Virus record (IMG/VR): IMGVR_UViG_2706796752_000001
Location: 1 to 64,000 of that record
Length of the DNA stretch: 64,000 nucleotides
Source: a virus
Lineage: Duplodnaviria > Caudoviricetes
Direction: 5' to 3' (one strand)
The position numbers and the translations under genes were made by a program. Each line of letters begins with the position of its first letter. The stretch's first letter is position 1. A model generated the notes under the pieces. That model searched no databases, was not told the origin of the DNA, and saw only the letters and a list, made by a program, of their open reading frames with translations. This document shows, piece after piece, positions 1 to 64,000 of the stretch.

Positions 1-158
1 AGGTTTTTCTCTGGTATACGCTTCATGCTAGATAGAGTAGATTGCATCCTTGTGTACAAATATATACGAGTATTACAAACTTGTACAGGTGTTTTAAGAG
101 CTCTCACGCTCCGTTACACGTCGTTTTACAAACTAACTGGTACAAATGTATAAGAACA

Positions 159-193
159 ACAAAAAAAGCCCTTCACGACAATGTGAGGGCTTT
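159..193 (-). terminator. Rho-independent terminator-like hairpin
   Basis: AAAGCCCTTCAC-loop-GTGAGGGCTTT preceded by an A run on + (U tail on -). Confidence 0.6.
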
Positions 194-215
194 CCTGCTA
201 TAATGTGGGGTTTGC

Positions 216-294
216 TAGTAGCTCACTGGAATGCAAGCGCAACTCCTAGTAGCTCACTGGAACAGAGCCGAAAATCCTTAGTAGCTCCCTAGAA
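216..294. repeat. Three direct repeats TAGTAGCTC(A/C)CT(G/A)GAA
   Basis: Copies at 216-231, 247-262 and 279-294; periods 31 and 32 bp. Confidence 0.9.
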
Positions 295-358
295 CGCATA
301 GGCAACTGTATGGCTTGTCCTTTTAGCTCATGAGCAATTACGCCCACGGAGCCAATCG

Positions 359-1425
359 CACTATCTGACAATTGTCAGACAATTACGACAACAGGTATCT
401 ACAAAATGTGCATCGACCTGCTTAAACAGAATAGCACATCAAACGACAATAATACAAGCATAGACAAATTAAAAGTTTTTTATACATATTCTGACTAACT
501 AAATATTCTGACAATTAGCAGCTCGTATAAATACCACAGATGAGGCTATTTGTCAAGTTAAAAGAGTATTGCAAATATTCTGACAATAAGAAGGGTATGA
601 GTATTGACAATATTGCTAATAGTCTGACTGTCATAATAGTGCGAATTGTGCTATTGTTCGGATTAGTATAAATAGTCTGATAATTTATTTGAAAACCCTC
701 GGGAAAATAGAGTTAATATTCTGACAATATGAATAGTCTGACAATAATATACGAACGTTAAATAGTCTGACAATTAGAATGTTTGGAACTGTATGAATAA
801 TCTGACAGTTTGAATAGGGTGAATGTTATGAATAGTCTGACAATTGTAAGAGACTGCAATAGAATTAACTGACAATTCAAACTATTCACTCGATTATGTT
901 AGTCAGGCTATTCTAAATATTCTGACAATTGTTTCGGTCGGAGCTGCTGTTAAGTTATCTGACAATTATGACTATTCAAGTTATCAGACTATTTCGAATA
1001 CATTGTTAACTTGACATTTGCGTTGATGTGTGGTAAACGTGTGTGAGCTATTTGTCAGACAATTCAAATAGTCAGACAATTTTGACAATAATAAGATGAC
1101 TAAATATTCTGACAATTTGTGAGCCCTTGGTACTGCTGGGATGAGGGGCTGTTTCCTCTGTACGGGCTGTTAGGAGGCTAGGCAATACAAATACTAAGGT
1201 GATAGCTTAGAATCGCTGTACGGGCTTGTGAGAGCCTTTAAAATAGATTTGACAAATGGATAAATATATGTTATGGGAAGTTATCAGATAATTCTGACTA
1301 TCAGACAATTTAAAACTCCTATTACATTGCATAGGAGTGCGCATATGTGGTTATCATAATAGTATACGTATGTCAAGTAAATCTTATATTCTGACAAATT
1401 AACTGTATATAATATTCTGACAATT
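359..1425. repeat. Array of about 25 copies of 15-bp AATAKTCWGACAATT (CodY-box-like)
   Basis: Exact AATATTCTGACAATT at 502, 916, 1103, 1411; AATAGTCWGACAATT at 761, 831, 1067; AATTGTCAGACAATT at 370; many more 1-4 mismatch copies; CodY consensus is AATTTTCWGAAAATT. Confidence 0.9.
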
Positions 1426-1453
1426 GCGAATATAATTACTTTTTGTCAAAGGC

Positions 1454-1482
1454 TTGTATTATAAGTCGATATATGAGATATT
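1454..1482 (+). promoter_or_regulatory. Candidate early promoter of first gene
   Basis: TTGTAT-17-(TG)GATATT upstream of ORF 1540. Confidence 0.35.
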
Positions 1483-1539
1483 ATAGGAGCAGCAGGGAAA
1501 CACCTTGCTAGCATACATAACGAAGGATGGTAGATTATA

Positions 1540-2040
1540 ATGATGAATACAATTGATATGTTAAATAAAGAGGTTATGGTTACAACTTTAGATGGACGTT
1601 CTTTTACTGGTACAATGGTAGATTTAAATGATGCTGGTAATATTGCATGGGTTGATAATGGTTTGGACTGGTTCCCAATTGACTTAGATAACGATAGAAT
1701 GTCATTAGTACATCCAGTTAAGGAAGAATCTAAAGAAGTTAAACTTCCATATGATGTTAAGAATATTACTGCTATTAAAGCAGAATATAAGGAGGAGATG
1801 TCCGAGCAATGGGAGGACGTTGACTACCATACAGTGATGGTATACAATAACGACGAAGACGGAGAAGAAGTATATGATTGCGAATTCTCTGCATATGACA
1901 CGACTGGTGATTATATGTTCTGCGTATACTTCGGTACGTACTACGATGAGAAGGAAGCGTTGAAGGCTGCAAAAGCGATGCGTACTAAGCTTGCTAAATA
2001 CTTTGATATAGAAGGTGCCGTATCAGTATACACTTGCTAG
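1540..2040 (+). CDS. Early protein with Sm/LSm-like N-terminal domain and acidic C-terminal domain
   Basis: RBS AAGGATGG; LNKEVMVTTLDGRSFTGTMVDLNDAGNI resembles the Sm1 motif; hairpin follows at 2043-2057. Confidence 0.7.
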   Translation: MMNTIDMLNKEVMVTTLDGRSFTGTMVDLNDAGNIAWVDNGLDWFPIDLDNDRMSLVHPVKEESKEVKLPYDVKNITAIKAEYKEEMSEQWEDVDYHTVMVYNNDEDGEEVYDCEFSAYDTTGDYMFCVYFGTYYDEKEALKAAKAMRTKLAKYFDIEGAVSVYTC

Positions 2041-2103
2041 TCGGGGCGTAAAGCCCCTTATAATTAACGCTTGACAAATACTATTATATAAGGATGGGAT
2101 ATT

Positions 2104-2439
2104 ATGAACGCTAATATCGAACTTGCCATTATTGAACTGGAGCAGATTGCCAAACATGCTGAGGTGCTTGGTGATATGTATAAGACTAGACAAACGTACT
2201 CAATTGTATTACCTGCTCATATGCACGTTCATATCATAGACGCTTCGACGTTTATTGACAAGGGTATGAAGGGCGTTAAGCATGATATGGCACTGGTAGA
2301 GGCTACGTATGTATCCAAGCGGATTAGCGCTATTGTGTCCGGCGTAGTTAAGCAGGAGCATAAGACGGATACTGCTATTAGAGACCTGCAAAGAGCGTGC
2401 GAAGACTTGATTGAGAATTTGCGTAAATGGAATAAATAG
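2104..2439 (+). CDS. Hypothetical early protein
   Basis: RBS AAGGATGG, 111 aa, terminator-like hairpin after stop. Confidence 0.75.
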   Translation: MNANIELAIIELEQIAKHAEVLGDMYKTRQTYSIVLPAHMHVHIIDASTFIDKGMKGVKHDMALVEATYVSKRISAIVSGVVKQEHKTDTAIRDLQRACEDLIENLRKWNK

Positions 2440-2466
2440 TATAGGGAGGGGTGACCCTCCTTTATA
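2440..2466 (+). terminator. Hairpin after early genes
   Basis: TATAGGGAGGG-GTGA-CCCTCCTTTATA. Confidence 0.6.
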
Positions 2467-2737
2467 CCCTATTGACAATTATTTTTTTATATGCTTACTT
2501 GACATACTGGTTTAAATGTGGTATAACCCCGCCCCTATCATAAAACCATAAATTTGTCAAGTAGTATTTTAGTCCCAGTCTACCTGAGGTTAAAATTTTT
2601 GGAACTGTGAAAAACTTTGATATATTAGATACTATCTTGTATACCAGTACAATATTGCAGGAGCTAGAACTAACCACGATACAATAAACACGCTAAATAA
2701 CTTTCTTCTCAATATACCCACCCCCTATACTTTTATT

Positions 2738-2929
2738 TTACAAAATTCCTGTTGCTGCTATAAGTACCCAGATGAAAAAAATTACCAGACAAAAAATTAA
2801 AGCTGTAGCAATACAGATTAGAACACTTGTTCCGTCTGCTCGAATACCACCGTTTCTAACGTACTGTCCGAACCTATAGAGGTAATAACTACCTCCTCCG
2901 ATGATAAGTATAACCAACCATAGTCCCAT
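2738..2929 (-). CDS. Small membrane protein
   Basis: Two hydrophobic segments, RBS GGAGGG. Confidence 0.7.
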   Translation of the reverse strand: MGLWLVILIIGGGSYYLYRFGQYVRNGGIRADGTSVLICIATALIFCLVIFFIWVLIAATGIL

Positions 2930-2962
2930 AATATCTACCCCCTACCTATTTATAAGTATATT

Positions 2963-3166
2963 TTACCACATACTCCAAAACATTGCAAGTAATCCTGACA
3001 AACCAATTTCCATAATTGATACAAGTACTACCATAATAATGATATATACGACCTGTCCGTCTGTTGGAGGGTCTGGGTCCGTTATAACTTCCTCACACAT
3101 ATCCCAGATGACTTTAACACCCCACCCCATTACAATTAAGGTAGTAAGCATATATAATGTTATCAT
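2963..3166 (-). CDS. Small membrane protein
   Basis: Two hydrophobic segments; abuts neighbour. Confidence 0.7.
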   Translation of the reverse strand: MITLYMLTTLIVMGWGVKVIWDMCEEVITDPDPPTDGQVVYIIIMVVLVSIMEIGLSGLLAMFWSMW

Positions 3167-3382
3167 CTATATCACCCCCATAAAGTAACATACCGTACAC
3201 ACACCGTATAAGATTGTTAGAATGATAGTTACCATTGCGAATATAAAGTTCATCATCTCATCGAACGTACTTGGGTTATACCCTATCTGGTCTTTTACCT
3301 TCTGTGCTTTATTTATCTCATCATTAACAATGTACCATAATACTAAAAGTCCTATACCTAGTATAAGTAGAACAACACCCAT
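3167..3382 (-). CDS. Small membrane protein
   Basis: Two hydrophobic segments, RBS GGGGTG. Confidence 0.7.
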   Translation of the reverse strand: MGVVLLILGIGLLVLWYIVNDEINKAQKVKDQIGYNPSTFDEMMNFIFAMVTIILTILYGVCTVCYFMGVI

Positions 3383-3442
3383 TCACCCACCCCCTATCAT
3401 TTTCCAGAAAATTTTAAACGTTGGTTATGGGGTACTTCCATA

Positions 3443-3634
3443 TTATGGTAACTTAGGGATGACAGAGGAGAATATAATAATCGCTATTATGAGTCCGCCT
3501 ATGATACGGTAACCCATGGTCTCATCTGTCACGTTAAACATGAATTCTAATACTGCTAGTAGCATTTCACTGATAAGATAGAAGACTACTAATCCTACTA
3601 CCATACTACCTAGTACTGTAACGATTGCTAACAT
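3443..3634 (-). CDS. Small membrane protein
   Basis: RBS GAGGAGGAG; two hydrophobic segments. Confidence 0.7.
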   Translation of the reverse strand: MLAIVTVLGSMVVGLVVFYLISEMLLAVLEFMFNVTDETMGYRIIGGLIIAIIIFSSVIPKLP

Positions 3635-3652
3635 GTTTCTCCTCCTCGTTGA

Positions 3653-4129
3653 TTAGTTTTCTCTAGTGTACTTTATAGTGTATGTTCTAGAATATGTTCC
3701 ATCTCCATTAGCTATTGCTAGTCTGTATCCTTCTTTGTCAAATATACCTTGCATGTGTTCCGGTAACTGACGATTTGTATAATGACGGAATCCACGTTTA
3801 TCTCTCCCTACGATTCTATTAAAGTATCTACCTTCACCTGATACATGGCTCTGTTTCTTTGTGAAGAAGTATACTGTTACAGTTCGTTCTTCTACTTTGT
3901 TCGATTTACGATGTAACGCTAGTGGCAACAAGTCTCTAAAGAAGTTGTGAATGTAAATGGTGACTCGTTCTGTATGGAAGTTAGGGTCTAGGTCCCATAC
4001 TACAGGTTCACGGTAAATACTCTCCATTGTTACATTGATGCTGCTCATTTCGTGACGTAACACTAGCTTCTTATGCGGGTTACGTCTATTAATTTCTACC
4101 ATCTGTCTATTACGTGTATGTCTAGTCAT
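3653..4129 (-). CDS. Basic protein, RHxRxxQ N-terminal family
   Basis: Starts MTRHTRNRQM; RBS GGGGAG. Confidence 0.8.
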   Translation of the reverse strand: MTRHTRNRQMVEINRRNPHKKLVLRHEMSSINVTMESIYREPVVWDLDPNFHTERVTIYIHNFFRDLLPLALHRKSNKVEERTVTVYFFTKKQSHVSGEGRYFNRIVGRDKRGFRHYTNRQLPEHMQGIFDKEGYRLAIANGDGTYSRTYTIKYTREN

Positions 4130-4141
4130 ATAAATCTCCCC

Positions 4142-4423
4142 TTATTTGTATTTGCTCTTAACGAACCCATTATTACCGAAGAAAATTAAGTTCTCGATAT
4201 TCGTGTGAATATTAAATCTATCTTTCTCTTTATATCGTTTCTTCTTCCAGCGCTCAACTGATACTTCGCATCTAGGATTTCGTAACCAGAAGAAATCTTT
4301 ATCAAGATTACCAGAACCTTTTTCATACATGATACTAGTAGGCATTGACATGTTTATCTCATACGACCCATATAACTTCTTGTTAATATCTCTTAACTGT
4401 TTATTACGTGTATGTCTAGTCAT
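4142..4423 (-). CDS. Basic protein, RHxRxxQ family
   Basis: Starts MTRHTRNKQL; ATGA overlap with upstream gene. Confidence 0.8.
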   Translation of the reverse strand: MTRHTRNKQLRDINKKLYGSYEINMSMPTSIMYEKGSGNLDKDFFWLRNPRCEVSVERWKKKRYKEKDRFNIHTNIENLIFFGNNGFVKSKYK

Positions 4424-4629
4424 TCATATCTCTCCAATGCAGTTTTATGGAAGTTCTTGAATCCTTTTTCTGGTAGTACAAAGTTAGGTAGTCTCTCATA
4501 GTAGTTATACGTATGGTCTAGATTACCTTCCGCTATAGCTAGGTAGCATCTTACTGGTATACTTACATTCATTTTATAATGCGTTACCCCTATCTTATTT
4601 AACTGTCTGTTACGAGTATGTCTAGTCAT
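4420..4629 (-). CDS. Basic protein, RHxRxxQ family
   Basis: Start reassigned to 4629 (MTRHTRNRQL) after RBS GGAGG. Confidence 0.8.
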   Translation of the reverse strand: MTRHTRNRQLNKIGVTHYKMNVSIPVRCYLAIAEGNLDHTYNYYERLPNFVLPEKGFKNFHKTALERYE

Positions 4630-4745
4630 CTTTTGTTCCTCCATTTTATATATGAGCATATTAGGTACACAATGGAATTAATCCCTGCATACCCAATTAG
4701 AATAATAACTGCTAGTGACAGATAGAATTCGAATAGCTCTTGCAT
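4626..4745 (-). CDS. Very small membrane protein (39 aa, not in ORF track)
   Basis: MQELFEFYLSLAVIILIGYAGINSIVYLICSYIKWRNKR; fills the gap and overlaps both neighbours. Confidence 0.55.
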   Translation of the reverse strand: MQELFEFYLSLAVIILIGYAGINSIVYLICSYIKWRNKR

Positions 4746-5149
4746 TAGTAGTTCATCTTCCTATTTAGATTGCCTACAATCACACTAAGTAATAACAGGT
4801 CACTAGATGATAGATGGACACACTCGTATCGACTACCATCTTCAAATGCTATTACGTGATGCATAGAAGCTGCACAGTCTTGATTCTCAATGTATAACTC
4901 CGTATCTTCGTCTTCCATTACAATCTTAGGAGATTCATAACCATCTTCTCCTTGGTATGCTGCTTCTAACATTCTTATAAAACTCTCTACACGGTGTTTG
5001 TTTAATACTAGTTTGAACTTAGTTTCACAATCTGTATCCTCATACTTTACAACCATCTCAAACTCTGACTTAAGGTGAACTTTAACTAGCTCATCATGAA
5101 CACCTTGATTATTATGATGTTGACAATAGAATTTATGTTTACTGTACAT
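4745..5149 (-). CDS. Hypothetical protein, two-repeat PC4/PUR-like family
   Basis: Two beta-beta-beta-alpha-like repeats ending KLVLNKHRVESF and VHLSSSDLLLL. Confidence 0.7.
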   Translation of the reverse strand: MYSKHKFYCQHHNNQGVHDELVKVHLKSEFEMVVKYEDTDCETKFKLVLNKHRVESFIRMLEAAYQGEDGYESPKIVMEDEDTELYIENQDCAASMHHVIAFEDGSRYECVHLSSSDLLLLSVIVGNLNRKMNY

Positions 5150-5504
5150 TATTCCACCAGCTTTCTGTAATTACTTCCTCTACTTTAACTCTTCCGTTTG
5201 TTTGGTGCGAAACGTATACTCTTGTTTTCTCTGATGTACCTTTTCGTTCGAATGACACTTGTGCAAACGTATAGATGTAGAACGGATTAAACTTACCTAG
5301 TCCGAATGATTTCTGTTGACGATAGTTACCTTTATGGTGTACAGATTCTATTTCAAACTCATTTTCCCATCGGAAGGACTTGTCCAAGTTAAGTTGGATT
5401 AGGTTAAACTTTGCAATAGGTATGTTCTTAACTTTGCGGTCCATATACTTACCCCATCTACCATTAGTTGCTTTCTCCATCTGCTTGTTACGTGTGTGTC
5501 TCAT
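5139..5504 (-). CDS. Basic protein, RHxRxxQ family
   Basis: Starts MRHTRNKQM; RBS GGAGGGG. Confidence 0.8.
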   Translation of the reverse strand: MRHTRNKQMEKATNGRWGKYMDRKVKNIPIAKFNLIQLNLDKSFRWENEFEIESVHHKGNYRQQKSFGLGKFNPFYIYTFAQVSFERKGTSEKTRVYVSHQTNGRVKVEEVITESWWNNVQ

Positions 5505-5899
5505 TGTTTCCCCTCCTTTTGTTTATCTCTAAATCTCTGTACTGCTTCTCTCTGCTTTTGTTTACCATTACCTTCTTCCATGTACTTCTTATGGTAAACT
5601 TTAACTCTATCTTTATTGTTGTAATACCATTCTCGTCTAGAGGCATTCACTCGCTCTTTGTTTTCCCGTTTCCACTTCTCGGTCTTAGCGATAACGTGCT
5701 CTTTGTTGTTTTGATAGTATCGTTTACTTCTTTCTTTTTTCGCTTCCTCTGCACATAGTCTACATGTAAACTTTCTACCGTAAGACCCATCTCGGCGTAT
5801 TGTTCCTGTTTTCTCGAATGACTCAATATCTTTCACTACACCACACTTCTTACATTCTCGTACCTTAGCTGATGGGTCATACTTCAGTTGGTATGTCAT
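5501..5899 (-). CDS. Zn-ribbon plus basic helical repeat protein (resembles HNH/endonuclease VII N-terminus without the nuclease domain)
   Basis: CKKC...CRLC followed by YYxNNK repeats; start moved to 5899 after RBS GGGGGTG; own promoter at 5930-5958. Confidence 0.7.
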   Translation of the reverse strand: MTYQLKYDPSAKVRECKKCGVVKDIESFEKTGTIRRDGSYGRKFTCRLCAEEAKKERSKRYYQNNKEHVIAKTEKWKRENKERVNASRREWYYNNKDRVKVYHKKYMEEGNGKQKQREAVQRFRDKQKEGKQ

Positions 5900-5929
5900 G
5901 TAAACACCCCCCTTGTTTTGTATATTATT

Positions 5930-5958
5930 ATAGTACAACAGATTGATTGGAAAGTCAA
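5930..5958 (-). promoter_or_regulatory. sigma-A-type early promoter
   Basis: TTGACT-17-TACTAT. Confidence 0.7.
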
Positions 5959-6383
5959 CCCATTTTATTGAATTCTTCTAAAATAGATTTATAGACTTCT
6001 ATTAGTCCTTTATCATAGATGAACTTCTCATAAGCCGCTCCTACACTCCAGAGGTTTAGGCTGTGTTTCCCTAAATGCTTAATTTGGTCTACTGCATCGT
6101 TACACTTTAGATATGCGTCTATGTGAGCTGCAATGTCGTACTCTTCTATATCTAACTCTCGAAGATTATCAAACCTTCCTAGTATATGTTGCAGGACTGC
6201 TAGTTCTTTAACGAATATCTCTAGGAACGTAGACTCACTTCTTCCATTTGCCACGCATTCCTCTATAGCTTCTCCTAGCTGTCTCCCTCTTTCTACTAGG
6301 TTGAGCTCTCTAGCATCTACGATTCGTAATATTACACGGTTCTTTTCATCGACATCGTAATAACCTTGTTCTTCTGGATTCAT
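5955..6383 (-). CDS. Hypothetical protein
   Basis: RBS AAGGAGGAG, 142 aa. Confidence 0.75.
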   Translation of the reverse strand: MNPEEQGYYDVDEKNRVILRIVDARELNLVERGRQLGEAIEECVANGRSESTFLEIFVKELAVLQHILGRFDNLRELDIEEYDIAAHIDAYLKCNDAVDQIKHLGKHSLNLWSVGAAYEKFIYDKGLIEVYKSILEEFNKMG

Positions 6384-6395
6384 TATAACTCCTCC

Positions 6396-6542
6396 TTATC
6401 CTCTACTTACAAATACTTGCTTTTTACCACATCGCTTACATTTAGTTCTTACTGTTAACATTCCAAAGCTGTAGCTACTCCTCGTAATCTCTTTATCGTG
6501 GCTTCCTTTCTTGCATAACCATGCACCGATTCTTTTAAACAT
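6396..6542 (-). CDS. Small zinc-finger protein (DUF1660-like), not in ORF track
   Basis: MFKRIGAWLCKKGSH...KCKRCGKK, 48 aa, RBS AGGAGGG. Confidence 0.7.
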   Translation of the reverse strand: MFKRIGAWLCKKGSHDKEITRSSYSFGMLTVRTKCKRCGKKQVFVSRG

Positions 6543-6543
6543 G

Positions 6544-6714
6544 CTAGTCCCTCCTATTGTCTATCATTAAGTCATGATGAATCGTCTCTTCCATGCGATA
6601 GTTACATCTTTTACATACATGATGTCTAATTGTAAACCTCTTCATCACAACGCTACCCTTATGCTCCATTTTACATCCAAAGAATGTGCAAATTAATTGA
6701 TTAATGAACGACAC
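6544..6714 (-). CDS. Small zinc-finger protein (DUF1660-like), not in ORF track
   Basis: GTG start after AAAGGAG; LICTFFGC...VCKRCN, 56 aa. Confidence 0.65.
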   Translation of the reverse strand: MSFINQLICTFFGCKMEHKGSVVMKRFTIRHHVCKRCNYRMEETIHHDLMIDNRRD

Positions 6715-6940
6715 CAGAATTCACTCCTTTGTATGTGAAGAAATTAATATCGAACCAGTATACGTTCGCGAACTTACCTGTCATGTACTGTACATGTATA
6801 TAATCATCAAACACCTGATGTACTACTACGTCTAACATATCCATTGTACCTCCAGTGAATTTGTCTTGTACGCAGATATCATATGTTGCACCTACTTCGA
6901 ATTCATCTAGTATTAGCTTCTTAACATGTGTAGTCTTCAT
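6701..6940 (-). CDS. Hypothetical protein
   Basis: 79 aa, RBS AAGGAG. Confidence 0.7.
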   Translation of the reverse strand: MKTTHVKKLILDEFEVGATYDICVQDKFTGGTMDMLDVVVHQVFDDYIHVQYMTGKFANVYWFDINFFTYKGVNSGVVH

Positions 6941-7115
6941 AGCGTCTAAATCTCTCCTTTCTCTCTATGACTCTATATAACTCCCTAAGATGTTTCGCTC
7001 TGATTTCTATTAAGTGAGCCCTAACATCTTTGTCAGTACATAAATCCATTTGTTCTTTTACAGCAGCTATCTTATCAACTAACACTTCCTCTTTAATGTC
7101 TAGATAATCCTTCAT
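6921..7115 (-). CDS. Hypothetical helical protein
   Basis: 64 aa, ATGA overlap. Confidence 0.65.
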   Translation of the reverse strand: MKDYLDIKEEVLVDKIAAVKEQMDLCTDKDVRAHLIEIRAKHLRELYRVIERKERFRRYEDYTC

Positions 7116-7438
7116 ATTGTTGTACCTATTCTATATGACATAACTGAGCTTCCTTTCGGGTTCATATTGTTTTTTAGCAACTGTCCTCCTTTTCTAGACA
7201 CCCAAGAAATTACATTCTTATCTACAAGGTACTCTGTAATACCGTTAACCTCATCGTACACGAAGTTGTGTCGCTTTGTACGAATCCACTTAAATGTAAC
7301 ATCCAGTTCTCTACCAGTTAAGGCGTTTCTATATCTAGCTATAGTGAGGTTCTTGTCCTTCATAAAGAAATCGTGATTTAAACCTGTCTCCATTTCTGCT
7401 GCTAGACGTCTTTGTCTGTTACGTGTATGTCTTGTCAT
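7112..7438 (-). CDS. Basic protein, RHxRxxQ family
   Basis: Starts MTRHTRNRQR. Confidence 0.8.
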   Translation of the reverse strand: MTRHTRNRQRRLAAEMETGLNHDFFMKDKNLTIARYRNALTGRELDVTFKWIRTKRHNFVYDEVNGITEYLVDKNVISWVSRKGGQLLKNNMNPKGSSVMSYRIGTTI

Positions 7439-7439
7439 A

Positions 7440-7595
7440 CTACCACACCCACCCTAGTCGCTTATTTTGTTTGTATCGATTATACATGCTACATAACTCT
7501 GCTGTACTAACTTCCTCAAACCCTACTACGTACTCGTCACCAAGTTCTTTCATCTTCATATAGCAAAACTCAATCATCATTTTACGGATACTCAT
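7440..7595 (-). CDS. Hypothetical 51-aa protein, not in ORF track
   Basis: MSIRKMMIEFCYMKMKELGDEY...GWVW, RBS AGGAGGG. Confidence 0.6.
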   Translation of the reverse strand: MSIRKMMIEFCYMKMKELGDEYVVGFEEVSTAELCSMYNRYKQNKRLGWVW

Positions 7596-7605
7596 ATTAC
7601 CCCTC

Positions 7606-7977
7606 CTAGTATTCTAGTAATTCTGTTGCTTGTGCATGCGTCATAAATGCTACTGCACTTAGTTCGTGTCGTGGTGTGATTGCGATACCTAGTCGTTCTT
7701 TAGATGAGTGTATAACTGATACTGCTTTACTTCTGTCTTGTCTAGTTGCATAAAGTTCTGTTTCTAGTTTAACCTTGTTATCTAGTATTTGTGCGATGTT
7801 ATACTTCAATTTTAAGAATTGCCCTTCGTTCATCATAGCTCGTTGTACATACTGTATTTCTTTTGTTCTATCCTCGATTATTAATAATCCGTACATCAAC
7901 TTACCATTCTCTCTTTCTGTTGTCACGATTACTGTATCGCTATACTTACTGTCTCTAGTAGCTTCAATTGTTAACAT
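7606..7977 (-). CDS. Hypothetical protein, two-repeat PC4/PUR-like family
   Basis: RBS GAGGAGG; repeats end RAMMNEGQFLKL and AFMTHAQATEL. Confidence 0.7.
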   Translation of the reverse strand: MLTIEATRDSKYSDTVIVTTERENGKLMYGLLIIEDRTKEIQYVQRAMMNEGQFLKLKYNIAQILDNKVKLETELYATRQDRSKAVSVIHSSKERLGIAITPRHELSAVAFMTHAQATELLEY

Positions 7978-8135
7978 TATCGTTCCTCCTCTAGTATATT
8001 CACTTCGATATCTAAACTGTAATCCTCTTTAACTAACGAGAATGACGTATACTTTCCTGTCTTATGGTCGAATGCCATAAAGTCTAGTTTATCATCCATA
8101 TCCTTTATATAATTCTTTAACTCTCCTATAGTCAT
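7977..8135 (-). CDS. Hypothetical 52-aa protein, not in ORF track
   Basis: MTIGELKNYIKDMDDKL..., RBS GAGGGGG. Confidence 0.6.
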   Translation of the reverse strand: MTIGELKNYIKDMDDKLDFMAFDHKTGKYTSFSLVKEDYSLDIEVNILEEER

Positions 8136-8150
8136 TATAACACCCCTCTA

Positions 8151-8354
8151 TTAAATTGTAAAGCATAAAATTACTGCTGATATAATCCACACAATAAAAC
8201 CACCGACCGCGATATCGTTATCTTCAATTACGGTAGAACTCATACCTTGGAAGGCGTTCATTAGATACATGAATAAGAATGCTACCGTGCATGATATTGC
8301 GTACCATCCAAAGCATGCAAATACAACAAAGAATATCTGCCCTAATAGAATCAT
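8151..8354 (-). CDS. Small membrane protein
   Basis: Hydrophobic 67 aa. Confidence 0.65.
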   Translation of the reverse strand: MILLGQIFFVVFACFGWYAISCTVAFLFMYLMNAFQGMSSTVIEDNDIAVGGFIVWIISAVILCFTI

Positions 8355-8429
8355 TTAGAAATCACCAACTCATAACCGAACCAAGTAATAATGTATACAT
8401 CTTGTCCATTATAGAAGCGCGGTTTCCAA

Positions 8430-8828
8430 TTACGCCATTCCATTGTTATACGCCTCCTTGATAAAGTCGTACAGCTTATTCGTATCTGCTGTTGTTAAAC
8501 AAATACTCTCCGAGTTGTTATCGTCTGCTAACAGGATAGATATCGCGGGTTTACTCCGTACTTTTGTATCACGTACCCATAAGCAGTTATTGTTGTGATT
8601 ACCAAATCTCTTTTCCTCTGTCCCTACTAATGCTGCATGAAGTGCCACTCCTACTTCCATTCCAGTTAATAAAGGTAACTTAACTACTGTGTTTACTTTG
8701 TTTCGTTTATCCTCTATTTTAAATTTAAACCCATTACCTGTTTCTGTAACAGTTAAATAGTCATCTTGATTATCTGCGTAATCGTTGAACATGCATGAAA
8801 ATCTAATTTTCTTTTTAAGTTTAAACAT
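8430..8828 (-). CDS. Hypothetical protein, two-repeat PC4/PUR-like family
   Basis: RBS AGGAGGAG; C-terminal SICLTTADTNKL. Confidence 0.75.
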   Translation of the reverse strand: MFKLKKKIRFSCMFNDYADNQDDYLTVTETGNGFKFKIEDKRNKVNTVVKLPLLTGMEVGVALHAALVGTEEKRFGNHNNNCLWVRDTKVRSKPAISILLADDNNSESICLTTADTNKLYDFIKEAYNNGMA

Positions 8829-8874
8829 ATTACTCTCCTCCTAAAATATGGTTTATAAATTTCGTCTTATCGGT

Positions 8875-9282
8875 TTACGGGTACAGCTTCCCATCACGCA
8901 AAATCTTCTCTATTGTTTTTAATAGGTCCTCTGCATTACGTTGAGATAGATGGGCTGTTCCCATGTTTTCATCTTTTCCTTCTAATAGTACGATGATGTG
9001 TTGTCTATCATCTGTACAGTCTGCTCGTTCTATGTTAATGTATCCTTTTTCTTTCTCGTACTGGAACGCTTTCCAATCTCCTTCTACAACATCCCTAAGT
9101 CCTGTTACTATTTTGTGTATTTCTTTAACTTGGATATTGACTTTAACGTGTTCCGTGCTATCTTTATCTACGTGGACAAGAGATAGTTTGCCTTTCTTTG
9201 TTACACCTACAATTAAGAATTCATCACCATTGTTAAAGTCTGTGTTATGCTCACATGGGTACATCTTACGTGGACCAATCAT
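8875..9282 (-). CDS. Hypothetical protein, two-repeat PC4/PUR-like family
   Basis: Clear paralogue of 9279-9668 (KKGKL, KV.I, .HL motifs). Confidence 0.75.
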   Translation of the reverse strand: MIGPRKMYPCEHNTDFNNGDEFLIVGVTKKGKLSLVHVDKDSTEHVKVNIQVKEIHKIVTGLRDVVEGDWKAFQYEKEKGYINIERADCTDDRQHIIVLLEGKDENMGTAHLSQRNAEDLLKTIEKILRDGKLYP

Positions 9283-9668
9283 AATAACTCTCCTTCCATA
9301 CCGAAGTGTCGGATTTGCTCATAGACTTGTTCGAATTGTACCTTCTCTAGGTGAACCGATTCGAAGTCGTACTCTGATTCGATACCGAAACAGTAATGTG
9401 GCGTTCCTAGACAATTGATGAAATCTACATCAATACGCTTATCATCGTTCACATCTATTACATTGCATCGTCCATGCTCTAGTACATCTTCCATACCACT
9501 AAACAGCTCTTGTGCCTGTTTCTGTGTAATCTTAACTTTCTCTTTGTTGTTATGTTCCTTTTCCCCAATAGCGATAATCAGTTTGCCTTTCTTACTTACT
9601 TTAATTTTAAGAATATCATAGTTGTTAGTTCCTAACGTTGTGTGTGCACATTTCCATTGTTTTGTCAT
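9279..9668 (-). CDS. Hypothetical protein, two-repeat PC4/PUR-like family
   Basis: First gene after promoter 9697-9725; RBS AAGGGAGG. Confidence 0.8.
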   Translation of the reverse strand: MTKQWKCAHTTLGTNNYDILKIKVSKKGKLIIAIGEKEHNNKEKVKITQKQAQELFSGMEDVLEHGRCNVIDVNDDKRIDVDFINCLGTPHYCFGIESEYDFESVHLEKVQFEQVYEQIRHFGMEGELL

Positions 9669-9696
9669 TATTATTACCTCCCTTTAAGTTACTCTT

Positions 9697-9725
9697 AGTA
9701 TACCATTCTAGTTTTATAATTGCAA
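9697..9725 (-). promoter_or_regulatory. sigma-A-type early promoter
   Basis: TTGCAA-17-(TG)TATACT, directly after terminator at about 9737-9765. Confidence 0.8.
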
Positions 9726-9753
9726 CACTTTTCTACAAAAAAAAAAACTCCCG

Positions 9754-10032
9754 TTAGGAAGTTTTATGATTTTGATATAGTTGAATCATGTCGGCTGCAC
9801 TCATCCCTAAGAATTCCCACCACAGCCATAGTGTGGAGCCTAATAGTGCTGGGATGACGATTAATAGAATGCACCATCCAGCCCGACTAATTAGACTACG
9901 TTTCTCGCAAAGCTTCTGTATCGTCGTGTAAAGCCCCTTACAGAGCATGAACGCGCATACTATATACGCTAATCCTTGCGCCCACGTTAGAAAGAATAAC
10001 ATTACGGCATCTACTGTTGATAACTGACTCAC
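9754..10032 (-). CDS. Membrane protein
   Basis: GTG start at 10032 after AGGAGGAG; two hydrophobic segments. Confidence 0.65.
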   Translation of the reverse strand: MSQLSTVDAVMLFFLTWAQGLAYIVCAFMLCKGLYTTIQKLCEKRSLISRAGWCILLIVIPALLGSTLWLWWEFLGMSAADMIQLYQNHKTS

Positions 10033-10223
10033 TTTATATCTCCTCCTAGAATAAATATTAGTATCATTAATACTAGAAACATAGACCAGCACGATATGAT
10101 TAGACCAAAACCTACCGCAGCTATAGCGGATGTCTGGGACAACTTATCACTTTTAAACAAGCATCCCAGAACAACCATCACCACACCTACGATGATTAGT
10201 AGAGTAATAGCTACCGTAATCAA
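10029..10223 (-). CDS. Small membrane protein
   Basis: Two hydrophobic segments. Confidence 0.65.
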   Translation of the reverse strand: MITVAITLLIIVGVVMVVLGCLFKSDKLSQTSAIAAVGFGLIISCWSMFLVLMILIFILGGDIK

Positions 10224-10588
10224 AATATATCCTCTCCGGTCTTACAATCTAGCATCTCTACTTTATGTGCATCTGGTTTCGGTTTGTTGAAGAAGAAAAC
10301 ACGTGTGTCCGTTCTAAAATATACCTCCCCGAATAGATACGTAGACTTAGGAGTTCGTAGGACGTTTCCTAGCTTGTCCATCTTGTATCGTTTTGTATTT
10401 CTGATACGGTAATTCGGCTTACGTACTTCTTTATGAGTTGTTTGCACGTATGGCATTTCCACATACGATTCATCCATATCCATGAAGAACACACTCTCGA
10501 CATTGTGTCGAATCTCGATAGTTCCTCCGCAAGTAGCCATAATAGAGTGAATATTACGTAACTGTCTATTTCTTGAGTGTCTTGGCAC
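10220..10588 (-). CDS. Basic protein, RHxRxxQ family
   Basis: GTG start, MPRHSRNRQL; RBS AGGAGGAG. Confidence 0.8.
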   Translation of the reverse strand: MPRHSRNRQLRNIHSIMATCGGTIEIRHNVESVFFMDMDESYVEMPYVQTTHKEVRKPNYRIRNTKRYKMDKLGNVLRTPKSTYLFGEVYFRTDTRVFFFNKPKPDAHKVEMLDCKTGEDIF

Positions 10589-11030
10589 GTAACATCTCCT
10601 CCTGTCGAACAGCTATGATTCTAACCGCATCGATTACCTCTTGGAACTTTCTAAGTTTGAAGAATGCCACATTGTGAATATCTACTGGGTCTAGTGTCGC
10701 CATACCGAACATACTTTTATCTTCTAGCATCCAAGTTGATACGCCTTCTAGATAATTTGATGAGTAGTACTCTCTAGTAATAGTCATTGTCGATGCACGG
10801 TGAGCGTACTCGTTTAGTTTCTTTTCTAAGTTGTATAGAAGTTTATGAGATTCTGCCACATCTAGTACCGCTGTTTGTTTTCTGTTATTACCTGTTTTAT
10901 CCTCTGTTTCATACTCTCTAATCGTTAACTTAAACTTACCTTTATCTGTTAGTCGTAGGTGCATGGTTGCGAAAATATTCTCACTATCACTATTAAAATC
11001 GAAACTCTTAATCATTTCTTTCTCCCCCAT
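10566..11030 (-). CDS. Hypothetical protein, two-repeat PC4/PUR-like family
   Basis: DKGKFKLTIRE...TAVLDVAESHKL and AFFKLRKFQEV. Confidence 0.7.
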   Translation of the reverse strand: MGEKEMIKSFDFNSDSENIFATMHLRLTDKGKFKLTIREYETEDKTGNNRKQTAVLDVAESHKLLYNLEKKLNEYAHRASTMTITREYYSSNYLEGVSTWMLEDKSMFGMATLDPVDIHNVAFFKLRKFQEVIDAVRIIAVRQEEMLRAKTLKK

Positions 11031-11227
11031 CTAATCGCTAATTTGAATATGAAGAGTTCTTTTCTTTGTTTGTTATACTCGATGTAATGATACCTCTTCA
11101 AATCTATGATTTTAGTATACCACAGTGTTTCTGCTAATGCAAACAGTAATCTATATCTTTTTGTATCGAAGAAGAGACATTTAATAGTCTCTCCCTCGTC
11201 ATCATGGTTATATCTAGTAATATTCAT
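11012..11227 (-). CDS. Hypothetical protein
   Basis: 71 aa, RBS GGAG. Confidence 0.65.
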   Translation of the reverse strand: MNITRYNHDDEGETIKCLFFDTKRYRLLFALAETLWYTKIIDLKRYHYIEYNKQRKELFIFKLAIRWGRKK

Positions 11228-11228
11228 G

Positions 11229-11585
11229 TTATTGCTCCAGATAATGATTAATGAATGATACTAGTAAATCTTTGTCTGCTGGAGTGAATGTTACGCCTAG
11301 TGCTGCTCTTTCTAGTGTTAACATATGCTGTTCAAATGAACGTAGGTTGCACACATCTAGTTCTTCTCTTTCACTGATTTGAGGTAATTTTACATAGTTA
11401 CCGATTGACTTAGTAGTTCTACCTTCTAAGATATCTACTACTCGTTGCAGCTGCTTGTTATTTAGGATTACCGTTAGCTCATCGTCCTCTTCTGGTCCAT
11501 CCACAAACTTAAACTCAATTCCTGTTAGTGCTAGGTCAACCCTCAAGTATGAATCATCGTAATCTACATCGCGAATAATAAACAT
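11229..11585 (-). CDS. Hypothetical protein, two-repeat PC4/PUR-like family
   Basis: TVILNNKQLQRV and GVTFTPADKDLL. Confidence 0.75.
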   Translation of the reverse strand: MFIIRDVDYDDSYLRVDLALTGIEFKFVDGPEEDDELTVILNNKQLQRVVDILEGRTTKSIGNYVKLPQISEREELDVCNLRSFEQHMLTLERAALGVTFTPADKDLLVSFINHYLEQ

Positions 11586-11586
11586 A

Positions 11587-12030
11587 TTAGTTTCCTCCTT
11601 CTAAAAGTTCTGCTAATTCGATTAACTGCATTGTTAAATCCTCTGCCTTATCGACTGTCATAAACATTACCGCGCATGTTGCGTTATTAGGGTTTACACC
11701 TACCCCAATTTCACCACCACTAGCCCAAACAGATAATGACGCTCTACTATTCTTCTTAACAAATCTCTCTTTTACAGAGATAGCGCCACGTACTTGCGTA
11801 TCGTCGTCTAGTTTCTCCCTAAACTTTTCTGTTGTTTTTGTTAACTTATAGATAAACTTTTCTAACTGTTTGTGATTCAACTTAGTGCTCTTTTCATAAG
11901 GATGCATATTACCAATATCCTCGATTACAGAAAACGTTACTCGTTCACTGTTATGATAATACTCGATATTTAGCTTGTCCTTATCCGCGCCATGCACACC
12001 ATTAGAAACAATTGATATTAACTTATCCAT
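11587..12030 (-). CDS. Hypothetical protein, two-repeat PC4/PUR-like family
   Basis: STKLNHKQLEKF and MFMTVDKAEDL. Confidence 0.75.
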   Translation of the reverse strand: MDKLISIVSNGVHGADKDKLNIEYYHNSERVTFSVIEDIGNMHPYEKSTKLNHKQLEKFIYKLTKTTEKFREKLDDDTQVRGAISVKERFVKKNSRASLSVWASGGEIGVGVNPNNATCAVMFMTVDKAEDLTMQLIELAELLEGGN

Positions 12031-12041
12031 TATAAATCCTC

Positions 12042-12479
12042 CTATTGTCTGTATCTTCTTTTTAATAATTCATCTGCTTTCGTATCGATTGCGTTAACTG
12101 CGGCTTGTGCATCTTTTCTCGTAATCGATAACGTCACTATTTTAGCTACACTGTCAACGTCCTCAACTACACTTACCATGATTGTATCTCCTGTCATCGA
12201 TACGTGTGTCTTAAACTTAACTTGGCTACCATTATACGAATTTATGAAATCGAATGTATTTCTATTCATAATATCTTCGCTAACTTTGCCGAATGAAATA
12301 TGCTCTAGTAGTCTTACAAATCTAGTTGTATATTCATTAGTAAATTTGAATTTAAATGTAATTTTATCATCATGTACACTCTGTTCTCGACCGATAACTG
12401 TTAATTTTATATTACCTTTTTTAGTTAACTTACCTTCGATGAACTCGTCTTCTAATGTCGTATCTATAATTTTAAACAT
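12042..12479 (-). CDS. Hypothetical protein, two-repeat PC4/PUR-like family
   Basis: KKGNIKLTV...KFTNEYTTRF and LSITRKDAQAA. Confidence 0.75.
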   Translation of the reverse strand: MFKIIDTTLEDEFIEGKLTKKGNIKLTVIGREQSVHDDKITFKFKFTNEYTTRFVRLLEHISFGKVSEDIMNRNTFDFINSYNGSQVKFKTHVSMTGDTIMVSVVEDVDSVAKIVTLSITRKDAQAAVNAIDTKADELLKRRYRQ

Positions 12480-12873
12480 GAAGTGTATCCTCCTCCAGAG
12501 AAATCAACTTGTCATCAATCTCTTTGACAATACTCTCGATATGATGGTGCTGAACCGTGAGAACTTCCCAATCACCCTGTCTACTACCATCCATAGTACC
12601 TACTACGAATCCAAGGTCTACATACGAAATCTCAACTTCTAAGAACTTGGTTTTCTTTTCTATAATAATAGACGTACCATCTTCGATATCGCTCTCATCC
12701 GCGTTTAGAAAGGCAGTAAGCTTGTCCGATAGCTTTTTAAGTTTCTTATATCCTAGTTTAATAGAATACTGCCCGTCCGTATTATTATCACTAACCTTAA
12801 ACTTAAGCCTATCTCCTGCATCTGTAATTGTTAACGTACCTTCATTGTTTTCGTTATCTACGATTTGTAACAT
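12472..12873 (-). CDS. Hypothetical protein, two-repeat PC4/PUR-like family
   Basis: First gene after promoter 12896-12924; SIKLGYKKLKKL and LTVQHHHIESI. Confidence 0.75.
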   Translation of the reverse strand: MLQIVDNENNEGTLTITDAGDRLKFKVSDNNTDGQYSIKLGYKKLKKLSDKLTAFLNADESDIEDGTSIIIEKKTKFLEVEISYVDLGFVVGTMDGSRQGDWEVLTVQHHHIESIVKEIDDKLISLEEDTLHV

Positions 12874-12895
12874 ATTATCTCCTCCTTATAGTTAT

Positions 12896-12924
12896 ATATT
12901 ACACTACTTATCTTTAATTGTCAA
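12896..12924 (-). promoter_or_regulatory. sigma-A-type early promoter
   Basis: TTGACA-17-TAATAT. Confidence 0.8.
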
Positions 12925-13270
12925 TGGCTATTTTCCATTTCATACCGATAAATTCACCAACAAGTTTAACTGTCTTTTGGCTCTCTTCCCATGTGAACGC
13001 GTATCTATCATCGCACACGATGTTCTGGTATCCAGCGTACTCGCAAACTAGTACATCATCTTCCTCAGCAATCTTGATAGCGTCGAAGAACTCTAGGAAA
13101 GGTCTCTCTAGTAATCTCACTTTACTTAGTTCAAATAACCCTTCTTCTTTAGTATGCGGAAACCTAATTGATACATGGCCTCTATACGCGTTACCGGTAG
13201 CCACTCCAATAGTACCTTCGTATTTCATACCCGAATCAATAAGGAATACTCTGTCGTGCTCTCTAATCAT
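12914..13270 (-). CDS. Hypothetical protein (SH3-like N-terminus)
   Basis: 118 aa, RBS GGAGG. Confidence 0.7.
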   Translation of the reverse strand: MIREHDRVFLIDSGMKYEGTIGVATGNAYRGHVSIRFPHTKEEGLFELSKVRLLERPFLEFFDAIKIAEEDDVLVCEYAGYQNIVCDDRYAFTWEESQKTVKLVGEFIGMKWKIAIDN

Positions 13271-13461
13271 CGTCCTAACCTCCGTACCTTTATTATAATG
13301 TTATGCATGTACTCTACTTCTAACATCTCAACTACATAAGGCTGCTTCTGGAGTTGTACTACACAACCTTGGTAAAGTGTTCCGAATGACATTAGCTCCT
13401 CGTGAAAATAGTAACCTACTAATCCGTTCTTATCGACAACTTTAATCTTTTCTCTAGACAT
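13267..13461 (-). CDS. Hypothetical protein
   Basis: 64 aa, RBS AAGGAG. Confidence 0.65.
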   Translation of the reverse strand: MSREKIKVVDKNGLVGYYFHEELMSFGTLYQGCVVQLQKQPYVVEMLEVEYMHNIIIKVRRLGR

Positions 13462-13678
13462 AGATAAACTCCTTCTTTGCTTGTTCTTTTGTCAACACTT
13501 TAAATTCATCATTGTTCTTAGGGAAGCAGAACAGCCTGTCCCATATCAACTCCTTCATGTAATCCATACGACCAGAACCATAAGGTCTCCCGTTTAGTAC
13601 TAGTACGTAATACTCATCATCCACAGGTGATGTTAATTTTGGCTCCATTCGTTTCGGTCTTTCCTTTGTCGCTAACAT
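13454..13678 (-). CDS. Hypothetical protein
   Basis: 74 aa, RBS GGAGTG. Confidence 0.65.
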   Translation of the reverse strand: MLATKERPKRMEPKLTSPVDDEYYVLVLNGRPYGSGRMDYMKELIWDRLFCFPKNNDEFKVLTKEQAKKEFIYV

Positions 13679-13895
13679 CTGTTATCACTCCATCCTTATC
13701 TATTGTGAATCTACCGCAAACATACTTTCTAGCATTCTGTTTTCTAACTAAAACTAGATTACCTTCCATAAAGTACGGGTCCGAAGTTTGTCCGTTTAGG
13801 AATCTTTTATGACACCAATCCACATCTGATGCTGTTCCTCCGTACTTCCTTACTGTAACACCGTTGTTATAAAATGTCAAGGAATGTTTTGCCAT
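13617..13895 (-). CDS. Hypothetical protein
   Basis: 92 aa, RBS AAGGTGG; 62-nt overlap with downstream gene. Confidence 0.6.
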   Translation of the reverse strand: MAKHSLTFYNNGVTVRKYGGTASDVDWCHKRFLNGQTSDPYFMEGNLVLVRKQNARKYVCGRFTIDKDGVITDVSDKGKTETNGAKINITCG

Positions 13896-14176
13896 TAATA
13901 ATCCACCTTTTCTATTGTTCTAGGTCTATGTTCCGTCCAACCTCCATTAGGAGTCCACGTCTCTTTCGTTTCCGAGTCAAACACCATAATGTTATAGTCT
14001 TGTAAGAATAAATCGAAATCTTGCAATGTCTCCATATCTGGTTCTTTTAGCAGTCGTTCCACATCTATCCAATGTTCAGACGTAAACACAATGTCACTTA
14101 AGTCTCCTTTTGGGTAGTACTCTACCGTGTGGAACACCCAGTATCTGTTAAATAAATCAATCTCTAAAAATTCCAT
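13895..14176 (-). CDS. Hypothetical acidic protein
   Basis: First gene after promoter 14201-14229; RBS AAGGAGGAG. Confidence 0.75.
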   Translation of the reverse strand: MEFLEIDLFNRYWVFHTVEYYPKGDLSDIVFTSEHWIDVERLLKEPDMETLQDFDLFLQDYNIMVFDSETKETWTPNGGWTEHRPRTIEKVDY

Positions 14177-14200
14177 GTTGTATCTCCTCCTTATGATTAA

Positions 14201-14229
14201 ATAATAGCATAATATTCCATAGATTACAA
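14201..14229 (-). promoter_or_regulatory. sigma-A-type early promoter
   Basis: TTGTAA-17-(TG)TATTAT. Confidence 0.75.
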
Positions 14230-14252
14230 GAGAAAATAAAAAAACTTAGAAA

Positions 14253-14501
14253 TTAATCTAAGTTTCTCTTTAATAAAAATTCGCACCCTAGTGTTTTATA
14301 TGTGTATCGTCTTTCCCATTCCTCTAGTCTGAACCACTTAATTTCTGTTATCTTGTCTCCACATCTAGGACAATGTGATTCTATAGAGAATAGTACTTCT
14401 ACTTCATCCTTCACATAACCTCTAGATACTCCTAAAGGCGTTGGCTTCCACGGTAACACTTCCCCTCGTTTATGACCGAACCACTTACACCATTTATTCA
14501 T
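14253..14501 (-). CDS. Small zinc-finger protein (DUF1660-like)
   Basis: WCKWFGHK...HCPRCG. Confidence 0.7.
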   Translation of the reverse strand: MNKWCKWFGHKRGEVLPWKPTPLGVSRGYVKDEVEVLFSIESHCPRCGDKITEIKWFRLEEWERRYTYKTLGCEFLLKRNLD

Positions 14502-14668
14502 CGTATCATCCCCATATTTATTAGTAGACTAATAACGTTCGTAGCTGCTAAAGCTAGCATCATAATCTTAGATGTAGTTTCTAAGTAATCGTATTCTGCC
14601 CATAGTACGAACAAGCAAGCAATAATCGCTAGAATATTAAGTCCGCAAACTATACCTACAGCACTCAT
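14498..14668 (-). CDS. Small membrane protein, not in ORF track
   Basis: MSAVGIVCGLNILAIIACLFVLW..., RBS GAGGAGG, ATGA overlaps. Confidence 0.6.
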   Translation of the reverse strand: MSAVGIVCGLNILAIIACLFVLWAEYDYLETTSKIMMLALAATNVISLLINMGMIR

Positions 14669-15141
14669 TTTACATCCTCCTCAAACATGATGGTTTCATC
14701 TAGTCGAATCACAAATGATTTAGTGAACTCGTAGTTGAAGAATTTTAGTGTCTTGTTATCATCCTCTAATAACTGTTCAATGCTAGACTCATACTCATGA
14801 TACATAGATAGCGTATCTCCGTTCTTCATATGAATTAACACATATTTAGATTTGTGTTTACGAGCCTCCTTTTTGCTTAGAAGCTCTACAGTAATTCTAT
14901 CATGGTCCGTGTCGTAATCCATAGGATATCTTGAATCCCATTCTCGCGAATTCTTCTCTCCTAGTGTCTTAGAATCGAAGAAGAACGATTTAACTTTTGG
15001 TTCTCCTTCCTTCTTGATAGGGTTATCCACATGAACTACTATGACATCGTCGTCAATGTTAACAACTTTACCATCTACATAAGTTGCTCCAGTGTATCTT
15101 TTATAGAACCTAATTACCGCTTTATCGTGAACCTTAAACAT
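14665..15141 (-). CDS. Hypothetical protein
   Basis: 158 aa, RBS GGAG. Confidence 0.7.
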   Translation of the reverse strand: MFKVHDKAVIRFYKRYTGATYVDGKVVNIDDDVIVVHVDNPIKKEGEPKVKSFFFDSKTLGEKNSREWDSRYPMDYDTDHDRITVELLSKKEARKHKSKYVLIHMKNGDTLSMYHEYESSIEQLLEDDNKTLKFFNYEFTKSFVIRLDETIMFEEDVK

Positions 15142-15325
15142 TATCTCCAGCTCCTTTTGGTAGAATTACATATTGTTCCCAAAATAGGTATAGGTGATAC
15201 GCTAGTAGACCGAACATCGCCAATCTGTACTGATACGGCGTGTCTATAAAACTAAACGTACAATATAGAACAGTTACTAAAATCATTCCCACCTTCATTT
15301 TCATTGCTGTGTTATACTCAATCAT
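15134..15325 (-). CDS. Small membrane protein
   Basis: 63 aa hydrophobic. Confidence 0.6.
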   Translation of the reverse strand: MIEYNTAMKMKVGMILVTVLYCTFSFIDTPYQYRLAMFGLLAYHLYLFWEQYVILPKGAGDNV

Positions 15326-15480
15326 GGTCTCACCTTCTTGTTTGATTTTACTAGAATGCCAATGTTCTTAAATACAAATACATTTTCTTCAATCGTAGGT
15401 GTTCGCAACATAATGCTGTTGATTGTTCCTTGCTTAATTGTACATTTACCTAGTTGTCTATATCGTGCATGTCTTGTCAT
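15322..15480 (-). CDS. 52-aa basic protein, RHxRxxQ family (not in ORF track)
   Basis: MTRHARYRQLGKCTIKQG...KKVRP; RBS AAGGGTGG; ATGA overlap downstream. Confidence 0.7.
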   Translation of the reverse strand: MTRHARYRQLGKCTIKQGTINSIMLRTPTIEENVFVFKNIGILVKSNKKVRP

Positions 15481-15637
15481 TAGTATTCCACCCTTCTAAC
15501 TTCATATGGTAAAAATGCGCTTATAACTCCCGATGCAAGGAGTGCTATAAGATACGTCCAACTGAACCCTTCCGTTACCATTAGGAATATTGATATAGTT
15601 CCTACTGCGTCCGATATCGTATATAGTAGTCTACCCA

Positions 15638-16225
15638 TTAATGTTTCACCCCTTTCGCCTGTGCAAATGCTTCTTCCATTTCATTTAGTACACGAGGCTC
15701 ATATTGTCGTTCACTTTGAATCTTTTCAATGTTACGTAGCTGGGCTAATAAATCTCTCATATCTTTAGCAATATCATTATTCTTGTATTTAGCCATTAAT
15801 AGTTTAATAGGTTTCGTTGCTTCAATCAGTTCCTTAGCTACACGACGACGCTCTGCTGCTCGTCCTAGCTCGTCCCATTTAGCTGCTTTCTCTTCTACTG
15901 TCTTCCCTTTACGTAAGAACTCCGCATCATGGAACATATCTTGACGGATTCCATCTAAATGTTTAACGTCATCGATTGCGCAATTGTGAGCCTTAGGATA
16001 CTTATTGAAGATGTTCATTGCACCTGTCATATCTTTAATGATTGCCGATACTCCGTAGTCTGCAAATTCTCCACCCTTAGCTCGCTGCTCATCGCGATAT
16101 TTATTCTTTTCTACTTTTTCGTTAACTTGGTGGTAAGCCTCAGCTAACTTCTCTTTATTCTCTTTTGTCATTCTCCCGCCATCTAATACATCCTTTAGTA
16201 AATCTCTAACTTGTTCTAAGTTCAT
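15638..16225 (-). CDS. Hypothetical helical protein
   Basis: 195 aa, RBS GGAGGT. Confidence 0.8.
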   Translation of the reverse strand: MNLEQVRDLLKDVLDGGRMTKENKEKLAEAYHQVNEKVEKNKYRDEQRAKGGEFADYGVSAIIKDMTGAMNIFNKYPKAHNCAIDDVKHLDGIRQDMFHDAEFLRKGKTVEEKAAKWDELGRAAERRRVAKELIEATKPIKLLMAKYKNNDIAKDMRDLLAQLRNIEKIQSERQYEPRVLNEMEEAFAQAKGVKH

Positions 16226-16313
16226 GTTAACTACCTCCGAGTTTTTTATTGTTTATAATGGTCTGTGAAACTATATTGTCTTACTCATCTCATCACCACC
16301 TTCTATAATTTAT

Positions 16314-16342
16314 ATATTATCATAGATTGCTATTCTTGTAAA
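16314..16342 (-). promoter_or_regulatory. sigma-A-type promoter
   Basis: TTTACA-17-(TG)TAATAT. Confidence 0.65.
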
Positions 16343-16644
16343 GGCTTTTCTAAGGATAATCCCATTTCTTTTATTTCTTCTTTGGCTTGTCTAATTTCAT
16401 GGACCAGCATGTCCAGAGTTAGAATTGTATCTTTATCCTCTTTACCTACTTTATCGATTAAGTATAAACAAGCCTTTTCTAGGTTAGCATGATACCCTGT
16501 CGCGCTATACTTTTCGATTTTGCTACGTTCTTCAAAAGCTGCATCCGTCTCATCTTTCTTTTGTACCGGAACAACTTTCTCATTGATAATGATGTTGTGC
16601 GTATCCGATGTAAGTTTATATTTATCTCCGATTTTGATGTCCAA
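16330..16644 (-). CDS. Conserved phage hypothetical protein
   Basis: IKIGDKYKLTSDTHNIIINEK...GYHANLEKA pattern common in phages. Confidence 0.75.
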   Translation of the reverse strand: MDIKIGDKYKLTSDTHNIIINEKVVPVQKKDETDAAFEERSKIEKYSATGYHANLEKACLYLIDKVGKEDKDTILTLDMLVHEIRQAKEEIKEMGLSLEKPLQE

Positions 16645-16727
16645 TTACTTGTCCTCCTCATCTTGTGACGCTGCCCAGAGCCCTAAAAGCTCTAGGACAG
16701 CCCCTACCAATTCTAAGAAAGTACCCA

Positions 16728-16925
16728 TTACAGTACGTCCTCACCATCTAGTGTTACTGATAGCCCATCACTAGCTAAGAAATCTGCTAGAATCTCCATG
16801 TCTCCACTAGCGACAACCATGTCCCACGCGTCACCCTCATATCCGAACTCGTAAACTAAATCTTCAACTACGCTATCAAATCTACTTCCTTCTACATGTC
16901 CGAAATTAACGTCAATATATGCCAT
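16728..16925 (-). CDS. Small acidic protein
   Basis: Start reassigned to MAYID after RBS AAGGTGG. Confidence 0.65.
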   Translation of the reverse strand: MAYIDVNFGHVEGSRFDSVVEDLVYEFGYEGDAWDMVVASGDMEILADFLASDGLSVTLDGEDVL

Positions 16926-16929
16926 GTTA

Positions 16930-17430
16930 TCAATCCACCTTTTTATAAATTGCAAACTCGTATTTTATTCCATTATGCTCATGAACTTCTCTAGTCTCTC
17001 CTTTGTTGAAGAAGCGCTTGTACACTTTTGTATCAAATGGAGGGTAGAACGTATCCGCTCCGAACAGCGCATCGATTTCTGTCACATAATGTCTGTTCAC
17101 CATAGGAGCAAACTGTCTATAAATCTCTCCTCCACCGATAACCATAATCTCTTTTTCATCTTTAAAGTAGTTCAACATCTCATGGATGTTATGGAACACA
17201 ATCACATCTTTATCTAGTGGTACAAAAGCTTTATTCCTAGTTAATACCACGTTGACACGCTTTTCTAGGAACTTACCAATTGATAGATGAGTCTTAGAAC
17301 CCATCACAACTACCTTACCTATCGTTTGCTTTCTGAACCACGCTAGGTCTTTCGGTAGGTGGATTAGTAGTTTATTATCTAATCCGATACCACCATTTCT
17401 GTCTCGTGCCACGATGCTGCTAATAATCAA
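16930..17430 (-). CDS. folA: Dihydrofolate reductase
   Basis: IVARDRNGGIG, LPKDLAWFRK, VVMGSKT, VIGGGEIY, ADTFYP motifs. Confidence 0.97.
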   Translation of the reverse strand: MIISSIVARDRNGGIGLDNKLLIHLPKDLAWFRKQTIGKVVVMGSKTHLSIGKFLEKRVNVVLTRNKAFVPLDKDVIVFHNIHEMLNYFKDEKEIMVIGGGEIYRQFAPMVNRHYVTEIDALFGADTFYPPFDTKVYKRFFNKGETREVHEHNGIKYEFAIYKKVD

Positions 17431-17798
17431 TCCCGTTCCTCCTCGTCGATGAAAACTCTAAACTCTTCTAGTAACTCATCTCGTTCTGCAATGTAATTCG
17501 ATAAATAGATTAGACCTTTATCTTCTGACTCTTCTGTCCGTTCTGGGTCGACAACTAACGCCCACGCAACATCTTCGTCGTCTGTGAAAATGTAATAATT
17601 AGGGTCATCCGCCTCTAATGATGGATAAGCATCCTCCCAAGCTGCAAACTGGTCTTCAGTAATCAGTTTCTTTTCTAATGCCCATTCCATAAAATCAGGA
17701 GCGTCAATGTTGTAACCGTAATGGTCGATGAACGACTCACCATTGTCAACTTCCCATGTCTTAATCTCATTGAACACCACAAAAGCTCTTGTATCCAT
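17427..17798 (-). CDS. Highly acidic hypothetical protein
   Basis: First gene after promoter 17829-17857; RBS AAGGAGGAG. Confidence 0.75.
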   Translation of the reverse strand: MDTRAFVVFNEIKTWEVDNGESFIDHYGYNIDAPDFMEWALEKKLITEDQFAAWEDAYPSLEADDPNYYIFTDDEDVAWALVVDPERTEESEDKGLIYLSNYIAERDELLEEFRVFIDEEERD

Positions 17799-17828
17799 TA
17801 GTATCTCCTCCTTGTTTGGTATGAACTA

Positions 17829-17857
17829 ATCTTACCACATAGATTTATAGATTGCAA
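17829..17857 (-). promoter_or_regulatory. sigma-A-type early promoter
   Basis: TTGCAA-17-(TG)TAAGAT. Confidence 0.75.
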
Positions 17858-17886
17858 GACTTTTATATAAAAAAAAGAAGAAGATT

Positions 17887-18192
17887 TTACTCTTCTTCTA
17901 AGTTCTCTAGCTCATACTCCACTTCACCTATTTCCGCTTCTAGGTTATCTACCTTTTCTTCTATTCGCGTATATTGTCTTTCACTATCTTTTAGTTTACT
18001 TCTCATATTGTCTAATTGATTCTCGACTTCTTCTAACTCGCTTTCTAGTTCTGCCTTTTGTTCCCTTAAACTCTCGATTTCATACTCCGCTTCATTACAT
18101 TCCGTATCTGCATCGTCTAGCAAGCCTTCCGATACTTCTAAACTTTCTTTAAGGTCTGACAACTTGTTCTCTAGCTCTTCACGTTTACTCAT
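17887..18192 (-). CDS. Acidic coiled-coil protein
   Basis: Heptad L/E pattern throughout. Confidence 0.75.
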   Translation of the reverse strand: MSKREELENKLSDLKESLEVSEGLLDDADTECNEAEYEIESLREQKAELESELEEVENQLDNMRSKLKDSERQYTRIEEKVDNLEAEIGEVEYELENLEEE

Positions 18193-18854
18193 TAGAATCT
18201 CCCTCCATTAATTACCTCTCTAGCAATCTCGTCTAACCAATCAATCATATTCTCTGGATTATTTGTATTATTCTTAACCACGTAGTCTACTTTTTCGTTC
18301 ATTAACGTAGCTTCCGTCTCATGTTTGATAGTCTTCTCGTCCACAACCTCTCCAGACGCCTTTATACGCTCGATACGGATGTCTTCGTCCACTTCTAGTC
18401 TAATTATAGTAAATCCATTTGCGCGAGCGTATTCGAACTCATTAGGCTGTCTAAGACCAGTTAATAAAACCTTTTGATGCGGGTTATTTCGAAGCGATAC
18501 AGCACCAGTCTCATATTTTCTATTTTGGATAGCGGACGAATCGCGACTTATGCGATTTTGTACCTTATCAATCCAGTAATCGTCTCCGTGAACAAATCTC
18601 TTTAATTGACCGAATAACTGATAGCCCTCTCGTGGCTTTCCTTCATGGTATGCAAACTCATAAGGACCTCTTCTAGCGTCTTCATCGTAATCTAGTTTTA
18701 AGTCATCACTCATGTCATACACATAGAAACCGTACATCTCACTAAGGTAATCTGCTGCTGTCGATTTACCTGTACGAGATAGTCCTGTAATCGCGATTTT
18801 ATGCTTAATCCCTAATCGTTCGAATGTGTGATGCGTGTCTTTATAACTCATCAT
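18192..18854 (-). CDS. Deoxynucleoside monophosphate kinase-like P-loop kinase
   Basis: ITGLSRTGKST Walker A, YQLFGQ, LRQPNE, HETE; near thyA. Confidence 0.88.
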   Translation of the reverse strand: MMSYKDTHHTFERLGIKHKIAITGLSRTGKSTAADYLSEMYGFYVYDMSDDLKLDYDEDARRGPYEFAYHEGKPREGYQLFGQLKRFVHGDDYWIDKVQNRISRDSSAIQNRKYETGAVSLRNNPHQKVLLTGLRQPNEFEYARANGFTIIRLEVDEDIRIERIKASGEVVDEKTIKHETEATLMNEKVDYVVKNNTNNPENMIDWLDEIAREVINGGRF

Positions 18855-19154
18855 TTTACCTCCGCTAATTCAATTTCTTGATTAATCGTGGTTTTGATAC
18901 GGTCAAACTCCGCTGCACTCATAAACCCTTTATCAAATAGTATCTGCATGTCCTTTAATTCATTAATCAATAATTGTACGTTGTTCATTTTGTTTCCTCC
19001 TTATATTTCGCAATCTCTTCTGGGAAATCTCGCTTAATTGCCGTCTGGAACTCTTTTAGCATATACTTTACCATATCTTTAGTTACATGACCATTTCTTG
19101 CTCTACGGTCCATCCACATGTATAGACTTAACATGTCATCTTCGAATTTAGTTG

Positions 19155-20057
19155 TCATGATTTCACCTCGCCAACCGATACTTTACCTTTAATAGTTTCA
19201 TGGTGTTGATACTCCGTAAATTCCATGTCCTCCCACTTGTAATCTGTAATCTTCTCTTTCACACCGTTAACTATAAGTTGTGGCTGCGGGAATGGTTTAC
19301 GAGAAATCTGTAATTCTACTTGTTTTAAATGATTTAAATAGATGTGTGCATCCCCTGCATCATACGTTAGCGAGCCTACTTTTAACCCAGTCATAGCAGC
19401 TACTAAGAATAATAGATACCCATAAGAGCTTACATTGAATGCGTAACCTAAGAATAAATCGTTAGAACGCATTGAAAATTTAAGATTCAAAGTATCTTTG
19501 TTGCTCACATAGAATTGGAACGACACATGACAACAAGGTAATGCTGCCTTCTTGAACGCTGTTGGATGCCATGCGCTAATATATAATCGTCTTGATTCTG
19601 GGTTTCTCTTAATCTCTTCGATAACCCATTCAATTTGATTAAACCCTTCACTGTTCCAGTCAGTCCATTGTTTACCGTAAATAGGTCCTAAATCGAATCC
19701 GTAGATACTAGCCATCTCTATGAAACTATCAAAATCTAACTCTCCACCTTGTTCTTGATAGAATCGATGTGCATCTGCATCCCAGATATGAACATTCCTA
19801 TCTAGCAGCCACTTAAGGTCCGTACTTCCGCTTAAGAACCACATAAGCTCTTCGAATACTACGCGTAAAGGTACTTTCTTATTCGTAACTACAGGGAACT
19901 TATTGCTGCAATCGAATGTGTGATTTACATTAAATAGACTAATAGTGCCTGTCCCAGTTCGGTCCTCTCTCCGCTCACCATGCGTTAATACATCCTTAAA
20001 CATGGCATTCGTTAAATAATCTACGTCGTTTTCTCTAATCTGTTGTAATGTTGTCAT
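19155..20057 (-). CDS. thyA: Thymidylate synthase
   Basis: DRTGTGT, ELMWFLSG, LGPIYGKQW, ALPCCH, MRSNDLFLG..FN, GDAHIY. Confidence 0.98.
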   Translation of the reverse strand: MTTLQQIRENDVDYLTNAMFKDVLTHGERREDRTGTGTISLFNVNHTFDCSNKFPVVTNKKVPLRVVFEELMWFLSGSTDLKWLLDRNVHIWDADAHRFYQEQGGELDFDSFIEMASIYGFDLGPIYGKQWTDWNSEGFNQIEWVIEEIKRNPESRRLYISAWHPTAFKKAALPCCHVSFQFYVSNKDTLNLKFSMRSNDLFLGYAFNVSSYGYLLFLVAAMTGLKVGSLTYDAGDAHIYLNHLKQVELQISRKPFPQPQLIVNGVKEKITDYKWEDMEFTEYQHHETIKGKVSVGEVKS

Positions 20058-20069
20058 TTGTTTGCTCCT

Positions 20070-20312
20070 TTAGCAATGATATAAATATTTAGCCCCGCAT
20101 ACAGGACAAAAATATGTTTTGTGTCTTGAATAATAACCTTGTTCCGTTTTCATATGGAACCACCAGTGACCTAATAACCAGCAGGTGAGTGATGCTCTTT
20201 TAAAACTGCTAGCGTATTCTGAGCCGCTTAAGAAAGGACTTTTCTTCATATCCCTCACAAACAACCAGAACACGCATAAAAATGAAGTTATTAATAGTCT
20301 TACTTGTTCCAT
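20070..20312 (-). CDS. Small zinc-finger protein (DUF1660-like)
   Basis: LTCWLLGHWW...FCPVCG; true start may be internal. Confidence 0.6.
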   Translation of the reverse strand: MEQVRLLITSFLCVFWLFVRDMKKSPFLSGSEYASSFKRASLTCWLLGHWWFHMKTEQGYYSRHKTYFCPVCGAKYLYHC

Positions 20313-20557
20313 AACTCGTCCAAGAAGTCGCTATAGTTGTTTAACTCATCATCTGTTAGTGAATCTAGATTTCGTGGTGCCATACCGAACTCTTTCTCAC
20401 TTTCTTGAATGAACTCTCGGAACGTTTGGTCGTTCTGTACATCTGTAACCCCGTGTAATTTATACGCCTCTTTAACTTGAATATCCAATAACTCACTAGT
20501 AACCTTCAACATGTTACCTATCCCCTCTCTCATCCTCTTGTCTCTTTTGAAATTCAA
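20300..20557 (-). CDS. Hypothetical protein
   Basis: Likely starts MLKVT at 20512 after RBS GAGGGG. Confidence 0.65.
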   Translation of the reverse strand: MNFKRDKRMREGIGNMLKVTSELLDIQVKEAYKLHGVTDVQNDQTFREFIQESEKEFGMAPRNLDSLTDDELNNYSDFLDELWNK

Positions 20558-20753
20558 GAATCCAAGCTGGTATCTCCTCTTCCAACTTCAACTCTTTATG
20601 TGCCGTTGTTTTATTACATTTCACACAGTGTAGGTCTTTTGTATGGTCTCTCTTTTTCATTCGACCTCCACTTCTCCATAGTCGTGTAACGTGGTTACAT
20701 TCACTACATCTTAGGCTGGTCTCCTTTACATGTGTATTTTTCTCTCTAGCCAT
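20514..20753 (-). CDS. Zinc-ribbon protein resembling ribosomal protein L33
   Basis: LRCSECNH...LHCVKCNKTTAHKELK; first gene after promoter 20785-20813. Confidence 0.7.
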   Translation of the reverse strand: MAREKNTHVKETSLRCSECNHVTRLWRSGGRMKKRDHTKDLHCVKCNKTTAHKELKLEEEIPAWILEFQKRQEDERGDR

Positions 20754-20784
20754 TGTTTTTATCTCCTTTCTTTTGTATAAGTTT

Positions 20785-20813
20785 ACTATACACTAAAGGA
20801 GTTGGTATGTCAA
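20785..20813 (-). promoter_or_regulatory. sigma-A-type early promoter
   Basis: TTGACA-17-TATAGT. Confidence 0.8.
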
Positions 20814-20840
20814 TACTTTTATATAAAAAAAAAGAGAGAA

Positions 20841-21242
20841 CTAATCTCTCTCTTTGTAATGACTAGCAATCTTGAGAATACTATCGAAATCACTGTCACT
20901 GGTGAACCCGAAAACAATCTCAATTCCGGTAACACTTACACCAGCTGTTACGGGGATTGTTTTACTCTCTAGGCTAACTGTAGTGTTCAACTCGTCCGTA
21001 CCTTTGATACGCTTAGCTGTCTGCATCATCTTGACAACTTCTTTATCTTTAGCTTGGACCAGCTCAGCAGGAAGGAATACTGCACCCTCAAGCACAGTAC
21101 CTCCTAGTATTTCTCGTCGTTGAAACTTCTCAACTGATAGAATGAAATTTTCTAAGAATGTTCGTCGTGAGGGGAACTTCTCTACTTTAACCTCTTCAAT
21201 CGCGGATGATACTTCTTCGGTTACCTCTTTACCTAGTTCCAT
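20841..21242 (-). CDS. Hypothetical protein
   Basis: 133 aa, coupled to upstream gene. Confidence 0.7.
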   Translation of the reverse strand: MELGKEVTEEVSSAIEEVKVEKFPSRRTFLENFILSVEKFQRREILGGTVLEGAVFLPAELVQAKDKEVVKMMQTAKRIKGTDELNTTVSLESKTIPVTAGVSVTGIEIVFGFTSDSDFDSILKIASHYKERD

Positions 21243-21976
21243 TAATTGTTCACCACCAATTGTAGTTTTTCTTTAACTTTTTCTTCTTCTTCGAATGTAT
21301 TCTTAACCCATTCTTTGTAGTGTTCTTTCTTAACGAATGAAATAATAACAGCTACTTCAGAGCCTTCTAGTCCGGTCTGGATAGGGCTTAGATTAGTAGG
21401 GTTAGAGTTAGTCCCGTCGTCAGTAACAACTACTACATCGCCGCCTAAATCGATTACATGCCCATCAGCAATGTGTTGTCGGAACATTTCTTGCAGCATC
21501 TTCATGTCAACGCCATAATCCATACCTTTAGCGAAAATCTTCTTGTGAAGTTCTGGGTCATCGTGCCAATTACTGATAATTTGAATGAAGTGTGGTACCT
21601 TCTCCTCATCAGTAGATGGGTATAAAGTGAACTGGTAGTTTTCGAATCTATTTTTAATAAGCTGCGCTACTAGGTCGATTACTTCACCGTACTGAGTTAC
21701 AGATGCTTTTCGTGATACGATATCTGTTAAACTCATCGTATTTTTAATACCTTCTACCTTTGTATCTAATTTTGTCATGTTATCGTCTCCTTTAATTTCG
21801 TTTTTAATTTCACTAAGCTTTCCTATAGCCTTCTTTATCGAGTCGCTATATCTTACTTCTTCTTTGTGCTCCTTTACGGATTTCTTAACTCCGAAGAACA
21901 GCACGAGTGTGTACCCTAGTAAAGCAATTATTATAACCTTCACTATAAGATAATTGACATCGAAAGACCCTGACAC
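21242..21976 (-). CDS. Hypothetical protein with N-terminal membrane anchor
   Basis: 244 aa; possible internal restart MTKLD after AAAGGAG. Confidence 0.75.
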   Translation of the reverse strand: MSGSFDVNYLIVKVIIIALLGYTLVLFFGVKKSVKEHKEEVRYSDSIKKAIGKLSEIKNEIKGDDNMTKLDTKVEGIKNTMSLTDIVSRKASVTQYGEVIDLVAQLIKNRFENYQFTLYPSTDEEKVPHFIQIISNWHDDPELHKKIFAKGMDYGVDMKMLQEMFRQHIADGHVIDLGGDVVVVTDDGTNSNPTNLSPIQTGLEGSEVAVIISFVKKEHYKEWVKNTFEEEEKVKEKLQLVVNN

Positions 21977-21977
21977 A

Positions 21978-22190
21978 TCAACGTCTTCCTTTTAGTCTCT
22001 CTTTAATATAGTCATATCCCATTCCAACCAAAACGAAAGGAGCTGCAATAACCACCAAAACTAGACCGAATGCGATAGCTCCTAGAACGAGTGCTACTGA
22101 TATTAAAGCCATAACTAGTAGTAACGGAACACATACAATAATCTGCAAGATTACTAGTAATACTTCCAAAATTCCTAATACAAATTTCAT
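21978..22190 (-). CDS. Membrane protein
   Basis: Very hydrophobic 70 aa, RBS GAGGTG. Confidence 0.7.
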   Translation of the reverse strand: MKFVLGILEVLLVILQIIVCVPLLLVMALISVALVLGAIAFGLVLVVIAAPFVLVGMGYDYIKERLKGRR

Positions 22191-22220
22191 TTTATCACCT
22201 CTATTCTATTATAGCATAGT

Positions 22221-22535
22221 TTAGAATAATGAGAACTGACCGTCGTCTTCCTCTTTTAACGGTTCCGGTTCGATGTACTCTGCATATTCTTGTTCCACAG
22301 TTTCTGTTAATGCTTGTTCAACAATATCGTAATCCTCAAAAGGTTCCCCTTCTAGGCTTGTCCATTTACCTCCGAGTTCGTAGTTATATCTTTCTACTAC
22401 AGTTAATTCTCCTATAATACCTCTTGTATGAGCCTCTGAGTCTATGTTACCTTCAGCCTCTTTCATTGTATCTGCTGCTTTAGTAAACTCGTAACTCTTT
22501 CCATTTGAACTCTCTACTATAAATTTGAATAACAT
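22221..22535 (-). CDS. Acidic hypothetical protein
   Basis: RBS GAGGAGGAG; ends GQFSLF. Confidence 0.75.
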   Translation of the reverse strand: MLFKFIVESSNGKSYEFTKAADTMKEAEGNIDSEAHTRGIIGELTVVERYNYELGGKWTSLEGEPFEDYDIVEQALTETVEQEYAEYIEPEPLKEEDDGQFSLF

Positions 22536-22555
22536 GTATATCTCCTCCTCATTAA

Positions 22556-22966
22556 CTACATGTTACCACGTAATTCTCTAACAGTCAACACTGTTCTTAA
22601 AATATTTACCGCACTTTTCAACCCAGCTCTATCATCTAGTAGAATATTATAGTATAGTTTCTTGTTTTCGGTAAACGGTAAGAAATCCGGCATCTTGTTA
22701 ATTGAATCGAACGGAATCATATTTTCTTTTAAGTAGTTGCTAACCTTATACAGTTCTGTGTTAGGTCGTGCCGTATATACCATAAGGTACGCACCAGCTT
22801 CATGAAGTTCATGAATTAATTCGATAACCTCACTGTAGTCGTGACCTTCTTGATGGTAATCGTATACTGTGTTATCAAAATCATAAGCTACTACTATTCG
22901 TCCATATGCGTCCCATTCTCTCAATAATCTTCTAGCTGCATTACCCTCACTCATAAAATAATCCAT
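22556..22966 (-). CDS. HAD-superfamily phosphatase-like protein
   Basis: VAYDFDNTV (motif I), YTAR, LLDDRA; start probably MDYF at 22966. Confidence 0.8.
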   Translation of the reverse strand: MDYFMSEGNAARRLLREWDAYGRIVVAYDFDNTVYDYHQEGHDYSEVIELIHELHEAGAYLMVYTARPNTELYKVSNYLKENMIPFDSINKMPDFLPFTENKKLYYNILLDDRAGLKSAVNILRTVLTVRELRGNM

Positions 22967-23006
22967 TATTGCTCCCCCTAAAGTAAAGAGCCCCATAGGG
23001 CTCATA

Positions 23007-24494
23007 TTATTTTGTATAGCTTGCTAGAATCTCACGAACTTCAGATAGTGATTGCTCACGAACTAGTTTACCATCTTCGAATACAGTTTCTAGTAAATCT
23101 CCTTCAATCGGTGCGTCGTCGATACTGATGTTATCAATTGTAACAATCTTACCATCACGCTCAACTACAGCTACACGACCTTTGTTAGATTTCTTAGTTC
23201 CATCATCCGTTTTAGGATTCTTCTGGATTAATTTCTCTTCACCTTTAACCTGCGCCCAAGTCGCCTTCATCGCAAATCCTAATGAGTCCCGAGTGTTGTA
23301 TGCATAAGTGTAAGAACCTACTCCTAGTACTACATTTTCGATTGAGAATCCAGCAGCTACTAATCTAGAATAAATCTCTTGCATGCGCTCATAAGTGATT
23401 GAGTCTCCATAGATAGCTCCGATACAAGGTGGTAGCACTTTATATCCTTTACTATTAACTGTGAATCCGAAGATTTTAGCTAATGATGCTACTAGTCCCA
23501 TACGCGCCCACTCGTTATCTGCATTAGGGTCACCACATAAGATATCTTCCGGCACACCAGAGTCTGGTCGAATTACTAGTTTACCATCACGACCTTCAAT
23601 TACATCTTTAAGGTTAGGTAGTACACGTGATACGTTATCCCAGAAGTCAAATGAATCTGATACGACACTCACGATACCTGTAGGGTACACTTCAGTCAAT
23701 AATCTACGGAATGTTTCTTCTTCGTCTAAATTAACATCTGCCGATGCACACATCACACTATGTTCGGTAGCGCTAACAGAACCTGCAACTAACTCAGTCT
23801 CTACATTAGCATTATAGTATTCTTCTAGATATACGATAGCTGGAATACTGTCAGTTCCTACGAATGATAGTAGGTGACCAGAACCAGATTTCTCTGTAGT
23901 TTGTAATGAACCCATTCCGCGCATAGAGAAGTCATGTAATAACCATTTAACTTGTTCTGGGTCTACCATAGTTAGTTCTGCAAATTCATTCATAATTTTA
24001 CGGTAATTGTACGCAATCGTCGCGGATGTCATAGCTTGCCATAACTGGTTAGAAATAATAGTTTCTAGGAAGTTAGTAACCCAGAAGAAATCTTTATGAG
24101 TATTTTCGATTGTCATCATAGGTGTACGTAATGGAACTACAGTACCTTCTTTAACTGCTTTTATACGAACTGGTAGGTAACCTAATCGATGTAACTCTGC
24201 GATACGACTTCCGTCTGCCTTATCTGCACCTAATGAATACTTTAGGATTCTAGTATACTGATGAACCGCTACAATCTCTGGTAAATTGAAGAAGTGGTAC
24301 TCGAACGCTTCGATTAAGTCTTCTTTAATCATTCCTTGGATTCCCCAAGATACAACTCCATCTGTATAAGGCATGTACTTGTTAGAACGAGGCGTCCATG
24401 TAGAGTAAATGTACTCTGTTCCTTCCGGATACTGTGGAGCATGTCCTGTTTTATAGAAATCCGTTCTTAACATAGGGTTTTTAGTTGCTGTCAT
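23007..24494 (-). CDS. nadV: Nicotinamide phosphoribosyltransferase-family protein (probable Namat of NARP1)
   Basis: TDFYKTGH, HDFSMRG, ATEHSVM, SVVSDSFD, IRPDSG, IYGDSIT, RDSLGFAMK. Confidence 0.93.
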   Translation of the reverse strand: MTATKNPMLRTDFYKTGHAPQYPEGTEYIYSTWTPRSNKYMPYTDGVVSWGIQGMIKEDLIEAFEYHFFNLPEIVAVHQYTRILKYSLGADKADGSRIAELHRLGYLPVRIKAVKEGTVVPLRTPMMTIENTHKDFFWVTNFLETIISNQLWQAMTSATIAYNYRKIMNEFAELTMVDPEQVKWLLHDFSMRGMGSLQTTEKSGSGHLLSFVGTDSIPAIVYLEEYYNANVETELVAGSVSATEHSVMCASADVNLDEEETFRRLLTEVYPTGIVSVVSDSFDFWDNVSRVLPNLKDVIEGRDGKLVIRPDSGVPEDILCGDPNADNEWARMGLVASLAKIFGFTVNSKGYKVLPPCIGAIYGDSITYERMQEIYSRLVAAGFSIENVVLGVGSYTYAYNTRDSLGFAMKATWAQVKGEEKLIQKNPKTDDGTKKSNKGRVAVVERDGKIVTIDNISIDDAPIEGDLLETVFEDGKLVREQSLSEVREILASYTK

Positions 24495-24539
24495 AATAAA
24501 TTCCTCTTTTCGGTTTTTTTTTATTTTTTCTACTCTTTT

Positions 24540-24568
24540 ATATTAGCATCTTTTACCAATCTAGTCAA
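24540..24568 (-). promoter_or_regulatory. sigma-A-type promoter
   Basis: TTGACT-17-(TG)TAATAT. Confidence 0.75.
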
Positions 24569-24571
24569 CTA

Positions 24572-25408
24572 CTATTTTAAAATTGTTAATTTAGGATGTA
24601 CATCTGTTTCGTCTAGCATTGAATCCGATGTGAAAACTTCGTCAATGTAGTCTGTCTTAAGGATTTCACCGTCAAAGATTGTCTTCTCACAATGAGTGGT
24701 TAATAGATATACTGATTTAGCCCCCATCTCTTTAGCTGTTACCGCTGCACCAGAGTAAGCTCCATTAAAGTATCCTACGAATGTTCCACCTTTAGAAATA
24801 AGGTCGTCCACAATTAGTACTTTCTTACCAGCTTTCATATCACCTAAAACCGAGAATCCTGTGATATTACCTGTAGTAAAGTCTCGTTCTTTATGTCCGA
24901 TTAAAGTTTTAAAACCTTTTAGGTCCTTGTATCGTCCTGCTGCACCAGCATCTGGGAACAACAAGTAATCTTCGTCTTTATTAAAGTTAATAATCTTCAG
25001 CGTCTGTTCCATGAAATGAACTTTAGTAGGGAATACCGACAACGTTTTATTAACAACTGCTGGTGTTACGTTTGAGTGAGGTTCGATAATCATCACTTTA
25101 TGGAAGTTTAGGCTGTTTATAAACTCACCTACATATTTAAGTGTGAATACTGAGTTACCTTCTTCTCTGTCCATTCGAGAGTAAGGCATGTATCTCACTT
25201 TCAAAATAATTTTATCGCTGATACCGTGATTATCTAGATGACGCTTAACGAACATCAAGTTAATTAAGTCACTATTATCCTCGTATTTAAACTCAATAAC
25301 CGGAATATCAGTACGACTCGCTGCCGCTTGAATTGCTCCGCCGTTTAATAGAATTTCTTTATTAGGAAACTCTGTAACTACTACTAACTCATCATTTACT
25401 TTAATCAT
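24572..25408 (-). CDS. prs: Ribose-phosphate pyrophosphokinase-family protein (probable Adps of NARP1)
   Basis: FPNKE, YMPYSRMDR, EPHS, FPDAGA..RY, VDDLISKGGTF, THCE. Confidence 0.92.
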   Translation of the reverse strand: MIKVNDELVVVTEFPNKEILLNGGAIQAAASRTDIPVIEFKYEDNSDLINLMFVKRHLDNHGISDKIILKVRYMPYSRMDREEGNSVFTLKYVGEFINSLNFHKVMIIEPHSNVTPAVVNKTLSVFPTKVHFMEQTLKIINFNKDEDYLLFPDAGAAGRYKDLKGFKTLIGHKERDFTTGNITGFSVLGDMKAGKKVLIVDDLISKGGTFVGYFNGAYSGAAVTAKEMGAKSVYLLTTHCEKTIFDGEILKTDYIDEVFTSDSMLDETDVHPKLTILK

Positions 25409-25449
25409 TTGTTTCTCCTCCTTTTGTTTGTGTTCCTTGCTACAAACTT

Positions 25450-25478
25450 ATAGTAACATGAGAATCTATTAAATGCAA
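25450..25478 (-). promoter_or_regulatory. sigma-A-type promoter
   Basis: TTGCAT-17-(TG)TACTAT, after terminator at about 25490-25518. Confidence 0.75.
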
Positions 25479-25524
25479 CATATTTTTACAAAAAAAAAGA
25501 ACCCCGAAGGATTCTTTTAATCTA

Positions 25525-26361
25525 TTACTTAAATGTACCCCAGTAGTTCACGCGTTTACCACCTTTAGATTCACCAGTAGCTAAGTAGCCGTAGCCATTA
25601 CTACGTGGTTGACGAATCCAGACATAACCATCGTATTCGATACCAAAACCATTGTAGTTAACTGTAGAACCAGCCGGAAGTGTAGCGATTACTCCTGCAC
25701 TTGTGAATGGTGCTGTACGTAACTTGATTGTAGTATTTGTTACGAAAGTTCCTGTCTCTTTAGTGAACCAGCTAGAATCGTAGTCACCAGATGGTGGCTT
25801 TGGAGTAGGTTCTGGTTTAGGGTCTGGTTTTGGTTCTGGGTTTGGTGTACCGCCGCCACCGTTACGTTTCTCGTTAGCACGACGTTCACATTCTGCCTTG
25901 AACCAACCTACACGACCTTCATCTAACATACGGTGTGGGCAATATTTACCATTACGCTCTTGGTGAGTCTTAACTTTAGAGATTGGGATATTGAAACGTA
26001 CCATTAAATCTGAGATATGCTCGATAGCGTTTAACTCAGCTTTACGATAACGCTCTCCACCACTCATAGAGTAACAGATTTCTACACCGATAGAGTTACG
26101 GTTACCAGCTCCGTACGTACCGTCTCCAGCGTGCCATGCATTGCGGTCAAATGGTACGACTTGTTGAACTTCGAAATCATCGACTGCTGTATGGAATGAT
26201 GTACCTGTAGAGTTATTACGAACGTTACGTACTTCTGCTGAAGCTGATGCATCGTTATACGTGTTATGGAACGTAATCTCGGTAGGATTCATCCAGTTAG
26301 GTCCGATAACTTTCAAGCGTTCTGGGTCCGTTACCAAGTATTGTGTATTGATATTCATCAA
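25525..26361 (-). CDS. Endolysin, N-acetylmuramoyl-L-alanine amidase (Amidase_2) with P/K linker and SH3_5 cell-wall-binding domain
   Basis: ITFHNT, SFHTAVDD, AWHAGDG, SIGVEIC, THQ..NGKYCP; C-terminal DGYVWI...YLATG...WGTFK. Confidence 0.96.
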   Translation of the reverse strand: MMNINTQYLVTDPERLKVIGPNWMNPTEITFHNTYNDASASAEVRNVRNNSTGTSFHTAVDDFEVQQVVPFDRNAWHAGDGTYGAGNRNSIGVEICYSMSGGERYRKAELNAIEHISDLMVRFNIPISKVKTHQERNGKYCPHRMLDEGRVGWFKAECERRANEKRNGGGGTPNPEPKPDPKPEPTPKPPSGDYDSSWFTKETGTFVTNTTIKLRTAPFTSAGVIATLPAGSTVNYNGFGIEYDGYVWIRQPRSNGYGYLATGESKGGKRVNYWGTFK

Positions 26362-26426
26362 TGAATCATCCTTTCTATTTTTGGCTGCTTCTAATATAGC
26401 GGCAGGTTCACATTATTTCTAATAGA

Positions 26427-26819
26427 TTAACCAGCAGGTTTCTCTAAAGCCGCTACTCTATCAGACAATGCTTTTAAAAGGTTGTCAACTTCTGTCTTTG
26501 TGTATGTTATATTCTTATCCGCTTTCTTACCTAACTCAGTTGTCATGTCAGTCTTTTTAGCAAATGTAGTATCTGCTTCAGTTTTGGTGTACGTTGTATT
26601 CTTATCTGCTTTCTTACCTAGTTCAGTTGTCATGTCTGTTGTATTAACTTTCTTTCCTAACTCAGTCACCATATCTGCTTTATTTGCTTTTGCACCTAGT
26701 AAGTCATCAACTTCTGGTTTCTTGTAATACTCTGTTAAATCAACATCATTACCTTTTCCAGTGTCACCTTCTGGTATATACATATTGTAATACATTTCAT
26801 CTCTAACTAATTTAGACAT
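26427..26819 (-). CDS. Late protein with internal repeats (DMTTELGKKADKNxTYTKTE)
   Basis: Tandem peptide repeats typical of phage fibre or coiled-coil proteins; late promoter at 26881-26890. Confidence 0.75.
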   Translation of the reverse strand: MSKLVRDEMYYNMYIPEGDTGKGNDVDLTEYYKKPEVDDLLGAKANKADMVTELGKKVNTTDMTTELGKKADKNTTYTKTEADTTFAKKTDMTTELGKKADKNITYTKTEVDNLLKALSDRVAALEKPAG

Positions 26820-26880
26820 ACTGTAGTCCTCCTTCTATAAAATAAAGAACCATAACATATAGTCATGGTTCCATTACTTC

Positions 26881-26890
26881 TAATATAGCA
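26881..26890 (-). promoter_or_regulatory. Late promoter motif TGCTATATTA
   Basis: Same motif precedes many structural genes; variant at 26392-26401 before the endolysin. Confidence 0.65.
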
Positions 26891-26894
26891 GAAC

Positions 26895-28694
26895 TTACCA
26901 GCCCTTCTCGAAGATATCCGGTTTGGCAGAACTTCCCATAACATCTAGCGCTGTGTAATCGAATGCATTTTCGAAAGTCTTCTTGATGTACGGCTCCAGA
27001 ACATGCTCCATACCAACCATCGAATATACAGAAGACTGCGCGAAATGGTCAGGACCCTTGTCCATAATTACCTGATACATTTCTTTTGTTTTCTCATCTT
27101 GCTCATCTCGGATAACTACGTTTTGCCAATGCTCTAAATATAGTTTTAGTAATTGGTCTTCTTCTTGATAGAATCCTAGACGACCCATCTTCATATCGGC
27201 AATGTGTTTCTTATTCTGTGTTAACTTATCAACTGTAACCATGTTTCTATTCTCAGACCATACCGGAACGATTTGACCTGTTGAACGAGGGTTAGGGTTA
27301 ACTTTAACACCGTAAGCAACACCTTCACCGAAGTGCTGGATTAGCTTGTCCACATAGTTACCAGAGTCACCGATATCAGCACAGATAATATCGGGTTGAT
27401 ACGGCGCAATCTCATTGATAACCTGCCATAAGTCTGCCTCGATATTAGCTACTCCACGAGCACGTTCGATAGAGAACATACGGATTAAATCGATACGTCC
27501 ATCATCTTTAAATCCACGGATAGTTACCCAGTGACGATTACCCCAGTCAATACCTACAGAGATGAATCGGTAATCTCCACGGTTAGTTAAAGCTCTTGGA
27601 AGGTAGTCACGTTTGTGTTTAAACACGTCGTCTGGTTGAACGGCTAACGCTACGTCTTGGTATGGGAATCCTAAAACGTAGTTGTAGAAATGCTGCTTTG
27701 ACTCCGAGTTTATTTCCTTACGTTTAATATCATCAGCCGATAACCATACTGCATTTAACTGAGATATTAAGTATCCTCGTTTACCTTGGTTGTTTAATGA
27801 ACGGTCTGCGTATCGAGGAACCCATAAACCGTTATACCATCTATCTAAAGGAGCCTTACACTTCTGACAGATAAAACGGTACGTACCATCTCGAACTGTC
27901 TTTGCAAGTGTATCGACACCAGATGGGTCTAGGCATTCTACGTTTAAATCGTAATCTATTTCCTGTGTGTAGTTACATGCATCACATTTGTGCATATAAA
28001 TACGTTGGTCAGACTCTTCAAACAATTTATGAATACCGTAGTTCGGTACAGTTGGCGTTGACCATCTACGCATAATCTTGAACTGAGATGATGCCATCGA
28101 CTCGATAGCAGACTGCTCAGCTGAAGCTGGTACACGGTCGTACTCATCCATAGAAAGGTAATCAATATCGATACCCTCTACCGCTGCTGCTTTAGAACTA
28201 GAACGGAAGATTAAGAAGCTATTTCTAATTTTCTTTTTATCTAGTGAATCTACGTAAGGGTCCGTGATAGAACCGTAGTATCCGGAAGCTAGTAACGGAT
28301 TTATACGCGTAGATACAAAGTCTTTCATCTGTCTGTTCGTCGGGAACGTATACAGACATTTAACACCTGCGTAACTGTGGATGTCCGCAAAGTGCATCAT
28401 TTCACCTACACCAACCTCTGACAGACCTAACTGACGAGATTTGATTACGGCTTTATCGGGGTGAGTATCATTGATGATGTCTACCTGCCAAGGACGGTGA
28501 GCCTGTTTCCTTGCAGCATCTTTACCTGATACGTGGAATGTGATTGGATGTGACTTAACACTATGATTCTTCAATAAATAGGAAGAACAGTTTACCATTG
28601 TTAGTATATACGTTAATTCTTCTTTCGTCAAGTCTGTCCTTCCGAAAGTTTGTTTAGCGATTCGTTGTATTAGTTCTCCTGTGATGTTCGACAT
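26895..28694 (-). CDS. terL: Terminase large subunit (uninterrupted)
   Basis: KSRQLGLSE Walker A, LSMDEYD Walker B, WSTPT, GIDWG nuclease motif, DHFA. Confidence 0.96.
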   Translation of the reverse strand: MSNITGELIQRIAKQTFGRTDLTKEELTYILTMVNCSSYLLKNHSVKSHPITFHVSGKDAARKQAHRPWQVDIINDTHPDKAVIKSRQLGLSEVGVGEMMHFADIHSYAGVKCLYTFPTNRQMKDFVSTRINPLLASGYYGSITDPYVDSLDKKKIRNSFLIFRSSSKAAAVEGIDIDYLSMDEYDRVPASAEQSAIESMASSQFKIMRRWSTPTVPNYGIHKLFEESDQRIYMHKCDACNYTQEIDYDLNVECLDPSGVDTLAKTVRDGTYRFICQKCKAPLDRWYNGLWVPRYADRSLNNQGKRGYLISQLNAVWLSADDIKRKEINSESKQHFYNYVLGFPYQDVALAVQPDDVFKHKRDYLPRALTNRGDYRFISVGIDWGNRHWVTIRGFKDDGRIDLIRMFSIERARGVANIEADLWQVINEIAPYQPDIICADIGDSGNYVDKLIQHFGEGVAYGVKVNPNPRSTGQIVPVWSENRNMVTVDKLTQNKKHIADMKMGRLGFYQEEDQLLKLYLEHWQNVVIRDEQDEKTKEMYQVIMDKGPDHFAQSSVYSMVGMEHVLEPYIKKTFENAFDYTALDVMGSSAKPDIFEKGW

Positions 28695-28888
28695 TGCGAA
28701 TCTTCCTTCCTATCATACGGTATTCCCAGAACGACGTTATTAAATATTGCACCTCGCTCTTTAGCTAACACATTATAATCTTCCAACTTTATTTCACTAA
28801 GTCCCATAGCACGAGACTTTTTAACGACTCTCATGGGTCCATAAACAGGTTCTGGGTTAATGTCTATATGCCAAGGTCTCTTTTGCAT
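28670..28888 (-). CDS. 72-aa protein resembling the TerL ATP-binding N-terminal segment
   Basis: RPWHIDI...VVKKSRAMGLSE versus TerL RPWQVDI...VIKSRQLGLSE; RBS GAGGAG, TAATG coupling. Confidence 0.65.
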   Translation of the reverse strand: MQKRPWHIDINPEPVYGPMRVVKKSRAMGLSEIKLEDYNVLAKERGAIFNNVVLGIPYDRKEDSQCRTSQEN

Positions 28889-29316
28889 TAGAACGTCTCC
28901 TCATTCTCTGTATTTTGTGCGATGTCCATGTCGCGAATCATCTTAGCTACATCGTCATCTTGTAAACTACCAATGTCGATTCTTTCTTCTCCATCCTCAT
29001 CGGACTTGATTAACGTACCTTCTCGAACAAAATCATCCACAACTTTCTCTTGACGCATATTAAGCTCTGGTAAAGCGCCTGACTTGTTCTGCCCAGCCAT
29101 TACATCCTCGATACCATTCAACTCTTTGAACACTCCGAACGCTCGTACAGCATCTGCTACGTTATCGATTTTGATATCGCCGTTCTGTACACGGTTAGCG
29201 AACTGTAACATCAACTCCGAGAATCCTAAGTTAAGGCTCTGACGAAGTTCCTCTTGTGCATCAAATAAGTTATTCTTGGTTTTCATATTTCTTTTAATGT
29301 TATCCACCATTGCCAT
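28888..29316 (-). CDS. Putative terminase small subunit
   Basis: Position upstream of terL and size match the Herelleviridae pattern. Confidence 0.65.
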   Translation of the reverse strand: MAMVDNIKRNMKTKNNLFDAQEELRQSLNLGFSELMLQFANRVQNGDIKIDNVADAVRAFGVFKELNGIEDVMAGQNKSGALPELNMRQEKVVDDFVREGTLIKSDEDGEERIDIGSLQDDDVAKMIRDMDIAQNTENEETF

Positions 29317-29590
29317 CTTCTAGTTCTCCTTTCTTTTTAAGGTACCTGTAGCAGCTCTGGACATCTTTGCAAACGTTTAGAGATATATAGGACTCTATTT
29401 TGCAATGGAAGTGTGTGACTGCCGTTACGTATTTCTGCTTTTCTGGGGAGAACTCAGCTAAGGCTCTCCCGCAAGCAGAGCATATGCGAGGAGTGTGTAC
29501 TCGCTTATCACCTTTATTAAAACTATTCCGTGTCTTAGCGATACTGAACAGGTACTTCCTTTTCTTTAGTACTTGCTGCTTACTCTGCAT
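29300..29590 (-). CDS. Basic Cys-rich hypothetical protein
   Basis: CSACG...HC...C...SCY. Confidence 0.7.
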   Translation of the reverse strand: MQSKQQVLKKRKYLFSIAKTRNSFNKGDKRVHTPRICSACGRALAEFSPEKQKYVTAVTHFHCKIESYISLNVCKDVQSCYRYLKKKGELEDGNGG

Positions 29591-30056
29591 TTAAGAATAA
29601 AATGAACGGCTCATATGCAGGTAATACATTTTCTAAATACTCTTCGTAAGTCTCCTCGTTTTTGAACAGCGCGTTTGCATATGTGAATGGAAGTTCTAAC
29701 ACCATCTCAGCTAGTAAGTGGTCTAGCAGCTCAGTTGTATAACTTAATCCTTCACGAACAATAGCACTTTCTAAATCTGTAACATACTTGTGAAAAATAT
29801 CTCTAGCAGTATCAGGTTCTTTGTCTTGGAAATGTGGTTTGTGATAGTAATCTACAGCCATTTTTGTCATAACAAGTGTCAAGACATGTTTATAATCATT
29901 TTTCATTTTGCAGTAACCTTCTACATCTAATACTTTCTTACTTCCAATCGTGTATGCAGGTGTGATTTCTTCCTTATGGTCGTCGAGTGTGACCATTAAA
30001 TTTGTTTCCACATAATCCTGTACCGATTCAAACATTTCTTCTAATACATCTCTCAT
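29580..30056 (-). CDS. Hypothetical protein
   Basis: 158 aa, RBS GGGAGG. Confidence 0.75.
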   Translation of the reverse strand: MRDVLEEMFESVQDYVETNLMVTLDDHKEEITPAYTIGSKKVLDVEGYCKMKNDYKHVLTLVMTKMAVDYYHKPHFQDKEPDTARDIFHKYVTDLESAIVREGLSYTTELLDHLLAEMVLELPFTYANALFKNEETYEEYLENVLPAYEPFILFLNAE

Positions 30057-30069
30057 TTCTAAATCCTCC

Positions 30070-30312
30070 CTAAATTTTATGTTGATGTGCGATACTTTCT
30101 AATCTGTCTCGTATTCTTCTGTTTTCCATCTTAATAGCTAAATCATATAAAAATAGACTGAGACAAGCTGTAACAACACCCGAACCTACAGATAAGGCTG
30201 TAGTTACATGTACGTTTGAGTGATGTTGCGCAAACAGGTACACTGCTTCGTACCCAATAACTTGTGAAACTAGCATAATAATAAACTTCTCTCGTGTATG
30301 TTTACCCCACAT
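30070..30312 (-). CDS. Membrane protein
   Basis: Start reassigned to MWGKH after GGAGG; late-type motif TTCTATATTA at 30352-30361 (-). Confidence 0.7.
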   Translation of the reverse strand: MWGKHTREKFIIMLVSQVIGYEAVYLFAQHHSNVHVTTALSVGSGVVTACLSLFLYDLAIKMENRRIRDRLESIAHQHKI

Positions 30313-30428
30313 TTGACAATAACCTCCATTGAGAAATATTTTTACTGTTTCTAATATAGAAGTTAGTGTATTTTCTTCAAAAGTAACCGCTATATTAAAC
30401 ACATCGAATGTAGGAAGAAGGTATCTGT

Positions 30429-30722
30429 ATGCTATACACAGTGTTAGCTATCGTCTTTACGATAATCTTCTACGTGGTTGCATCGTACATGTCCTTCGTA
30501 ACAGCTTCTATACTGCATCGTGGAGTTGTTTTTAGGCTGTTGATGCCGACGGTAAAAGCGTTATCGTTCATTGTTATCGTGTATACCTCTATTATAGCAG
30601 ATATCATCCTCTTCAACGCGCAGAAGTACGACTCAGTTGCTTTCAAAAACGGAGTTATGTCCACGGTAATAGTTAGTTCACTGACGACTTCTCGTGAAAA
30701 AGGAGGTGTTAAACACGTCTAG
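30429..30722 (+). CDS. Membrane protein
   Basis: Hydrophobic; late-type motif CGCTATATTA at 30388-30397, divergent from the previous gene. Confidence 0.6.
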   Translation: MLYTVLAIVFTIIFYVVASYMSFVTASILHRGVVFRLLMPTVKALSFIVIVYTSIIADIILFNAQKYDSVAFKNGVMSTVIVSSLTTSREKGGVKHV

Positions 30723-30798
30723 CTCGCTGTAGATTGAATGGTACGTGGTATAATGGAGGTATAACGAACGGAAACTGAGTCTTGAATGGAGGGTTTAT

Positions 30799-31116
30799 AT
30801 GAAAGCTGTAGATTTAGAGAGTAAGATTAAAGAGATTGAACGAATTTTAAGAGACCACGCTAATACATCTGATGAAATGAATGAGGTAGTTAAAGAATTG
30901 GAAGATATTGTTCATGAGTTAGATAAGAGTGTAGCACTTAATGGGGAAAAACAATCGCAGCTAGCTTATAAGATTGAAGTGTTGAATCAGAAACTTAGCG
31001 CGGTAGAGATGCGTGGTGAGAAAGGAAGTGATAAGCAACGAGCTTTGGTTGAAAATGCGTTAATGGTTGTTCTTGGTGGTCTATTAAGTTACATCTTTAG
31101 TTTAGCAAATAAATAG
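30799..31116 (+). CDS. Coiled-coil protein with C-terminal TM helix (XhlA/holin-like)
   Basis: Heptads then LMVVLGGLLSYIF. Confidence 0.65.
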   Translation: MKAVDLESKIKEIERILRDHANTSDEMNEVVKELEDIVHELDKSVALNGEKQSQLAYKIEVLNQKLSAVEMRGEKGSDKQRALVENALMVVLGGLLSYIFSLANK

Positions 31117-31131
31117 GAGGTATTTTTTATA

Positions 31132-31362
31132 ATGAGAGAATTCGATGTAGAAGTAACGATGCAGAACGGTGCGGTTTGGTTCTTACACTATGATTTATTC
31201 GTAACAGCTGGTATTGTTGACAAACCAGAAGCTACGATTGGTAATGCAGTTCGCGGTTCAAACTCACCAGTATTTTTAGCGTATAAACAAGCGAACGTTA
31301 AAACAGATTCCACTTATATCGTCGCACGTAATATCCAGTCATTCAAAGTTATATATCGTTAA
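31132..31362 (+). CDS. Hypothetical protein
   Basis: RBS AGGAGG; terminator at about 31370-31401. Confidence 0.75.
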   Translation: MREFDVEVTMQNGAVWFLHYDLFVTAGIVDKPEATIGNAVRGSNSPVFLAYKQANVKTDSTYIVARNIQSFKVIYR

Positions 31363-31852
31363 CAAACTGATACACTAGGCGTAATGCTTAGTGTATTTTT
31401 TAGTGTAATTAAAAGAATGTAAAATTAACAAAAAACCCTTACAAACCCAGTCATACCAACGGTTTAAAACACGTAACTAATATCCAGATTTGATGTAATA
31501 TATAGTACACTAACTGACATATTGTAAACCTAATCTGATACTGTTCATTTACTTGTTTGTTAATAAATATATTATATTATTGTTATATTCATAATCCTGT
31601 TTAAACCACCGACGTAGTTGGGGGTTTATGTTTTAACTAGTCTTCTATTTATATATAGTTTAATAATATATATACTAAATAACTTATTAACTAATAAATA
31701 ATATTAACAATATAATATATAGAAAAATTCGTAAAACATAAACATCCGGTTCAGCTGTATGTTTTAATTTTATATAAGTAAATAACCTTTGTCAAATATA
31801 AATAAAATAATTTACAATGTGTGTTGACTTTTTGTTCAGATAATGGTATATG

Positions 31853-32118
31853 GATAGTGTAAGGGTTGCTCCCCCTTACAACCCTAGATATCAATGTTCT
31901 CTCCTCCGACTGAACGGATATCACTTTTTTCTTTTGTTTGTTATACACCCTTTCGAACAAGTATGCGGTAACATGTTTGTTCAACCCTTTTATTGTTTGT
32001 ATGCGTACTACTTATTATAGACAGTCACCGTTATGACAGTCCTAGTAATTAGTACAACAACCCCTCTGGTTATTTTTTTCCCTACTATTAGTCCGGTAAA
32101 CTATGGTAGGGTTTTTTT
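31853..32118 (+). ncRNA. Candidate structured non-coding RNA
   Basis: Five successive hairpins with C-rich loops or linkers, ending in terminator CCCTACTAT...ATGGTAGGG-T7; promoter-like TTGACT-17-TATATG at 31824-31852. Confidence 0.5.
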
Positions 32119-32130
32119 ATGTCCACTTTC

Positions 32131-32140
32131 TGCTATATTA
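32131..32140 (+). promoter_or_regulatory. Late promoter motif TGYTATATTA
   Basis: Recurs at 35298, 37116, 51580, 63656 (variants 33164, 46592), always 20-140 bp upstream of structural genes. Confidence 0.75.
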
Positions 32141-32178
32141 GTAAGTGGTAAGACTAAAACTATTTAAGGGGGCAATAC

Positions 32179-33015
32179 ATGATATATGTGAAGGATTTTA
32201 GTGGGATTACTGAGGCTGTTAAGATACAGAATGCCATCAATGCAGCAGCCGTAGCAACATCTTCATCAAAGACTGTCATGCTAGAAGAGAAAGATTATTA
32301 CCTAGAGTCATCTCTTACTTTGTTAAATGATGTAGAGTTACTGTTTGGCTATCGTTCAAGATTAGTTATTGGCGGTAATTTCCCTGTACTACTAATAGGG
32401 CGCAACGCCTCTGTTACAAATCCATTCATAGCTATTGATGCTCCAACTTTCGATTCACCCGTATTTTACCTTGATGGTAAAAATAAATATTACAATACAT
32501 GGAATAAGACATCTATAAAAGATGGTGTCGTTCTCAACTGGACAGGTTCTCATAAAGGTGTTGGTATCCGATTCTACTCTGGAGGAACTGACCATGAGAT
32601 TTCATTCGTAGATACATCAAACATCAAACTAGTAGGTTTAAGAAAAGGTATTGAACTAGAAGCTAAAGCTCCAGCTACCGGAATGGCTTGGGTGAACGCA
32701 AATCGTTTCGATAAGATATCAATTGAAGACTGTGTAGAAATGATTACGATTGACAGCAGTGAGACAATCCCGAACGAATGTAGTGGTAATACTTTCTCCA
32801 ATCTTCAACTACAGCCATCTACCGCAACAACAAAAGTTTTAAAAGTAAGTGGACAGCATAACCGATTCGATGGTATGCTTTGGGATATCTCTTTAATACC
32901 TACATCTAAGTTTGTAGATATTACAGCGAATAGCTCCTTTACAAAGATAGACTTTAACCGTTCCCTGCCTAGTACGAAAGTACAAGATAATGGAGCAAGT
33001 ACAATTTTACTTTAA
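32179..33015 (+). CDS. Pectin-lyase-like beta-helix protein (possible depolymerase or tailspike-like)
   Basis: YVKDF...IQNAINAA N-terminal motif, N/S/I-rich repeats; own late promoter and terminator at 33075-33107. Confidence 0.7.
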   Translation: MIYVKDFSGITEAVKIQNAINAAAVATSSSKTVMLEEKDYYLESSLTLLNDVELLFGYRSRLVIGGNFPVLLIGRNASVTNPFIAIDAPTFDSPVFYLDGKNKYYNTWNKTSIKDGVVLNWTGSHKGVGIRFYSGGTDHEISFVDTSNIKLVGLRKGIELEAKAPATGMAWVNANRFDKISIEDCVEMITIDSSETIPNECSGNTFSNLQLQPSTATTKVLKVSGQHNRFDGMLWDISLIPTSKFVDITANSSFTKIDFNRSLPSTKVQDNGASTILL

Positions 33016-33195
33016 CACGATTTCCACCGAAGGAAGGCACGGTAAAGCCCTAAACCAAATATTCCATTTTCGGGATGAGCATAGCTACACGCTGTGCTCA
33101 TTTTTTATGTCCACAAACCATACATAATCTTATAGAATGCTATAATTAATAAATACGAGTAACCATTATATTATACAAGATAGAGGTGTAACCAT

Positions 33196-33465
33196 TTGTC
33201 AATTCATATAACTGATGCAAAATGGAAGACAGCTAAAACTTTATTATCTCGCGGTTATTCTTGGATTGAAGTAGTTACGTATTATAAACTATTAGGCGGT
33301 AAACAAGTTACCGTTTATATATTCCTAGAAAATAACCGATATAAACTTTTAGGATTGTCAGACGATGATGAGTCTAAAGTTAAACTAGAAGATAGTTTAG
33401 GGGAAGTTGTTTTATCTGATTACTACGATGTAAAGAACGCTAGGAAGATTTTTAGTAGCGAATAA
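33196..33465 (+). CDS. Conserved protein upstream of portal
   Basis: TTG start, RBS GAGGTG. Confidence 0.7.
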   Translation: MSIHITDAKWKTAKTLLSRGYSWIEVVTYYKLLGGKQVTVYIFLENNRYKLLGLSDDDESKVKLEDSLGEVVLSDYYDVKNARKIFSSE

Positions 33466-33484
33466 TAGAAAAGGTGGAAAATAG

Positions 33485-35176
33485 ATGAATCCGTTTAAGT
33501 GGTTTAGAAAGAAGAAGCCAACCACATTGTCAAAGATGGATATTTTAAATCCGGAAGACATGGGTGAATTCTCAGTCATGATTAACGGACTAGAGCAAGA
33601 AGTGGTATCTAAATCTGGAGACAAAAAAGATATAGGTAGAACGAAAGGTTATGAAGAGCCCTACCTAACATCGATGACTGTCAACCCAGATTATAAAGAA
33701 GCACCGTCAAGAGATGGAGATTACCGATTACTAGATACACTTAAGTTATGGTCCAGAAAGAATATTATCGTCAACGCTATCATAAACACACGTGTCAATC
33801 AGGTATCGATGTTCTGTACCCCATCGCGATACTCAACTAAAGGGGTAGGATACGAGGTTCGCCTTAAGGACCCGTTAAAGAACCCTAGCAAGGCGGAGGA
33901 AGCCAAGATTAAAGAGATTGAGACTTTCCTAGAGTACACGGGCGTAGACAACGGAGACTTGACGAGAGACACGTTTAGAACGTTCATTAAGAAGATAACA
34001 CGTGACAGATTAATTTACGATAAGGTTAACTTCGAATTAATCTACAACAAAGAAAAGCAGTTAGCTAGATTTGCTGCACGTGATGCTTCTACCATTTATA
34101 CCGCTGTAGATTCACAGGGTAAGTTACCTAAAGGTAAAGATGCTTACAAATACGTACAGATTATCGATAGCCAAAAGGTAGCATCATTCAAGTCTAACGA
34201 GATGGCTTGGGAGGTGCACAACCCGAGGACCGACATCACAGTTGGTAGATACGGTTATAGCGAGCTAGAGATATGCTTACAGCATCTTCAGTATCATGAG
34301 AATACCGAACTATTTAATGCTCGTTACTTCGCGCAGGGCGGGACGACAAGGGGCTTATTACACATTAAAACAGGACAAGAACAATCACGTTCTGCATTAC
34401 AGTCATTCCGTCGTGAATGGCAATCAATGTTCTCTGGTGTAAATGGAGCTTGGAAGATTCCAGTTGTATCTGCTGAAGATGTAAACTTCATCAATATGAC
34501 TCAGTCGTCTAAAGATATGGAATTCGAAAGATGGTTAAACTACCTTATCAACGTTATGTGTAGTATTTTCGCAATCGACCCATCTGAGATTAACTTCCCT
34601 AACCGAGGCGGAGCTACAGGGTCATCAGGTAGCTCATTAAACGAAACATCTGCTAAGGAGAAGAATCGTATCTCTCGTGACAAAGGTTTAGAGCCATTGC
34701 TTAAATTTATCGAGGATACAATCAACAAATACATCATCAAACAATTCGGTGATGAGTACCTATTCCAATTCGTAGGCGGAGACGCTGCTACAGAGAAAGA
34801 AGCGCTAGAGTTACTAGAACTTCGTACTCAAGTTGGGCTAACGTTCAACGAGGCAAGAGCTATCTTAGGATACGGCGCAATCGAAGGCGGAGATGTAATC
34901 AACAGTCCATACCATGTTCAGTCTAAAGGTCAAATCATGCAAGAGAAAATGATTGCCCAGCAGCAAGCAGCTGAAGGTCAGTCAGATGACAAACAGATGT
35001 CCGAGATGAAGCAGCAAGGTATGAATGGTAAGTCTGATGCCGTTAACGGTAATGCAGGAAAACCTAAGCAAGATGGACAAGTGAAGGGCGTTAAATCCGG
35101 AACTGCCATGAAGCAGGGTGGTAAGAGTGAGAATAAGGCAACAGTAAATGAAGATGCAAAGCGAGGTAAGAAATAA
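33485..35176 (+). CDS. Portal protein
   Basis: IINTRVNQV, RYGYSELE, YFAQGGTTRGLL, KDMEF, FAIDPSEINF, GLEPLL motifs; position. Confidence 0.95.
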   Translation: MNPFKWFRKKKPTTLSKMDILNPEDMGEFSVMINGLEQEVVSKSGDKKDIGRTKGYEEPYLTSMTVNPDYKEAPSRDGDYRLLDTLKLWSRKNIIVNAIINTRVNQVSMFCTPSRYSTKGVGYEVRLKDPLKNPSKAEEAKIKEIETFLEYTGVDNGDLTRDTFRTFIKKITRDRLIYDKVNFELIYNKEKQLARFAARDASTIYTAVDSQGKLPKGKDAYKYVQIIDSQKVASFKSNEMAWEVHNPRTDITVGRYGYSELEICLQHLQYHENTELFNARYFAQGGTTRGLLHIKTGQEQSRSALQSFRREWQSMFSGVNGAWKIPVVSAEDVNFINMTQSSKDMEFERWLNYLINVMCSIFAIDPSEINFPNRGGATGSSGSSLNETSAKEKNRISRDKGLEPLLKFIEDTINKYIIKQFGDEYLFQFVGGDAATEKEALELLELRTQVGLTFNEARAILGYGAIEGGDVINSPYHVQSKGQIMQEKMIAQQQAAEGQSDDKQMSEMKQQGMNGKSDAVNGNAGKPKQDGQVKGVKSGTAMKQGGKSENKATVNEDAKRGKK

Positions 35177-35337
35177 TGCGCGATAACGCTTTTGAGTTTT
35201 TCATTACTATAGCTGCCGGACTTTATTACCTCGTGTGGGATATTAAAGACAAAGTTGTCGGAATTTTTAGATAAAACTCCAAACAAAGAGGTACTTTTGC
35301 TATATTAAGGGAAGTACCTCTAGAAAGGAGACGAGAG

Positions 35338-36144
35338 ATGCAAACACTAGTTGACAAACACACAGGAGCATTTACCATGTTCGTTCCGATTGATATCGAA
35401 GAATCTATTAAAAAGAACGACGACTCTCCTGATGAGCGCTCTTGGTATCTACGTGGATACGCGACAACACAACACTTAGATAGACAAGACGATATTGTGG
35501 ACCCTAAAGGAATCGATATCTCCTACTTTATGAATCACGGATACATTAACTATGAACATAAGCAAGGAGACTTTTACAAAGTAGGCGTCCCGACAGATGG
35601 AACATACATCGATGAAGAAATCGGATTGTATGTAGAATGTAAATTATACAAAGAGAACCCATACGCTAAAAGCATGTGGGACTTAGCAAATAACATTAAA
35701 ACTTCTGGGGTACCTAGAACACTAGGATTCTCAGTTGAGGGATTCTGTCTAGCGCGTGACCCAGACGACCCTCGCATTATGCGTAAGCTACGTGTTACTA
35801 ATGTGGCAGTAACGACAAACCCAGCTAACCCTAACGCGGTATGGGAGCACTTCGCTAAATCGTTTACAGCAGGTTACGCAATTACACCGGAAGATTCTAT
35901 CAATGCAGGTGCACTAAGTCCAGAACAATTCGCTAGAAGTCTTTACAATTTAACGTGGACGTTGAAAGGTAAGTCGGATAAAGAATTTAAGGACGTATGG
36001 AGCAAGATTGGTAGACACTTAGATGACATGGGAAGAAATAAACCAGAAAGTGCAGTTCTATTTTTACAGCTATCAAAAGGCATGTCGAGAGATGAAGCCT
36101 TAGAAACAGTCAAAAATAAAATGTTAAAGGAGACTATAAAATGA
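35338..36144 (+). CDS. Prohead protease
   Basis: GYATT..LDRQDD, INYEH, LGFSVEG, VAVTTNPANP. Confidence 0.92.
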   Translation: MQTLVDKHTGAFTMFVPIDIEESIKKNDDSPDERSWYLRGYATTQHLDRQDDIVDPKGIDISYFMNHGYINYEHKQGDFYKVGVPTDGTYIDEEIGLYVECKLYKENPYAKSMWDLANNIKTSGVPRTLGFSVEGFCLARDPDDPRIMRKLRVTNVAVTTNPANPNAVWEHFAKSFTAGYAITPEDSINAGALSPEQFARSLYNLTWTLKGKSDKEFKDVWSKIGRHLDDMGRNKPESAVLFLQLSKGMSRDEALETVKNKMLKETIK

Positions 36145-37094
36145 CAGTATCGATTGAAGGATTAAACAAGGAACTTGAAGAGGTAACGAAGTCTATGGAA
36201 TTAGCCCAAACAGAGGTAGTTGTTCCAGACCCAGTTAAAGTTGAGGAGGAAGTCGAAGTGAAAGAAGAAGAAAAGGTTGAAGAAGTAGAGAAGGATAAGA
36301 AAAAAGAGGAAGAGGTTAAGGAAGAAAAAGAAGAGGAAGTTGTAGAAAAATCTGCTAAGAAAGAAGACAAGAAAGACGAGAAAGAAAAAGATAAGGAGAA
36401 GGAGGAAGTTGAAAAGTCGGACGAGGAAGATGAAAAAGAAGATGTAGAGAAATCCGACGAAGAAGATGAGGACAAAGAGAAAGAAAAGAAAGAGAAAAAA
36501 GATGAGAAGGTAGCCAAGTCTGCTGAAGCTCTACCAGTTGGTTCAGAGTTTATTACGTTCCTAGAATCAGTTGTCAAGTCTACTACAGCCGTTGCTAAGA
36601 ATCAAGAGAACGTAGCAGAGCGATTAGAGCGTATTGAGAAATCTGTGCTACCAATGATTGAGAATATCGCTAAGCACTTTGAAGAGTTAAAAGCTAAAGA
36701 GGTGCAAGAAGCTGAAGTTGTTGAAGAAGTTAAAGAAGACGAAGGTAAAGTAGAACTAGACGTTCCCGAAACCAAAGTAGAAGAGGAAGTTGTAGTTGTT
36801 CCAGAAGCTGTTGCTAAATCAGCTAATGAAGACGAAGACTTAGATGGCAAAGGCGTAGAGTATATTGAGAAATCTGCTAACGCTCCAGAAGCTGCTGAGG
36901 TAGAAGAGGAAGTTGAAGAAGTAGTATTTAAGGCTGCTGACCATGTAGGCGCTGTAATCGATTATGTTCACGCAGGTAAAGCAAACCCTACAGAAAAAGG
37001 TTTCTTATTCGGAGTAGTTAACCGTGTTAAGGGCGGTTATGCAAGTGACCGAGATGTAGCCGCTGTTAAAGCAATTGTAGATGGTCGCTACTAA
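36141..37094 (+). CDS. E/K-rich scaffold-like head protein
   Basis: Low-complexity acidic protein between protease and capsid; repeated (E/A)KS motifs. Confidence 0.7.
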   Translation: MTVSIEGLNKELEEVTKSMELAQTEVVVPDPVKVEEEVEVKEEEKVEEVEKDKKKEEEVKEEKEEEVVEKSAKKEDKKDEKEKDKEKEEVEKSDEEDEKEDVEKSDEEDEDKEKEKKEKKDEKVAKSAEALPVGSEFITFLESVVKSTTAVAKNQENVAERLERIEKSVLPMIENIAKHFEELKAKEVQEAEVVEEVKEDEGKVELDVPETKVEEEVVVVPEAVAKSANEDEDLDGKGVEYIEKSANAPEAAEVEEEVEEVVFKAADHVGAVIDYVHAGKANPTEKGFLFGVVNRVKGGYASDRDVAAVKAIVDGRY

Positions 37095-37260
37095 TTAGAA
37101 ACAGGTAGTATTAAGTGTTATATTAAGTACAGAAGAGGTTGTAGCGGACTCCTCCTAAGCTACTTCCTCTTGTTATGATATACTAGTTTTATAGTGAGGA
37201 AACAGAATTTTTAGAATATTGTGAATAAAACATAAACCACTTTGAAAGGAAGATAAAATA

Positions 37261-38694
37261 ATGACTGAAGTAAAAGTAGAAAAAGAAAAAGAGGTTAAGT
37301 TGCCTGAGCAAGCTGAAGCCCAGTTAGCTGAGATTGTAAGCAAATCGTTTACAACTGGTACAGGTATCACGCCAGATACGCAACAAAATGCAGCTGCGTT
37401 ACGCCGTGAGTTACTAGAAGACCAAGTGAAAATGCTTGCTTTCGACAATGCAGACTTCACGATTTATCCAATGATTAATAAGCAACAAGTAAATTCAACT
37501 GTTGCGAAGTATGCAGTATTTAATCAACATGGTCGAACAGGTCATTCTCGTTTCGTGCGTGAGGTAGGGGTAGCTAGTATCAACGACCCTAACATCCGCC
37601 AAAAGACAGTACAGATGAAGTTCTTATCTGACACTAAACAACAATCTATCGCAGCAGGTCTTGTGAACAACATCGCTGACCCAATGTCAATCTTGACAGA
37701 AGATGCAATCTCTGTTATTGCAAAATCTATCGAGTGGGGTATTTTTTACGGAGATGCAGCATTATCAGCTGAAGATGATAGTCAAGCAGGTTTAGAGTTT
37801 GATGGATTAGGTAAATTAATTGACAAGGATACAAACGTAATTGACTTAGCTGGTAAACGTTTAACTGAAGAAGTTTTAAACAAAGCAGCAGTTATCGTTG
37901 GTAAAGGTTACGGTCGCGCTACAGATGCGTTTATGCCGATTGGGGTGCAAGCGGACTTCACTAACAATCTATTAGACCGTCAACGTGTAATTCAACCGTC
38001 ACAAGCTGGTGGATTCTCTACTGGATTCTCTATCAATCAATTCTTATCTACACGTGGTGCTATCACACTTCACGGTTCAACAATCATGGAGAATGATAAT
38101 ATCTTAGTAGAAGGTCGTATGATTGAGCCTAACGCTCCTCAAGCTCCAGCATCAGTTGTAGCTACAGTTGCAAAAGGTAAAGGTAAATTCCGTCCGGAAG
38201 ATATCAAAGAGCAAGCTTACAAAGTTGTAGTTCACTCTGACGATGCAGAATCATTACCATCTCAAGAAGTTATTGCTACAGTTGCAGAAGCTGCGAGCGA
38301 AGTTAAGTTAACTGTTAAACTAGCTAACTTATACCAAGCATCACCACAGTTCATCTCTGTATACCGTCGTGGTAACGAAACAGGTCACTACTTCTTAATC
38401 GCTCGTTTCCCAGTTTCAAAGCGTAACGACCAAGATGAGTTAGTAGTAATCGACCGAAATGAAACAATCCCAGAAACAACTGATGTGTTTGTTGGTGAGA
38501 TGACTCCACAAGTTCTTAGCTTACTAGAGTTACTTCCAATGATGAAGTTACCACTTGCTCAAATGAATGCTACAACTACGTTCACAGTCCTTTGGTACGG
38601 CGCTTTAGCTCTTTACGCTCCGAAGAAATGGGTTCGTATCCGTAACGTTCAATACATCCCAGCTTTAGCTGCTGATGTAACTTACCGTCCTTAA
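37261..38694 (+). CDS. Major capsid protein
   Basis: KSFTTGTGITPDTQQNAAALRRE, AKSIEWGIFYGD, GLEFDGL, MMKLPLAQ typical of Herelleviridae. Confidence 0.97.
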   Translation: MTEVKVEKEKEVKLPEQAEAQLAEIVSKSFTTGTGITPDTQQNAAALRRELLEDQVKMLAFDNADFTIYPMINKQQVNSTVAKYAVFNQHGRTGHSRFVREVGVASINDPNIRQKTVQMKFLSDTKQQSIAAGLVNNIADPMSILTEDAISVIAKSIEWGIFYGDAALSAEDDSQAGLEFDGLGKLIDKDTNVIDLAGKRLTEEVLNKAAVIVGKGYGRATDAFMPIGVQADFTNNLLDRQRVIQPSQAGGFSTGFSINQFLSTRGAITLHGSTIMENDNILVEGRMIEPNAPQAPASVVATVAKGKGKFRPEDIKEQAYKVVVHSDDAESLPSQEVIATVAEAASEVKLTVKLANLYQASPQFISVYRRGNETGHYFLIARFPVSKRNDQDELVVIDRNETIPETTDVFVGEMTPQVLSLLELLPMMKLPLAQMNATTTFTVLWYGALALYAPKKWVRIRNVQYIPALAADVTYRP

Positions 38695-38908
38695 TCGGAT
38701 GGTAAGCTCCCGCTTGGGGGAGTAGAAAGATACCACGAGGCGTGTGAGTTAACGGTTACGTTGCTCACCTAAATAATGATAAGGCATAGTGCCAATTTCT
38801 AAATAACTAGTAAACCTACGAGTGTGTTATAGTACACCAAACGAAACCGGAACTAGTTATCTAAGAAACTAATTGAATAGTTCGATGACAATTGAATAAC
38901 AACTAAAT

Positions 38909-38936
38909 AGGAGCAGATAAATTTCTGCTCCTTTTA
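38909..38936 (+). terminator. Rho-independent terminator
   Basis: AGGAGCAGA-TAAATT-TCTGCTCCT-TTT. Confidence 0.85.
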
Positions 38937-38963
38937 TTATATCTAAACTAGGAGGAAATGTAA

Positions 38964-39188
38964 ATGTTAAAAAGTATTTTTTATGGTGATTACACAACGG
39001 CAACTATTTTCGGTGATGTCTACTTCGATAAGGATGGTATCGCACAAGGCTTGACATTAGAACAGGAACGTGCATTATCCGCCGTAGCAGATTACAAGTT
39101 TACAGAACCAGAACCTGAGAAGCCTAAGGCTCCAGCTAAACCGAAGACACCACCTAAAGCTAAAGCTGCACCTAAAGAAGAAAAATAA
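38964..39188 (+). CDS. Small virion-associated protein with P/K/A tail
   Basis: RBS AGGAGG; conserved position after capsid gene. Confidence 0.7.
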   Translation: MLKSIFYGDYTTATIFGDVYFDKDGIAQGLTLEQERALSAVADYKFTEPEPEKPKAPAKPKTPPKAKAAPKEEK

Positions 39189-39200
39189 GGAGGTATTGAT

Positions 39201-40082
39201 ATGGGAGCTCACTTAGTAGAACCAGAAAGCGGCAGCCCGTATCAACATAATAATAAACAACGAATCGAGCTAGCTGATGTAGATAAACTGACGCTAGCTG
39301 ATTTTGGGTTTACAGTTGATGCGGTTAAACTAAACCACTTTGGTATCGACGTAAAGAATCCAACTACAGGAGAATTCCTTCCGGATGCATTCTATGAAGC
39401 TAAGATTGAACAAGGTATTGCACAAGCAGAGAAAATGCTTGACATCGTTATCATCCCTCGACACGTCGAAGAGCACTCCGATTTCTATCGTAATGACTTT
39501 GACTCATATAACTTTATACGAACGCGTAAGCGCCCTGTAATCCAGTTAGAGAAGATGAGAATGGAGTATGGTGGAGGAACAGTATTCTCTTATCCTCCTA
39601 AATGGTGGAGAGTGTATACATTAGAGGGTCATGTAGAGCTAATGCCTACGATGTTACTATCCTCACAGGGACAGAATTTAAGTCTATCAAACATCTACTC
39701 AGGTTATCCTATGATATCCGGTATACCTTCTCTAGTAGGCGGAGAGTACGCACCACAGCTATTCCACGTAGAATATGTTGCTGGACTGTTACCACCTAAA
39801 CGGAGAGGCGTGACAGAGGACTGGGAACTGTCTCCTGACTTATGGACATTAGTTATTAAACTAGCATTAAAAGAAATCCTGCAACAATGGGGAAGACTTA
39901 TCGTTGGTGCTGGTATCGCTGAGATGACAACACAAATAGATGGTGTATTCCAGAAGATTAATACAACTCAGTCTGCTATGTACGGTGGAGCGTACGCAGA
40001 TATATCTCAGTTAGATAGAGATATAGAGGACCTATACAAAGGGTTAAAATCTCACTACGGAGTAAACTTAGGAATTATCTAA
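39201..40082 (+). CDS. Head-tail adaptor/neck protein
   Basis: WGRLIVGAGIA...TTQSAMYGGA; position. Confidence 0.75.
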   Translation: MGAHLVEPESGSPYQHNNKQRIELADVDKLTLADFGFTVDAVKLNHFGIDVKNPTTGEFLPDAFYEAKIEQGIAQAEKMLDIVIIPRHVEEHSDFYRNDFDSYNFIRTRKRPVIQLEKMRMEYGGGTVFSYPPKWWRVYTLEGHVELMPTMLLSSQGQNLSLSNIYSGYPMISGIPSLVGGEYAPQLFHVEYVAGLLPPKRRGVTEDWELSPDLWTLVIKLALKEILQQWGRLIVGAGIAEMTTQIDGVFQKINTTQSAMYGGAYADISQLDRDIEDLYKGLKSHYGVNLGII

Positions 40083-40095
40083 GGAGGTATAAAAC

Positions 40096-40881
40096 ATGGC
40101 AGAGAAGCCAATTATGCTCCAGCAGATAGCACAAGCAACAAATAGGCTTCCGGACTTAGACCAGCATATTGACACATTCTCACAAAAAGTGCTATGGGAA
40201 AAGTCATTTCTTTGCCCGTGTAAGGACAAGGATACATCTCAGCCGGACCCTACTTGTCGAATCTGCCACGGTAGAGGTATTTCATTTAGACCACCAGTAC
40301 AGATGACCATGATGGTTCAATCACAAGCTAAAGGCGCAATCAATGATGACCTTGGTATAAGCGATACAGGAACCGCTATAGGTACTCCAGACCGGAGCCA
40401 ACGTATTGCATTCCGCGATAGAATAACGGTACCTAACGCTAAGCTATCACAGTCTATCTTATTCGATGTAACCGACAAGCGTGTCAAAAATGGACTATAC
40501 CTAGTTTACGATGTTCAATCTGTAGACTTGGCTATGAGCATCGATGGTGAGATATTTGAAGGTACACACTTCCGTATTGACTACAAGACTAACAGAGTTT
40601 ATCCAGATGCGAGTATGATAGGGAAAAATATATCCCTTAATGTCTTGACAACACTGAGATATCTTGTAGCTGATTTATTGAAAGAACATCGTTACGCACG
40701 TGATATGGACTTCTCCCAACATAACACGTACCAGAAGCTATTGCTTAAGCGTGAAGACCTGTTTATTGACAAAGAAGCATTCTCACAAGGTGTATCTAAC
40801 GAAGTTGCTAGAGAACAGTTAGATTCCAAGAAACCTCTAAACACAAATGGCATGAACGGATTCTTCGGTAACCTTGGCTAG
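40096..40881 (+). CDS. Head completion/neck protein
   Basis: WEKSFLCPC...CRICHGRG; position. Confidence 0.7.
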   Translation: MAEKPIMLQQIAQATNRLPDLDQHIDTFSQKVLWEKSFLCPCKDKDTSQPDPTCRICHGRGISFRPPVQMTMMVQSQAKGAINDDLGISDTGTAIGTPDRSQRIAFRDRITVPNAKLSQSILFDVTDKRVKNGLYLVYDVQSVDLAMSIDGEIFEGTHFRIDYKTNRVYPDASMIGKNISLNVLTTLRYLVADLLKEHRYARDMDFSQHNTYQKLLLKREDLFIDKEAFSQGVSNEVAREQLDSKKPLNTNGMNGFFGNLG

Positions 40882-41512
40882 GAAACCAAGAAAACCAAGG
40901 AAGGTTCCAAAGCTCCTACGCGGCGGACAAGATACTTCGAGAGCTCTTAACAACATTGGCAAGGCATTGCAGCAGCAAGCCCTACAATCGACAGCTAAGC
41001 AGCTCTCCGAGTCACTTCCGGAAGGATACGAACTTAAACAACGTCCGAAATACTTAGAGGTTACTGAGAAGCGATTAACAGGTATGGGAGTAGTAGATTT
41101 GAAACCAATGTTCGCTAAAAGTCCGAAAAGGAAGTTTAGTAAGAATGGTGGTTGGTACTTGGATGTACCGATTAGAAGAAAAGCTCGTGGAATGTCCCGA
41201 AGAATGTATGACCAACTAAGAGCAGTCGATATGGGTGGACAACAGAAGATTAATATCATATCTGATTACCTGTACGATAACCGAGGAGTATCAGATGCAC
41301 CACTACTAAACTATAAGCCTAAATCTAATACTATCACAAAGATTGCATCAGGTAAAGGTCGACATGATTATGTAGCATTTAGACGTGTATCGAATAACTC
41401 ATCACCTACTAGCTGGATAGTTAACCGAGATAAAGTAACGGTAGCTAATACATCAAAGACGTTCGTAGCAAATGTTAATAGGCTCATGAAGTACAACATG
41501 AAGAATATGTAG
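40874..41512 (+). CDS. Basic neck/tail completion protein
   Basis: GGWYL.VP, YVAFRRVS..S...SWI. Confidence 0.7.
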   Translation: MARKPRKPRKVPKLLRGGQDTSRALNNIGKALQQQALQSTAKQLSESLPEGYELKQRPKYLEVTEKRLTGMGVVDLKPMFAKSPKRKFSKNGGWYLDVPIRRKARGMSRRMYDQLRAVDMGGQQKINIISDYLYDNRGVSDAPLLNYKPKSNTITKIASGKGRHDYVAFRRVSNNSSPTSWIVNRDKVTVANTSKTFVANVNRLMKYNMKNM

Positions 41513-41526
41513 AAAGGAGGAACTTC

Positions 41527-42399
41527 ATGTTACCAAGTATAGATACTTACATTAAAAGTGAGATAGAACGAACATTAGGAATGCTCCTAGACAACCGCTA
41601 TATTATAGAGGAACTATTAAAAGAGGTTCAAGATAGTGTACGAAATAAGTTCATCAAGGCTTATGTCTACGATGAATACTTACAAGCTGCACCGAAAGAA
41701 ATACCTATCGTTTATACAATGCCGCAGACAAAGCAGCAAATGCAAGGCACGATTTACATCTCATTACGAGAGGGAGAGGAATCGCACACTTCATTGAACA
41801 ATCTGGAGAGTACGTACGATAATCCCGAAGTAAGGATGAGGTCGCAGGTATGTGATGTGAAGATATTCTCAGATGAGAGAATGTACTTTGAAGTCGAACA
41901 TCCTGTAGCATCTATGGAATCCGTAAGTAACGTAACTTTTACAGATAAGGATAATATAGTTTGCGAAGGTAATAGAATCTACTTCAATTACTCTCCTGAT
42001 TTAGAAGGACTAGGAGGATTCACAGTCTGGTATAACGAGGCATCAATAAAGGCTAATAGAGTTGGTGAGTTTGGTGTTCGTTCTGGTTTCACTTCTACCG
42101 AACATTATAGCATCCTTGTTATCTCAACCAACATGGACACAGTAAGGTGTTTAGACCTACTTTTGAAAGCCGTACTTATCTACATGCGTAGTAAACCGGA
42201 AGAACAAACCAATCATCTATTACAAGGCATACGGTACGGTCAGATGGAAGAATTAAATTCTAAGGATGGTACTGAAGCACCGGAGATTCTATACGGTCGA
42301 GAAACAATAGTAACGTATACGACTTCATACAGTCTGGACGTTCCAATTCTAGAAAGAATAGAAAACATCGTCCTTAAAAATAAATTAAACGTTAAGTAA
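41527..42399 (+). CDS. Tail terminator/completion-like structural protein
   Basis: Position before sheath; 290 aa. Confidence 0.65.
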   Translation: MLPSIDTYIKSEIERTLGMLLDNRYIIEELLKEVQDSVRNKFIKAYVYDEYLQAAPKEIPIVYTMPQTKQQMQGTIYISLREGEESHTSLNNLESTYDNPEVRMRSQVCDVKIFSDERMYFEVEHPVASMESVSNVTFTDKDNIVCEGNRIYFNYSPDLEGLGGFTVWYNEASIKANRVGEFGVRSGFTSTEHYSILVISTNMDTVRCLDLLLKAVLIYMRSKPEEQTNHLLQGIRYGQMEELNSKDGTEAPEILYGRETIVTYTTSYSLDVPILERIENIVLKNKLNVK

Positions 42400-42416
42400 C
42401 AGGGAGGAAAAATGTA

Positions 42417-42647
42417 ATGGCAGAAGTTAAGGAAGAAGTTAAAGAAACCAAGAAAATAAAATCGGAAGCTAAGAAGCCACAACCTCTATCGTTAGTCTAC
42501 ATCGATGATTATCTAAACATGGCAAAAGGCACTCACAAGGTGTCAGACGCTTACCTAGCAGGTTTTAAAGCGCACATGTATGGCAGTCACTATATGTACG
42601 ACATTAACGACTTCGAGAAAGCTTTTAAAGCTTACCAAAACTCATAA
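42417..42647 (+). CDS. Conserved small protein
   Basis: AGFKAHM motif; position before sheath. Confidence 0.7.
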   Translation: MAEVKEEVKETKKIKSEAKKPQPLSLVYIDDYLNMAKGTHKVSDAYLAGFKAHMYGSHYMYDINDFEKAFKAYQNS

Positions 42648-42669
42648 TAGAAAAGGAGAGAAATAACAC

Positions 42670-44400
42670 ATGGCACTTTCATATGGTTACAATAGAAAAC
42701 GTCCACGTACTGAGGTATTTGTGGATTCAACAGCTTTACGTTCAGCGAACACCCTTAGTGAAAAACCACTTATCTTAATTGGTCCAGCTGACGGTGGCGT
42801 TCCTCATAAATACGAAGAAGTAACAAACTTAGCACAAGCTCGTACTTTCTTCCGTAGTGGTGACCTTGTCGATGCAATCGAAATCGCATGGAACCCAGCT
42901 ACAGAGGCTCGTGGTGCAGGTAAGATTTATGCGATGCGTTCTGACGATGCAAAACAAGCGACTTTAACACAAGAAGGTTTAACATTCACTTCTAAGTTAT
43001 ATGGTACCGATGCTAACGGTATCCAAGTCGAGATGAAAGAACACACAGGTATCAGTGGAGCTAAAACGAAAGGTAAAGACGTTACAGTCTACTTCGTTAA
43101 AGACCGCTACCAAAACACTTACCAAGACGTAGGTAACATCTTCTCAATCACTCATAAACCAGAAACTGGTGCAGAGTACGCGTCAATCGAAGTTAAAGTA
43201 AATACTGACAAGAAATCAACAGAGTTAATCATCAAAGAAGGTAAAGATGAGCAGACAGCAGCAGTTCTTCGTTCATTTCCATTAGGTGAAGGTCTTTACC
43301 GCGACGTTAACGTTCTTGTAGAGGACATTAACAACATTGCACACTTCACAGCAACTATGAACAACGTTGGTGGTTACAAAAACATCACAACTGACTTCTT
43401 AGATGAATTAAAGTCTACAGAAGTAAAAGAAACTCCAGCTTTAGCTGTAACTGCAATCGGTGCCGACTTAGAGAACGTACTTGCAACTGACCCGTACGTA
43501 TCCGCTACAATCGACCGAGCTAAAACAGTTCCTGCAACAGTTGCTATCTCGTACTTAGCTGGTGGAGAAACAAAACCATTAACTAGTGGATGGGATACAT
43601 TGTTTGAGGAAATCGCTAACTGTGGTGGTTACTACGTCGTTCCTTTAACAGCTAGTGAAGGCGTACACGCAGAATTAGCACACTTCTTACGCAGCGAGTC
43701 TACTGGTGGTAACCAATTACGCGGATTCGTCGGTGGTGGCGTAGGTGAGTCATTCGACAAACTTCGTTCACGTCAAGCTGGTATCCGTTCTCCTCGTGTT
43801 TGCTTAATCGGTGACTCTGTAGAACGTCGTATGATGGATGGTCGAGTAGTTAAGCTTCCAGCTTACATGTACGCAGCACAAATCGCAGGTTTAGCATCTG
43901 GATTAGAAATCGGAACACCTATCACTTACAAGAAAATGAACATCGAGAAATTACTAGTTAAGTTTGATAGTGACCAGTTAGACCAGTTAGATGCATCTGG
44001 TGTAGTAATGACATCTTACATCCGTAATCGTGACATCTCTACATTCCGTATCGTATCTGACCCAACGACTTACAACAACGTAGAAGATGTAGTACAGAAC
44101 AGAATGTCATTAGGTGAAACTTCTGACTTCTTAGCTACAGATATTCGTATGATGCTAGATGATAGCTTCATAGGTACACGTATCCGTAACACTTCTGCTT
44201 CTATCATCAAAAACGCTGTAGAGTCATTCCTTGACAAACAAACTGGAGTAGGCGGCTTAATCGTTTCTTACAACCCAGAAGATGTACAAGTAATCATCAA
44301 TGGTAACACAGCAATCATCAATGTCGGTGTTCAGCCAACTCGTGGATTAGACTACATCAACGTATTCTTAAACTACAAGGACAACGCAATACAAGCTTAA
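42670..44400 (+). CDS. Tail sheath protein
   Basis: RPRTEV, FRSGDLVDAIEIAWNP, YYVVPLT, FRIVSDPTTYN. Confidence 0.96.
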   Translation: MALSYGYNRKRPRTEVFVDSTALRSANTLSEKPLILIGPADGGVPHKYEEVTNLAQARTFFRSGDLVDAIEIAWNPATEARGAGKIYAMRSDDAKQATLTQEGLTFTSKLYGTDANGIQVEMKEHTGISGAKTKGKDVTVYFVKDRYQNTYQDVGNIFSITHKPETGAEYASIEVKVNTDKKSTELIIKEGKDEQTAAVLRSFPLGEGLYRDVNVLVEDINNIAHFTATMNNVGGYKNITTDFLDELKSTEVKETPALAVTAIGADLENVLATDPYVSATIDRAKTVPATVAISYLAGGETKPLTSGWDTLFEEIANCGGYYVVPLTASEGVHAELAHFLRSESTGGNQLRGFVGGGVGESFDKLRSRQAGIRSPRVCLIGDSVERRMMDGRVVKLPAYMYAAQIAGLASGLEIGTPITYKKMNIEKLLVKFDSDQLDQLDASGVVMTSYIRNRDISTFRIVSDPTTYNNVEDVVQNRMSLGETSDFLATDIRMMLDDSFIGTRIRNTSASIIKNAVESFLDKQTGVGGLIVSYNPEDVQVIINGNTAIINVGVQPTRGLDYINVFLNYKDNAIQA

Positions 44401-44449
44401 TAGGAGCCCTTCGGGGTTCCTTCTAAATAAATTATAGGAGTGATTGTTA

Positions 44450-44878
44450 ATGGCAAGTTTAGCTAACCAAACTGTCCAATCCGCAAATACCGTCTACTTC
44501 ATGATTAAAAACGTACCAATCGCTCGTGCACAGTCAATCAGTTCAGAGCGTTCATTCGGTACAACTGGTGTTTACGAGATTGGTTCTATCATGCCTAAAG
44601 AGCACGTTTACTTACGATATGAAGGTACTGTAACAGTTGACCGTTTCCGTATGCGTAAGGAGAACTTAGCTGCATTAGGTTTCGCCGCTCTTGGTGAAGA
44701 AGTATTACAAATGGATATCATGGACATCGTTCTATATGATAACATTACCTCTGAGGTAGTAATCGCATACCGCGGTTGCTCAATCGATACTTACAGCGAG
44801 ACTGTATCTGTAGGTGAAATCAGCTCAGAGAGCGCACGTTTCTACTTCTTAACATCAGCAAACGTTCGTTCTAACTAA
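44450..44878 (+). CDS. Tail tube protein
   Basis: MASLANQTVQSANTV, ERSFGTTGVYEIGSIMP.EHVYL.YEG. Confidence 0.93.
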   Translation: MASLANQTVQSANTVYFMIKNVPIARAQSISSERSFGTTGVYEIGSIMPKEHVYLRYEGTVTVDRFRMRKENLAALGFAALGEEVLQMDIMDIVLYDNITSEVVIAYRGCSIDTYSETVSVGEISSESARFYFLTSANVRSN

Positions 44879-44905
44879 TAGAATCCTTCGGGGTTCTATT
44901 TTTTT
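44879..44905 (+). terminator. Rho-independent terminator
   Basis: TAGAATCC-TTCG-GGGTTCTA-T7. Confidence 0.9.
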
Positions 44906-44967
44906 ATGTTGACAATTAAAAACTACCATGGTAAGCTTACCTCAACAAATATTAGGAGGTAGTTAAA

Positions 44968-45312
44968 ATGACAGAATTCAAATTAGGAAGCATAGTGGAT
45001 AACATGATGAATATTAAGGACGAGACAATTAAGGAGCAAATCAGCAAGATTGTTGATTTAGAGTTTGAGAACTATGACCTAAAGAACAAGAAAAAGAACT
45101 TAGAGGATGACGTTAAGTTCATCTATAAAGTATGTGGTGGTTGGATTGGATTATGTTATGACTGGGCTAGAGAAGCAGAAAAGGATAGAGAGCATTATTA
45201 TTACACAGATGAAGAAATAGATGCTAAGAAATCTAAGTATATGGAAAGAGCACAAGCGTTACGAGAAGTAAGAGAGCTAATTGCACGAACACGAGAGAAC
45301 AGAGACTTCTAA
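44968..45312 (+). CDS. Hypothetical protein (inserted cassette)
   Basis: Own promoter TTGACA-17-TAAGCT at 44909-44937 and terminator at 45301-45328. Confidence 0.75.
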   Translation: MTEFKLGSIVDNMMNIKDETIKEQISKIVDLEFENYDLKNKKKNLEDDVKFIYKVCGGWIGLCYDWAREAEKDREHYYYTDEEIDAKKSKYMERAQALREVRELIARTRENRDF

Positions 45313-45387
45313 GAGGTCTCTTTTTTTTATTGACAGAAAAGTATAAATCTGTTACAGTCAAATTATACCAAAGAGGAGGAGATTTAT

Positions 45388-45789
45388 ATGCAACATAAAA
45401 AGATTGGATTTAATTTAGAAGTGGAAGAGTTTACACCGGACCCAACATTGAAAGCTTATGCAGACATGATGCACGAACATGTAAACCAAGTAACAGACAA
45501 GATTCGTAAAGAGATGGATGACACTATTAGGCAAGAGATAGAAAAAGGATTAGAAGGTTACGAGTATGACACATATACCGTGGAGAAACCACATCCTAGT
45601 CTACCAGCTTTAATAACTTTATATCCTAGTAGAAAAGAGATACTACTATTCGGTGTCACCGAGCATCAGCCCGATTTAATAAACTTCAAGCAGACAGAGA
45701 TATTCAAAATCAGAATGTTCGATGGATACGATGAGATTTTTAAAAGTACAACAGTATTCTATAAAGACTATAACATTAGTATCATCTAA
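45388..45789 (+). CDS. Hypothetical protein (inserted cassette)
   Basis: Own promoter TTGACA-17-TACAGT at 45330-45358; terminator-like hairpin at about 45795-45824. Confidence 0.75.
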   Translation: MQHKKIGFNLEVEEFTPDPTLKAYADMMHEHVNQVTDKIRKEMDDTIRQEIEKGLEGYEYDTYTVEKPHPSLPALITLYPSRKEILLFGVTEHQPDLINFKQTEIFKIRMFDGYDEIFKSTTVFYKDYNISII

Positions 45790-45933
45790 GTTACAGGAGG
45801 GTGTCACATGGCATCCTCTTTTTTCTATGATTTTACAGTAATATTACAAAACTGTTACATTAATATAATATCTAACTTGGTGCGGTATATTACTATTAAG
45901 AAGGACAAAAACAAACAAAGGAGTTTTGATGAG

Positions 45934-46536
45934 ATGAAAAAACTAAGGAACACGTTAACAGGTTTGGTGTTAGGTACAGGATTATTGTTTGGCGCCGGAG
46001 CAGCGAGTGCTGATACAGGAGGTACTAGTGTAGTAGACTTCCTACATTCAAAAGGAGAATCATATGACTTCGGAACACGTAGTAATCTAGCAGCACAATA
46101 TGGTATTGCAGGTTACCAAGGAACAGCTAACCAGAACATCCAATTACTAGGTTACTTACAAGGTGACCTAAATCAACCGCAACCTAAGAAAGTAAAAGAT
46201 GAGTCTTACACAGAGACTACACCACAAGGTAAAACAATCGTAGTGAAAGCAACAGCTTATACTGCTGACCCATCCGAGAATGGCGGAACATATGGTGGAC
46301 GAGTATTAACAGCTACAGGGTTTGACTTAACAGCAAATCCATCGGCTAAAGTTATCGCAGTTGACCCACGAGTAATTCCATTAGGCTCTAAAGTTCATGT
46401 AGAAGGATACGGAACAGCAATTGCATCAGATACTGGTGGAGCTATCAAAGGAAATCGAATCGATGTATTAATGCCTTCTAAATCTCAGTCTAGTAACTGG
46501 GGCGTACGAACAGTAAAAGTAACAATCTTAAACTAG
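45934..46536 (+). CDS. Secreted 3D-domain (MltA-like) cell-wall-modifying protein
   Basis: Signal peptide MKKLRN...ASA; ATAYT, IAVDPRVIPLGS, DTGGAIKGNRIDV; start at 45934 after AAAGGAG. Confidence 0.9.
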   Translation: MKKLRNTLTGLVLGTGLLFGAGAASADTGGTSVVDFLHSKGESYDFGTRSNLAAQYGIAGYQGTANQNIQLLGYLQGDLNQPQPKKVKDESYTETTPQGKTIVVKATAYTADPSENGGTYGGRVLTATGFDLTANPSAKVIAVDPRVIPLGSKVHVEGYGTAIASDTGGAIKGNRIDVLMPSKSQSSNWGVRTVKVTILN

Positions 46537-46627
46537 TAAAGGGACCGTCTCTCAATAGAGATGGTCTTTTTTGTTATACTATTTATATAAGTACTATATT
46601 AGAGAAGATAAAACAGGAGGTATAATT

Positions 46628-47056
46628 ATGGAAATTACTAAAGAGTATGAAGAAGTACATGAAGGTGAAAGCAAAGAGTTGACACGTGAAGAGGTCCAAG
46701 AGGAACAAGCACAGGAGAAACGACAACTTATCGATAGAATCATGCGCGGTAAAAACGATATGTTCATCAAACACTACAATCTACCAGAATACAACATTGA
46801 GTTTACGGTCCATATCCAAGCACCGAACGCAATTGAGAGTGGTAAGATTCAAGCCAAGACTGCTAGATACTTAGATGGTATGAACCTTTACTCATCCCAA
46901 TACTACGTAGTCGTTTATCAGACTCTTGCAATCTTAAGAATTTGCGGAAGAGAATTACCAGAATATTTAGAAAAGGACGAGAACATTTACAATCTAGACA
47001 TCTTGTATTTAATCGGTGTCGATTTTGCAGAATGGCTAAGTACCTTTCGAAAGTAA
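46628..47056 (+). CDS. Tail assembly chaperone
   Basis: Between tube and tape measure; ends WLSTFRK at slippery site. Confidence 0.8.
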   Translation: MEITKEYEEVHEGESKELTREEVQEEQAQEKRQLIDRIMRGKNDMFIKHYNLPEYNIEFTVHIQAPNAIESGKIQAKTARYLDGMNLYSSQYYVVVYQTLAILRICGRELPEYLEKDENIYNLDILYLIGVDFAEWLSTFRK

Positions 47057-47102
47057 GGTCAAACAGTACGGTGGGCTAAAGCAGTTAGCTAAGGAACCAT
47101 AT

Positions 47103-47684
47103 ATGAGAAACATGTGGGTACTTATCAAGACACTTAACATGCCACCTACAGACCCCCGATTCTTAGCCTTAGATGACGCACAAGTAGAGTTGATGCTTTA
47201 CTCATTAGAGGAAGATGCAAAAGCTATTGAGAGAGCTCGCAGAGGCGTACAGGTTGAAGATGAAAACTTTGATAGTTCATTCGATGACAAGATTTGGAAC
47301 AAAGCTGCTGGTGAGTGGCAAATGGTTGAAGACGGTCATGATATGGACGAGATTGCTAGACAGGTTAATGCGATGACAGCAGCTAAGGACAGAGCAGACC
47401 TAGAAGGTAAGTTTGATGGTATTGAAGGTTACAATGAACATCTAGAAAACGGTGGAATGACTTCTCGTGAAGCCGAAGTATCTAACCATATCGCGAATCA
47501 GTTGGCTAAGGCAGAACAAAGAGCGAGAGAGTTGGAATCAGGTGCAACGTCTAACAAAGACTTCATTGATGACCGCGAGCGCGCAGGAGAAGTTGTTATG
47601 GATGAAGAGCACAGGCTCAACAAACAAGCAATGGATGAGGCAATCGCAGCATTTGAAGACGATGACGATTATGATGTTCTTTAG
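47103..47684 (+). CDS. Tail assembly chaperone C-terminal extension (probably made by +1 frameshift)
   Basis: Frame open from 47040, overlapping the upstream ORF end in the +1 frame. Confidence 0.75.
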   Translation: MRNMWVLIKTLNMPPTDPRFLALDDAQVELMLYSLEEDAKAIERARRGVQVEDENFDSSFDDKIWNKAAGEWQMVEDGHDMDEIARQVNAMTAAKDRADLEGKFDGIEGYNEHLENGGMTSREAEVSNHIANQLAKAEQRARELESGATSNKDFIDDRERAGEVVMDEEHRLNKQAMDEAIAAFEDDDDYDVL

Positions 47685-47730
47685 AGAGAGGGGTAACCCT
47701 CTCTTATTTTAGATATAAGGATGTGGAAAA

Positions 47731-50700
47731 ATGGCTAAAAGGGAAAAGTATATTTTCGATGTAGAGGCTGAGGTCGGTAAAGCTGCCAAGAGTATTAAGT
47801 CGTTAGAAGCTGAACTCTCTAAATTACAAAAGCTAAATAAAGACATCGATGCTACTGGTGGAGACCGTACAGAGAAAGAAATGCTTGCTACATTAAAAGC
47901 AGCAAAAGAGGTTAATGCTGAGTACCAGAAGATGCAACGTATTTTAAAAGACCTTAGCAAACATAGTAGTAAAGTAAGCCGTAAGGACTTTAATGACAGT
48001 AAAGTAATTAACAATGCCAAGACATCAGTTCAAGGTGGTAAGGTTACAGATTCATTCGGTCAGATGTTAAAGAACATGGAACGACAAATGAACTCCATGA
48101 ACAAACAATTCGACAATCACCGTAAAGCCATGGTAGACAGAGGTCAACAATATACCGAGAACTTGAAAACGAATCGTAAAGATTCACAAGGTAATTCTAA
48201 ACCGTCTATGATGGGTCGTAACAAGTCTACAGGTGAAGACATGGAAAAGGCTGTAGACAAGTTCTTATCCGGTCAGAACGAGGCGACAAACGGATTAAAC
48301 CAAGCATTAATGCAGTTGAAAGAGATATCCAAGTTAAATAGACGTTCGGAGAGCTTATCTCGTCGAGCATCTGCATCTGGTTATATGTCATTTCAACAGT
48401 ACTCTAACTTCACAGGAGACAGACGTACGGTTCAACAGACTTATGGTGGATTAAAGACAGATAACCGTGCGAAAGTACTAGAACTATCTGGTCAAGCTAC
48501 AGGTATCAGTAAAGAGTTAGATAGATTAAATAGTAAGAAAGGTTTAACTGCTCGTGAAGGTGAAGAGCGTAAGAAGTTAATGCGACAGCTGGAAGGTATC
48601 GATGCAGAGTTAACAGCACGTAAGAAGCTAAACAACTCGCTAGATGAGGCTACAGCTAACATGAACAAGTTCAATCAATCTCTACTAGATGCTAACGTAA
48701 CTGTTAAACCAGAACGTGGTACGATGAGAGGTATGATGTATGAGCGTGCTCCTGCAATCGCATTAGCAATCGGTGGAGCAATTACTGCTACAGTTGGTAA
48801 ATTATACAGCGATGGTGGTAACCACAGTAAAGCTATGAGACCGGATGAGGCATACGTAGGACAGCAGACAGGTGCAGTAGGTGCAAACTGGAGACCGAAC
48901 CGTACAGCAACAATGCGTTCTGGTTTAGGTAATCATCTAGGATTCACGGGACAAGAGATGATGGAGTTCCAATCAAACTACTTAACTGCTAATGGTTATC
49001 ATGGTGCTGAAGATATGAAAGCAGCTACTACTGGTCAAGCGACATTCGCTAGAGCTACTGGTCTTGGTGCCGATGATGTTAAAGACTTCTTCAACACAGC
49101 TTATCGTTCTGGTGGTGTAGATGGTAACCAAACGAAACAGTTCCAAAATGCCTTCCTTGGAGCCATGAAACAATCTGGTGCTGTAGGTCGTGAGAAAGAC
49201 CAACTTAAAGCATTGAACGGTATCCTAACTTCTATGTCACAAAACAGAACAGTTACGAACCAAGAAATGATGAGAACCATGGGTCTACAATCTACCATCT
49301 CTGCAACTGGAGTATCTTCTTTACAAGGTTCAAAAGGTGGAGCGTTAATGGAACAGCTTGATACAGGTATCCGCGAAGGATTCAACGACCCACAAATGCG
49401 TGTACTGTTTGGTCAAGGTACAAAGTATCAAGGACTAAAAGGTCGAGCTCAATTACGTAAGCAGATGGAGAAAGGTATATCCGACCCTGATAACTTAACC
49501 ACTCTTATCGATGCAGCTAAAGCTCAAGCTCCTTCTGGAGATAAGGAAGAACAAGCCGAAATCTTACAGACGTTAGCATCTAGAATGGGTGTCAATATGT
49601 CTTCACAGCAAGCAGGTGGTTTGTTAGGTATGGACCCTAAGAGCCTAACAAAAGATAACATTGACAAGGTTATGAAGGAAGGTTTGAAAGAAGGTTCCAT
49701 TGAATCCGCTAAACGTGATAAAGCTTACTCAGATTCTAAAGCGTCTATTGATAACTCATCTGAAGCAGCTACGGCTAAACAGTCTACTGAGTTAAACGAC
49801 ATGGGTAGCAAACTACGTGAAGCAAACGCAGCATTAGGTGGATTACCTGCCCCTATGTACGCAGCAATCGCAGCGGTAGTAGCATTCACAGCAGCAGTTG
49901 CAGGTTCAGCAATCATGTTCAAAGGAGCTAGTTTACTAAAAGGAGGCGTAGCAGGTAAGTTCGGTAAGAAAGGCGGTCGCGGCGGTGGAGGCGGCGGCGG
50001 CGGTGGAGGTGGTGTTGGTGCCGCAGCTACCGGAGCTGGTGCAGCGGGCGCCGCTGGTGCAGCAGGTGCAGCCGGAGAAATAGGAGCGGGAGTAGCAGGT
50101 GCCGCAGGTGGAACAGCAGCGGGCGCAGCAGCTGGAGGAAGTAAACTTGCAGGTGTTGGTAAAGGCGTCATGAAAGGCGCAGGTAAATTAATGCTACCTC
50201 TTGGTATCCTTATGGGTGCTAATGAAATCATGCAAGCCCCAGAAGAACAGAAAGGTGCAGCCGTAGGTTCCGCAGTAGGTGGACTTGGTGGCGGTGTTCT
50301 TGGTGGTGCAGCAGCCGGAGCCGCAGTAGGGTCATTCCTTGGACCAATCGGTACAGCAGTTGGAGGTATCGGTGGTGCTATTGCAGGTGGTTGGGCTGGT
50401 TCTGGTATCGGTGAAACGATAGGTGGATGGTTCGATAGTAAACCTAAAGAAGACCCGACAGCTTCCGCAGCAGCTTTAGCCGCAGCAGCAGGTACTACTG
50501 GAGCAGTTGGTGCATCTAGTACCGCATCTTTACAATCACAAATGTCACAAGGTGTAAGTGCGAGTAACGCTAGTCAAATCAACTCAATGGCTTCAGCGTT
50601 AGGAATCTCATCCGGAGCCTTGGCATCTCAACTAGGCATATCTTCTGGTCAAGAGAATCAAATCCAGACAATGACTGATAAGGAGAACACGAATACCAAG

Positions 50701-51543
50701 AAAGCCAATGAATCTAAGAAAGGAGATAATCTATCTTTCGAACGTGAAAACATTTCTATGTACGAACGTGTATTAACACGAGCTGAGCAGATTCTTGCAC
50801 AGGCTAGAGCACAGAATGGTATCATGGGAGTAGGTGGAGGTGGAACTGCTGGAGCTGGTGGTGGTATAAATGGCTTCACAGGTGGTGGTAAGTTACAATT
50901 CCTAGCAGATGGTCAGAAGTGGTCTTCAAGCAACCTTCAGCAGCATGATTTAGGATTCACAGACCAAAACCTGACAGCAGAAGACCTTGACAAATGGATT
51001 GACTCGAAAGCCCCTCAAGGCTCTATGATGAGAGGTATGGGTGCTACGTTCCTTAAAGCAGGACAAGAGTACGGTTTAGACCCTCGTTATCTAGTTGCTC
51101 ACGCAGCTGAAGAGTCTGGATGGGGTACTTCTAAGATTGCTAGAGATAAAGGTAACTTCTTTGGAATTGGCGCGTTCGATGACAGTCCGTACTCAAGTGC
51201 CTATGAATTCAAAGACGGAACAGGTTCGGCTGCCGAAAAAGGAATCATGGGTGGGGCTAAGTGGATATCTGAGAAGTACTATGGTAAAGGTAATACCACG
51301 TTAGATAAGATGAAAGCAGCAGGTTACGCAACGAATGCTACGTGGGCTCCAAACATTGCTTCTATCATGGCTGGTGCTCCTAAGGGAAGCGGTAGCGGTA
51401 ATGTCCAAGCCACAATTAACGTCAACGTAAGAGGAGATGACAAGGTATCCGATAAGCTGAAGAATAGCGCGGATATGAAGAAGGCAGGAAAAGATATTGG
51501 AAGCTTGTTAGGATTCTATTCTAGGGAGATGACAATAGCTTAA
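47731..51543 (+). CDS. Tape measure protein with C-terminal glucosaminidase domain
   Basis: Helical N-terminus, G/A-rich hydrophobic stretch, YGLDPRYLVAHAAEESGWGTS, NFFGIGAFD, GYAT. Confidence 0.88.
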   Translation: MAKREKYIFDVEAEVGKAAKSIKSLEAELSKLQKLNKDIDATGGDRTEKEMLATLKAAKEVNAEYQKMQRILKDLSKHSSKVSRKDFNDSKVINNAKTSVQGGKVTDSFGQMLKNMERQMNSMNKQFDNHRKAMVDRGQQYTENLKTNRKDSQGNSKPSMMGRNKSTGEDMEKAVDKFLSGQNEATNGLNQALMQLKEISKLNRRSESLSRRASASGYMSFQQYSNFTGDRRTVQQTYGGLKTDNRAKVLELSGQATGISKELDRLNSKKGLTAREGEERKKLMRQLEGIDAELTARKKLNNSLDEATANMNKFNQSLLDANVTVKPERGTMRGMMYERAPAIALAIGGAITATVGKLYSDGGNHSKAMRPDEAYVGQQTGAVGANWRPNRTATMRSGLGNHLGFTGQEMMEFQSNYLTANGYHGAEDMKAATTGQATFARATGLGADDVKDFFNTAYRSGGVDGNQTKQFQNAFLGAMKQSGAVGREKDQLKALNGILTSMSQNRTVTNQEMMRTMGLQSTISATGVSSLQGSKGGALMEQLDTGIREGFNDPQMRVLFGQGTKYQGLKGRAQLRKQMEKGISDPDNLTTLIDAAKAQAPSGDKEEQAEILQTLASRMGVNMSSQQAGGLLGMDPKSLTKDNIDKVMKEGLKEGSIESAKRDKAYSDSKASIDNSSEAATAKQSTELNDMGSKLREANAALGGLPAPMYAAIAAVVAFTAAVAGSAIMFKGASLLKGGVAGKFGKKGGRGGGGGGGGGGGVGAAATGAGAAGAAGAAGAAGEIGAGVAGAAGGTAAGAAAGGSKLAGVGKGVMKGAGKLMLPLGILMGANEIMQAPEEQKGAAVGSAVGGLGGGVLGGAAAGAAVGSFLGPIGTAVGGIGGAIAGGWAGSGIGETIGGWFDSKPKEDPTASAAALAAAAGTTGAVGASSTASLQSQMSQGVSASNASQINSMASALGISSGALASQLGISSGQENQIQTMTDKENTNTKKANESKKGDNLSFERENISMYERVLTRAEQILAQARAQNGIMGVGGGGTAGAGGGINGFTGGGKLQFLADGQKWSSSNLQQHDLGFTDQNLTAEDLDKWIDSKAPQGSMMRGMGATFLKAGQEYGLDPRYLVAHAAEESGWGTSKIARDKGNFFGIGAFDDSPYSSAYEFKDGTGSAAEKGIMGGAKWISEKYYGKGNTTLDKMKAAGYATNATWAPNIASIMAGAPKGSGSGNVQATINVNVRGDDKVSDKLKNSADMKKAGKDIGSLLGFYSREMTIA

Positions 51544-51614
51544 TAGGGTGGTGTGGGCATAGCTCACCCATCCTTTTTCTGTTATATTAGTAGTATACAA
51601 AAGGAGGAAAATAC

Positions 51615-53792
51615 ATGACTACAATAGTTACTAGATATCCTCGTATAGAGGTTGATTTAATTACAGAAAATACTACTTACGAAATCCAGTACGATACAGG
51701 AGAAACATTAACGACAAAGAACTTCGACAATGCAATTCTATCTCTATCTACTAAAAACGCAATGGCAGATGATAGCCCTGCTTTCTCGCTAATTGTAACA
51801 GCACAAGATAAGTGGGATAAAGTTGTCGGACCTAACGACCTAATACGTATCAAAGCTATACCAGATGTAACTGATAAAGTACCAGATAATCCGTGGATAA
51901 TGGTCGGACTGATATCAGATATCAAGAAAGACGGTGAATATGCGAACGGTACACTTGTCTATCGTGTAACTGGTCAGGCAATGACAAAGGCATTAATCAA
52001 TTTCCAAGTCGGTGTAATCCAACAATTCGCATCTATTTCCCCTGATATCGGATGGTTACCTGATGGAACAGAACAAGGTCTGAAGTTCTCTGGTAACAAT
52101 GCAGCAGGAATAGGTAACGAGCTAATGGATAGATTCTTGTATAAATATGCGCAATATGAATTCGCAAATGGAACAGGTCTACAAGACTATTTCACTCATG
52201 AGTTTAAGAGTTGGGAATCTGATGAATCATTACAAGACCCATCACCATTCGTAAACTACCAAGGTTCTATGAGACAGTTCTTAGAAGACATTGTAGCTAA
52301 ACCATTTAATGAACTGTACTTCGAGTTCACTAAAGATGGTCGTTGTATTGCTTTAATGAGACCGACACCGTTCGACAAGGACAAATGGGAAGCCTTGCAT
52401 TCTTACGAGATAACGAGTGATATCGTGTTGCAGGAGTCTTACAGTAGAAATGATAACGAAGCTTTCTCAGTATATTGCGTGGATGCACCAAACATCGCGG
52501 AGTTTACTAGTTTAGACTTGGGGGTATATCCTCGTTTCCATCCGGAACTTATTAAGAAGTACGGATACAAGAGACTAGATGCCTCTAACAGATATTTATT
52601 ATCTACTAACAAAGCACAAAGCGGTAATGTGAATACTGGTAACGCCGCTAACAATACTGGGAATACTGCTAAGCAACCAACCTATGATGAACTGTTACTG
52701 TACATCAACCAGCAAGGTTTCATGGATAAGGAGACTATCCGTAAGAAGAAGTCCGAGATGTCCGCTTCTCTGAAGGCACAATTCCCATCAATGACTGTGT
52801 CTATGACAAACAATATCATAGATGCGATTGCGAATGAGCAGTTTAATCCCGATAAGTATAAACAGATTATATCATCCGCAACTGGAGATGTCAACCAGTC
52901 AAATAATAATGAAAAATCAGCAGATAGCACAAAGCTAAAAGCATTCACTGACAGACTGTATAATTGGTATTGCGAGAATCCTAACTTCTACTCAGGAGAT
53001 ATTCGTGTACTAGGTAACCCCGCCTTCCGTGTTGGCGCAAAACTATATTACGAAGACTTCGAACAAGAGACTAAGTGGGAGTTCTATATTGAGTCTATAC
53101 AGCATGAGTTTAGCTATACGAACGGTTACTCTACTATTATCGGTGTTACTCGAGGATTACAAAATAGAGGAGCTAGTAGATTCACAAACCTATGGGGTAA
53201 ATCGGAAGACTTCAAAGGCGGTTACTTAGGGGAGGATACACTAGCTACATTACTAGAGAAAGCGAAAGCTGCTCGAGAGGCACAGATGGCTGGGGGAGGA
53301 CAAGGAGGAAACACTGGAGGTACAGGTGGAGTTGTTGCAGGTGGACCAGTAGCAATGAACGCAGTAGCTATCGCGAAAGAGATGACAACTAAACCATCTG
53401 TCTATGTATTCGGTGGAGGTCGTTCCGGTGGTAACCCATTCACTAAATCTCCAATCAAGACTGACTGTTCATCATTCATCTGGTGGATATTTAACCTAAA
53501 TGGTGTCGACCTCAAAGGTGGAGAGCATGGGATGACAACAGACACAATAAAGACGGACTCAAGACTCCAACTTATCAGTCCTCGCGGAGGAGATAAGAAA
53601 GCTGCATTGGCTCAGGCTCAGGTGGGAGACATCATATGGTTTGATACGTATAAGTCTGATGGTCATATCGTAATCTATACTGGTAACAATCGTTTCATAG
53701 GTTCACAGGATAAGGGAATCACTGAGGAGGATATCACTAGTTCATATTGGCAGCGAGTGTTTAATGGACACATCAGACGCTTTACTGGATGA
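51615..53792 (+). CDS. Baseplate hub/tail lysin with C-terminal NlpC/P60 domain
   Basis: YVFGGG, TDCSSFIWW, GDIIWF, GHIVIY. Confidence 0.88.
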   Translation: MTTIVTRYPRIEVDLITENTTYEIQYDTGETLTTKNFDNAILSLSTKNAMADDSPAFSLIVTAQDKWDKVVGPNDLIRIKAIPDVTDKVPDNPWIMVGLISDIKKDGEYANGTLVYRVTGQAMTKALINFQVGVIQQFASISPDIGWLPDGTEQGLKFSGNNAAGIGNELMDRFLYKYAQYEFANGTGLQDYFTHEFKSWESDESLQDPSPFVNYQGSMRQFLEDIVAKPFNELYFEFTKDGRCIALMRPTPFDKDKWEALHSYEITSDIVLQESYSRNDNEAFSVYCVDAPNIAEFTSLDLGVYPRFHPELIKKYGYKRLDASNRYLLSTNKAQSGNVNTGNAANNTGNTAKQPTYDELLLYINQQGFMDKETIRKKKSEMSASLKAQFPSMTVSMTNNIIDAIANEQFNPDKYKQIISSATGDVNQSNNNEKSADSTKLKAFTDRLYNWYCENPNFYSGDIRVLGNPAFRVGAKLYYEDFEQETKWEFYIESIQHEFSYTNGYSTIIGVTRGLQNRGASRFTNLWGKSEDFKGGYLGEDTLATLLEKAKAAREAQMAGGGQGGNTGGTGGVVAGGPVAMNAVAIAKEMTTKPSVYVFGGGRSGGNPFTKSPIKTDCSSFIWWIFNLNGVDLKGGEHGMTTDTIKTDSRLQLISPRGGDKKAALAQAQVGDIIWFDTYKSDGHIVIYTGNNRFIGSQDKGITEEDITSSYWQRVFNGHIRRFTG

Positions 53793-53831
53793 TTGTGATA
53801 TAATTAATTTTATTAAGGGAGGATGAGAAAT

Positions 53832-56800
53832 ATGGTAGAATTTGAACCTTTAGAAACAATGAGATTCCAATCACAACTCGGTAAAGAAATGAAACGAAAA
53901 TACAAGGAGGGTAACAATCTTGTTACTCTCTCTCTTGCTGATGTCGTAAAAGTTAACTATAAATACAACACAGTTGACGTTATCACAGTAAGAGAAAACA
54001 ACTCGACAGCTAAAAACCCTAACGATAACGGAAAGTACTCAGCTATGCTTCCGACTCATATGTCCGGTCGTACAGCTAACGGTAACATCTACGGTTCTAC
54101 AACATTAGTAACTGTAGGTACCCGTGTCCTAATCGGATTCATCGATGGACAAGTTGACACGCCAATCGTAATTAACATCTACGGTAAAACGGATGACCAA
54201 CAACAATTAACACGTACAGACTTCACATCAGCTGATGATTCAATCGAGTCTATCCAGCAAGAACTCTGGAATACTTTCAATTTATATCCATCTATGACTT
54301 ACGACAACATTGATGGTAGAGGTAACCGTGAAGTAACATTTTCTGGTAAGACATTCTTAATCGCAACAGACCGTGACCAAGAAAACATGTACGTACAAGA
54401 TGCGCATTTCGATTACATGGACCTTCCACATTCTCGTTATGCAAACGGAGAGCTTATTGAACCAGAATCTCCTGATGCACCAACAATGCTATTCGTACAC
54501 CAAAGTGTATATGACAACCATCGTACAACTTTCTTCGTGAAAGCAGATGGTACATTCCGTTTAGGTTCTCGTCATATCAGTGGTGGAGGAATTACGTACC
54601 AAGAACTAAAACCAGATGGCTCTTACTCAATCGTTAAGAAGAATGATACGGAGAATCCAGAAGAAGAGTCTAGTGATTTATCTTCTATCGAAATTCTTAA
54701 GGATGGTAACGTAGTGTTACAGAATCCTAAGACGAAAATGGAGATTACTGATGAGGGCGTAATGGTTAATGGTAAGCCAATCGGTTCCGGCGGTTCTGGT
54801 GGAGGTATATCCCCTGAGTTAGAGAATATCATAAAACAGATTAATAATCAATTCTCTTTATTAAAAATTACAATGTCTGAGATTGAAGGCGGTCTTGAAA
54901 CGAAAGTAGAGAAAGACACATACTTCATCGACACTGCTGAGATTGAAGCTAAGATTAAAGACATGAAAGATGGCGCTCGTAAAAGTAAAGATAATCTACA
55001 AAAATCTATTGAAGACCTAGTAAAATATATTGCTAATGAAGTTAACACGAACCCTATAACAGATGCTAACAAATTACAAATTACAAAATTACTAGATGAC
55101 ATAGATAATAAGAAAGCATCATTAGACGCCGCTGCACAAGTGGTACTATTAGACCCATTCTTAACTGATGAGCAGAAAGTAGCTGTTAAGAAGTGGTACG
55201 ATAAGCTTAACTCTGACCACACTGCACTGAAGACAACTGTGATGGTGGCTATCCAAGATGGTAACTTAACAGCACAAGATAAAAAGGACATCTCAACTGC
55301 CGCAGAAACATACCTAAATGACCTTACTTCTTGGTTAACGGAGATGGATAAAGCAGCTGATGCTAGTTACGAGCAGCGTATTGTTGATGCATTCGAGAAC
55401 GCAGTAAACTACGCGAACAAAGAATCATTACATCAAAGCGCAGTAATCACTCATCTATACAACATGGTATCTATTAAAGTTAGTTCTGAGCAAGTGACAC
55501 AGCAGTTCATCGATTTGAACACGAAGATAGAAAAGACACAAGAAGAGACAGCTACAGCACTAGACGATTTCCAAACTCAGATTGATAACACAGTTAAGAA
55601 CTTACCCTACAAGGTAGAAGTAACATCATCTAACGGTTTGATATTCGTAAATGGTGGCGTTAACTCTACAATCGCAGCTAAGGTTACTAAAGGTACTGAA
55701 GATGTGACAAGTACAGTGGCTGTTGCTGATTTCATATGGACTCGCGTTTCTAACAACACAGCAGGAGATACAGCTTGGAATAACGCTCATAAAAATGTTG
55801 GTCGCTCATTCAACATTAATGCTGCTGACGTAATTGATAGAGCAACATTCTTCTGTGATTACAAGAATCCTCCAGTAGCTACAGGTAGTGTTACAATCGC
55901 GAACATCCAAGATATCACAGTAGGTAATGTTGAGCCAACAAATCCACGTGAAGGTGCTTTATGGTATGACCGTGGAACAGGTATCGTGTGGATGTGGCAG
56001 CAAAACAAATGGGTGGAGATTAATAGATTCGATGTTAACATCCGTAACTTATTAATCGGTTCTCGTGACTATGGCGCACAGAACTCTAACAATCCAACAG
56101 ACCCTAACAACTCGACACCTCAAGGCAATATATCAGGCGCATGGGTTATGTCTGGTGACACGACAGGAACTCCACCTAAGACAGGAGTTAAACCTTCACC
56201 ACAGAACGCTACAAATCAAGATACATGGATATCTTATACGCAAAGTCAATGGGGCGGAGTGAAATACAAATCTAGTAAGCTTGCTAGCAGTGGTCTACTA
56301 GATGTTGGGGATATGGTTACTTACGTGTGTTATGTACGAACAGTAGGTGGAACTAGTCCTGATAAAGGCGTACCTATTAGATTGTATGTAACAGATAATA
56401 GGGATGGTGGTACTGGTACAATTGGTTTCGAAATGAAAGATAAAGAGACAGATGGCAAACCAGTCACTGGAGCACCTGTATCGATTAGAGCTACGCAGCA
56501 GTGGAGAATGGTATGGGGAACATTCCCTGTAACTCAACTGTTCTTAGATACAGCTAACGACCCTAACAGTACATCAAAGACTGTTCGTGTAGAACCGACA
56601 AGCTTTACAGATGTTGGAGCCGGAGGACAACTAGAAATTAAGTCTCATATGGTTGTTAAAGGGGTTATCCCTTCTGACTGGGTTCCAGCTCCAGAAGATA
56701 CAAAGCGTGACTCAGATAACACCAACTGGAACATGGACGCTCTTGGTAATGACAACTATCTAACTCGTTTTGAGCGTGGATTAGTTAAAACTAAGTTAGC

Positions 56801-59800
56801 AGACATTACAGGTGAGTCACTTCTTGGTACACAGGACATGAAGACATCAGCTCAGTTAGACGCAGACACATGGGGTAAAGGTCAATTCTACTCTTTACGC
56901 AAACAAGCTAGAGACATCGCTGTGGACCCGAACCAAGATGCAGCATACAAAAGCTTAACTACAACTTACGATGCACTTAGAACGTATCTGAGAGCCCTTA
57001 AAACAGGCGCTGGTCGAAACACAGTTTACCCATGGGATACAACTTCTGATGTAATCATGGATGTTAAGCGTACAGAATGGGATAAAGCGTGGGCAGACTA
57101 CGAGAATGCTTATGCATCGTTAACGGTAGTTGTGCAGCAAAAGCAGAAAGACTACACAGATAATCGTATTGAAGATGTGAATTCAGCAATCAAGAACATT
57201 AGTAAAACAGGTCAGCATGCAACAACAGACCTACGAGTTCCGACTACATCTATTTCTGCTCCGATAACAACAATCGCTTTACCAAGTTTCAAAGGATTTA
57301 CGAAGAACAACTTACAGGTTGGTGGTGTGAACTACGCGTATGGAACAGCAAACAAAGTAGAGGTTAAAGGTAATGGTGCAGCTTCAACAAACCAAACAGT
57401 CAAACCGTATACGATTAAACAAGACGGTCTAGACCTAATTAATACAGGTAAGTTCATCTGTGGCTATTATTGGTCAATCGCTCAGGATGGGAACAATCCT
57501 GTACAAGGTTCGATGTATGTTCAACTAGGTGGAGCTCCTTGGACACAAATAGCACCTGCGATATCATTCTCTCCAAGTAACATGTCTGGTGTTTACTTAG
57601 CCGAGAGAAACATAGCACAAAGTAACGGCTCAGGCATAACAGACTTGCAGCTGCGTTTAGACAATGTGGTAGGTACTGTAACAGTAACTAACTTCATGCT
57701 AACAACGAACACTACACTGGAGACTGTCGAGTACTCTACAAACCCTACAGAGATAAGAGCTGATGGTGAGTATCTTTACTTTAACCGTAACAGAGCAATC
57801 GCAGGTGTAACAATGCCTACATTCTATACAGCTAAAAATGGCACACCAGATACAGCTCGTTCGTCCATGACAATCCAAGAAGTGTTCCACGGTAACGGTT
57901 CGGTTTACGATGATTTCCATTGGACAGAGGATGGTACACCAACTAAATCTAACAAATTTACAGATATGCTGTTAGACACTGGATTCTCTCTTGCTATCCA
58001 AAACCAAAACGTCCAATTGCCTAATGAAAACGGAGTTACAGAGCGATACATCCAAGTACAGCTTAATAACTTCGCTAGTAGACCGATGGCGAATAATGGT
58101 ACGGTTCGATTAGCTAATGGTAAAGGTCTAGAGTTAGAGAGATTGGCATCTGGTAACTTCACTAAGTACAACCAGTTCAAGGTTGATTTTGCTAATGCAA
58201 ACATGTCCTTCCTTGTATCTGCGAAGGAAATGAACGTTGCACCCGCATACCAAGTAAAGGGCGAAGAAGTATTGTTCTTTATGCGTGGATGGAAAATGTT
58301 CCAAGGTGAGCCAGTGCAGAAAACTACAGGAGGTGTTGTAACGTACACGTTCAATACTTACTCTGGTTCCGATAACTCAGCGCCTAACTTCACTCCAATC
58401 GGTTACGTTCAAAAAGACCAAGCGATTATGAACAAAGGTGTACTCGCTTCTACAGGAGAATACAAGCGCCCAGTTGAAGTCGCGGCACCTATAAGAACAA
58501 AACAAACAGGTCAACAGTGGCAAGTTGTGTATCAGTTAGCACTACCCTATGATTCTACATGTCAGTTCACAGGAGCTATCGATTTAATCGGTGACCCAGA
58601 GAAAGTATCGCCTACAGTAGTCCGTTACACGTACGTAGATTGGACACCACCGTTTAATGACAAAGACGGTACATTTATGTACGGGATTAACTTAGCAACC
58701 GCACAAGAGGACACTAGGTACCTTATACCTGTTCTTGAGAGACGTATTGCTAACGCAGAGCAGAAAGTAGAGACAGACTCTATCAAGAGTGTTGTATTTA
58801 GTTCTCGTGAGTATGAGTTAGGTCTACAAGATAAAGCAAGCGTAGCTGATGTAGAAGCTAAGGCTGATAAGTCGGACCTTACCGATTTAGCGACTAAGGA
58901 TGAGTTAAAGAGTAGTGAGGAGGCGCGTAAGCGTGAATTAGAAGAAGCGATGAAAAATATCGACTTCACTCCTTATGTACAGAAGTCCGAGATTGAACAG
59001 TTAGATAGACAATGGACAGCTGCATTCTACTCATCCGGTGGTATGAACATCGTAAAAAACTCTATCGGGTTTGACCGTTCGATGAGCGCTAAATTAAATA
59101 AAGAGACGTTCACTTTCTGGGACGATATGATTAACCCCGCATACCAGCAACCAGTTAACATTCAAACTAACGCATTAGACGCATTAGGGTTTACTAGCGG
59201 ATTCATGTTTAACGAATCGCCTAATACTAACTGGACAGCAATAGCACAAGTGCTCAACGTTATCCCTAACCAACCGTACACGATAAGTTATTTCTTACAA
59301 AAGATGAATGCAGGGGATAGTAACTACAGATTCAACATCCTGATACAGCAAACAACTAAGGATAATCCAACATCAGATGCGGATTGGGCTACGATTAACG
59401 GAGGTCAGCTAGCGGACAACAGTAGCATTAAACACAGCGGGTTCATGCCTTCTTACTTCGAGTTCACTCCAACAAATAGTAAGGTTAGACTTGTGTTAAT
59501 TGCTTCCCCTAAATGCGTAGCACAGATTTCTGGTATAATGGTTAACATAGGAAAAAAACCTATCAAGTGGACAATGTCTACAGGGGAGAACTACAACACG
59601 AACGTTCGTATGAACTTAAATGGTATCCGCGTATCTCAGGTTGACAAGGATGGTACAGAAATTGGGTACACAGTCATCACACCGGAACGTTTTGCAGGTT
59701 ATTATATCCGAGACGGTAAACCAGAAGAGATATTCCGACTCGACGGTGATGAGACTTGGACTAAAAAGTTAAGAGCCGAAAACGAGATAAACATGGGACC

Positions 59801-59864
59801 TATTAAGATTCTACGTGTTGAGAATCCTAACAACGCAGGATGGGCGTTTATTTCTAACTACTAG
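53832..59864 (+). CDS. Large baseplate/tail fibre protein (OB-fold-like N-terminus, coiled coils, carbohydrate-binding-like domains)
   Basis: About 2010 aa; RVLIGFIDG..PIV, RNLLIGSR, DWVPAPED motifs. Confidence 0.8.
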   Translation: MVEFEPLETMRFQSQLGKEMKRKYKEGNNLVTLSLADVVKVNYKYNTVDVITVRENNSTAKNPNDNGKYSAMLPTHMSGRTANGNIYGSTTLVTVGTRVLIGFIDGQVDTPIVINIYGKTDDQQQLTRTDFTSADDSIESIQQELWNTFNLYPSMTYDNIDGRGNREVTFSGKTFLIATDRDQENMYVQDAHFDYMDLPHSRYANGELIEPESPDAPTMLFVHQSVYDNHRTTFFVKADGTFRLGSRHISGGGITYQELKPDGSYSIVKKNDTENPEEESSDLSSIEILKDGNVVLQNPKTKMEITDEGVMVNGKPIGSGGSGGGISPELENIIKQINNQFSLLKITMSEIEGGLETKVEKDTYFIDTAEIEAKIKDMKDGARKSKDNLQKSIEDLVKYIANEVNTNPITDANKLQITKLLDDIDNKKASLDAAAQVVLLDPFLTDEQKVAVKKWYDKLNSDHTALKTTVMVAIQDGNLTAQDKKDISTAAETYLNDLTSWLTEMDKAADASYEQRIVDAFENAVNYANKESLHQSAVITHLYNMVSIKVSSEQVTQQFIDLNTKIEKTQEETATALDDFQTQIDNTVKNLPYKVEVTSSNGLIFVNGGVNSTIAAKVTKGTEDVTSTVAVADFIWTRVSNNTAGDTAWNNAHKNVGRSFNINAADVIDRATFFCDYKNPPVATGSVTIANIQDITVGNVEPTNPREGALWYDRGTGIVWMWQQNKWVEINRFDVNIRNLLIGSRDYGAQNSNNPTDPNNSTPQGNISGAWVMSGDTTGTPPKTGVKPSPQNATNQDTWISYTQSQWGGVKYKSSKLASSGLLDVGDMVTYVCYVRTVGGTSPDKGVPIRLYVTDNRDGGTGTIGFEMKDKETDGKPVTGAPVSIRATQQWRMVWGTFPVTQLFLDTANDPNSTSKTVRVEPTSFTDVGAGGQLEIKSHMVVKGVIPSDWVPAPEDTKRDSDNTNWNMDALGNDNYLTRFERGLVKTKLADITGESLLGTQDMKTSAQLDADTWGKGQFYSLRKQARDIAVDPNQDAAYKSLTTTYDALRTYLRALKTGAGRNTVYPWDTTSDVIMDVKRTEWDKAWADYENAYASLTVVVQQKQKDYTDNRIEDVNSAIKNISKTGQHATTDLRVPTTSISAPITTIALPSFKGFTKNNLQVGGVNYAYGTANKVEVKGNGAASTNQTVKPYTIKQDGLDLINTGKFICGYYWSIAQDGNNPVQGSMYVQLGGAPWTQIAPAISFSPSNMSGVYLAERNIAQSNGSGITDLQLRLDNVVGTVTVTNFMLTTNTTLETVEYSTNPTEIRADGEYLYFNRNRAIAGVTMPTFYTAKNGTPDTARSSMTIQEVFHGNGSVYDDFHWTEDGTPTKSNKFTDMLLDTGFSLAIQNQNVQLPNENGVTERYIQVQLNNFASRPMANNGTVRLANGKGLELERLASGNFTKYNQFKVDFANANMSFLVSAKEMNVAPAYQVKGEEVLFFMRGWKMFQGEPVQKTTGGVVTYTFNTYSGSDNSAPNFTPIGYVQKDQAIMNKGVLASTGEYKRPVEVAAPIRTKQTGQQWQVVYQLALPYDSTCQFTGAIDLIGDPEKVSPTVVRYTYVDWTPPFNDKDGTFMYGINLATAQEDTRYLIPVLERRIANAEQKVETDSIKSVVFSSREYELGLQDKASVADVEAKADKSDLTDLATKDELKSSEEARKRELEEAMKNIDFTPYVQKSEIEQLDRQWTAAFYSSGGMNIVKNSIGFDRSMSAKLNKETFTFWDDMINPAYQQPVNIQTNALDALGFTSGFMFNESPNTNWTAIAQVLNVIPNQPYTISYFLQKMNAGDSNYRFNILIQQTTKDNPTSDADWATINGGQLADNSSIKHSGFMPSYFEFTPTNSKVRLVLIASPKCVAQISGIMVNIGKKPIKWTMSTGENYNTNVRMNLNGIRVSQVDKDGTEIGYTVITPERFAGYYIRDGKPEEIFRLDGDETWTKKLRAENEINMGPIKILRVENPNNAGWAFISNY

Positions 59865-59876
59865 GGAGGTTATTCA

Positions 59877-62510
59877 ATGGCAAGTGGTTCTTTTGTAATA
59901 GGTACAACGAACCCCTATGTAGAAGGTAGATGTTATTGGGATGCTTGGTCAGTCCCTGACCGAAACGTTAGTAAGATTAACGTTTCGGTATACTTCTATC
60001 GTACAAATAGTGGTTACACAACAAAAGGTACATTTACCTTTATGCTATACTCATCATTCGGTGAGCAAGCAAGAAATACACAGTACTTTACATTTACAAA
60101 CCCTAACGGAGGAATAGGTACACAGGTACTTAGTACATCATGGGAACAAGCTCATGATGCTAGTGGTAACTTAAGTTTCCGATTATCGGTAGGTAAGGAC
60201 TCGGATGTATTCTCCTTACACAATAATGGGGGCGACGTTGTAGCGGATAAGATAGCTCGAGAGAGTACTGTATCATCACAACCGTCTGCAACATTACCGA
60301 ACGATATCTGGATTGACTTGAATGTGAACAATAGTACATTTCGTCACACAGTTGAATTGTGGGCAAAGAATGCAAGCAACCAAGATGTGTTAATAGAAAC
60401 ACAGACAAATGTAGGTTCACGAGCGTATTACAGTGCTGTACCCGCTCTTCGACAGAAACTAGCACAAACGTTAGGTAATAGGAGTGAGATGGCACTTTGG
60501 GCAACCGCAGTAACATATGATGCCAACGGAAATCAGGTAGGCGGTAAGAAGTGGGGTCCAGAAGGAAGATATTATAGACCTAGCTTAGGATTCATAGCAT
60601 GTCCGGAGCTATTTGTCAATGAAACTATAAGAGCTAGGGTCGGCTCATATGACAGTAGACTTCAGTACAGAGTCCATGTATGTGTTCATATGAATTACAA
60701 TGGCGGAACAGGTTCGCCGCCTCCACCCGAACAAGCAAAGTTTAGAAAGATTCATACTAATGCTAGTGAGAATTTTGACATAACATTTACTCAAGCTGAA
60801 CAGGAAAAGATAGCGACAGACACCATGCCCGATAGAGTAGCTAGAATCGTAACGTATCAGGTTGACACGATGTGTGAAGGCGTTGTTCTCAATAGTAATA
60901 CTGTTATGCCAGCATTCTCTAATGGTAGTATTAACATCTCAAGAATGGCAGGAATCAACCCAGACTTTACAGGTATACCTACAATAGTAGATACTAATGC
61001 AAAAACAGTAGGAGTAACGAAAAATAGTGCGTACATCATTCAAGGACAATCTACCGTACAGGTACAAGTTCCAGCAGCAAGTAAAGCAGTAGCTAAATTC
61101 GGCGCTAGTATCGTTCGTTACGATGTGACAATAAATGGTGTAACATCATCATATCAGTTCCCTGCTACAGGTGACCTAATTGTAAACTATGGTATAGTTA
61201 ATGCAGCGGCAAATACAACATGTAACATCAACGCAGTAGACTCAAGAGGAATGTCAACACCGATAAATAGAATCATATCGATGATACCTTATGCTCCACC
61301 AACGGTATCCGCGACTGGTATGCGTAAGAATAATTTCGAAATATCTACAACGGTATCTGCTACAGGTGCGTATTCCCCCGTTCTAATAGGCGCAACGAAT
61401 ATGAACAAGATATCTAAGTATCAGTATCGTAGTAGAGTACTAGGTTCATCAACATGGGGTCCGCTTACCACTCTAGGTCAGTTAACGGCTAACAACGGAA
61501 CATACTCAGCCGTATTAGCTAACATCCAGTTTGACGTAGATAAAATCTATGAAATAGAGGTGACGATACAGGACGATGTTTCTACGACTGCCTCATTAGG
61601 TAAGTTCATACTGAACAAAGGTACTCCTATTGCCTTCATGGATGCTAAGACACAGTCACTAGGTGTCAACATGATTCCTGTTGCAGGTAATGGTGAGAAC
61701 AAGCTACAGGTAACTGGTGCAGCATACGTTAGTGATAACTTAAAGACACAAGTTATCTTGTTCCCGAAAACTGGTGCAGAGAACAATCCATCAGCAGCTA
61801 ACAACCAATATACTTCATTTCGGATAAAAGATGATAGAGTTATGATGAATGACAAAACTATCTTCTCTCAGGTAGGTAACTTTCCTGATATTCGATTAGG
61901 TGGTAAGTTCTACTCGTACAGCCCTTATGGTACGTACGATGACGAGTTTGGTAATATCAAGGCGCAAGATGCAGTACAACCTCAAAATACGTGGGGAGTA
62001 TTCCAGAAGTCATCTACAGGTCACAATGCTGCTATACTCATACCTTTACTAGCAGATGCTGACCCTAATATTACTACAATAACGCTCGGTGGGGTTAACT
62101 ACAAGATGAATAGAAATGCGTCTAACATGGCACCTAACGGCGCGATGGCATTTACTAACGCGTACAATGGCGGAAGAATGACTGCCTACTTTGAAAACAT
62201 ATTCTCAAACAACGCAGGTGCAAACCCATCTAGACCAGAGTATAAAGAACATGTAGAGTTACTTGACATCGATGCAACAAGTCTCATAAATAGCAACAAC
62301 GTTTACTCTTATGATTATAAAGATGAATATCGACAGCCTAACCATAATAAACTCAAAAAAGACATAGGTGTCCTTATAAACAAAACTCTTAGTCTCATGA
62401 CAAATGATGATGATACTGCAATCAAGGATTATGCTATGTCTAGTATTCTATGGAAAGGTCTGCAAGAAGCAAATGCACGTATTACAAAATTAGAGGAGGA
62501 AATAAAATGA
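59877..62510 (+). CDS. Tail fibre/receptor-binding protein with C-terminal intramolecular chaperone (peptidase S74-like)
   Basis: DUF859-like beta-rich body (AVDSRG, PYAPP); SRPEYKEHV...YSYDYK...IGVL...LWKGLQEANARITKLE. Confidence 0.8.
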   Translation: MASGSFVIGTTNPYVEGRCYWDAWSVPDRNVSKINVSVYFYRTNSGYTTKGTFTFMLYSSFGEQARNTQYFTFTNPNGGIGTQVLSTSWEQAHDASGNLSFRLSVGKDSDVFSLHNNGGDVVADKIARESTVSSQPSATLPNDIWIDLNVNNSTFRHTVELWAKNASNQDVLIETQTNVGSRAYYSAVPALRQKLAQTLGNRSEMALWATAVTYDANGNQVGGKKWGPEGRYYRPSLGFIACPELFVNETIRARVGSYDSRLQYRVHVCVHMNYNGGTGSPPPPEQAKFRKIHTNASENFDITFTQAEQEKIATDTMPDRVARIVTYQVDTMCEGVVLNSNTVMPAFSNGSINISRMAGINPDFTGIPTIVDTNAKTVGVTKNSAYIIQGQSTVQVQVPAASKAVAKFGASIVRYDVTINGVTSSYQFPATGDLIVNYGIVNAAANTTCNINAVDSRGMSTPINRIISMIPYAPPTVSATGMRKNNFEISTTVSATGAYSPVLIGATNMNKISKYQYRSRVLGSSTWGPLTTLGQLTANNGTYSAVLANIQFDVDKIYEIEVTIQDDVSTTASLGKFILNKGTPIAFMDAKTQSLGVNMIPVAGNGENKLQVTGAAYVSDNLKTQVILFPKTGAENNPSAANNQYTSFRIKDDRVMMNDKTIFSQVGNFPDIRLGGKFYSYSPYGTYDDEFGNIKAQDAVQPQNTWGVFQKSSTGHNAAILIPLLADADPNITTITLGGVNYKMNRNASNMAPNGAMAFTNAYNGGRMTAYFENIFSNNAGANPSRPEYKEHVELLDIDATSLINSNNVYSYDYKDEYRQPNHNKLKKDIGVLINKTLSLMTNDDDTAIKDYAMSSILWKGLQEANARITKLEEEIK

Positions 62511-62668
62511 CAGAATTAAAGAAATATTATGAGGTGCCGTTCGACTATAATAACAGAAAGTCTACAATTAAGGATGCGTGGGCGAAACTAACAGCAGATA
62601 TGTACGCTTACGATGGTACAGTTCTTTCACAATACAATGTGTATATGATGGAGGCTGGATTCCTCTAA
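62507..62668 (+). CDS. Small hypothetical protein
   Basis: Start at 62507 after GAGGAGG, ATGA overlap. Confidence 0.6.
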   Translation: MTELKKYYEVPFDYNNRKSTIKDAWAKLTADMYAYDGTVLSQYNVYMMEAGFL

Positions 62669-62689
62669 CGTTTTAATGGATGGTCATAT

Positions 62690-62887
62690 GTGCCTACAGA
62701 TACACCTTATGTTAATATGTATCCAGTAGATACGATGGACCCGATAGACTTTGAGAAGAAGATATGGGTTATAATAAGAGCACAGCTTAAAAAGGTAGTT
62801 CTAGGTGAAATGAGATTCTACTTAACGACATATAAAGCTGACCCATATGAACTAACATCAGTACCACCAATAAGATACCCAAGATAA
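62690..62887 (+). CDS. Small hypothetical protein
   Basis: 65 aa. Confidence 0.55.
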   Translation: MPTDTPYVNMYPVDTMDPIDFEKKIWVIIRAQLKKVVLGEMRFYLTTYKADPYELTSVPPIRYPR

Positions 62888-62890
62888 GGA

Positions 62891-63565
62891 GTGATTTATG
62901 TGAATTTTAATAGACCGTATGAAGAGCAGCTTTTGTACAATGGTTATGAAAGCTTGCCATACGAATTTAAGAATATGATTGTATCGGACCTAGCTAGCAA
63001 TTTTGGTATCACATTTAACGAGGTAACCATGGACATGATTCTACATGTTCACAAATCTCTTAAACTTGCAGAGACAAAAGAGATACATCGGACGGTGCTT
63101 GAGTCAGGATTCTTTCATCCAGCAACTTTTCGAATGTACGATATCACGATAAAGAAACAAGTTGACATGATTGGTATTCGTGTGTTAATGCAAACAACAG
63201 ATAAGAAATCCGTAGACTTGTTCACGGAGGACTCCGGTGTAGTAACTCACACAAGAGAAGAATTCATACAGTTATTCGAAATGATTATTTCATATAAGGA
63301 CGAGCTAGACACGAAGTTGATTAGAATGAACGAAGCTATCATGATGTCGAATTCTACAAAAGAGATTCTAGCGTTAGACTGGTATAAATTTACGACTAAT
63401 CCAAATGTAGAAGGAGATGGAGATAGTGCAGGAGAAGCAGATTCAAGTACAGGACAAGTATTACCTGATGGTGTTGGAAGCGAAGGTACAGGAACTAACG
63501 AAGGAGAACCTAGTGGCACAGGCTCTGGTGAGACAGCTGGTGGAGGAGAACCAAAACCTGATTGA
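62891..63565 (+). CDS. Putative tail fibre assembly protein (DUF4376-like) with G/S/E-rich tail
   Basis: VTHTREEFIQL...KEILALDW pattern; position after fibre. Confidence 0.6.
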   Translation: MIYVNFNRPYEEQLLYNGYESLPYEFKNMIVSDLASNFGITFNEVTMDMILHVHKSLKLAETKEIHRTVLESGFFHPATFRMYDITIKKQVDMIGIRVLMQTTDKKSVDLFTEDSGVVTHTREEFIQLFEMIISYKDELDTKLIRMNEAIMMSNSTKEILALDWYKFTTNPNVEGDGDSAGEADSSTGQVLPDGVGSEGTGTNEGEPSGTGSGETAGGGEPKPD

Positions 63566-63635
63566 GATGTATAACGCTTTACAGAATACGGCAGAGACAA
63601 CTGATGAATCTGAGGGAGAGAAGGAGGGCAAATAG
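63426..63635 (+). CDS. Small coiled-coil protein overlapping the upstream gene
   Basis: GTG at 63426 with AAGGAG 9 nt upstream; terminator at about 63614-63651 follows its stop. Confidence 0.65.
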   Translation: MQEKQIQVQDKYYLMVLEAKVQELTKENLVAQALVRQLVEENQNLIEMYNALQNTAETTDESEGEKEGK

Positions 63636-63689
63636 CCTCCTTCTTTTTCTTTATCTGCTATATTACAAACGAGAAAGGGAGGAAACTAA

Positions 63690-64000
63690 ATGACTATTGC
63701 TAATGGTAAATCTAGACTACAGCGTATCGCCTTTGAAGTGGGCGGTCGAACATTCCGATTCGCACTAAACCCTGAGTCGATGGAAGAAGCGAGACCACAT
63801 AGAACGACAGCATTAAAAACAAAGAGTCGTATTATTGTAGAGGACTTCCAAGATGACATCCCTACATTAACAATCTCCGGTACGACAGGATTCAATCCTA
63901 CAGGTCAAGCATCCGATAGAGGTGTTAACAAGATTAAAGAGATGAAGAATTTCATTGCAGACTTCTCAGCTACTGGAGGTAATGGTAAGCTATCAAAAAA
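63690..64000 (+). CDS. Baseplate/tail protein, truncated by window end
   Basis: MTIANGKSRLQRIAFEVGG..FRFALNPE..., late promoter at 63656, RBS GGGAGG. Confidence 0.75.
   Translation, partial: MTIANGKSRLQRIAFEVGGRTFRFALNPESMEEARPHRTTALKTKSRIIVEDFQDDIPTLTISGTTGFNPTGQASDRGVNKIKEMKNFIADFSATGGNGKLSK

Follow-up and report, generated by a model that had tools for sequence, protein, structure and literature searches.

CodY-box-like sites form a dense array around promoter-like modules in the terminal repeat of a Bacillus cereus-group phage

Which protein could read a dense cluster of short, related sites near the physical end of a phage genome, and to what effect? The cluster considered here lies in the first 1.4 kb of a 64,000-nt stretch of viral DNA (the window; positions 1 to 64,000 of IMG/VR record IMGVR_UViG_2706796752_000001), and a sequence-only reading had proposed it as a DNA decoy or a nutrient sensor for the host regulator CodY. 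More than 50 myophages of the Bacillus cereus group have left ends that match the first 3 kb of the window at 85-97% identity. All genus-assigned matches to this left end belong to Wphvirus (Herelleviridae, Bastillevirinae), and position 1 of the window is also position 1 of the matching Wphvirus-type records. The record of the window's own genome (158,100 bp) holds a single copy of the terminal repeat; the record of phage Darren exceeds it in length by 2,816 bp, and sister records are ~2.8 kb longer and are each matched twice by the query. Judging from these relatives, the left copy of the direct terminal repeat occupies positions 1..2816, with an approximate right boundary. The repeat of phage SBP8a is annotated as repeat_region 1-2831 (direct terminal repeat, 2,831 bp), and this phage has been used to illustrate the validation of termini by primer walking (PMC5418689). 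The right genome ends of Goe5, Spock and AvesoBmore repeat the box set found at their left ends. Together with the SBP8a annotation, they support the earlier supposition that the array lies inside the terminal repeat and is present twice per genome.

The repeat opens with about 1.54 kb that contain no open reading frame of 60 aa or more (an absence that the sequence-only reading had reported for the array region and that was confirmed there), followed by two small plus-strand genes, a terminator and promoter-like elements. Gene 1 (1540..2040, plus strand) encodes gp1 (166 aa, phrog_2236), and gene 2 (2104..2439, plus strand) encodes gp2 (111 aa, phrog_2782), which is predicted to be a four-helix bundle and not a helix-turn-helix (HTH) protein.

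The array spans positions 359..1425 and comprises ~24 CodY-type boxes of 15 bp (consensus AATAKTCTGACAATT), mostly co-oriented on the plus strand. The 64-kb window contains 18 copies of the core TCWGACAAT, where 1.8 +/- 1.2 are expected, and 16 of these copies fall within 364-1424. With up to three mismatches allowed, AATATTCTGACAATT has 27 matches in the window against 5.2 expected, 20 of them within 370-1425 (18 boxes in the count for 359-1425), and the whole 158-kb genome carries just a handful of copies of this type outside the array. The canonical CodY consensus, AATTTTCWGAAAATT, gives the same picture: at three mismatches or fewer, 15 sites are found in 350-1440 (1.09 kb) versus 9 in the remaining 157 kb, which corresponds to 13.8 sites per kb in the array and 0.06 per kb elsewhere in the genome. 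Five of these 15 sites have two mismatches, and the count rises to 23 when four mismatches are tolerated. Dinucleotide shuffles of the region contain 0.14 +/- 0.39 sites at three mismatches or fewer (maximum 2) and 1.2 at four or fewer, so that the excess of the CodY consensus over shuffled controls is strong. The existence of a dense array of CodY-box-like sites at 359-1425 is therefore a confirmed observation. Nearly all of the box starts given by the sequence-only reading were recovered, including its four exact copies of AATATTCTGACAATT, which start at 502, 916, 1103 and 1411. Some of the individual sites proved poorer than others: those at 898, 907 and 822 are weak (at least four mismatches) and those at 359, 485, 618 and 1288 carry four mismatches, while the rest stood.

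Firmicutes CodY operators are built from a 15-bp box (AATTTTCWGAAAATT, from which actual sites depart at about 0-5 positions), and the 24-nt sites at hutP, ureA and braB consist of two such boxes overlapping by 6 nt. In crystal structures of CodY bound to DNA, recognition is mostly by shape readout, with few base contacts at T6/G9' and the outer T/A pairs; the contacts involve T6/C7 and G9/A10 in the major groove and A1-T3 and A13-T15 in the minor groove (PMC10415144). At double sites, two dimers sit on the overlapping boxes, which makes a 9-bp offset the defining geometry, and the authors of the structures have proposed higher oligomers on longer runs (PMC10415144). The phage boxes share with these operators their length, their pseudo-palindromic form (AATAKTC-T-GACAATT), the contacted bases and a weak partner at the 9-bp offset. 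Across three phage genera, the information content reaches 1.4-2.0 bits at positions 1-3, 6-10 and 12-15 of sites that were collected by their likeness to the box, and the bases contacted by CodY (T6/C7, G9/A10 and A1/T15) are near-invariant. One copy, AATTGTCAGACAATT at 370..384, is perfectly palindromic; it is overlapped by the weaker box at 359 and is kept in 9 of the 9 sister phages that can be aligned there. Upstream of the boxes, AAT stands at -8..-6 and T at -3, which amounts to a second, degenerate box at a 9-bp shift. Motifs of other host factors (the 0A box of Spo0A, half-sites of Fur, PerR and Zur, and the sites of TnrA/GlnR, SpoIIID, ScoC and DnaA, as well as parS) were compared by inspection, and none fits the array in sequence or spacing.

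The distances between boxes can be described by a simple rule. Neighbour spacings are dominated by 9, 17/18, 26/27, 35/36, 44/45, 53 and 71 bp. Among the 22 spacings of 100 bp or less, 13 equal 8 modulo 9 and 3 equal 0 modulo 9 (binomial P ~7e-8 and 6e-7), so a 9k or 9k-1 rule accommodates 16 of 22, with 9k-1 as the dominant class. Spacings of 9 bp recur both in the window array and in the sister arrays. The earlier claim that boxes are offset by 9 bp thus holds in a stronger form than the one in which it was made. One base pair inserted between overlapping sites weakens CodY cooperativity in vitro (PMC10415144), and since strong boxes of the array lie 9k-1 apart, their spacing does not require CodY to form a continuous filament. 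The array resembles instead a series of separate 24-nt double sites, in which a unit of 35 bp would be made up of 24 + 11.

Other features of the boxes are not those of typical CodY operators. Where a bacterial promoter region has one to five sites, 1.1 kb of the phage genome holds about two dozen, and the array is dominated by a single asymmetric, co-oriented variant whose strong copies stand 9k-1 apart. Fifteen of the 18 good boxes are on the plus strand. Position 11 is C in ~88% of the copies and is near-invariant in Wphvirus, and A4 and C11 together form a near-fixed signature of the box. A symmetric CodY dimer does not predict co-orientation or the A4/C11 asymmetry, which may reflect the duplication history of the array or a second factor.

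Boxes of the phage type can be found among sites assigned to CodY in bacteria, and some are identical letter for letter to reported CodY boxes. For instance, the CodY box listed for thrC in S. salivarius is the exact phage box AATATTCTGACAATT, the box of codY itself in that species is AATTTTCAGACAATT, and the boxes of codY and pgmB carry GACAATT (PMC5966866). Motif 2 of the strong CodY site II at B. subtilis braB (tATTaTCTGAcAATT) carries GAcAATT (PMC4608796). B. cereus CodY shares this consensus, and its KD for one-mismatch sites is ~250 nM or less (PMC4877379). When one genome per prokaryotic species was considered, the exact box was intergenic in 19 of 35 Firmicutes matches versus 9 of 43 in other phyla (Fisher P = 0.004). 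Within the Bacilli, 16 of 401 genomes contain the exact box, compared with 3 of 401 for the reversed control. In Granulicatella and in a Carnobacteriaceae genome (both Lactobacillales), the exact box lies 50-90 bp upstream of a gene for a LivJ/K-type branched-chain amino-acid binding protein. Genes of this type are a classic CodY target.

Conservation of the array was assessed in an alignment of ten Wphvirus genomes that differ from the window by up to ~27% in this region. Identity to the window is 0.896 in box columns versus 0.800 in spacer columns (10 Wphvirus genomes; Mann-Whitney P = 7e-11). The strong boxes at 502, 761, 831, 1103 and 1411 are present in all ten genomes, and those at 370 and 916 are retained in every phage that can be aligned at these positions. 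The box extends to two further genera: in Bastillevirus (Goe5, Hoody T, Vinny) it is the commonest 8-mer of the left terminal repeat, and it recurs in fewer copies in Bequatrovirus (Spock, AvesoBmore, B4), where the spacers are largely unalignable. Position 11 is the canonical A in the boxes at Goe5 1200 and AvesoBmore 1177, and a perfect canonical 24-nt double site is present in both Spock and AvesoBmore, where it is intergenic and lies upstream of a gene encoding 434 aa. The B. subtilis phage Grass has two exact copies of the box in its repeat and no more. Among the Herelleviridae checked, the array is absent from phiAGATE, from Bc431v3 (Caeruleovirus, a B. cereus phage), from SPO1 and from staphylococcal phage K. 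All four infect hosts that bear CodY, which is a point against CodY as the reader of the array. A literature search found no paper linking CodY with Herelleviridae, Bastillevirinae or SPO1-like phages.

The same box can also be found in phages that are unrelated to the Bastillevirinae. An exact-match scan of IMG/VR yielded five such box-rich contigs (G001-G005), which contain 93, 38, 52, 35 and 9 boxes (AATWKTCWGAMAATT, at most one mismatch) against 0 for the reversed control. These boxes include exact copies of AATTTTCTGAAAATT, a perfect CodY box, and triple overlaps at 9-bp offsets, such as the run AATATTCTGAAAATTCTGAAAATTCTGACAATT, and they are concentrated in stretches of 4-19 kb. The nearest cultured relatives of G001 and G002 are Enterococcus phages at 32-38% protein identity, and at the two loci inspected, one in each of these contigs, the boxes lie between small ORFs. 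Neither of the Enterococcus phages EF1 and Phass-1 has a cluster comparable to those of the uncultured contigs. Proteins common to the five contigs and the window phage amount to a few weak matches (22-34% identity) and one VG64-family protein, and no shared candidate DNA-binding protein was found by blastp at E<1e-4, a threshold that remote homologues may escape. A motif that is shared where no plausible binder is shared is better explained by a common host factor than by a common phage protein.

Searches of the phage's own proteins point the same way. An HTH_CodY search found no CodY-type HTH encoded by the phage. The predicted structure of gp2 is a confident four-helix bundle (pLDDT 90) for which no match to a DNA-binding fold was found; gp1 has no match to a DNA-binding family, and its single-sequence structure model is poor. 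Neither protein has an informative match in Pfam, PHROG or Atlas. The attribution of the boxes to CodY thus agrees with every in-silico test that was run, namely those of consensus, 9-bp geometry, sites in bacteria and unrelated phages, and a phage-encoded CodY-like HTH. The two roles originally offered for the array are those of decoy and nutrient sensor.

The position of the boxes relative to promoter-like elements bears on these roles. Conserved modules consisting of WMCTTGACA, a 17-nt spacer that often ends in TGTGG, and a hexamer are present in the window at 556 (-), 1011 (+) and 1376 (-), and a related promoter-like module is found at 1249 (+). The module at 1011..1039 on the plus strand is predicted from sequence to be a rightward sigma-A-like promoter (TTGACA-17-TAAACG). 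The module at 528..556 on the minus strand, a predicted leftward sigma-A-like promoter (TTGACA-17-TATTTA), is its inverted copy, and the two lie in an inverted repeat (532-586 / 981-1035). The -10 hexamers of these predicted promoters are poor in the window's genus (TAAACG and TATTTA) and read TATATA in the orthologous modules of Bastillevirus and Bequatrovirus. With +1 set 7 nt past the hexamer and box centres measured from that +1, a box is centred at -61 in 13 promoter-like modules of the three genera, all of them predicted promoters. Further centres in these genera cluster at ~+10/+11, +23/+27 and +36/+38, and none falls between -50 and +4.

The modules of the window follow this pattern. 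Thirteen boxes lie between the divergent predicted promoters, at 574..993 (574, 618, 671, 715, 732, 761, 796, 831, 863, 916, 953, 979 and the weak 898); among them, box 574 is centred at -61 of the leftward promoter and box 979 at -61 of the rightward one. Downstream of the leftward promoter, the pair 485/502 (485..516, plus strand; 17 bp apart) is centred at ~+29 and ~+11, and downstream of the rightward promoter, boxes 1050, 1067 and 1103 (1050..1117, plus strand) are centred at ~+10, +27 and +63. They are followed by a GC-rich segment without boxes (1118..1248, plus strand), in which CTGTACGGGCT occurs twice, and ~1204-1274 is the best-conserved stretch across genera. Next comes the promoter-like element TTGACA-17-TATGGG with three overlapped boxes behind it (1279, 1288 and 1296; element and boxes at 1249..1310, plus strand), whose cores are offset by 9 and 8 bp. 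The last box pair, 26 bp apart, is at 1385..1425 (plus strand), upstream of gene 1. The sequence-only reading had put the last box just upstream of a promoter of this gene, a claim that is poorly supported, as no good sigma-A promoter was found between 1425 and 1539. The boxes were also considered as promoters in their own right: although CTGACA resembles a -35 element and TATTCT could pass for a weak -10, their partner hexamers stand at no consistent distance, and the clear TTGACA-17-hexamer cores contain no boxes.

An array that surrounds its modules in this way looks like an operator architecture. As an assignment from sequence, a CodY-type operator array is well supported in silico, and we consider it somewhat better than an even bet that the array consists of operators for the host's CodY built into an early promoter cluster of the terminal repeat. 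Because the boxes occupy fixed positions (-61, +10, +27) of conserved promoter-like elements, regulation of transcription is favoured over a pure decoy, and because they bracket these modules, nutritional control of early transcription from the terminal repeat is favoured in particular. In a well-fed cell, GTP and branched-chain amino acids would load CodY, which would bind the strong boxes together with the weak copies offset from them by 9 bp. Bound CodY would then sit at -61 and just downstream of the predicted starts (~+10 and ~+27), where it could act as a roadblock or by occlusion. B. cereus CodY is known as a roadblock repressor that acts downstream of promoters (PMC4877379), and the CodY operators at ybgE, nhe and hbl occupy roadblock positions like those of the phage boxes relative to the predicted starts. 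Occupancy by CodY would set the output of two divergent early transcripts: a leftward non-coding RNA, and a rightward transcript that would read through the boxes at 1050-1117 into the conserved GC-rich segment and might extend as far as genes 1 and 2. On starvation of the host, CodY would leave and the pattern of transcription would change. The first events of infection could thereby be coupled to host nutrition, much as in phi29 with its Spo0A boxes. In this model CodY is the presumed binder and the promoters are presumed active, and the direction of regulation is read from position: sites at +10 and +27 suggest repression, and a site at -61 could serve activation. Through CodY-type sites of this kind the phage probably reads a nutrient signal of its host, and the array may at the same time soak up that signal. 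A duplicated unit of box plus promoter, rather than selection, could have fixed the -61 position, and it could also be the source of the co-orientation and the A4/C11 signature.

The boxes could instead be operators or iterons of a protein encoded by the phage (an early repressor, a replication initiator or a packaging protein), with a likeness to CodY sites that is coincidental or a form of mimicry. The near-invariant A4/C11 signature and the strong strand bias would suit such a protein, as would the recurrence of the same signature in phages of B. cereus and, with Grass, of B. subtilis hosts. Against it, the phage has no CodY-like HTH, gp2 matches no DNA-binding fold, gp1 matches no DNA-binding family, and blastp (E<1e-4) returned no candidate common to the unrelated phages that carry the box; the lone small protein they share belongs to the VG64 family, which is named in Pfam after a mycobacteriophage protein. 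As the exact box also stands at canonical CodY targets in bacteria, we regard a phage-encoded binder as unlikely, though it deserves more credit than any of the other alternatives to operators for CodY. A little less probable, in our estimate, is a pure DNA sponge that has no role in phage transcription and mainly titrates CodY, thereby derepressing the host's amino-acid supply. The very high density of the array (~14 good sites per kb and ~24 per repeat) speaks for it, as do the two copies per virion genome, their multiplication by replication, and the many boxes between 600 and 950 that are far from predicted promoters. Thousands of high-affinity boxes would, on this account, strip CodY from the host chromosome and turn on genes for amino-acid synthesis, peptide uptake and proteases, and several lineages of Firmicutes phages would independently have arrived at the same protein-free takeover of a global regulator. 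A sponge would not call for boxes that keep a set distance from promoter-like modules in three genera and leave the promoter cores free; moreover, the unrelated phages spread their boxes over 12-19 kb of intergenic regions between small genes and not in one block, and a related genus of B. cereus phages manages without the array. An array that is present twice per virion genome and amplified by replication would probably titrate some CodY as a side effect; such titration is plausible but secondary to operator function.

Roles in DNA handling, for example as a packaging or terminase site, a replication origin or an injection-stop region like that of T5, are suggested by the location of the array in non-coding terminal-repeat DNA near a physical end and by its many short repeats. 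The array begins ~360 bp inside that end and stops ~1.4 kb before the other repeat boundary, and at such distances from both boundaries it does not mark the cut sites. Inspection turned up no DnaA boxes, no marked AT-rich stretch was noticed beside the array in the composition profile, and the unrelated phages scatter the same box over many intergenic regions. With an array off the repeat boundaries and boxes dispersed in other phages, a packaging, origin or injection-stop role is improbable. A neutral relic of 35-bp units duplicated in tandem, with no present function, would account for the recurring 35-bp spacing (761/796/831) and for families of longer repeat units. It would not be expected to leave boxes better conserved than spacers across ten phages up to ~27% different, nor box identity in three genera whose spacers are unalignable, and we give it hardly any weight.

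If the array consists of operators for CodY, the closest experimentally established system is that of the Spo0A boxes of phi29 and Nf, through which a host master regulator represses early promoters and replication (Castilla-Llorente, Meijer and Salas, PMC2731898). Like these virulent Bacillus phages, the window phage would carry sites for a host global regulator of the transition from growth to stationary phase at its early promoters (predicted ones here) and near its genome ends, and the state of the host could thereby modulate its lytic programme. The two differ in signal, as CodY is active in rich conditions and Spo0A~P in starving cells, and in that the window phage has far more sites, set within a long terminal repeat and known from sequence alone. 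Binding by CodY would mean that three genera of large virulent B. cereus-group phages and several unrelated uncultured phages carry the main nutrient-sensing code of their hosts, whose sites lie in terminal repeats or in small-gene regions. A second global regulator would then join Spo0A in the paradigm set by phi29, with the opposite signal (plenty rather than starvation) and on a much larger scale of sites.

Other parallels concern titration and DNA entry. The datA locus of the E. coli chromosome titrates DnaA and acts on replication initiation. Like datA, the array is a dense cluster of sites, and a change in their copy number could alter how much of a global DNA-binding protein is free; unlike that host locus, the array is interleaved with promoter-like elements, and titration by it is conjectural. 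Replicating phage DNA with such an array would offer a natural test case for the titration of a transcription factor. The terminal repeat of phage T5 contains an untranslated, repeat-rich injection-stop region that serves two-step DNA entry. The array likewise is non-coding, repeat-dense DNA in the long direct terminal repeat of a virulent phage, though the T5 repeats are not known as CodY-like operators. Phages of this B. cereus group are used for biocontrol of B. cereus, and if CodY binds the array, it would provide a directly testable handle on phage behaviour in rich versus starved hosts.

The leftward promoter would produce a putative non-coding transcript from 161..521 on the minus strand, in which CCAGTGAGCTACTA occurs three times and which would end at a strong intrinsic terminator (161-190). 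A search for known RNA families returned a single sub-threshold match in Rfam. The fold of 1046-1250, downstream of the rightward module, is unexceptional (z = -1.4), and the leftward putative transcript, ~360 nt long and without an ORF, folds better than its shuffles (z = -3.8).

Spock and AvesoBmore, two Bequatrovirus phages with smaller arrays of the 15-bp box, carry the sequence AATTTTCAGAAAATTCAGAAAATT, which matches the canonical CodY double site perfectly. The site occupies 108513–108536 of the Spock record (KF669662; 1214–1237 of locus L280) and 108393–108416 of AvesoBmore; it is intergenic, ~150 bp upstream of a hypothetical gene of 434 aa and distant from the terminal repeat. The genome of the window phage lacks this double site. 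CodY-type boxes also occur by the dozen in five uncultured phage contigs unrelated to the Bastillevirinae: G001 (loci L151–L152), G002 (L153–L154), G003 (L140–L146), G004 (L155–L156) and G005 (L147–L150). Wherever loci of these contigs were inspected, small ORFs border the boxes, which are often paired about short GC-rich palindromes such as GGCCGGCC; GGAGCTGG flanks some of them. G001 additionally holds box variants with a TGTGA/TCACA core, which are possibly sites for another regulator.

In another IMG/VR contig (3300036985_009306, locus L022), the 15-mer is found at 589, 1968, 2608, 3591 and 5818, each time directly after an ATG and inside a longer stretch that is repeated at the five sites. 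Conservation of the repeated stretch continues past the box. The stretch looks like a shared coding N-terminus, so that its overlap with the box would be fortuitous and not the mark of an operator.

Within the terminal repeat of the window phage, a family of promoter-like modules combines WMCTTGACA, a 17-nt spacer and a variable hexamer (528–556, 1011–1039, 1249–1277, 1348–1376, 2499–2527 and 2532–2560). The hexamers in the window are TATTTA, TAAACG, TATGGG, TAACCA, TATAAC and TAGGGG, and module orthologues from other genera have TATATA. Several of the modules in the window face no gene. From the leftward, sigma-A-like module, whose –35 element is at 556–551, a possible non-coding RNA of ~360 nt is predicted to start, spanning 155–521 on the minus strand and ending at a strong intrinsic terminator (hairpin 168–190, T-run 161–167, minus strand). 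This putative RNA contains three copies of CCAGTGAGCTACTA, which appear on the plus strand as TAGTAGCTCACTGG at ~216, 247 and 279, and its predicted fold has a z-score of –3.8 compared with shuffled sequences.

The array is interrupted by a GC-rich segment without boxes (1118–1275) that carries two copies of CTGTACGGGCT. Its part at ~1204–1274 shows the best cross-genus conservation in the non-coding region among the Bastillevirinae, with blastn matches reaching as far as Bequatrovirus. Downstream lies gene 2 of the repeat (2104–2439, plus strand). For its product, gp2, structure prediction gives a simple antiparallel four-helix bundle at high confidence (pLDDT 90), and homologues of gp2 are confined to close relatives.

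What the first reader, a model, noticed from the sequence alone, without database searches (positions are those of the whole stretch)
3653..15480. Seven dispersed proteins share an N-terminal tag M(T/P)RH(T/S/A)R(N/Y)(R/K)Q on otherwise divergent bodies
Seen: MTRHTRNRQM (4129), MTRHTRNKQL (4423), MTRHTRNRQL (4629), MRHTRNKQM (5504), MTRHTRNRQR (7438), MPRHSRNRQL (10588) and MTRHARYRQL (15480, a 52-aa ORF missing from the track). Each has a plausible RBS. The DNA differs at synonymous positions (CAT/CAC, ACA/ACT, AAT/AAC), suggesting selection on the peptide. The bodies (52-158 aa) are basic and barely alignable, apart from a weak [L/M]D..[F/Y] motif (NLDKDF, NLDHTY, NLDKSF, DLDPNF, DMDESY). 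Inference: a modular addressing peptide (capsid loading for injection, or docking onto one host target such as the ribosome, RNAP or a protease) carrying variable payloads. Alternatively it is a roughly 27-bp recombination handle for shuffling accessory genes.
Basis: partly seen in the sequence, partly recalled or inferred. Interest (0 to 1): 0.8.

Follow-up and report, generated by a model that had tools for sequence, protein, structure and literature searches.

The report
Paralogous basic phage proteins, invariant N-terminus
The seven "tagged" genes are diverged copies of one small, very basic protein family found only in phages of the Bacillus cereus group; its arginine-rich first nine residues are far more tightly conserved than the rest and are probably a binding element, not a portable address label on unrelated cargo.

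Summary
Exactly seven ORFs in the 158-kb genome begin M(T/P)RH(T/S/A)R(N/Y)(R/K)Q. All are on the minus strand at the stated starts, each behind an RBS, with 0 matches in shuffles.

- The bodies are homologous, not unrelated payloads. All seven hit PHROG 1208. With the tag removed, they still link by profile searches (z 5.6 to 11 over shuffled controls).
- They share a module of about 60 residues: the tag, then N-h-x-[IMV], then [LIM]-D-x-[ST]-[FY]-x-W-x-R. A variable beta-meander follows.
- Selection acts on the peptide. dN/dS is 0.05 in the tag against 0.21 elsewhere, and synonymous divergence in the tag is near normal.
- All seven proteins have pI 9.6-11.1; their neighbours have a median of 5.85.
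- The family has 57 clusters in 1.84 billion proteins and is always N-terminal. Every named member comes from a B. cereus-group myophage (4-7 copies) or siphophage prophage (single copy where examined).
- It is absent from Bastillevirinae of B. subtilis and B. pumilus and from SPO1.
- No known fold or family matches.

Most likely the tag and an aromatic/basic strand bind a polyanionic ligand (RNA or ssDNA), but this is inferred. The tag DNA has also served as a crossover site: in Zuko and DIGNKC one array unit is missing, with the junction inside the tag. Interest is moderate.

The parts
3653..4129 (-). Paralogue A, 158 aa, PHROG 3864. Tag at 4103-4129; LDPNFHTER block at 3965-3991. It is a deletion variant of the 188-195-aa orthologues in other phages.
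   Evidence: (tagless A vs rest of family z=8.8)
4142..4423 (-). Paralogue B, 93 aa, PHROG 1208. Tag at 4397-4423; LDKDFFWLR at 4280-4306. Its ATG overlaps the stop codon of C (ATGA).
   Evidence: (tagless E=6e-20)
4420..4629 (-). Paralogue C, 69 aa, PHROG 1208. The real start is 4629, behind GGAGGA, not the upstream ATG at 4659. Tag at 4603-4629; LDHTYNYYE at 4495-4521. This unit is missing in Zuko and DIGNKC, with the junction inside the tag.
   Evidence: (tagless E=4e-9)
5139..5504 (-). Paralogue D, 121 aa, PHROG 2487. Tag MRHTRNKQ (no residue-2 Thr) at 5481-5504; LDKSFRWEN at 5361-5387.
7112..7438 (-). Paralogue E, 108 aa, PHROG 1208. Tag at 7412-7438; LDVTFKWIR at 7280-7306. AF2 predicts helix 3-18, two short helices, then a four-stranded beta-meander at 50-103.
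   Evidence: (tagless E=1e-23)
10220..10588 (-). Paralogue F, 122 aa, GTG start, PHROG 5511. Tag (M)PRHSRNRQ at 10562-10588; MDESY at 10451-10477. It is the most divergent copy; its body links to D over 48 columns.
   Evidence: (F-D z=5.6)
15322..15480 (-). Paralogue G, 52 aa, PHROG 1208. Tag MTRHARYRQ at 15454-15480. It ends just before the LD..F.W block that its 88-89-aa relatives in BigBertha-like phages carry. It is under purifying selection (pN/pS 0.10).
   Evidence: (tagless E=5e-8)

Best explanation
The seven ORFs are paralogues of one family of small (52-189 aa), strongly basic proteins specific to phages and prophages of the Bacillus cereus group. PHROGs splits the family into 1208, 2487, 3864 and 5511. 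The 'tag' is not a portable label. It is the most constrained segment of a shared N-terminal module of about 60 residues: M-(T)-R-H-T-R-N-[RK]-Q-[LM]-x-K, then N-h-x-[IMV], then [LIM]-D-x-[ST]-[FY]-x-W-x-R. That module runs into a beta-meander whose loops, inserts and length differ between paralogues. The family grew by tandem duplication, divergence and recombination between copies. Mechanism (inferred, not shown): the Arg/His-rich N-terminal helix, together with the aromatic/basic face of the first strand (F-x-W-x-R) and a later N-x-[IV]-x-[FWY] strand, forms a binding surface for a conserved polyanionic ligand. That ligand is most likely RNA or single-stranded DNA, or possibly a nucleotide, in the infected B. 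cereus-group cell. The variable remainder would tune specificity or output. Because the 27-nt tag is kept nearly identical by protein-level selection, it also acts incidentally as a crossover site that deletes or swaps array units. My confidence is about 0.9 for 'one paralogous family with a functionally critical N-terminus' and about 0.35-0.4 for 'nucleic-acid or polyanion binding'; the figure given for the whole statement is 0.45.
For: Family:
- All seven hit PHROG 1208 over 52-106 residues.
- Tagless B, C, E and G still hit it (5e-8 to 1e-23), and B and E also hit 2487.
- Tagless profile-profile scores against column-shuffled nulls: A vs rest z=8.8, H-type vs rest 8.7, A-H 11.1, F-D 5.6, D-H 5.0.
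- Conserved blocks are seen across 14 subgroups.
- There are exactly seven copies in the genome and 4-7 copies in five related myophages.

Peptide-level selection:
- Pooled dN/dS is 0.05 in the tag against 0.21 and 0.22 elsewhere, with pS 0.43 against 0.54-0.62.
- The codon table shows free synonymous variation.

Positional constraint:
- In a profile search of 1.84 billion representatives, 56 true family clusters (of 57 hits; P0045, a 444-aa repeat protein, is a false positive) start the match within the first five residues (residue 1 or 2 in nearly all). There is no fused or longer form.

Binding-type chemistry:
- All seven have pI 9.6-11.1 and net charge +5 to +12. The other 44 genes of the block have a median pI of 5.85, and only 3 of them reach 9.5.
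- AF2 of E places the tag at the start of helix 3-18 (pLDDT 63-66). The F-x-W-x-R block lies at the start of strand 1 of a confident beta-sheet (pLDDT 85-91).

Host restriction:
- Every named cluster among the 30 looked up is from a B. cereus-group bacterium or one of its phages.
- There are 0 hits at E<=1 in phiNIT1, Grass, phiAGATE and SPO1, against 7 in the Nigalana control.
- Siphophage prophages carry a single copy among small genes after the replication module.

Recombination by-product.
Against: - No experiment or annotated homologue bears on function. Pfam, NCBIfam, PDB sequence, Foldseek/PDB, VIA (best Z 4.6), BFVD and the ESM Atlas gave nothing.
- The N-terminal 40 residues of the only usable model have modest confidence. 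I could not inspect coordinates, so I cannot tell whether the tag is exposed or packs against the invariant Asp of the LD block.
- The model of A was unusable (pLDDT 46).
- The tag has only 3-4 basic residues in 9, fewer than classic arginine-rich motifs.
- High pI also fits binding to an acidic protein or a membrane surface.
- Host restriction could reflect a closed gene pool rather than a host-specific target.
- F links to the family without its tag only through D.
Confidence: 0.45

Rival explanations
1. Protein-docking arsenal. The nonapeptide docks all paralogues onto one host protein or machine of the B. cereus group, such as RNA polymerase, the ribosome, a protease or a defence protein. 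The diversified bodies act as alternative inhibitors or decoys, for example as anti-defence factors in an arms race.
For: Extreme peptide-level conservation against fast-evolving bodies. Host-restricted distribution that crosses phage families. Multi-copy, variable copy number and cassette exchange in the accessory early block of lytic phages. Strictly N-terminal position.
Against: No partner is identifiable. No gene co-occurs consistently with the family in both prophage and myophage contexts. The uniformly high pI and the aromatic/basic strand motif fit a nucleic acid at least as well. The bodies share a conserved core rather than being free to vary.
Confidence: 0.2
2. Degron or modification site. 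The N-terminal peptide is recognised by a host protease/adaptor or modifying enzyme, for example Clp recognition or arginine phosphorylation by McsB. This would give all paralogues the same timed turnover or activation.
For: Strictly N-terminal position and invariant Arg, His, Arg and Gln. These are presumably early genes that should be switched off later; that is inferred from their position in the leftward block next to nucleotide-metabolism genes.
Against: No match to any defined bacterial N-terminal degron motif that I know of. The distance to the N-terminus varies (M-T-R-H versus M-R-H), so the mature N-terminal residue differs. The 52-aa G keeps the tag plus 40 conserved residues under strong constraint (pN/pS 0.10), which suggests the N-terminal part is the active unit and not just a disposal signal.
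Confidence: 0.1
3. Capsid-targeting or injection signal, as for the T4 internal proteins. The tag loads the proteins into proheads for co-injection.
For: Formal resemblance to the T4 capsid targeting sequence, a conserved peptide of about 10 aa on diverse small basic proteins (PMC3012670). The proteins are small and basic.
Against: The bodies are homologous, unlike the T4 internal proteins. The family occurs in siphophage prophages whose head module (HK97-type capsid, S78 protease) is unrelated to that of Herelleviridae, so a scaffold receptor would not be shared. No conserved cleavage motif follows the tag: positions 10-14 are [LM]-x-K-h-x. The genes lie in the leftward accessory block beside nucleotide-metabolism genes, far from the head genes.
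Confidence: 0.07
4. The 27-nt tag is conserved at the DNA level as a recombination handle, or by gene conversion, for shuffling accessory genes. The peptide itself is irrelevant.
For: In Zuko (L017) and DIGNKC (L012) the upstream region of C runs straight into the body of B. In Zuko the crossover lies inside the first ~14 nt of the tag; in DIGNKC it lies in or near the tag. SalinJah and W.Ph. carry a different body (B2) in the B slot. Belinda's B is a B/B2 chimera joined at the LD..F|KW block.
Against: Synonymous divergence inside the tag (pS 0.43) is close to that of the rest of the genes (0.54-0.62), while non-synonymous divergence is 5-8 times lower. Arg6 uses five codons from both codon families. 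Paralogues within one genome do not share synonymous choices. Prophages carry a single copy where examined and still keep the peptide.
Confidence: 0.03

Closest known systems
T4 internal proteins (IPI, IPII, IPIII and relatives) with the N-terminal capsid targeting sequence
   Same: A conserved N-terminal peptide of about 10 residues shared by several small, basic, rapidly diversifying accessory proteins of a large lytic phage. The shared 5' sequence can act as a recombination site (PMC3012670; the recombination point for T-even IP loci is from my own knowledge).
   Different: Here the bodies are homologous to each other. The family also occurs singly in unrelated temperate siphophages. No protease site follows the tag, and virion location is untested. 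Distribution follows the host group, not the capsid machinery.
Arginine-rich-motif RNA-binding peptides (lambda/P22 N, HIV Rev)
   Same: A short Arg/Thr/Asn/Gln-rich, helix-prone segment at the extreme N-terminus of a small basic phage protein. T-R-x-x-R-N-R resembles ARM composition (my own knowledge; helix prediction).
   Different: Only 3-4 basic residues in 9. The tag is followed by a folded beta-sheet domain instead of a disordered Nus-binding tail. No cognate hairpin has been identified and there is no sequence homology.
Uncharacterised PHROG families 1208, 2487, 3864 and 5511
   Same: The seven proteins are members of these families.
   Different: PHROGs treats them as four separate families of unknown function. 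This work links them into one superfamily with a defined motif set, a host range and a copy-number pattern.

Membership tests
PHROG 1208/2487/3864/5511 superfamily (function unknown) | Significant profile match extending well beyond the first 10 residues | tested here: met
   all seven hit PHROG 1208 over 52-106 residues, and each also hits its own PHROG at 1e-18 to 1e-80.
PHROG 1208/2487/3864/5511 superfamily (function unknown) | Homology persists after removal of the tag | tested here: met
   B, C, E and G hit 1208 and D hits 2487 without the tag; tagless A vs rest z=8.8 and F vs D z=5.6 over column-shuffled nulls. F vs the whole family is not significant on its own.
T4-type capsid-targeting-sequence internal proteins | Conserved N-terminal peptide of about 10 aa shared by several proteins of one phage | tested here: met
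T4-type capsid-targeting-sequence internal proteins | Bodies unrelated to each other (only the tag is shared) | tested here: not met
   shared blocks run through about 60 residues plus a common strand motif.
T4-type capsid-targeting-sequence internal proteins | Prohead-protease cleavage site directly after the tag | tested here: inconclusive
   positions 10-14 are [LM]-x-K-h-x, with no conserved Glu as in the T4 [LI]-x-E site. The specificity of the Herelleviridae protease was not tested.
T4-type capsid-targeting-sequence internal proteins | Proteins present inside the virion | not testable with these tools
   Needs virion proteomics.
Lambda N-type arginine-rich-motif antiterminators | Arg-rich helix-forming N-terminal segment | tested here: inconclusive
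   helix 3-18 predicted at pLDDT 63-66. Only R3, R6, R/K8 (plus H4) are basic.
Lambda N-type arginine-rich-motif antiterminators | Remainder of the protein intrinsically disordered | tested here: not met
   residues 50-103 of E form a confident four-stranded beta-sheet (pLDDT 85-91).
Lambda N-type arginine-rich-motif antiterminators | Cognate RNA hairpin (boxB-like) in early transcripts | not tested
   No search for conserved hairpins was made.
Twin-arginine (Tat) signal peptides | [ST]-R-R-x-F-L-K followed by a hydrophobic h-region | tested here: not met
   there is no RR pair, and residues 10-30 are polar or charged.

The most novel reading that the evidence does not exclude
The nonapeptide is a dedicated docking element for one B. 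cereus-group-specific RNA or protein. The 4-7 paralogues per myophage would then be a diversified arsenal, for example of anti-defence or host-takeover effectors, all delivered to the same site. The 52-aa G would be a minimal, tag-only competitor or regulator. That would be a host-directed analogue of the T4 capsid-targeting system and a new, portable targeting peptide for Bacillus.
Probability: 0.15. Interest if true: 0.7.

Novelty: new member of a known kind. Interest (0 to 1): 0.4.

Why it matters
Large lytic Bacillus phages devote tens of kilobases to small early genes of unknown function. This work collapses four PHROGs into one superfamily with a precise motif signature. It shows that the invariant N-terminus is held by protein-level selection, and that the family follows the host group (B. 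cereus, B. thuringiensis, B. anthracis phages) across unrelated phage types.

That yields a sharply defined experiment. Four point mutations (R3, H4, R6, Q9) and a pull-down or gel shift would identify what may be a host-specific target of phage takeover or counter-defence.

It is also a clear small example of a selected peptide motif doubling as a crossover site for gene-array turnover.

Tried and rejected
- Pfam and NCBIfam on all seven proteins: no family. Pfam on six neighbouring genes: none.
- PDB sequence profile search: best E 0.55.
- Foldseek against PDB: no hit at E<=0.001. VIA wide search: best Z 4.6, generic beta-meanders including PUR/PC4 repeats at Z 3.5-3.8, which is within noise. 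BFVD: only family members.
- ESM Atlas: no feature hits. Its own model of P0064 is too poor (pLDDT 0.45) for the structural rows to mean anything.
- AF2 of A: pLDDT 46, unusable for fold search.
- The sigma-70 promoter and terminator scan of the block showed no enrichment over shuffles, so it said nothing about operon structure.
- Tag DNA scans of 185,579 species genomes gave 0 and 14 hits. All 14 are chance, with none followed by the family's blocks. Two are the Fis C-terminal helix of Moraxella.
- Literature: no paper contains the motif string, and searches on Bastillevirinae paralogues, virion proteomics and named relatives found nothing on this family.
- Search for a conserved partner gene shared between prophage neighbourhoods and this genome: none.
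- Tat signal, ribbon-helix-helix strand, clamp-binding motif and HTH_8/Fis likeness were considered from sequence alone. I dropped them because the defining patterns are absent.


Full report
**What is there**

The window is the left 64 kb of a 158,100-bp Bacillus phage of the genus Wphvirus (Herelleviridae, Bastillevirinae). It is 96% identical to phage Phireball over 3-16 kb. On the minus strand, a dense block of small genes runs from about 20 kb down to 2.7 kb.

Seven ORFs in that block begin with M(T/P)RH(T/S/A)R(N/Y)(R/K)Q:
- A: 3653-4129
- B: 4142-4423
- C: 4420-4629
- D: 5139-5504
- E: 7112-7438
- F: 10220-10588 (GTG start)
- G: 15322-15480

A six-frame scan of the whole genome finds the peptide exactly seven times, always at a start codon, and never in 100 shuffled genomes. 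Each start has an RBS. C, B and A are tandem, and B's ATG overlaps C's stop codon.

**One family, not a tag on unrelated bodies**

- Pfam and NCBIfam find nothing.
- All seven proteins match PHROG 1208 over 52-106 residues. Each also matches its own PHROG (1208, 2487, 3864 or 5511), all of unknown function.
- With the first 10-11 residues cut off, B, C, E and G still hit 1208 (5e-8 to 1e-23), D still hits 2487, and B and E also hit 2487.
- I collected 56 distinct tag-bearing proteins from relatives and the hits of a profile search. I then compared tagless subfamily profiles by hhalign against column-shuffled nulls:
  - A vs the rest of the family: score 29.5 against 10.5 +/- 2.2 (z 8.8)
  - H-type vs the rest: z 8.7
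  - A vs H: z 11.1
  - D vs H: z 5.0
  - F vs D: z 5.6 over 48 columns of the C-terminal body
  - F vs the whole family: not significant on its own

Alignments across 14 subgroups show these conserved blocks:
- M-T-R-H-T-R-N-[RK]-Q-[LM]-x-K
- N-h-x-[IMV], about 20 residues later
- [LIM]-D-x-[ST]-[FY]-x-W-x-R
- a variable insert
- N-x-[IV]-x-[FWY]
- a turn and a final strand

G (52 aa) stops just before it, whereas its 88-89-aa relatives in BigBertha-like phages carry it.

**Selection**

Among the seven paralogues, identity is 77% in residues 1-10 and 18% elsewhere. I pooled pairwise comparisons between orthologues in different phages:

| Region | pS | pN | dN/dS |
|---|---|---|---|
| Tag (codons 2-10) | 0.43 | 0.032 | 0.05 |
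| Module | 0.54 | 0.17 | 0.21 |
| Tail | 0.62 | 0.24 | 0.22 |

Arg6 uses five codons from both codon families, and Gln9 is CAA:CAG 32:25. So the peptide is what is conserved, not the DNA or mRNA. All seven genes, including the 52-aa G (pN/pS 0.10), behave as real genes. The pairs are not phylogenetically independent, so these ratios are approximate.

**Distribution**

- A profile of the N-terminal module was searched against 1.84 billion representative proteins. It found 57 clusters, one of which (P0045, a 444-aa repeat protein) is a false positive. The true members are 52-189 aa.
- The match begins within the first five residues in every true member, and at residue 1 or 2 in nearly all. No fused or longer form exists.
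- Of 30 clusters looked up, every named one comes from the B. cereus group. These include phages of Wphvirus, Bequatrovirus and Bastillevirus, and genomes of B. cereus, thuringiensis, wiedmannii, tropicus and pseudomycoides.
- Related myophages carry 4-7 copies.
- In the bacterial genomes the gene is single-copy, of the form MRHTRNRQ...LDPTFKWHR. It lies inside siphophage prophages, among small genes between the replication module and the HNH/terminase genes.
- Bastillevirinae that infect B. subtilis (phiNIT1, Grass) or B. pumilus (phiAGATE), and SPO1, have no match even at E<=1. The Nigalana control gives seven.
- Tag-pattern scans of one genome per prokaryotic species returned only chance hits.

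The family therefore follows the host group, not phage phylogeny or head type.

**Structure and chemistry**

- AF2 of E with an 86-sequence alignment gave mean pLDDT 74.9. It predicts helix 3-18 (the tag starts it; pLDDT 63-66), two short helices, then a four-stranded beta-meander at 50-103 (pLDDT 85-91).
- F-x-W-x-R lies at the start of strand 1. By strand geometry, F, W and R share one face (inference).
- No solved or predicted viral structure outside the family resembles it.
- The model of A was unusable.
- All seven proteins have pI 9.6-11.1 and net charge +5 to +12. The 44 other genes of the block have a median pI of 5.85.

**Mechanism**

What is shown: a single paralogous family, an N-terminus under exceptional peptide-level constraint, a strict N-terminal position, strong basicity and host restriction.

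What is inferred: the Arg/His-rich helix plus an aromatic/basic sheet face bind a polyanion, most likely RNA or ssDNA.

This resembles how arginine-rich motifs and aromatic beta-sheet platforms work (my own knowledge). There is no homology to them, and the lambda-N membership test fails on the folded body.

Rivals and my estimates:
- docking onto one host protein, with the bodies as a diversified arsenal (0.2)
- a degron or modification site (0.1)
- capsid targeting as in T4 (0.07). This is disfavoured because the bodies are homologous, the family occurs in phages with unrelated head modules, and no cleavage motif follows the tag (PMC3012670).

**Recombination**

In Zuko (L017) and DIGNKC (L012), the sequence upstream of C continues directly into the body of B. 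In Zuko the switch lies within the first ~14 nt of the tag, where C and B are identical; in DIGNKC it lies in or near the tag. This is a precise loss (or gain) of one 206-bp unit. SalinJah and W.Ph. carry a different body (B2) in the B slot. Belinda's B is a B/B2 chimera joined at the LD..F|KW block.

**Verdict**

This is a real, clearly non-random feature. It is best read as an uncharacterised, host-restricted paralogous family with a hyper-conserved N-terminal binding element. It is new as a described superfamily, but it is of an ordinary kind: multi-copy small early proteins of a large phage. Interest is moderate.

Noticed in passing
window 5501-5938 (-): A 145-aa basic ORF with CxxC pairs overlaps the start of paralogue D. 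One search lists an 'endonuclease' feature under the D match in Phireball, which may be its counterpart. Pfam gives no hit at E<=0.01. In two prophages (L068, L069) a NUMOD4/HNH_3 endonuclease gene also lies just downstream of the family gene.
   Followed up: partly
window 4745-12873 (-): A second paralogue family (about ten genes of 118-154 aa, flagged by the scan as PC4/PUR/Whirly-like) is interleaved with the tagged family. One member (10566-11030) overlaps the start of F by 23 nt. No consistent pairing with the tagged genes was seen.
   Followed up: no
window 15322-15480 (-); L029:1495-1758, L028:1492-1758, L010:12571-12837: G is a stable 52-aa short form (pN/pS 0.10). It ends just before the LD..F.W block that the 88-89-aa versions in BigBertha-like phages retain. 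It may be a tag-only competitor or regulator.
   Followed up: partly
window 3653-4129 (-) vs L012:1948-2532, L014:4784-5350, L009:1179-1742: The window's A (158 aa) lacks an internal segment of about 30-40 residues that the 188-195-aa orthologues of DIGNKC, SalinJah, W.Ph. and a metagenomic relative carry.
   Followed up: partly
window 2738-3634 (-): Four consecutive ORFs of 63-71 aa with strongly hydrophobic sequences (small membrane proteins) lie directly downstream of the C-B-A array.
   Followed up: no
L061:5043-5066, L064:4098-4121: The only in-frame coding matches to the tag DNA pattern in bacterial species genomes are in the C-terminal helix-turn-helix of Moraxella Fis (..MRHTRNNQSKAAQMLG..). 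I treat this as a chance resemblance, not homology.
   Followed up: partly
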